From NCBI RefSeq assembly GCF_001194135.2, contig NC_069004.1:31924732-31988731 (forward strand): 64,000 nucleotides of DNA, read 5' to 3'. The stretch is from Octopus bimaculoides. Taxonomy: Eukaryota. Made by a program: the position numbers and the translations under genes. Below the pieces are notes generated by a model. It was not told the origin of the DNA and made no database searches. It worked only from the letters and a program-made list of their open reading frames with translations. Within the stretch, counting starts at the first letter, position 1, and the number at the start of each line of letters is the position of its first letter. Positions 1 through 64,000 of this stretch are shown here, in pieces.

Positions 1-13323: not shown

Positions 13324-13914
13324 TTAACCCTTTCGTTTCTGTATTTATTTTGAGATGCTCTGTGTTTCTTTCAGTTAATTTTAAATATTATAGGCGCAGG
13401 AGTGGCTGTGTGGTAAGTAGCTTGCTTACCAGCCACATGGTTCCGTGTTCAGTCCTACTGCGTGGCACCTTGGGCAAGTGTCTTCTACTATATCCTTGGG
13501 CCGACCAAAGCCTTGTGAGTGGATTTGGTAGACGGAAACTGAAAGAAGCCCGTTGTATATATGTATATATATATATGTGTGTGTGTGCATGTTTGTGTGT
13601 CTGTGTTTGTCCCCCCTACCATCGCTTGACAACCGATGCTGGTGTGTTTACGTCCCCATAACTTAGCGGTTCAGCAAAATGAGACCGATAGAACAAGTAC
13701 TAGGCTTACAAAGAATAAGTCTTGGGGTCGATTTGCTCAACTAAAGGTGGTGCTCCAGCATGGCCGCAGTCAAATGATTGAAACAAGTAAAAGAGTAAAA
13801 GAGTATAACAAAGAATTTAGTAAAATAACTTCGTTATCATTAAGTTAGTGTTAGGAACATAAATTAAGGTTTGGTGGGAGATTTTAAGTCAGAACTTTTG
13901 CAAACAAGACATTT
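13324..13914. mobile_element. piggyBac-type MITE family 1 copy, interrupted by a SINE and 3'-truncated
   Basis: TTAAccctttcg start; 13328-13388 and 13804-13914 are colinear with the 37722 copy. Confidence 0.8.
13393..13803 (+). mobile_element. SINE family A, full-length, low-divergence copy
   Basis: ggcgcaggagtggctgtgtggtaag...gaaacaagtaaaagagtaaaagag; head nearly identical to the minus copy at 38440-38637. Confidence 0.92.
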
Positions 13915-14164
13915 AAAAAATGAAGACCACATTGTGTAATGTTTTAGTCATGGATTAAAATAAATGGCATGGTCATGGCTTGAACATGTAATCAGTCAAA
14001 TTGAACCATGAAACCATAAGGTGAATTTCCTCACCACATATCCATAGCAGAGTAGACCTCCATGTGGCTGTTTTTGATTTGCTATAAAGGCAGCCAAAAC
14101 TCTCCTCAAATTACTCTTTTGTCTTAAAAAGAATAAAAAAATAAAGGACATCATGTCTTTAATA

Positions 14165-14711
14165 TTTTGCTAGTTTCAGTCATTGGACTGCGGCCATGCT
14201 GGGGTACAGCTTTGAAGAATTCTAGTGAAACAATCAACCCAAGTACTTATTTTCAAGTTTGATACTTTATTAGTTTCTATTGCTGAACAGCTAAGTTAGA
14301 TGAATGTAAACAAACCAACACTGATTGTCAAGCAGTAGGGGTGGAGAGGCAAACATATATGCATGCATATATATATATGATGAGCTTCCACACAGTTTCC
14401 ATCAGCTATATTCTCACTTACAAGGCCTACACTCTCTGAGTGGTTGGCGTTAGGAAGGGCATCCAGCTGTAGAAACTCTGCCAAATCAGACTGGAGCCTG
14501 GTGTTGCCATCTGGTTTCACCAGTCCTCAGTCAAATCGTCCAACCCATGCTAGCATGGAAAGCGGACGTTAAACGATGATGATGATGATGATGAAGGCAC
14601 TGGTTGATCCGAGACGATAGTAGAAGACTCTTGCCCAAGATGCATGCTGTGGGACTGAACCCAGAATCATGTAATCACAAAGCAAAGCTTCATAACCACA
14701 CAGCCACACCT
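14165..14711 (-). mobile_element. SINE family A copy interrupted by a family D copy (14427-14593, +)
   Basis: A tail at 14165, A head at 14600-14711; the D insert is flanked by AAGGC at 14422-26 and 14594-98. Confidence 0.85.
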
Positions 14712-14942
14712 TTTGAAGAAAGATTTTAATATTTTAATATATTAAAACCTCAAGATGGCCACAGATGGAAAGCTTTCATCATAGATCTCTGCCAGATAAG
14801 GACTGACCTTGGGCTAAACAACAGCAATAACAACAACAACAGCAGCAGCAACACTAATTATATTATTCTGCTCCAGCCCACCTACCGACCCCTGCCACCA
14901 CCTCAAAATTATACTACAGGTGCTTGAAGTTGGCCAACTCAC

Positions 14943-15086
14943 TGGAACACGGCCAATTTCGTATTGACTTTAATATTTACACTTGGCAGTGAATGTGTTT
15001 CACCTAGATCGTATCTGAGAAAGTTAAAACCACGGTCATTATAACTATTCTCGTAAGCAGGACCCTTCATGTGCCTTCTCCCACAA
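14943..15086 (-). CDS. Candidate exon (phase 2-2): CGRRHMKGPAYENSYNDRGFNFLRYDLGETHSLPSVNIKVNTKLAVF
   Basis: Acceptor gtttataggcttttcag|, donor CCA|gtgagt, 144 nt open, in a unique-sequence island. LxxDLGxxxxLxSVxI is weakly reminiscent of discoidin/galactose-binding-like folds. Confidence 0.45.
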
Positions 15087-15411
15087 CTGAAAAGCCTATA
15101 AACCACAAACTTCTGCGTTTCTGCCGTGTCTGCTTGCACTTCCCTTTACATCCGTCCGGACTCGAATTCTCTTCTCTCTTCTTTCTGCCTCTGCCCCCCC
15201 TCCCCCCACCTCCATCACCTATTTTATTCGTTTTGTGGAGCAATGCAACCTATAGCATTACATATCTACATCTCCCTTTTTTTTTCTCTCTCTCTCTCTT
15301 TACAACTCATATATACAAGTACATATATAATATATGTATATATACAAGAGAGAGACGCATGCATGTTTATATATAAATATATATATATAAGCCTGTATGT
15401 GAGAGAGACAA

Positions 15412-15458
<47 letters not shown>

Positions 15459-16901
15459 CACACAAACACAATGAATGTATACACATACATATATATACAT
15501 ATGAGAGACATATGTGCATGTATGTTATATATATATATATATATAAGCCTGTATGCGTGTGAGAGAGACAAGTGTGGGTATTAGCATGTGTATATATATA
15601 TATATTATACACGCACACATATACAATATGTATGTTTGAGAGATACAGGTGTGTGTGTGCACGTGTTTATGTACATACACACACACGCATATACCAACCT
15701 ATCCACACAATGCTACATGCACTACCAGCACCAACCCAGCCAGCACACACTATGTTCCGAATTCTATTCTGTCTGTCTGTCTAGATAGATATGTACTTTA
15801 CTGTCAAATGAATGAACTTGTATACTGTCATGTATATATATGTATGTATATGCACTTATGTGTTTGTGGTGGGAGTGCATGTGTGTGTGTTAGTGTATGT
15901 GAGAAAGGACATACCTCACAGCACACACACACGCACACTTTCGAGCCCTAATTACATCTCCTAAACTTAGACCCTTTGATTATGTGGGATGGAGAATGTC
16001 GCCGGTAGTTAAAATGTCACTGAAGATAATAGGGGACACCAGAATAGGGAGTCACTGTTTCCAGTCATTTAATAATGTTAAGGGAGCACTCTGTGTAGAT
16101 GTGTGTGTGTGTATATATATATATATATACTTGCATATAAATGCACACACACCACACTGTCTGTACAAACCAAGGTAGTTTCCACCCTTGCCTACCACGA
16201 GTGATTCCACTTATACCCATGTATTGTCTCAGCTCATATACTGCTCAGCCATTCATAAATACTAATGTGTACATGCATATAAAATCTACATACACACAAA
16301 TTTATAAACACCTTCACACACTTATATACACCCACACACAATTATTTTATCTGTATTAGTAAATTATGTGGTTTCTGCTATATTTAGATGTTTAACTGTG
16401 CGTACGCACACACCTTGTGTGCGTGTATATATGTATGTATGTATATATACATACATGCATATGTTGCTTCCATATATGTGTGTGTTCACATACACACGTA
16501 CATATACACAAATGGTTATTTAATATCTCGACATACAGATTATATTGTTTCCAGTATATTTAAGTATTTTAATTGTACGCGCATACAATGGAGCAGTTTG
16601 TTTTTTGTTTTGTTTGAGAGGAGAGGTAGGTTCTGGGTTTTATCTTTTTATCACAAATCTGCACAAATGTATTTGTGTGTGACTCTAGACTATAGACACT
16701 GCCTACATCAGTTTCAAAGACAACACAGTTCTTTTTTTTTCCCCCCAGTTAAATTACATTTGCAAGAAACAATACAGAATGCTGGAGATATTTAAAATAT
16801 TTTATTGATATGAGAGCTTTAACAAAGGGAAATAACACAAAAGGGACATATCCTGCCCAGTATAATCTGAGATATTGTCAACAAAGCAGTTTTGTACTTA
16901 C

Positions 16902-16966
16902 TAGAACATGCAGCTGATATCCATGTCTGTCTGAGAAACTACACGTACTGCAACAGCTAGTTGTAT
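16902..16966 (-). CDS. Weak candidate exon (phase 0-2): IQLAVAVRVVSQTDMDISCMF
   Basis: Donor CTA|gtaagt is strong; acceptor tttttcttgttaaaag| is moderate. Frame was chosen partly because it links the neighbouring candidates. Confidence 0.28.
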
Positions 16967-17195
16967 CTTTTAACAAGAAAAACCTATCATATTACAACTC
17001 TGTTGATTAATTTTGAGCCAATGGATGTCAACTTCTTCCCATAAGGTTTGGCTGAAATCCTCGTTGTACCTGAATTTCTGATGAATGTAAAACAACTTAT
17101 TTATATTGGTGGCAAATGGGTTACCTCCCATTTGTTAGTGGATGTTTAGTAACCTATTTCACCTGAAAGAGCCAATGAGAACAAGCCTTTCGTTA

Positions 17196-17700
17196 TTAAC
17201 CCGGCTGTAGCCGGCTGAAAAATGTTTTGGTTCATAAGACTAACCCGGCCGTAGCCGGCCAAGCGTACCCATTGTTATTTAAATGTATATTTGAACCCAA
17301 ATCTCGTTAGTACATTCGTTAAAACACGTGATTTCACTTTGCAAACAGTTGAGTTATTGTCTCCGACATTGTTTGGCGTGATATTTGAATGCAGTGAATT
17401 TTGGAAGATTTTTTTCCACATTTTTTACGGCGTTAATTTTTTTCAACTTTGAAGATGGAGAGGAGTTTCATGCTATCAAGCAGTGATTCCGAATTTGAAG
17501 GTTTTTCAACAGAAGATATAGAGATATCAAAGAAAAGAATGAATGAGCTACAAAAGCACGTGGTGAACGATAATGAATCTGAAATTTCTGTATCCAAAAC
17601 TGAAAGCAGCGATTCTGAAAGCGGCGACGGTGACAGCGAGGATGATTTTACACCAGAAAGAGATTTTTTTAATATTTTTATTAACAATTTTTCTGAATGT
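17196..17700 (+). mobile_element. piggyBac-like transposon 5' end with truncated acidic transposase N-terminus
   Basis: TTAA|CCCGGCTGTAGCCGGC terminus with subterminal copy at 17241; ATG 17455 MERSFMLSSSDSEFEGFSTEDIE...SESGDGDSEDD; no matching 3' terminus found. Confidence 0.68.
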
Positions 17701-17708
17701 AAATTGTA

Positions 17709-18574
17709 GAATGTAAATTGTAGAACTCTACACGTGCTCTATTTCGGGTGGACGTCTTATGTCTAGTTCTGGAAATTATATTTTTAAATCGACAGACTAC
17801 GCTTATGATCCTGCTGATATTTACTTACGTAAATTTTAACAGGTGAAACCATGGTACATAGGTTAATCGTTTTTTTATTTTTTAGTATTTTTTTCATTTG
17901 TCTTGCCCTTTTACAGTTTGTTGTGTTGCTAATTTTTTACTGAGAACATATTTCTTCGTGGGTAGATGATTCGGCATCTATTTCTAGCATATAGGAATCC
18001 ACTTTTGCTAGTCATTCCTCTTATTTTTGTATGTAATATAATTTTAATCTTCGGATTTTTTTAATATGCTAGACCACTGGTTTTAATTGATTAATATGAA
18101 TTTCTACCCTTATTAATAAATTTTAAATAATGATATTCTCAAACCGGTAAATTAGCTGCAAAAATTTATTAACTGAAGAGTTATTTCCGGCCTTAGCGCG
18201 CCAGATTGAAGACATTTGAAGGGATACACTGAATGTAATTTGTAGAACTCTACACATGCTCTATTTCGGGTGGACATCTTATGTCTAGTACTGGAAATTA
18301 TATTTTTAAATCGACAGAGTACGCTGATGATCCTGCAGATATTTACTTACGTAAATCTTAACAGGTGAAACCATGGTACGTAGGTTAAACGTTTTTTTTT
18401 TTTTTTAGTACTTTTTCATTTGTCTTGCCCTTTTACAGTCTGTTGTGTCGCTAATTATTTACTGAGAACATATTTCTTCGTGGTTAGATGATTCGGCATC
18501 TATTTCTAGCATATAGGAGTCCACTTCTGCTGGTCATTCCTCTTATTTTTGTATGTAATATAATTTTAATCTTC
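17709..18574. repeat. Tandem direct repeat, period 522 bp (two ~345-bp copies: ~17709-18052 and ~18231-18574)
   Basis: tagaactcta at 17721 and 18243; ttttaatcttc ending at 18052 and 18574; colinear with scattered substitutions. Confidence 0.95.
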
Positions 18575-18601
18575 ATGAGTATGTATAAATATGTGTGTAT
18601 A

Positions 18602-18927
18602 TACAGGGGTTGGACAAAATAATGGAAACACCCAACATCATAGCATAATGATTTTGAAATATCTATAAAACCACCAAAAGCTTGTTTATTTTTATGTATC
18701 TTAGAAAAACAAGGAGTTGATATCCTCCACCATCATCACTACAAGAACTGGAGACTGTTTTAGCTGAAGAATGGACAAAAATTCCTTTGGAAACAATTCA
18801 AACTTTGAACAAGGCCATACCTCATAGATTTCAAGCTGTAATTACTACCAAATGTGGTCCTACCCCATATTAAAATAAATTTGTTTGAAATCTTAAGGTG
18901 TTTCCATTATTTTGTCCAACCCCTGTA
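18602..18927 (+). mobile_element. Tc1-family internally deleted element (322 bp, 18604-18925) with TA target duplication
   Basis: TIR caggggttggacaaaataatggaaacacc with perfect reverse complement at the right end; TA on both sides; retains transposase C-terminus YPPPSSLQELETVLAEEWTKIPLETIQTLNKAIPHRFQAVITTKCGPTPY* (18721-18873). Confidence 0.95.
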
Positions 18928-19032
18928 TGTATAGATACATACTCATGTATACATACTCATACAGTTTTTTATATATATACACACACATACATACAAACAC
19001 ACACTTATTTCTCTTCCTCTCATATGTATGTT

Positions 19033-19084
<52 letters not shown>

Positions 19085-21233
19085 CACTCACTCACACACA
19101 CACACGTTAATGACATGTATTTAGTATGATCAGTCTGTTCCAAGAATGCACTCCTCTCGTCAACTGATTATTATAATTATTATCACTGTTATTTGTTTTA
19201 CTTTTTGTGTGTTTTTGTTATTCTATCTTAGATAAATAGGTTTTTACATTTTTATCCTTCCTATTTCTACAGGAAATCTCTCCTGAAACATTCCTGGGAC
19301 TGTGGAATTACTTGGAAAACTTTACGTAACTTGTGGGAAATTACTTGGAAAAAAAGGGTTTTTTTTTACCGTTATACGTTTTGAAAAGAAATATCATATT
19401 TGGTGAGTGGAAACCCCTTATTTTGTATTTTTTTTTGTTTATTTCTTGGTGTTTTATTTTTTATCTTTAACTGATCATTAAACTGCAGCCATGCTGGGTC
19501 CCCGTCTTGAAGAATTTTTAGTACCTTTTTTAATAAGTGTCTTCTACTATAGCCTTGGGCCAATGAAAGCCTTGTGAGTGGATTTGGTAAACAGGAAACT
19601 CAAAAGAAGCCTGTCCATGTAGCAGAAGACTCTTGCCCAAAGTGCCATGTAGTGGGACTGAACCTGAAACCACATGGTTGCCAACCAAGCTTCTTAACCA
19701 GACAACCATCCCTTATGTTTGTTTGGTTTTTTTGTTTATTTTTTTCTTCAAGTCTGGTACTTTTTCTATCAGTTCTGCTTTGGCAAACTGCTAAGTTATA
19801 TCTATCAGATCAAGTCTAAACTCGGGCTATAAACAACAACAACAACAGTCTACACGTTAGATAATATAGCCTTAGATACACTATGCCTGAATAAAGAAGG
19901 GATCACGACTGGGCTGGGGCTAAACAACAGCAACAAGGGAGGATGCATTAGATAATAGAAAAAATGAGAGGATGGTCATGGAAGGTCTTTGATCATAGGT
20001 GTGTTGGATCAGGATGGACCTGGGGCTAAAACAGAAATAACATCAAATTAACTAACAGATGTTAGATAACATCTGATTGACCGATTAACAAATATTTTAA
20101 TTACTGTGTAATTATCAAAGTTGATTACTTTTGACGTAAGAGCATGACTTTCTTTTATTGTATTTAATTTTTTTTTTGATTAGATTTTTTTTTGTTCAGA
20201 GACCCATAGACGCAGGCGTAGGTGTGTGGCAGAAAAGCATCCTTTGTAACCACACAGTTCCCGGTTCAGTTCCACTGCATGACAGCTTGCGAAGGTGTCT
20301 TTTAAAATAGCTTTTGGGCCAACAAAGGCCTTGTGAGTGCATTTGGTTGGGAGAAATTGAGAGAAGCCTGCCTATATGTATATATACAGATAAAGAAATA
20401 ATTTTATTCTCAAACGTAGGATAATGTTAATAATATAACATGAACAGGATAACCTACCCATATTTTGCAGAAAAATCTGTCGGCAGCCAGCCATGAGATT
20501 TGAACTCGCATCCCTATCCTTATCCGTATCTTTCAATACATCTCAACGCTTCTAAAGCAAACTTTGTTGACTTCTAATGTAAAGCTGAATTTAATATAAC
20601 ATATATATATAGATAGATATATATCATGCTTTAATGTTCATTGTCCGTGCTGGCATGGGTTGGACGGTTTGACCAGGGCTAGCAAGCTGGGAAGCGGCAC
20701 CAGGTTCCAGTCTGATTTGGCTTGGTTTCTATGGCTGGATGCCCTTCCTAACATACCAACCACTGTATAGTGTGTGTGTTGGGTGCCTTTTACATGGTAC
20801 TGACACCAGTGCCGTCCTATGGCACTGTGTGTGTGTGTGTGGATCCTCCTCGAAGGGCTTTCCCTGTCTACCTTTTTACATGCATTTGCCCTCGGCCAGT
20901 CCAATGTAAGACAGTCATGTGTCAGGCATTCGAACAAGGTAACCTTCTCCCCACCACCACCACCCGACCTCCGACCTCCTCAGCCGTGTGGAAATAAATA
21001 CTTGGCTCATCAGCTCAAGAGAAGAAGACCTCCATATCTGGGGTTAGGGTTATCCAGGCATCTGCTCGCTCTCTCTCTCTCACACATACACACACGCACA
21101 CACACATCCATGCATATACTCACACATACAGACATGCACACTTTCTCTTTCTCTCTCTCTTTCACACACACACACACACACACATTCTCTCTCTCACTGA
21201 TGCAGTGTCTCCTCTCTCTCTCTCTCTCTCTTG

Positions 21234-21306
<73 letters not shown>

Positions 21307-21974
21307 TCACGTGTTGACATACACACACACACACACACCCATGCACTCTGTCCCTTCTCTCTCTCACACACATCCCTGCATCTATTCATACATATAGACA
21401 CATACACACTCTCACATAAATACACACATGTCCTCACATGCTCACATACACATGCTTACTTACACATATATCATATACACATTTACACACACAATCATAC
21501 ATAACATATACACACACATCAAACACACAGATATACACCTAATTTAACCTAATTCCAATCATCTCAAAGTCTTTCTTTCATAATGTTTCTCACCTGAGCT
21601 CACCTCATCTGACCTACCTTGACCTATCTGCTCTGTCGCTGCGAGTGGGGAAAGCGAACGCCCCCCCCCCACACACACACCTCTTATCCCTTGGTGACTA
21701 AATACCAGGAAGAGGACCAAGTGGAGAAGTGGGGTGGGGGGAAGTGAGCCATCCCACCGCCTTTCTCACCATAGCCACCACCACCACAACCATGGTCGGC
21801 ACCATTCCCCCCTTTTAATGACAACCACCATCATTAAAATATTACTGTCACCACCATCACCAGCTCAGCTACCACCACAATCGACACTACTGCCACCACC
21901 ACCACACACACACACACACAAGGGTTGTAGTAAAGGTAATACACAATAATAGACATTACTATTTTATTGACTGG

Positions 21975-22185
21975 AGCTGGCAGAATCGTTAGCACACTGG
22001 GGGAAATGCTTAGCGACATTTCATCTGCCGCTCCGTTCTGAGTTCAAATCCCACAGAGGTCAACTTTGCCTTTCATCCTTTCAGGGGTCGATGAATTAAG
22101 TACCAGTTGTGTACCGGGGTCGATCTAATCGACTGGCCTCTTCCCCCCGAATTTCTAGCCTGTGCCTAGAATAGAAAGGATTACC
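21975..22185 (+). mobile_element. SINE family B, (ATT)n-type tail
   Basis: gagctggcagaatcgttagc...gagttcaaatcc...cctttcatcctttcaggggtcgatgaattaagtaccag. Other copies at about 24625-24760(-), 27720-28130(+, two), 36420-36630(+) and 37063-37270(+). Confidence 0.85.
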
Positions 22186-22229
22186 TGAAGTGGGTCCTTC
22201 AAATACCACAAGTTGGCAAGAGTGTTTAG

Positions 22230-22540
22230 CTCATGTGTTCTGGAAGTGTTTACTCATTGTTCTAGAAGGTAAGCTGTAGTAGGAGTGAAAGAGTTGTAGT
22301 CACATTATGTTAACGAGTTGAATCGTTACCAGCAACGAAATGGTCCTTCTCCTAGAAGCCCTGATACATTGTTCAGACACATATATCAGCCCTTTCCCAC
22401 AGATGGGAGCAGTACTATAATGTGGGATTTTACCATAGCCCTCTCCATAGTAAACTACTCATAAGGGGTTGAAGTATTTTCTGACCCTAAAAATGAAGCC
22501 AAGATATAAAAGGCACAAAATTTGGCCACCTTATATGTAT
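22230..22540 (-). mobile_element. Heavily decayed LINE RT fragment
   Basis: LGFIFRVRKYFNP...PHYST resembles LGFL.RA.KYF...RP.MEYCS; many stops. Confidence 0.35.
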
Positions 22541-22569
22541 ATGATCTCACCGTAACAGACCATCAGAGA

Positions 22570-23730
22570 ACTGTGGTGTTGTCATTTAGGGATGTCATTG
22601 AGACCCTGTTGAGTTGTCATGATTTTGTTGTGACTTTGTTGTTGTTATATAACCGTGACTGTTGTTAGGGCTTTTTATTGGGTTGCTATGGCTTAGTTAA
22701 GTCACGATAGTTTTGTTGGGTCATCCAAGTTGTGGATCTTTGTATTGTAACTTTGTGTTGTGTCATCACAACTTTGTCAATGTGATTTCCTGTCATCATG
22801 ACTTCGTTGTCAGCATGGCTTCGCTATGTCAGTAACTTTGCAGTGTCGTTGTGGGTTTTATGTGTCATCACAGCTCTGTTGGTACTGTTGTTGTAATTTT
22901 CTGTCATCACAACTCCATTGTGTCATCACAACTTCTTTCTTGTATCATTGTAACTTTGCGTCATCGCAACTTCATTATGTCATTATGACCTTTTGTATCA
23001 TTGTGACTTTACTGTCATCATGACTAGATTGTGATGACAGCTTTGTTGTGTCATTGTGGGTCTTTTTATGTCATCATTGTTTTGTCATTGTGGGTTTAAG
23101 TTTGTTGACAGTGTAGTTTTGTGTCATCAGGGCAGCTTGTATCATTGTGACTTTGTCATCACCATGGCTTCATTATGTCATCATGACTTTGCCATGTCAT
23201 CACAACTTCTTCCATGTATCATTATGATCTTATTGAGTCATAGTGGGTCTTTTGTTGTCATCATAGCTTTGTTGTAACTTTTTGTCATTTTGTTGTCATC
23301 ACAACTTTATATCAACGTAATTATCTGTCATCATCACTTTGTGTCATCATCACTTCTTGTGTCATTATGACTTTGCTGTGTCATCATAACTTCTTTCTCA
23401 TATCATTGTGACTTTACTGCTGTCATGGCTCCATTGTGTCATCACAACCTTTTATGTCATCATGACCTCTTTATGTCACTGTGACTTTATCATGTCATCA
23501 CAACATCTTGTGATGACGTCTTGATTCATCATGTCATCACATCATTGTAACTTTGTCATCATAACTTTAGTCATTGTGACATTGTGTCATCATAACTTTA
23601 CACCATTGTAACTTTGTCATCATAACTTCTAGGGGGTTCATTGTGTCATCACAACATTGTCGTGTTACCGTTACTTTGTCAGGTCATAACTTTATCAATT
23701 ATTATGATTTTTTTCTTTTGTCATTCTGAC
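22570..23730. repeat. Degenerate short-period satellite, consensus about ttgtgtcatcacaactt
   Basis: About 39 TGTCA pentamers on the + strand by manual count. Confidence 0.9.
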
Positions 23731-23817
23731 TTTGTTATTTGTATATACTTGTGGGTAAGGAAGGGGGAAAGGGGTCCCAGTATGAACATGGAATCTATTA
23801 AAACCATGACAACTTAC

Positions 23818-23897
23818 CACTGCAACATGAAGCTGTGTTTCTACAACTGGACTCGTTCTGAAGATAGTCTGACAAGAAGTTCTGTCATCAACCAGAA
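23818..23897 (-). CDS. Candidate exon (phase 1-0): LVDDRTSCQTIFRTSPVVETQLHVAV
   Basis: Acceptor tgtctaccattacacag|, donor GTG|gtaagt; only one of three frames open; unique island between two tandem-repeat blocks. Confidence 0.5.
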
Positions 23898-23929
23898 CTG
23901 TGTAATGGTAGACATTCAACAGGCTGGTA

Positions 23930-24195
23930 GACTCTCGATGGGGCTGGCAGAGTCTGGACAGGCTCGCAGGCTCTTGACAGGCTCACAGACTCTCAACGGG
24001 CTTGCAGCCTCTCGAACTTTCAAAACAGGTTCACGGACTCTCGACGGGCTCGCGGAATCTTGACTGGCTAGCAGACTCTTCATGGGCTTGTGGGCCTTTG
24101 ATGGGCTCGCAGACTTTCAACAGACTCACGAACTCTCGATGGGCTTACAGGCTTGTGGACTCTTGATGGGCTCATGGGCTCTCGACAGGCTTGAG
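23930..24195. repeat. ~19-bp minisatellite, consensus about ctctcgacgggctcgcaga (about 13 copies)
   Basis: Direct inspection. Confidence 0.88.
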
Positions 24196-24199
24196 GACA

Positions 24200-24625
24200 C
24201 ATAGAATGCACCATTGAAGCATGGCTGATGGCAGTGCCACCTGACTGGCACCTATACTGGTGACATGTAAAATGCACCATTTGAGTGTGACCGATGCCAG
24301 TGCCACCTGACTGGCACCCATGCCAGTAGCACATAAAAAGCACCATTTGAGTGTGACCAATGCCAGTGCCGCCTGACTAGCATCTGTGCCAGTGGAATGT
24401 AAAAAGCACCATTTGAGCGTGACCAATGTCAGTGCCACTGGACTGGTTCCTGTGCTGGTGGTATGTAAAAGCACCCACGACACTCTCAGAGTGGTTGGCA
24501 TTTGGAAGGGCATCCAGCTGTAGAACCCTTGCCAAATCAAATTGGAGCCTGGTGCAGCCTCCCAGCTTGCCAGTCCTCAGTCAAACTGTCCAACCCATGG
24601 AAAGCAGACATTAAACAATGATGAT
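24200..24625 (+). mobile_element. Family D element with internal ~60-bp tandem repeats
   Basis: gcaccatttgagtgtgaccaatgccagtgccacctgactggca repeated about 4 times before the D core. Confidence 0.75.
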
Positions 24626-37947: not shown

Positions 37948-38215
37948 TGTACTTTATATATTCACTTTATAGATTTTATGCACAATTTTATAGACTTAGT
38001 ACACAGCACTCATAAAAATAAATATTTACTCTTATTTTTCCATTTTTCTCGTAAACAAACAAAAAATATCCCGTACATATGATACAACCTTTAGTTTGTC
38101 ATGTAAATAAATGTGAATGTTTCACAGAATATTGCACTTAAGCGTAAGCGTCAAGTGATATAAAAATCTTAGTTCTATTAAAAACAAATACACTTTTCAC
38201 TATCCAGTCATCACT

Positions 38216-38246
<31 letters not shown>

Positions 38247-38439
38247 TCTCGCTCTCTCTCTCTCTTTATCCTCACCATCAGAACATCCCTCTGCTAAGAT
38301 TATTATGCTCCCCCTACCTCACATCATGGATGCTTCTCTCTCTCATTTTTTTTCTCTCTCCGTCTTTTTCTCTTTCTCTCTTTCTCTCACTCTCTGCTTT
38401 ATCCTCGTTTTCTTTCTCCTCTCTTTCCTTTCTGCTCAC

Positions 38440-38637
38440 CATGACACACAAACACACATACATATACATATATACGACGGGCTTCTTTCAGTTTCCGTCT
38501 ACCAAATTCACTCACAAGGCTTTGGTCGGCCCGAGGCTATAGTAGAAGATACTTGCCCAAGGTGCCACGCAGTGGGACTGAACCCGGAACCATGTGGTTG
38601 GTAAGCAAGCTACTTACCACACAGCCACTCCTGTGCC
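38440..38637 (-). mobile_element. SINE family A, 5' half, young copy
   Basis: Near-identical reverse complement of 13393-13570. Confidence 0.9.
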
Positions 38638-39005
38638 TACAGGAGTGTATACATATTTATGTATGAGTGTATGTGTATACATACACACACACACACACAC
38701 ACACACAGTGTGTTCAGACCCCACACTAATATAGATAACAATGTTCATACAAACACAACCACAAATATCTCCTCTCCAAAATAGCACCCTTATTACCTGC
38801 AGTTCAACCCCTATCTCAGGTGTGTAAACGAGCTTCTCTGCTCTGGGGCCCCTTATATGACTACATAACACCTGACTTGCTTTTTTTCTCTTTCTGTTGA
38901 GATGTTCTGTGTTCATACTGATGTTAACATTGATGATGATAATGATGGTGTATCTTAATTTCTTCTAATATTTCTCTGTTATTTTCCAGTATCACCACTC
39001 CCACC

Positions 39006-39072
39006 ATGACCACCTCCTCCTACCAAATGGATACTAAATTATTACTCTTCCTACTTCTTTTAATACCCCCTG
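39006..39072 (+). CDS. Coding exon 1: signal peptide MTTSSYQMDTKLLLFLLLLIPP (exon begins 38990 with 16 nt of UTR)
   Basis: Acceptor tttctctgttattttccag|38990; ATG in CCACCATG context (second in-frame ATG at 39027); Leu-rich h-region; donor CCTG|gtaagt, phase 1. Joins next exon to give ...LLIPPVLS-VVMTW, a plausible cleavage site. Confidence 0.85.
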
Positions 39073-39556
39073 GTAAGTAATTAAACCGTTTTTTTTTTTC
39101 ATAATTAATCCCAAACATATTCCAGCATTCACTAACAAAGTCACATGACTTCCTATTAGTTTTGTTTTTCTTTTTTTTTTTGATCTTGTGTTGTTTTTGT
39201 TGTTCTTTGCTTTTTGTTGCATATTTTGTTTGTTTACTTTGCATATTTTGTTTAGAATCTTCTGTCATCATTTTAGCTTATGTTATTTCTGCTGAACTTC
39301 TGCTGTTACATAACAAACTTTATGCAAACAAAACATCTCTCATATCATTCGCATGTGTACATATAAATACAGACATTCCTTCACACACACACACACACAC
39401 ACACACACATGAATATATAGATACACCCACGCACACAAACATAGACACACATACATAAATACATTATCAGCACAAGTGTACGTATATAAACACACAGTCG
39501 CATGTTTACCCACATACATAAAACAGAAATACACACATACATACAAATGCACCCAC

Positions 39557-39629
<73 letters not shown>

Positions 39630-40385
39630 CACACACACACACACAACACATTCTACACATCTTTATACACACTCTCAGTTTCACCATCACACACCATCGC
39701 ACATCTGCAACAAGCTGCATGAAGTCCTCTACATCCACTGCTTCTCATTTCACTGTCCGCATAAGCATCTTCTACACACCACATATATACACCTTTATAT
39801 ATACATACTGTTATACACGATCACACGTTTTATAAACTCTACATGTATACACCCTGCCATACATATCACATATACACACCATATATACATTTATATATCA
39901 TTACATAATATACACCCATTGCCTGTAGTCTTGTGTATATACACCATTAAATCTTCTTGAAGGGATGTTAACATTTCTTTTTCTTATACATACATACATA
40001 CACACACACTACTGTACATCACATATTTTATACACACTACAAATATTATACACACTGCATGTAGTCCTCAACATTGACTGTCTGTCCACACAGTATTCCA
40101 TGTTATACACCCACTGCTTGTTGTCCTCTATATACACTGGTCTATACATCCTCACACAATTTCTGTACGCAACATACAGGCTTCTACACACCTTGTTATC
40201 TATACCTATACGTCTCTATACACCCACACACATCTTCAATATACAACATAAATATATATATATATACATTGTCAATAATTCTTGAGCAAAGCACTTCATT
40301 TCACGTTGCCCTGCATTCACCTCAACATCTGACATGTGGTTACACCCTCCACCTGTTCAGGCAACACCGATTTGATGGACAGAGC

Positions 40386-40431
<46 letters not shown>

Positions 40432-40685
40432 CCCTCTGCATCCCACATCCGATCCGACACTCACTGCCTGTAATCCTGCGTATATATACGGCCCTGCACT
40501 GCTATATACACATCCTGACACAATTTCAATACGCAGCATACAGACCTCTACATCTTCCAGTAAGTCCCTATATACACGACTATACATTAGTTACTATACA
40601 CCCGCCTCACACGCCTTCAATGCACCACATATATACACCTCTACTTCGTAAACTCACTACCTGCTATCCTATATATATATATATA

Positions 40686-40730
<45 letters not shown>

Positions 40731-41185
40731 CCATACTCTATCACAGATCTTCAATGCCCAGTATATCAACCTCTACATCTGTCTGCATTCGTCTATATAC
40801 ACTCACCCATGCTACGAATAATCGGCTACACTCACTGACATGTTTCCCTACAATACTATTACATGACTATGTCTAATAAGTACTCTGTCTTGTCTTCTAT
40901 ATATGTAAGTATACACCACCTTACACAACCTTACACATCGTATAATCATATATATATATATATATATGTATATACACACGCATACATATATATATATATA
41001 CATTCCTCTGGTCTACAATGTTCGTAGACAACTTTTGCTAATCGTACACTCGTCACAGTCTGCCACAGACGGGCATTATTGCTTCCATGTTATAGAATCT
41101 CTTTTCTAATTAACATTGGTGTAGACTTCTGGCAAGGGAGGGGGGGAGAATGTGTGTGTGTGTGTGTGTGTGTGTNNNNNNNNNN

Positions 41186-41247
<62 letters not shown>

Positions 41248-41378
41248 ATATCGAGATCAAGAGATGAAGCGAAGAGAAAAATAAGTCATAGACGAATACA
41301 CAACCGTTGAATGTAGCTTGTTAAGATTTTTGACTGATGCTTGTGTGTCTATGTGTGTATTTATATATGTATATATAG

Positions 41379-41414
<36 letters not shown>

Positions 41415-41844
41415 ATGGATATGCATGAATGATTGTATTTGAGCTAACATACAAAATATAGATGCATGTTTACATAGATACACACATGTATATGCATGCA
41501 TAGGTGCACGTATGCATACTTACACATACATACGTGCACATGTATACATACATACACACACTAACGCACCTCTATACGCGCATATTTCTATTTCTTCCCA
41601 GTCGGTTGGGGTGTGGCCTACCCCAAACTTGTTACCCACCCCTGCTGGGACTCCTGATAGTGTGTTGTTAGTAAACACTAATAACTGGCTGATTGCCCAT
41701 TCACCAAAGCACTTCACTGTTTTGTCCCGTTCGCGTCCTCCCCGTACAATCTCTCTCTCTCTCCATCTCTCTCTCTTTCTCTCCCTTCGTCTCTCTTTCT
41801 TTCTCTTTCCCCTCGTCTCTCTCGCTTTCCCTTCGTCTTTCTCT

Positions 41845-41895
<51 letters not shown>

Positions 41896-42718
41896 CCTTC
41901 GTCTCTCTCTGTCTCTTTCTCTATTCCTTTGTCTTTCTCTCCCCTCCTCTCTCCTGACTTCTTTGCTCCTCTCAAACCTACTCATCTCTCTCTCTCTCCC
42001 TCGCCAGAAACTTCTCTAACCACCACACCCATTCCTTCTTCCCCACACCATTATCCCTCCAGAATTCTGCTTCCCTACTCATCTACATTCCCCCCCCTCC
42101 CACAAAGGCTTAAACTGAACACCATCAATACAAACTCCAGCAGTTCTGATTGTGTTGAGGACGAGGAGGCAAGATTGCAACAAGCCACAGGAGCAGACAC
42201 AACTGTGAATCCACTTCCTAACCATATGGCTCTAGGTTCAATTCCACCATGTGGCATCTTGGATAAGTGTCTTCAGGTCTCATGTCATGTTGACCGATTC
42301 TTTAGTATTTGGAAAAAGTTTGTAAAAAGTGTGGGTATGTGCGTGTGAGTTAAGAATCTCACTCTCTGACCGCATGGTTTCAGGTTCAGTCCCACAGCAT
42401 GGCACCTCAGGTAAGGGTCATTTACTAGAGCTCCAAGCCAATGAATGCTTTGCAAGTGAATTTGAGAATTTGGTAGACGGAAACTGTGTGGAAGCCTGTT
42501 GTGTGTGCGTATGTATGTAGGTGTGGCACTTGTCTAAGGTATCACACAGTAGGGCTGAACCTGGAACCATGTGGTTAGGAAGCAATCTTCTTACCACAGC
42601 CATGCCTACAGCTCAAGAAAAACGAAAACTCTCTCTTTGTGCCGTCCTGAGTGTCATGTGACTTTCTTTTCTCAATTTCTTATAATTATTTATATGGATT
42701 TTTTTTTTCTTTTTTCAG

Positions 42719-42886
42719 TGCTGTCAGTTGTGATGACATGGGGTCCTTGGGGATCTCTTTCTGGCTGCTCGAAGACTTGTGGATTTGGCACTGAAGAAAG
42801 GACACGCTATGTTGTCGTCGACGGCAGGGAGGACGAGGAGAAAAAAGAAACTCAAATATCTCAATGTTATCTTACACACTGTCCTG
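42719..42886 (+). CDS. Coding exon 2: thrombospondin type-1 repeat #1 (VLSVVMTWGPWGSLSGCSKTCGFGTEERTRYVVVDGREDEEKKETQISQCYLTHCP)
   Basis: Acceptor ttttttcttttttcag|, donor CCTG|gttagt; 168 nt, symmetric phase 1-1; WxxW, CSxTCGxG and RxR motifs. Confidence 0.93.
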
Positions 42887-42954
42887 GTTAGTAACTCCTC
42901 TTTTGTTACACTACCAACATATCTCTACCATGCATCACCATCCCTCTATGCCTT

Positions 42955-43345
42955 AGGTCACCATCTCTGTTCATTTTAACCAAATGTCCCTCTCTGAATT
43001 ATGCCACCACCTCTGTCCCTTTTAACCAAATGTCCCCCTTTGCTTTATATCACCACCTTTGTCCCCTTTTTAACCCTTTAGCATTCAGATCATGCCGTCA
43101 ATGTTTATTTATTCACATTGTTTTGAATTAATCTCGTATTATCTTGTAGCTTTGAGATATCAACGATGTAGTTGTCTATTTTAAGAATGACATTGCAAGG
43201 TAGGTGTGAGAGGCCAGATCTGGCCAGTTTGAACATAAAGCAGGTAGAATATTTTGGGCCGGATATGGCTGGTTTAAACACTAAAGGGTTAACCAATACC
43301 CCTCTCTGAATTATATCACCATCTCGGTCCCTTTTAGCCAATATC
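42955..43345. repeat. ~45-50-bp minisatellite (caccatctctgtcccttttaaccaaatgtccctctctgaattat) interrupted by a MITE
   Basis: About three units left and two right of the 43074-43288 MITE. Confidence 0.8.
43070..43292. mobile_element. piggyBac-type MITE family 2, intact copy (215 bp)
   Basis: TTAA|CCCTTTAG...CTAAAGGG|TTAA. Confidence 0.87.
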
Positions 43346-45514
43346 CTCTTTGCCTTATATCCCTATCTCTGCAACACACTACTAGATAACTACCATTAAC
43401 CCTAATGGGCATCGTGTTGTGCAATGGAGAGGACATGTCCTCTAGTGGGGACCATGGAGTATAGTGAGAAGGGCATTTGGGAAAACATGTAGCTGTCATA
43501 TAGTGTAATATAATGGGACATGATACTGATATGTGAGATGAACAATAACATGTTCTATGTTACCCTAGGTTAACTAATATACCTACTTCTTCTATAAACT
43601 GGCCCTCCTTTGGTTATGACGACGAGGGTTCCACTTGATTTGATCCATGGAACAACTTGCTTGTAAACTCAATGTGCAAGTGGTCGAGCACTTCACAAAC
43701 ATGCATACCCTTAATGTAATTCTCAGGGGGATTCTGCATGACACAGAACATGACAAAGCTGACCCCTTTGTAATTACAGGTACAAATCATTTTTGCCAGA
43801 TGAGTGGACTGGAGTAACAAGAAATAAAGTGTCTTGTTCAAGGACTCAGCACTGACAGGAATTGAACTCATGGCTTTATGCTTGTATACCAAATATCTTA
43901 ACCACTAAGCCACACACCTTCACTACCTCTTCTATAATATTATTCTAGGTTAACAAGTGACATCTCATTAGTTAACCTAGGATAACACTGTAGAACAGTT
44001 AGAAATGTCATAACGTCTCTATTATCCTAGGTTAAACAGGGTTTATAATTGCCTTTATATTGTTAACCCTAATTTAACTATAGATTTTCATGTGAAATAT
44101 TTCATTCCTAAACTCATTTCTTGTGTCATCCGAGGTTAACATTAAAAAACAGATATGTTATAACCTTTCTATTGTTAACCTAGGTTAATGAATGTGACAA
44201 CTTCCCATCTCCCATCGCATAGCAACAACTATAGCTACATATATTTCAATAATAATGATAATAATAATAATAATAATGATAATAAATCTCTTTATGACTG
44301 TTTTCATATTCCAAAATATAATACTTGTGACATTTGTTAATATCCAGTGAACGAGATTACAGATGATGCCAAAACGGCAAATAAAATAAATAAATTGGTT
44401 AATTACCTGAGAATTTCTCAGAGATTTGTGTTCAGGTGTGAAAGGATAATGATTCTACTTATGGTATTTCTTGAAACCTGAGAAGAAATTCCTGTAATTG
44501 ATAAAAGAAATTATTTCGGTAGCTCAGGTGCAAGGCAGCAAAATCTCGCTATTAATTGCAACAGCACTAACAGAGTAAGTTTTTTGTTCTGTTTTTTGTT
44601 TTCTTTATATGTATATGTTCTTAGATTTTTTTGATTTTTTTTTTTTGTTTGGTATTTTGATAAATTTGAGAATTTTTACATCTTTAAAAGCTTCTCAAAA
44701 TCCACAATCTCAGATTTGCGTACTGTTTATTATCTCTGCACTCAATTTGACAGTTAAAGGCAAGGAAATGATGGCTTAAGATTGTAAAGAAGAGGAGAAA
44801 ATTAATTGAAGCCATCATCATCATCATTAAATGTCTGTCTTCTGTGCTGGCATGGGTAGGATGGATTCATAGGAACTGGCAGTCGTCAAGTAACTGCACA
44901 GAGTTCTGCTGTCTGCTTTGGCATGGTTTCTATGGTTGGATACTCTTCCTAACACCAACCATTTCACAGTGTGTGCTGGGTGCTTTTTATGGGGCACCAA
45001 GTAACTTGTGAGACAAGGATCCCCTCAACTGAGAGGGGGAGTAGTATTGAGGGGGGTCGTGCCAGGTAATGAAAAATAGATGATAAAAGGGATGGAAAAA
45101 AGTGTCTTATTATAGAGAAGATACATGGCAACCCCAGTCAGAGAGAGAGGAGTGTTTAACAGAAAGTTTGTTCATTTTGTGTTTTAATATTTAATGGGCT
45201 GGCTGTTGTGTTTTAATGGGCTGGCTTTTGTATTTTAATGGGTTGACATTTGTATTTAATGATTTAAAGTATTGGCATCATCTGCATTGTCTGGCGATGA
45301 ACGAAAGTCAGGAAAAAACTCCATCTTTGGTGGAGAAATCTTCTATTTTCAACTTGATTTCCTTCATCGATGCTTTGGCACATTACACAAAGACACTCAG
45401 GTATCAACTGATGATGGTCATATGCATGTACAATTTTTGAAGCATCAAATGATGACATCTGCTGTTTTAAGGGTTAAGGTAGCTGTGAAGCTGTCACTTG
45501 GGTGCAGATTTTAG

Positions 45515-46170
45515 GTGCAGGTGTGGCTGTGTGGTAAGAAGTTTGCTTTCCAACCTCATGGTTCTGAGTTCAGCTCCACTGTGTGCCGCCTTGGGCAAAT
45601 GTTTTCTACTATAGCCTCAGGCTGACCAAAGCTTTGTGAGTGGATTTGGTAGATGGAAACTGAAAGAAGCCCATCATATATACATGTGTGTGTGTGAGTG
45701 TAAAGATAAGATCCAAGGATCAAAGTGTAGAAAGTTAGTAAGCTTCAAGCAATCCATAGAAGATATGAAAAAACAACTTTCAGGAAAAATAGTGGTTTAT
45801 TGGAGCAGAAGGTTGTGAATTTTTCCTGTATTGAGGTTTGTAAACTTGATGTAATCAAAGAATCCTTGGTCTGAAGAATAGTCACAGTCTACTTTCATTT
45901 GGATAATTACTACTTCCGAGGTTCTGCTAGCTATGAAACATTTGTAGCCTGGATTTTTATCTACTCCATTCCCTAATTCTTGGATATATATGTGCGTGTG
46001 AGTGTCTTGTGTGTCCCCGACTAGCACTTGACAACTGGTGTTGGTGTGTTTACATCCCCATATCACTAGAGGCTGATAGGAAAAGGACCAAGCTTAAAAA
46101 AATTAAGTACCTGTTTGACTAAAACGTTTCAAGGCAGAGCCCCAGCATGGCCACAATCTTATGACAAACA
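45515..46170 (+). mobile_element. SINE family A with ~300 bp of unrelated sequence in its internal microsatellite
   Basis: Head 45515-45685, tail 45990-46170. Other partial A copies at about 5425-5600(+), 7810-7970(-), 19470-19700, 20212-20375(+), 30907-31056(-), 42345-42510(+) and 42520-42608(-). Confidence 0.7.
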
Positions 46171-46261
46171 ATTACAAAAAGCATAAAAGAATAATTCACT
46201 GAATTAACCCATTCCTTTAATAATGTTTTCTTTTTTTATATATGTATATATATTCCCACAG

Positions 46262-46435
46262 TTGATGGCAATTGGACTTTATGGAGTGGATGGTCAGTAT
46301 GTACCAAGAACTGTGGTCCAGTCGGTGTCCAGAAACGAGTAAGGCTCTGTTCCGCACCATATCCTAGCTATGAAGGTAAAGATTGTACGGGACCTTCATC
46401 AGAAACTAAACCCTGTGAAAATGAACCATGTCCCA
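46262..46435 (+). CDS. Coding exon 3: thrombospondin type-1 repeat #2 (VDGNWTLWSGWSVCTKNCGPVGVQKRVRLCSAPYPSYEGKDCTGPSSETKPCENEPCP)
   Basis: Acceptor tattcccacag|, donor CCCA|gtaagt; 174 nt, phase 1-1; canonical VDGxWxxWxxWxxC...RxRxC..P.P...GK.C.G...E...C...PCP with 6 Cys. Absent from the ORF track because it has no start codon. Confidence 0.95.
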
Positions 46436-46589
46436 GTAAGTTGACAAAGAATTCTAAACCGTTTTCAGCGTTTTCTTTCACTTTTTCCTTTTTTTAATTT
46501 CTCACTGCCCTTTTTTCTGCTGATATCAGATGATGGGGCAAGGCACTGAGTTGGGGAAATTTTCAGCTAGCTCCTTACGATGTACTTGG

Positions 46590-47475
46590 TTGCATTTCAT
46601 TCATCTGTCTTTACGTTCTGAGTTCAAATTCTGCCGAGGTCGACTTTGCCTTTTATCCCTTCGGGGTCGATTAAACAAGTACCAGTTAAGTGCTGGGGTC
46701 AGTGTAATCTACTAGCTCCCTCCCTTCAAATTTCAGGCTTTGTGACTATAGAAGAAAGGATTATCATCATCATCAAGGCAGCAAGCTGGGTGAAATGCTT
46801 AGACATTTCGTCTATCTTTATATTCTGAGTTCAAATTCCACTAAAATCAACTTTGGCTTTCATCCTTTTTTGAGGTTGATAGATTAAGTACNNNNNNNNN
46901 NNNNNNNNNNNNNNNNNNNNNNNNNNNNNNNNNNNNNNNNNNNNNNNNNNNNNNNNNNNNNNNNNNNNNNNNNNNNNNNNNNNNNNNNNNNNNNNNNNNN
47001 NNNNNNNNNNNNNNNNNNNNNNNNNNNNNNNNNNNNNNNNNNNNNNNNNNNNNNNNNNNNNNNNNNNNNNNNNNNNNNNNNNNNNNNNNNNNNNNNNNNN
47101 NNNNNNNNNNNCTGAGGTCAGTTTTGCCTTTCATATTTTCAGGGTCGATAAATTAAGCACCAGTGAAATACTGTGACTTACCCCCTCTCCATAAATTTCA
47201 GGCCTTGTGCCTATCATAGCAAAGATTATTATTATTACTACTACTACTACATAAAGTGGGGAGCTGGCAGAATTGTTAGCACGCTAGATGAAATGCCTGG
47301 TGGTATTTTGTCTGCCATTATGTTCTGAGTTCAAACTCTGCTGAGGTCAGTTTTGCCTTTCATATTTTCAGGGTCGATAAATTAAGTACCAGTGAAACAC
47401 TGGGGTTGATGTAATCGACTGCCCCCCCTTCCCCAAAATCTGAGGCCTTGTCCCTTTACTAGAAATGATTAGTAT
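46590..47475 (+). mobile_element. Tandem SINE family B copies (about 4, spanning a gap) in the intron before the LDLa exon
   Basis: Repeated B core motifs separated by (ATC/ATT)n. Confidence 0.8.
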
Positions 47476-47712
47476 TATCTAACCTGTAACCATCCTTACC
47501 AGCAACATGATTGTTGCTGTTGTCTTCAAAGCCATCCTCACTTATCATTGTTATTATCGTGAGAACCATCATCATCATGATCATTACCATCACTAAACCA
47601 ACCTCCACCACCACAACCTTTCACTGCCACCACCATCCTTTTTCCAAGATCTAAAAACTCCCACCCATTCAAATACTTACCTTCTTTTCTTCTTCTTTGT
47701 TTCGTTTTCCAG

Positions 47713-47945
47713 AAATTCCTCCAGACTTTGACATCAGTGTGTGTAAAAAAGAAAATAAAAGTATATTTATATGTAAGAGTGAGACTCATTGTATTCCGAT
47801 GACAGAACGGTGTGATAAAAAACTACATTGCAACGATGGAAGCGATGAACTCAGGTGTTGGTTAAAATCTCAAAGTGGTAAGATTCCTGCAAGTCTTTGC
47901 ACTTTGCTTCTTCTTTCTGCAGCCTTATTTTCTCTTTGTTTATGA
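47713..47945 (+). CDS. Coding exon 4: LDL-receptor class A module plus C-terminal GPI-type signal (KIPPDFDISVCKKENKSIFICKSETHCIPMTERCDKKLHCNDGSDELRCWLKSQSGKIPASLCTLLLLSAALFSLCL*)
   Basis: Acceptor cttctttgtttcgttttccag|, phase 1; six Cys and DGSDE motif; small residues SQSG, short spacer, then a 16-residue hydrophobic tail ending at TGA 47943-47945. Confidence 0.92.
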
Positions 47946-48120
47946 TTGTTATTATGATTGGTGACATGCAAGGGAGGATCTGTTTCACCCACCTAGGCAT
48001 GGCAAAATATTTGTTGAAATTCGTGTGTGTTCAAATATACATACATATATATGTATATATGGAGTCAACTTGCCATATAACAGCTGTTTGGAAATCTGTT
48101 GTCATACATATATATAAAAA

Positions 48121-48371
48121 AAGAAAAGAAAATGGAGATTAGGAAGTTAATAATTGTTTATTATTGGTCTTCTTCACTTACAGCTGTTTCAATTAATGCT
48201 CAATAAACATTAAATTTACATTTATGTGACATGAACACAATATCATTAGAGGAAAAAAGATAACATCCAAATGTAAATTTAATGTTTACTGAGCATTAAT
48301 TGAAACAGCTGTAAGTGAAGATGACTAATAATAAACAATTATTAACTTCTTAATCTCCATTTTCTTTTCTT
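48121..48371. repeat. Long inverted repeat: 103-bp arms (48121-48223 and 48269-48371), 45-bp spacer
   Basis: Base-by-base pairing (i+j=96492) gives 99/103 Watson-Crick pairs; exceptions on the + transcript are G48142:U48350, G48166:U48326, U48170:U48322 and A48203:C48289. Confidence 0.95.
48202..48335 (+). promoter_or_regulatory. Candidate polyadenylation signals AATAAA (48202-48207, 48330-48335)
   Basis: First two AATAAA hexamers downstream of the stop at 47945; usage not demonstrated. Confidence 0.45.
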
Positions 48372-48604
48372 CTTTTAAATGAATATAAACTATATATTTT
48401 AGTATACACCCATTAGTTTTAGGAAATTCATTCCCCCACCCAAATACTAGGTATTGAAGCAGTATTTCCTTGAATGAAACCATCCCTCCATGAGATTTAC
48501 ATATCCTCTAATTAAATTTAATAATTATATATTTTTTTTCTCACTCTACATACATGTATGAGAAATTATGATAAACACAAGTGTATATCATTTGTGTATG
48601 TGTG

Positions 48605-48649
<45 letters not shown>

Positions 48650-61780: not shown

Positions 61781-62510
61781 AGTTCATGTTAACAGGAAAT
61801 GCCAGTAAAAGACACAGGTTATTGGACAACCATAAATGACATCACAGTTTACAGTACGTGGCGTAATGGTTTGAGGATTCGGCTCATGATCATAAGGTTA
61901 TGAGTTCGATTCCCATCTGTACACTGTGTCACCATCTGTAGCGTAGTTCACTGCAAATTTGTAACATTCACACAAAGAAGCCTGCGTATGCGAGCATCCA
62001 GCCATAGACACCACGCCAAAGCAGAGTTTGCAGTATGATGCAGTCCTTGGACCCATCGAATCCTTGTGAAACCGTCCGACCCATACCAGCATGAAGCGTG
62101 GACGTTAAATGATGATAGCAATATGTGTATTAAAACAACAAGGTCACAGAGATTTCCAAATAAAATCAATATCAAAAACGAAAAATACAAACAACCAACA
62201 CATCTTTTGCCGACAAATTCAAAGAAAATAAACATTAAGCCACAAAACTAACAACCAACCAAAAGAAAACAAATCAATTAGCAGAACAAATAGCTAACAG
62301 TTCTCACCTGAAGAGTGCAAAAGCATGAAACTTTAATCATAAAATAAATATTCAAGAATGTTTATCTTCCATATTAATTTAGCACACATTAGGTGTGTAT
62401 GTATACACATGTATTTAATTATATATATTTGTGTGTGTGTGTGTTTTATAACTTCAATGAAAGGATCAAGAAAATCACCATACAATGAAAGTACGTTTTC
62501 AGACAGAGCA

Positions 62511-62586
<76 letters not shown>

Positions 62587-62639
62587 GACACAATTACCAC
62601 AATGTCGGGTCAACATATTTTGTGTGTATGTGTGTGGTG

Positions 62640-62950
62640 AAGGCATGCAGCTTAGTGGTTAGCATATTTGGCTAACGATCATAAGGCTTTGAGTTTGATT
62701 TCTTGTGGGACATTGTGTTCTTGAGCAAGACACTTTATTTCCCATAGCTCCAGTCCACTCAGCTGGCAAAAATGAGTTGCACCTGTAATTCAAAAGAGCA
62801 ACTTTGTCACACTCTGTGTCACGCTGAATCTCCCTGAGTACTACATTAAGGGTACATGTGTCTGTGGAGTACTCGGCCACTTGCACATTAATTTCACGAG
62901 TAGGCTGTTCAATTGATTAATTCAACTGGAACATTCATCAAATCAATGAA
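62640..62950 (+). mobile_element. SINE family C
   Basis: gcagcttagtggttagc head and CORE-like body. Confidence 0.85.
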
Positions 62951-62971
62951 ATGCCAGTATAGTATAGTATA

Positions 62972-63014
<43 letters not shown>

Positions 63015-63268
63015 AATACATATACATATGTATGTATGTATATAACTTGTTTTTGAGTGTGTTTCTTTAGCCTTTATTTTGTGTGGGAAGGGGTGCATTT
63101 TAAAAGTGTTCTCACAACCAATTTAAATACACTTGCATCTTTAACGAGGTCACATAAATAATTAATTAGAAAAAAACAGATTTTTTCACAAGAGACATTT
63201 CAACATCAAAAAGCAGCGAAGAAAATATTTGTAAAATAGATGAGAGAACGAGCGAAAAGATGCGACTT

Positions 63269-63462
63269 TCATTCCAGCTGCATCACTGCAGCTGATGCGA
63301 GACTACTTATAGAATCAGTGGAGCAGATTGTTGTGTCACCTCTTAGCTGGTGTATGTTTGTTGGAAATGCAGCAGATAGCTTTGCGAAATCTGGTGTTGT
63401 AGGGGCCATGTTGGGACCAGGATGATTTGTGAACACTGTGGCCCTCCCATCGTAACTGACGG
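63269..63462 (-). CDS. Candidate terminal coding exon of a gene entering from the right edge: VSYDGRATVFTNHPGPNMAPTTPDFAKLSAAFPTNIHQLRGDTTICSTDSISSLASAAVMQLE*
   Basis: High-complexity, GC-richer island with 64 open codons between microsatellites; acceptor (caaacaaaag|) is weak; no family recognised. Confidence 0.4.
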
Positions 63463-64000
63463 CTTTTGTTTGATGCAAAGATTTTTAAAACGAGAAATTT
63501 TGAAATGTTACTCTACGTATGATGGGGGTTGCTTTATAGATTGAACAATAATTTGTACCGTATAACTTTTAATGACATACACATACGTGCAGATACATAA
63601 GTACTTACATACATACACACACATATACTTACATACATATATATCTATATACATGCATATACTTCCATACACACATACATATATATGCACACATATACTT
63701 ACATATATACATATGTACACATATAGATATATATACATACATACGCATATATATAAACTTATATATATATATATACATATATATATATACATACATTTAC
63801 ATACACACACATATATACATATACACACATATATATATATATATATATACACATACATATATATATGCATATATACATACATATACGTACACATACATAT
63901 ATATATATACACATACATATATATATGCATATGCATATATACATATACGTACACATACATATATATATATATATATATGCATATGCATATATACATACAT

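What the first reader, a model, noticed from the sequence alone, without database searches (positions are those of the whole stretch)
48121..48371. 103-bp near-perfect 3'UTR hairpin that contains both poly(A) signals, with an A:C mismatch inside AATAAA
Seen: arms start about 175 nt after the stop, with 99/103 WC pairs, two G:U, one U:U and one A:C. Both AATAAA hexamers (48202, 48330) lie in the stem, and the A:C mismatch is A48203, the second A of the first hexamer. Established: long dsRNA is an ADAR substrate, A opposite C is a favoured editing context, and coleoids edit extensively. Inference: folding or editing (AAUAAA to AIUAAA) could control 3'-end choice, or the stem could yield small RNAs. 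It may simply be a young MITE.
Basis: partly seen in the sequence, partly recalled or inferred. Interest (0 to 1): 0.7.

Follow-up and report, generated by a model that had tools for sequence, protein, structure and literature searches.

The report
Ordinary palindromic repeat in octopus intron
The 103-bp near-perfect hairpin is real, but it most likely lies in the last intron, not the 3'UTR, of a small Octopus bimaculoides gene, and the sister species has lost most of it, so it looks like one of the many ordinary double-strand-forming repeats of octopus genomes, not a poly(A) switch.

Summary
The sequence observation is exact. Arms 48121-48223 and 48269-48371 give 99 WC, 2 G:U, 1 U:U and 1 A:C pair (A48203). 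The loop is 45 nt, the RNA MFE is -148 kcal/mol (z = -23), and both AATAAA hexamers lie in the stem.

The window is Octopus bimaculoides. Only its RefSeq models place a stop at 47943-47945, and they do so by reading through a GT donor at 47879. O. sinensis, O. vulgaris and Argonauta hians models, and mRNA contigs from an unidentified cephalopod, splice there to a conserved terminal exon (…MLTAL.L..). By synteny that exon falls in the 100-N gap at 52065-52164. The hairpin is therefore most likely intronic, 242 nt past the donor.

O. sinensis carries the element at the orthologous site as a ~73-nt remnant: 57 nt of one arm plus 14 nt of the other. About 190 nt are deleted, both hexamers are gone, and the segment is inverted relative to the gene. 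The palindrome therefore predates the species split and is not conserved.

No other copy exists in about 220 kb of cephalopod sequence. No target-site duplication is visible, and no Rfam family matches.

Best reading: a neutral foldback or MITE-like palindrome that is passively a likely ADAR substrate. Low interest.

The parts
48121..48223 (+). Left arm of the palindrome (103 nt). Contains AATAAA at 48202-48207, ATTAAA at 48209-48214, and TTTATT at 48157-48162, which pairs with the second AATAAA.
48224..48268 (+). 45-nt unpaired spacer (loop).
48269..48371 (+). Right arm (103 nt). Contains AATAAA at 48330-48335. C48289 lies opposite A48203. This arm and its flank 48388-49144 have the clear orthologue in O. 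sinensis (L003 74338-73536, minus strand).
48105..48120 (+). Weaker outer extension of the left arm (48115-48119 pair with 48373-48377 after the A:C mismatch at 48120:48372) and the TA-rich microsatellite flank. Collinear alignment with O. sinensis stops at 48110.
48372..48387 (+). Weaker outer extension of the right arm and its flank. No target-site duplication is recognisable against the left flank.
47713..47878 (+). Exon encoding the LDL-receptor class A domain (…CDKKLHCNDGSDELRCWLKSQS). Phase-1 acceptor after cag at 47710-47712. Ends at a conserved donor.
47879..47945 (+). Read-through of the donor (GTAAGA…) to TGA at 47943-47945. It gives the tail GKIPASLCTLLLLSAALFSLCL, which is used only in the O. 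bimaculoides RefSeq models. In the orthologues this is the start of the last intron.
46259..46435 (+). Second TSP1-repeat exon of the same gene. Its phase fits the LDLa exon (A + AA = Lys).
42718..42887 (+). First TSP1-repeat exon.
38991..39071 (+). Signal-peptide exon (…MDTKLLLFLLLLIPP).
52065..52164 (.). 100-N assembly gap. By synteny it stands for O. sinensis L003 76697-84077, which holds the conserved terminal exon (L003 82110-82193). The exon is not found anywhere in the window.

Best explanation
The feature is a genuine palindromic (foldback-type) DNA repeat of about 250-260 bp, not seen elsewhere in the sequence available here. It lies inside the transcription unit of a small secreted or membrane-tethered gene (signal peptide, two TSP1 repeats, one LDLa domain, hydrophobic tail).

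In the conserved gene structure it sits in the last intron, 242 nt downstream of the 5' splice site at 47878/47879. It is not in the 3'UTR. The O. bimaculoides RefSeq stop is most likely an annotation consequence of the true terminal exon lying in an assembly gap.

The palindrome arose before O. bimaculoides and O. sinensis split. Its origin is either a MITE or foldback insertion or a local inverted duplication, and this is unresolved. Since then it has evolved essentially neutrally. In O. bimaculoides the arms have picked up four single-arm point changes. In O. sinensis a slippage-type deletion between ATCTTCA and ATCTCCA removed about 190 nt of the stem.

Mechanistically (inferred, not shown), the pre-mRNA would fold into a stem of about 103-109 bp and be promiscuously hyper-edited by ADAR, like the very many other near-perfect dsRNA-forming loci in this genome. 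The two AATAAA hexamers are incidental A+T-rich words with no role in 3'-end choice.
For: The structure is real and extreme.

Species and gene model: the window is 100% identical to O. bimaculoides GCA_001194135.2, and the RefSeq CDS ends at window 47945. The exons were mapped by tblastn, and their phases fit.

Splicing: the donor G|GTAAG is conserved in O. sinensis and Argonauta. The spliced tail …SW…MLTAL.L.. is present in O. sinensis, O. vulgaris and A. hians models. It is also present in an intronless 218-aa ORF, P0008, carried on many Logan contigs, the longest 2.8 kb, read here as mRNA contigs of an unidentified cephalopod. The O. sinensis tail exon at L003 82110-82193 has a strong acceptor and the correct phase. 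L003 76697-84077 has no counterpart in the window and is bracketed by matches on either side of the gap at 52065-52164.

Orthologous remnant in O. sinensis: rc(post flank), then 57 nt of one arm, then CATTTTCTTTTCTT (the exact reverse complement of the arm's outer 14 nt), then a TA microsatellite like the O. bimaculoides left flank. That 14-mer occurs only 3 times in 184 kb counting both strands, twice in the remnant itself. The remnant folds at only -23.4 kcal/mol.

Every arm-to-arm difference that the 57-nt O. sinensis remnant covers (48142, 48166, 48170, plus 48120 in the outer extension) is derived in one arm only when polarised by O. sinensis. The A:C site at 48203 lies in the part O. sinensis has deleted, so it cannot be polarised.

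Long near-perfect dsRNA-forming loci make up about 4.4e-3 of the O. bimaculoides genome and are the main hyper-editing substrate (PMC5625713). That is roughly one such locus per window of this size, and this hairpin is the only one above 90% complementarity in the window.
Against: The O. bimaculoides RefSeq models from two annotation releases do end at 47945. The read-through frame is also open to the same stop in O. sinensis, with a hydrophobic tail (GKVPASLGTLLLSAALFSLSL*). An alternative isoform ending by intronic polyadenylation near the hairpin therefore cannot be excluded.

The missing exon might be truly deleted in O. bimaculoides and not merely unassembled.

The arm divergence (4/103) is somewhat lower than expected from flank divergence if both arms evolved independently since before the split (expected 7.7-13; Poisson P = 0.12 to 0.003). 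That could mean arm-to-arm gene conversion or some constraint.

No RNA data were available, so transcription, editing and 3' ends are all inferred. The origin (transposon or local duplication) is unresolved.
Confidence: 0.7

Rival explanations
1. The hairpin lies in a genuine 3'UTR (or an alternative terminal exon made by intronic polyadenylation). Its folding, or ADAR editing of AAUAAA to AIUAAA at the A:C mismatch, controls which poly(A) site is used.
For: The O. bimaculoides RefSeq CDS stops at 47945, and the first two AATAAA hexamers after it are both in the stem. A opposite C is a favoured ADAR context (established knowledge). The read-through ORF is open in O. sinensis as well. Octopus edits heavily (PMC5625713).
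Against: The splice donor and the downstream terminal exon are conserved in four other cephalopod sources. The O. bimaculoides terminal exon is expected to lie in an assembly gap. In O. sinensis the first hexamer is deleted, the second is mutated, the stem is reduced from -148 to -23 kcal/mol, and the segment is inverted. AATAAA occurs about once per kb here by composition alone. All three substitutions in the read-through tail are non-synonymous, and Argonauta has no such tail.
Confidence: 0.05
2. A young MITE that inserted recently in O. bimaculoides: high copy number, and absent at this site in relatives.
For: Long terminal inverted repeats, small size, no coding capacity, and only 4% arm divergence. 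MITE families are annotated in Octopus (PMC13282606).
Against: The orthologous site in O. sinensis is occupied by a deletion derivative that keeps both termini and both flanks, so the insertion predates the split. No target-site duplication is recognisable. There is no second copy in 99.6 kb of O. bimaculoides, 92 kb of O. sinensis or 29 kb of Argonauta. An old MITE or foldback origin remains possible and is included in the best explanation.
Confidence: 0.05
3. The stem is maintained in O. bimaculoides by selection or by arm-to-arm gene conversion because the dsRNA has a lineage-specific role, for example in splicing of the last intron, nuclear retention, or as an editing-inducer element for nearby exonic sites.
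For: There are fewer arm differences (4) than the 7.7-13 expected under independent neutral evolution since the split. The hairpin lies only 242 nt from a 5' splice site.
Against: The deficit is marginal at the lower divergence estimate (P = 0.12). It vanishes if the palindrome formed shortly before the split. Gene conversion in palindromes needs no function. The sister species tolerates loss of the stem. There are no compensatory double changes; every arm difference that O. sinensis can polarise is a single-arm change that breaks or weakens a pair.
Confidence: 0.08
4. The stem is a precursor of small RNAs (hpRNA/endo-siRNA or a miRNA).
For: It is a long perfect hairpin like Drosophila hpRNA loci. 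There are sub-threshold Rfam matches to long plant MIR hairpin models.
Against: The Rfam scores are far below the gathering thresholds (51 against 139.7 bits, and 43.6 against 140) and reflect hairpin shape only. [quoted passage not shown] A 103-bp stem is not miRNA-like. The stem is not conserved in O. sinensis.
Confidence: 0.03
5. The palindrome is an assembly artefact of the short-read O. bimaculoides assembly, a chimeric join at an inversion breakpoint.
For: Relative to O. sinensis, the sequence to the right of the hairpin is inverted. A second nearby block (50207-50925) is inverted too. The window is full of N gaps.
Against: The two arms differ at four positions, and no exact shared stretch exceeds 32 nt, so they are distinct k-mer paths within one gap-free contig (47112-49149). 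O. sinensis, from an independent assembly, keeps termini of both arms at the orthologous site. In O. sinensis the inverted block is bracketed by two inverted ~420-bp repeats that are 87% identical, a natural substrate for a real inversion.
Confidence: 0.03

Closest known systems
Palindromic ~200-bp Harbinger-derived MITEs of Xenopus tropicalis, the most hyper-edited repeat of that genome (PMC5625713)
   Same: A self-complementary element of about 200-260 bp with a short loop. It folds on its own into a tight, nearly perfect dsRNA when transcribed within a gene, so it needs no neighbouring inverted copy to be an ADAR substrate.
   Different: The frog element is a defined high-copy family with a consensus. 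Here no second copy, no target-site duplication and no family assignment could be shown, and editing was not measured.
Inverted Alu pairs in human introns and 3'UTRs (hyper-edited long dsRNA)
   Same: Long intramolecular dsRNA inside a pre-mRNA or UTR. Promiscuous A-to-I editing is expected. Mostly neutral, with occasional effects on retention, splicing or 3' ends.
   Different: Those stems form between two separate SINE insertions of about 300 bp, hundreds of bases apart. This one is a single palindrome with a 45-nt loop and unknown origin.
Drosophila hpRNA loci and foldback (FB) elements
   Same: Long near-perfect inverted repeats with a short spacer.
   Different: hpRNAs are defined by Dicer-2/AGO2-dependent endo-siRNAs, and molluscs show no such pathway (PMC12479628). 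FB elements have long arms made of internal tandem subrepeats, which these arms lack.
Unstable long DNA palindromes (deletion by slippage across the hairpin; arm-to-arm gene conversion)
   Same: The asymmetric internal deletion in O. sinensis lies between 7-nt imperfect direct repeats (ATCTTCA / ATCTCCA) and destroys the symmetry. The O. bimaculoides arms are slightly more alike than expected.
   Different: That behaviour is documented mainly in bacteria, yeast, and mammalian transgenes and sex chromosomes. Here it is inferred from a two-species comparison only.

Membership tests
MITE (miniature inverted-repeat transposable element) | Terminal inverted repeats, small size (<800 bp), no coding capacity | tested here: met
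   103-109-bp arms, about 263 bp in total, only trivial ORFs.
MITE (miniature inverted-repeat transposable element) | Target-site duplication flanking the TIRs | tested here: inconclusive
   No matching 2-10-bp duplication at any plausible boundary in O. bimaculoides (…CATATATATA|AAAAAAAG … CTTCTTTT|AAATGAAT) or in O. sinensis. The flanks are low-complexity and about 10% diverged.
MITE (miniature inverted-repeat transposable element) | Multiple dispersed copies in the genome | not testable with these tools
   No whole octopus genome can be searched. There are zero extra copies in 99.6 kb of O. bimaculoides, 92 kb of O. sinensis and 29 kb of Argonauta, which only bounds the copy number loosely (below about 8e4). 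The metagenome scan gave chance 19-31-mers only.
MITE (miniature inverted-repeat transposable element) | Recent insertion: empty orthologous site in a close relative | tested here: not met
   The O. sinensis site is occupied by a deletion derivative with both termini.
3'UTR regulatory hairpin that masks or edits poly(A) signals | Lies in the 3'UTR of the mature mRNA, upstream of the cleavage sites actually used | tested here: inconclusive
   True only for the O. bimaculoides RefSeq read-through model. The conserved donor and the conserved downstream terminal exon in four other sources place it in the last intron. No RNA data are available for O. bimaculoides.
3'UTR regulatory hairpin that masks or edits poly(A) signals | Structure and signals conserved in related species | tested here: not met
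   In O. sinensis about 190 nt are deleted, both hexamers are lost, the segment is inverted relative to the gene, and the MFE is -23 against -148 kcal/mol.
ADAR hyper-editing substrate (long near-perfect intramolecular dsRNA) | A stem of at least ~50-100 bp, nearly perfect, within one transcript | tested here: met
   103 bp with 4 non-WC positions, inside the gene's transcription unit on the sense strand.
ADAR hyper-editing substrate (long near-perfect intramolecular dsRNA) | Clusters of A-to-G RNA-DNA differences | not testable with these tools
   No RNA-seq access. The expectation rests on PMC5625713.
hpRNA / endo-siRNA locus | Dicer-type 20-24-nt duplex small RNAs from the stem | not testable with these tools
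   No small-RNA data here. The literature reports no endo-siRNA pathway in molluscs, including O. bimaculoides (PMC12479628).
Known RNA families (Rfam 15), including miRNA precursors | Score at or above the family gathering threshold | tested here: not met
   The best matches are MIR2606 at 51 bits (threshold 139.7) and MIR4208 at 43.6 bits (threshold 140). These are plant long-hairpin models and match on shape only.

The most novel reading that the evidence does not exclude
In O. bimaculoides the gene really has two alternative hydrophobic C-termini. One is the conserved spliced tail. The other is a read-through tail ended by intronic polyadenylation inside the palindrome. Folding of the 103-bp stem, or editing of A48203 (AAUAAA to AIUAAA), would tune the competition between splicing at 47878 and cleavage at the masked sites. 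This would be a lineage-specific switch that O. sinensis has lost.
Probability: 0.04. Interest if true: 0.6.

Novelty: new member of a known kind. Interest (0 to 1): 0.13.

Why it matters
As a biological finding it matters little. Long near-perfect inverted repeats inside transcripts are abundant in O. bimaculoides and are already known as the bulk substrate of its hyper-editing.

The useful outcomes are practical:
1. The O. bimaculoides RefSeq models of this gene (XP_014789123, XP_052832159 and their isoforms) probably carry a false C-terminus, because the conserved terminal exon lies in an assembly gap.
2. The two-species comparison gives a clean example of palindrome decay by an asymmetric internal deletion.
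3. It also shows a small inversion bracketed by inverted SINE-like repeats.

If the improbable novel case were true, it would be a rare example of editing or structure gating an intronic poly(A) site.

Tried and rejected
- Protein search with the last-exon peptide alone found nothing. The word index missed the orthologues, and longer queries found them.
- DNA for O. vulgaris could not be fetched because the gene range is too long, so O. vulgaris could not be used to polarise the deletion or the inversion.
- Exact-protein look-ups of P0004 and of two small window ORFs (82 aa and 52 aa) found no independent O. bimaculoides DNA or RNA contigs.
- The gene range returned for O. bimaculoides ends at the stop codon, so it carries no UTR information.
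- The metagenome scan with a 19-mer conserved in all three arm copies gave 87 loci, all chance matches of at most 31 nt.
- Rfam gave only sub-threshold hairpin-shape hits.
- A search for the terminal exon in the window and in L002, by tblastn and by blastn, was negative.
- I considered that the palindrome was created by the inversion itself, through staggered-break duplication. I rejected this because such duplicates would sit at opposite ends of the inverted block, not 45 nt apart, and because O. sinensis keeps both termini.
- I considered that the O. sinensis single-arm state is ancestral. I rejected this because the exact 14-nt terminus of the other arm, plus the TA flank, sit beside the 57-nt arm.

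Full report
**1. The observation**

The inverted repeat is exactly as described. With pairing i+j = 96492, positions 48121-48223 pair with 48371-48269. That gives 99 Watson-Crick pairs, G:U at 48142 and 48166, U:U at 48170, and A:C at 48203:48289.

The repeat finder reports the repeat as 119-nt arms, 92% complementary, 45 nt apart. After an A:C mismatch at 48120:48372, five more A:U pairs extend the stem to 48115/48377.

As RNA, 48100-48395 folds at -148.2 kcal/mol, against -41.1 +/- 4.6 for shuffles (z = -23).

AATAAA is at 48202 and 48330, and ATTAAA is at 48209. All three are in the stem. The next AATAAA is at 49016. AATAAA occurs 1.08 times per kb on this strand, and the local sequence is 73% A+T. 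The hairpin is far beyond chance; the hexamers are not.

**2. Where the window comes from, and the gene**

The window is 100% identical to Octopus bimaculoides GCA_001194135.2 (L002 coordinate = window + 35620).

A + strand gene has these exons:
- about 38991-39071: signal peptide
- 42718-42887: TSP1 repeat
- 46259-46435: TSP1 repeat
- 47713-47878: LDLa domain (Pfam E = 6.8e-7)

The intron phases are compatible.

The O. bimaculoides RefSeq proteins (P0004 = XP_014789123 and isoforms; P0006 = XP_052832159) continue through 47879 to the TGA at 47943-47945. This gives the tail GKIPASLCTLLLLSAALFSLCL.

**3. Why '3'UTR' is doubtful**

The sequence at 47878/47879 is AGTG|GTAAGA, a good donor. It is conserved in O. 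sinensis (G|GTAAGG) and in Argonauta hians (G|GTAACT).

The models of O. sinensis (P0003, P0005), O. vulgaris (P0001, P0007) and A. hians (P0002) all splice there to a terminal exon. That exon encodes A.S.SWH.V…MLTAL.LA..

A 218-aa orthologue, P0008, is encoded without introns. The index lists it on well over 100 Logan contigs, the longest 2.8 kb, which I read as mRNA contigs. They come from an unidentified cephalopod; the contigs read are from runs SRR8281680, SRR8281675, SRR20545810 and SRR25158135. It ends in the homologous …AGSVAW…LMLTALKLTS. The spliced tail is therefore expressed and old.

In O. sinensis the tail exon is at L003 82110-82193, behind a long polypyrimidine tract and CAG, in the right phase. 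No trace of it exists in the window or in L002, by tblastn or by blastn.

Synteny explains why. Window 51751-52022 matches L003 76418-76697, and window 52165-52801 matches L003 84077-84735. The 7.4 kb of O. sinensis that holds the exon therefore corresponds to the 100-N gap at 52065-52164.

The likeliest reading is that the O. bimaculoides models were forced to read into the intron. The hairpin would then lie in the last intron, 242 nt past the donor.

Caveats remain:
- The read-through frame is also open to the same stop in O. sinensis (GKVPASLGTLLLSAALFSLSL*).
- However, its three substitutions are all non-synonymous, the 3-nt indel lies in a CTT run, and Argonauta has no such tail.
- An alternative isoform ending by intronic polyadenylation cannot be excluded without RNA data. 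I give it roughly 25%.

**4. The orthologous site in O. sinensis**

Window 47127-48110 aligns collinearly with L003 72130-73083. Window 48313-49144, however, aligns to L003 74338-73536 on the minus strand.

Read along L003, the sequence is:
- rc(right flank) …ATATAGTTTACATTCATTG
- AAAAGAAGAAAAGAAAATGGAGATTAGGAAGTTCATAATTGTTTTTCATTGGTCATCTTCA, the outer 57 nt of an arm (5 differences from rc(right arm), 4 from the left arm)
- TTTTCTTTTCTT
- a TA/CA microsatellite

CATTTTCTTTTCTT is the exact reverse complement of the arm's outer 14 nt. It is followed by a TA run, as on the left of the O. bimaculoides element. A separate BLAST hit links hairpin positions 4-35 to L003 74361-74329. The 14-mer occurs only 3 times in 184 kb, twice in this remnant.

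O. sinensis therefore holds both termini and both flanks, with about 190 nt missing between ATCTTCA and ATCTCCA. This is a slippage-type deletion of a pre-existing palindrome.

The remnant folds at -23.4 kcal/mol. Neither AATAAA survives: the first is deleted, and the second reads …GAAAAAC… on the relevant strand.

The whole block is inverted relative to the gene. It lies between two inverted copies of a ~420-bp repeat (L003 73139-73528 on the + strand and 74440-74858 on the - strand, 87% identical).

The palindrome therefore predates the species split and is dispensable in the sister species.

**5. Arm evolution**

Of the four arm differences in the 103-bp stem, three (48142, 48166, 48170) lie in the part O. 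sinensis retains. At each of these, and at 48120 in the outer extension, O. sinensis agrees with one arm. Positions 48142 and 48166 are derived in the right arm. Positions 48170 and 48120 are derived in the left arm. The fourth stem difference, the A:C site at 48203, lies in the part O. sinensis has deleted, so it cannot be polarised.

None of the polarised differences is compensatory; each weakens or breaks a pair.

Four differences in 103 nt is fewer than the 7.7-13 expected from flank divergence (identity 82-92%). The Poisson P is 0.12 to 0.003, depending on the rate assumed. This is compatible with formation shortly before the split, or with arm-to-arm gene conversion. It is not persuasive evidence of selection.

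**6. What kind of element it is**

No second copy exists in the 64-kb window. None exists in 99.6 kb of O. bimaculoides, 92 kb of O. sinensis or 29 kb of Argonauta. No target-site duplication is recognisable.

A metagenome scan gave only chance matches. Rfam gave only far sub-threshold matches to long plant MIR hairpins.

The origin therefore stays open: an old MITE or foldback element, or a local inverted duplication. 'Young MITE absent in relatives' is refuted.

**7. How it most likely behaves (inferred)**

As part of the pre-mRNA the stem would form and would be hyper-edited.

Porath et al. found that O. bimaculoides has the strongest hyper-editing signal of 19 species. They found about 4.4e-3 of loci able to form long, nearly perfect dsRNA, and they describe a palindromic ~200-bp Harbinger repeat in frog as a self-sufficient substrate (PMC5625713). 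That density predicts about one such locus per window of this size. This hairpin is the only inverted repeat above 90% complementarity among the longest in the window.

Small-RNA production is unlikely. A mollusc-wide survey that included O. bimaculoides found no endo-siRNA pathway (PMC12479628).

**8. Verdict**

The regulatory interpretation is not supported, although the ADAR-substrate inference remains plausible in a generic sense. The feature is an ordinary member of a known, abundant class. Interest is low. The residual novel reading, an editing- or structure-gated intronic poly(A) switch, has a probability of about 4%.

Noticed in passing
window 47879-47945 and gap 52065-52164 (L003 82110-82193): The O. 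bimaculoides RefSeq proteins of this gene (XP_014789123/4, XP_052832159-61) end in a read-through tail. They lack the terminal exon conserved in O. sinensis, O. vulgaris, Argonauta and an unidentified cephalopod's mRNA. By synteny the exon falls in a 100-N assembly gap, so the models are probably wrong at the C-terminus.
   Followed up: yes
window 48111-49149 vs L003 73536-74439; window 50207-50925 vs L003 76419-75693: Two neighbouring blocks are each inverted between O. bimaculoides and O. sinensis while keeping their order. In O. sinensis the first block is bracketed by inverted ~420-bp SINE-like repeats that are 87% identical, which suggests repeat-mediated inversion. The second block was not explained. 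A 44-nt match (window 49880-49923 to L003 74899-74858) is also reversed.
   Followed up: partly
window 13388-13807, 995-1294, 31856-32206, 34846-35156, 38444-38640, 45512-45701: An abundant ~420-bp interspersed repeat, SINE-like and unclassified here, has many copies in both orientations in the window and at least 15 copies in the 92-kb O. sinensis locus.
   Followed up: no
L091-L094 (Logan runs SRR8281680, SRR8281675, SRR20545810, SRR25158135): mRNA contigs of 2.7-2.8 kb from an unidentified cephalopod encode a 218-aa orthologue (P0008, 58% identical) with the same architecture: signal peptide, two TSP1 repeats, an LDLa domain and a hydrophobic tail. The species was not determined.
   Followed up: partly
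window 47879-47945 / L003 72870-72935: The intronic read-through frame is open to the same TGA in both Octopus species and encodes a hydrophobic tail in both (a 3-nt indel and three non-synonymous changes). This may be chance in a T/C-rich tract, or it may be a genus-specific alternative C-terminus.
   Followed up: partly
window 19271-19400: The N-terminal extension annotated in O. vulgaris and O. sinensis (…KSLLNRSWDSGITWKTLRNLWEITWKKRVFF…) matches the window in two pieces in different frames. In O. bimaculoides this stretch is probably 5'UTR or an unsound upstream coding exon. O. bimaculoides isoform X1 uses a different first exon.
   Followed up: no
window 48163-48329 and 48182-48310: Rfam E-value-mode hits to plant MIR2606 and MIR4208 (51 and 43.6 bits, against gathering scores of about 140). 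They arise because any long perfect hairpin scores against these long-stem models, and they are not evidence of a miRNA.
   Followed up: yes
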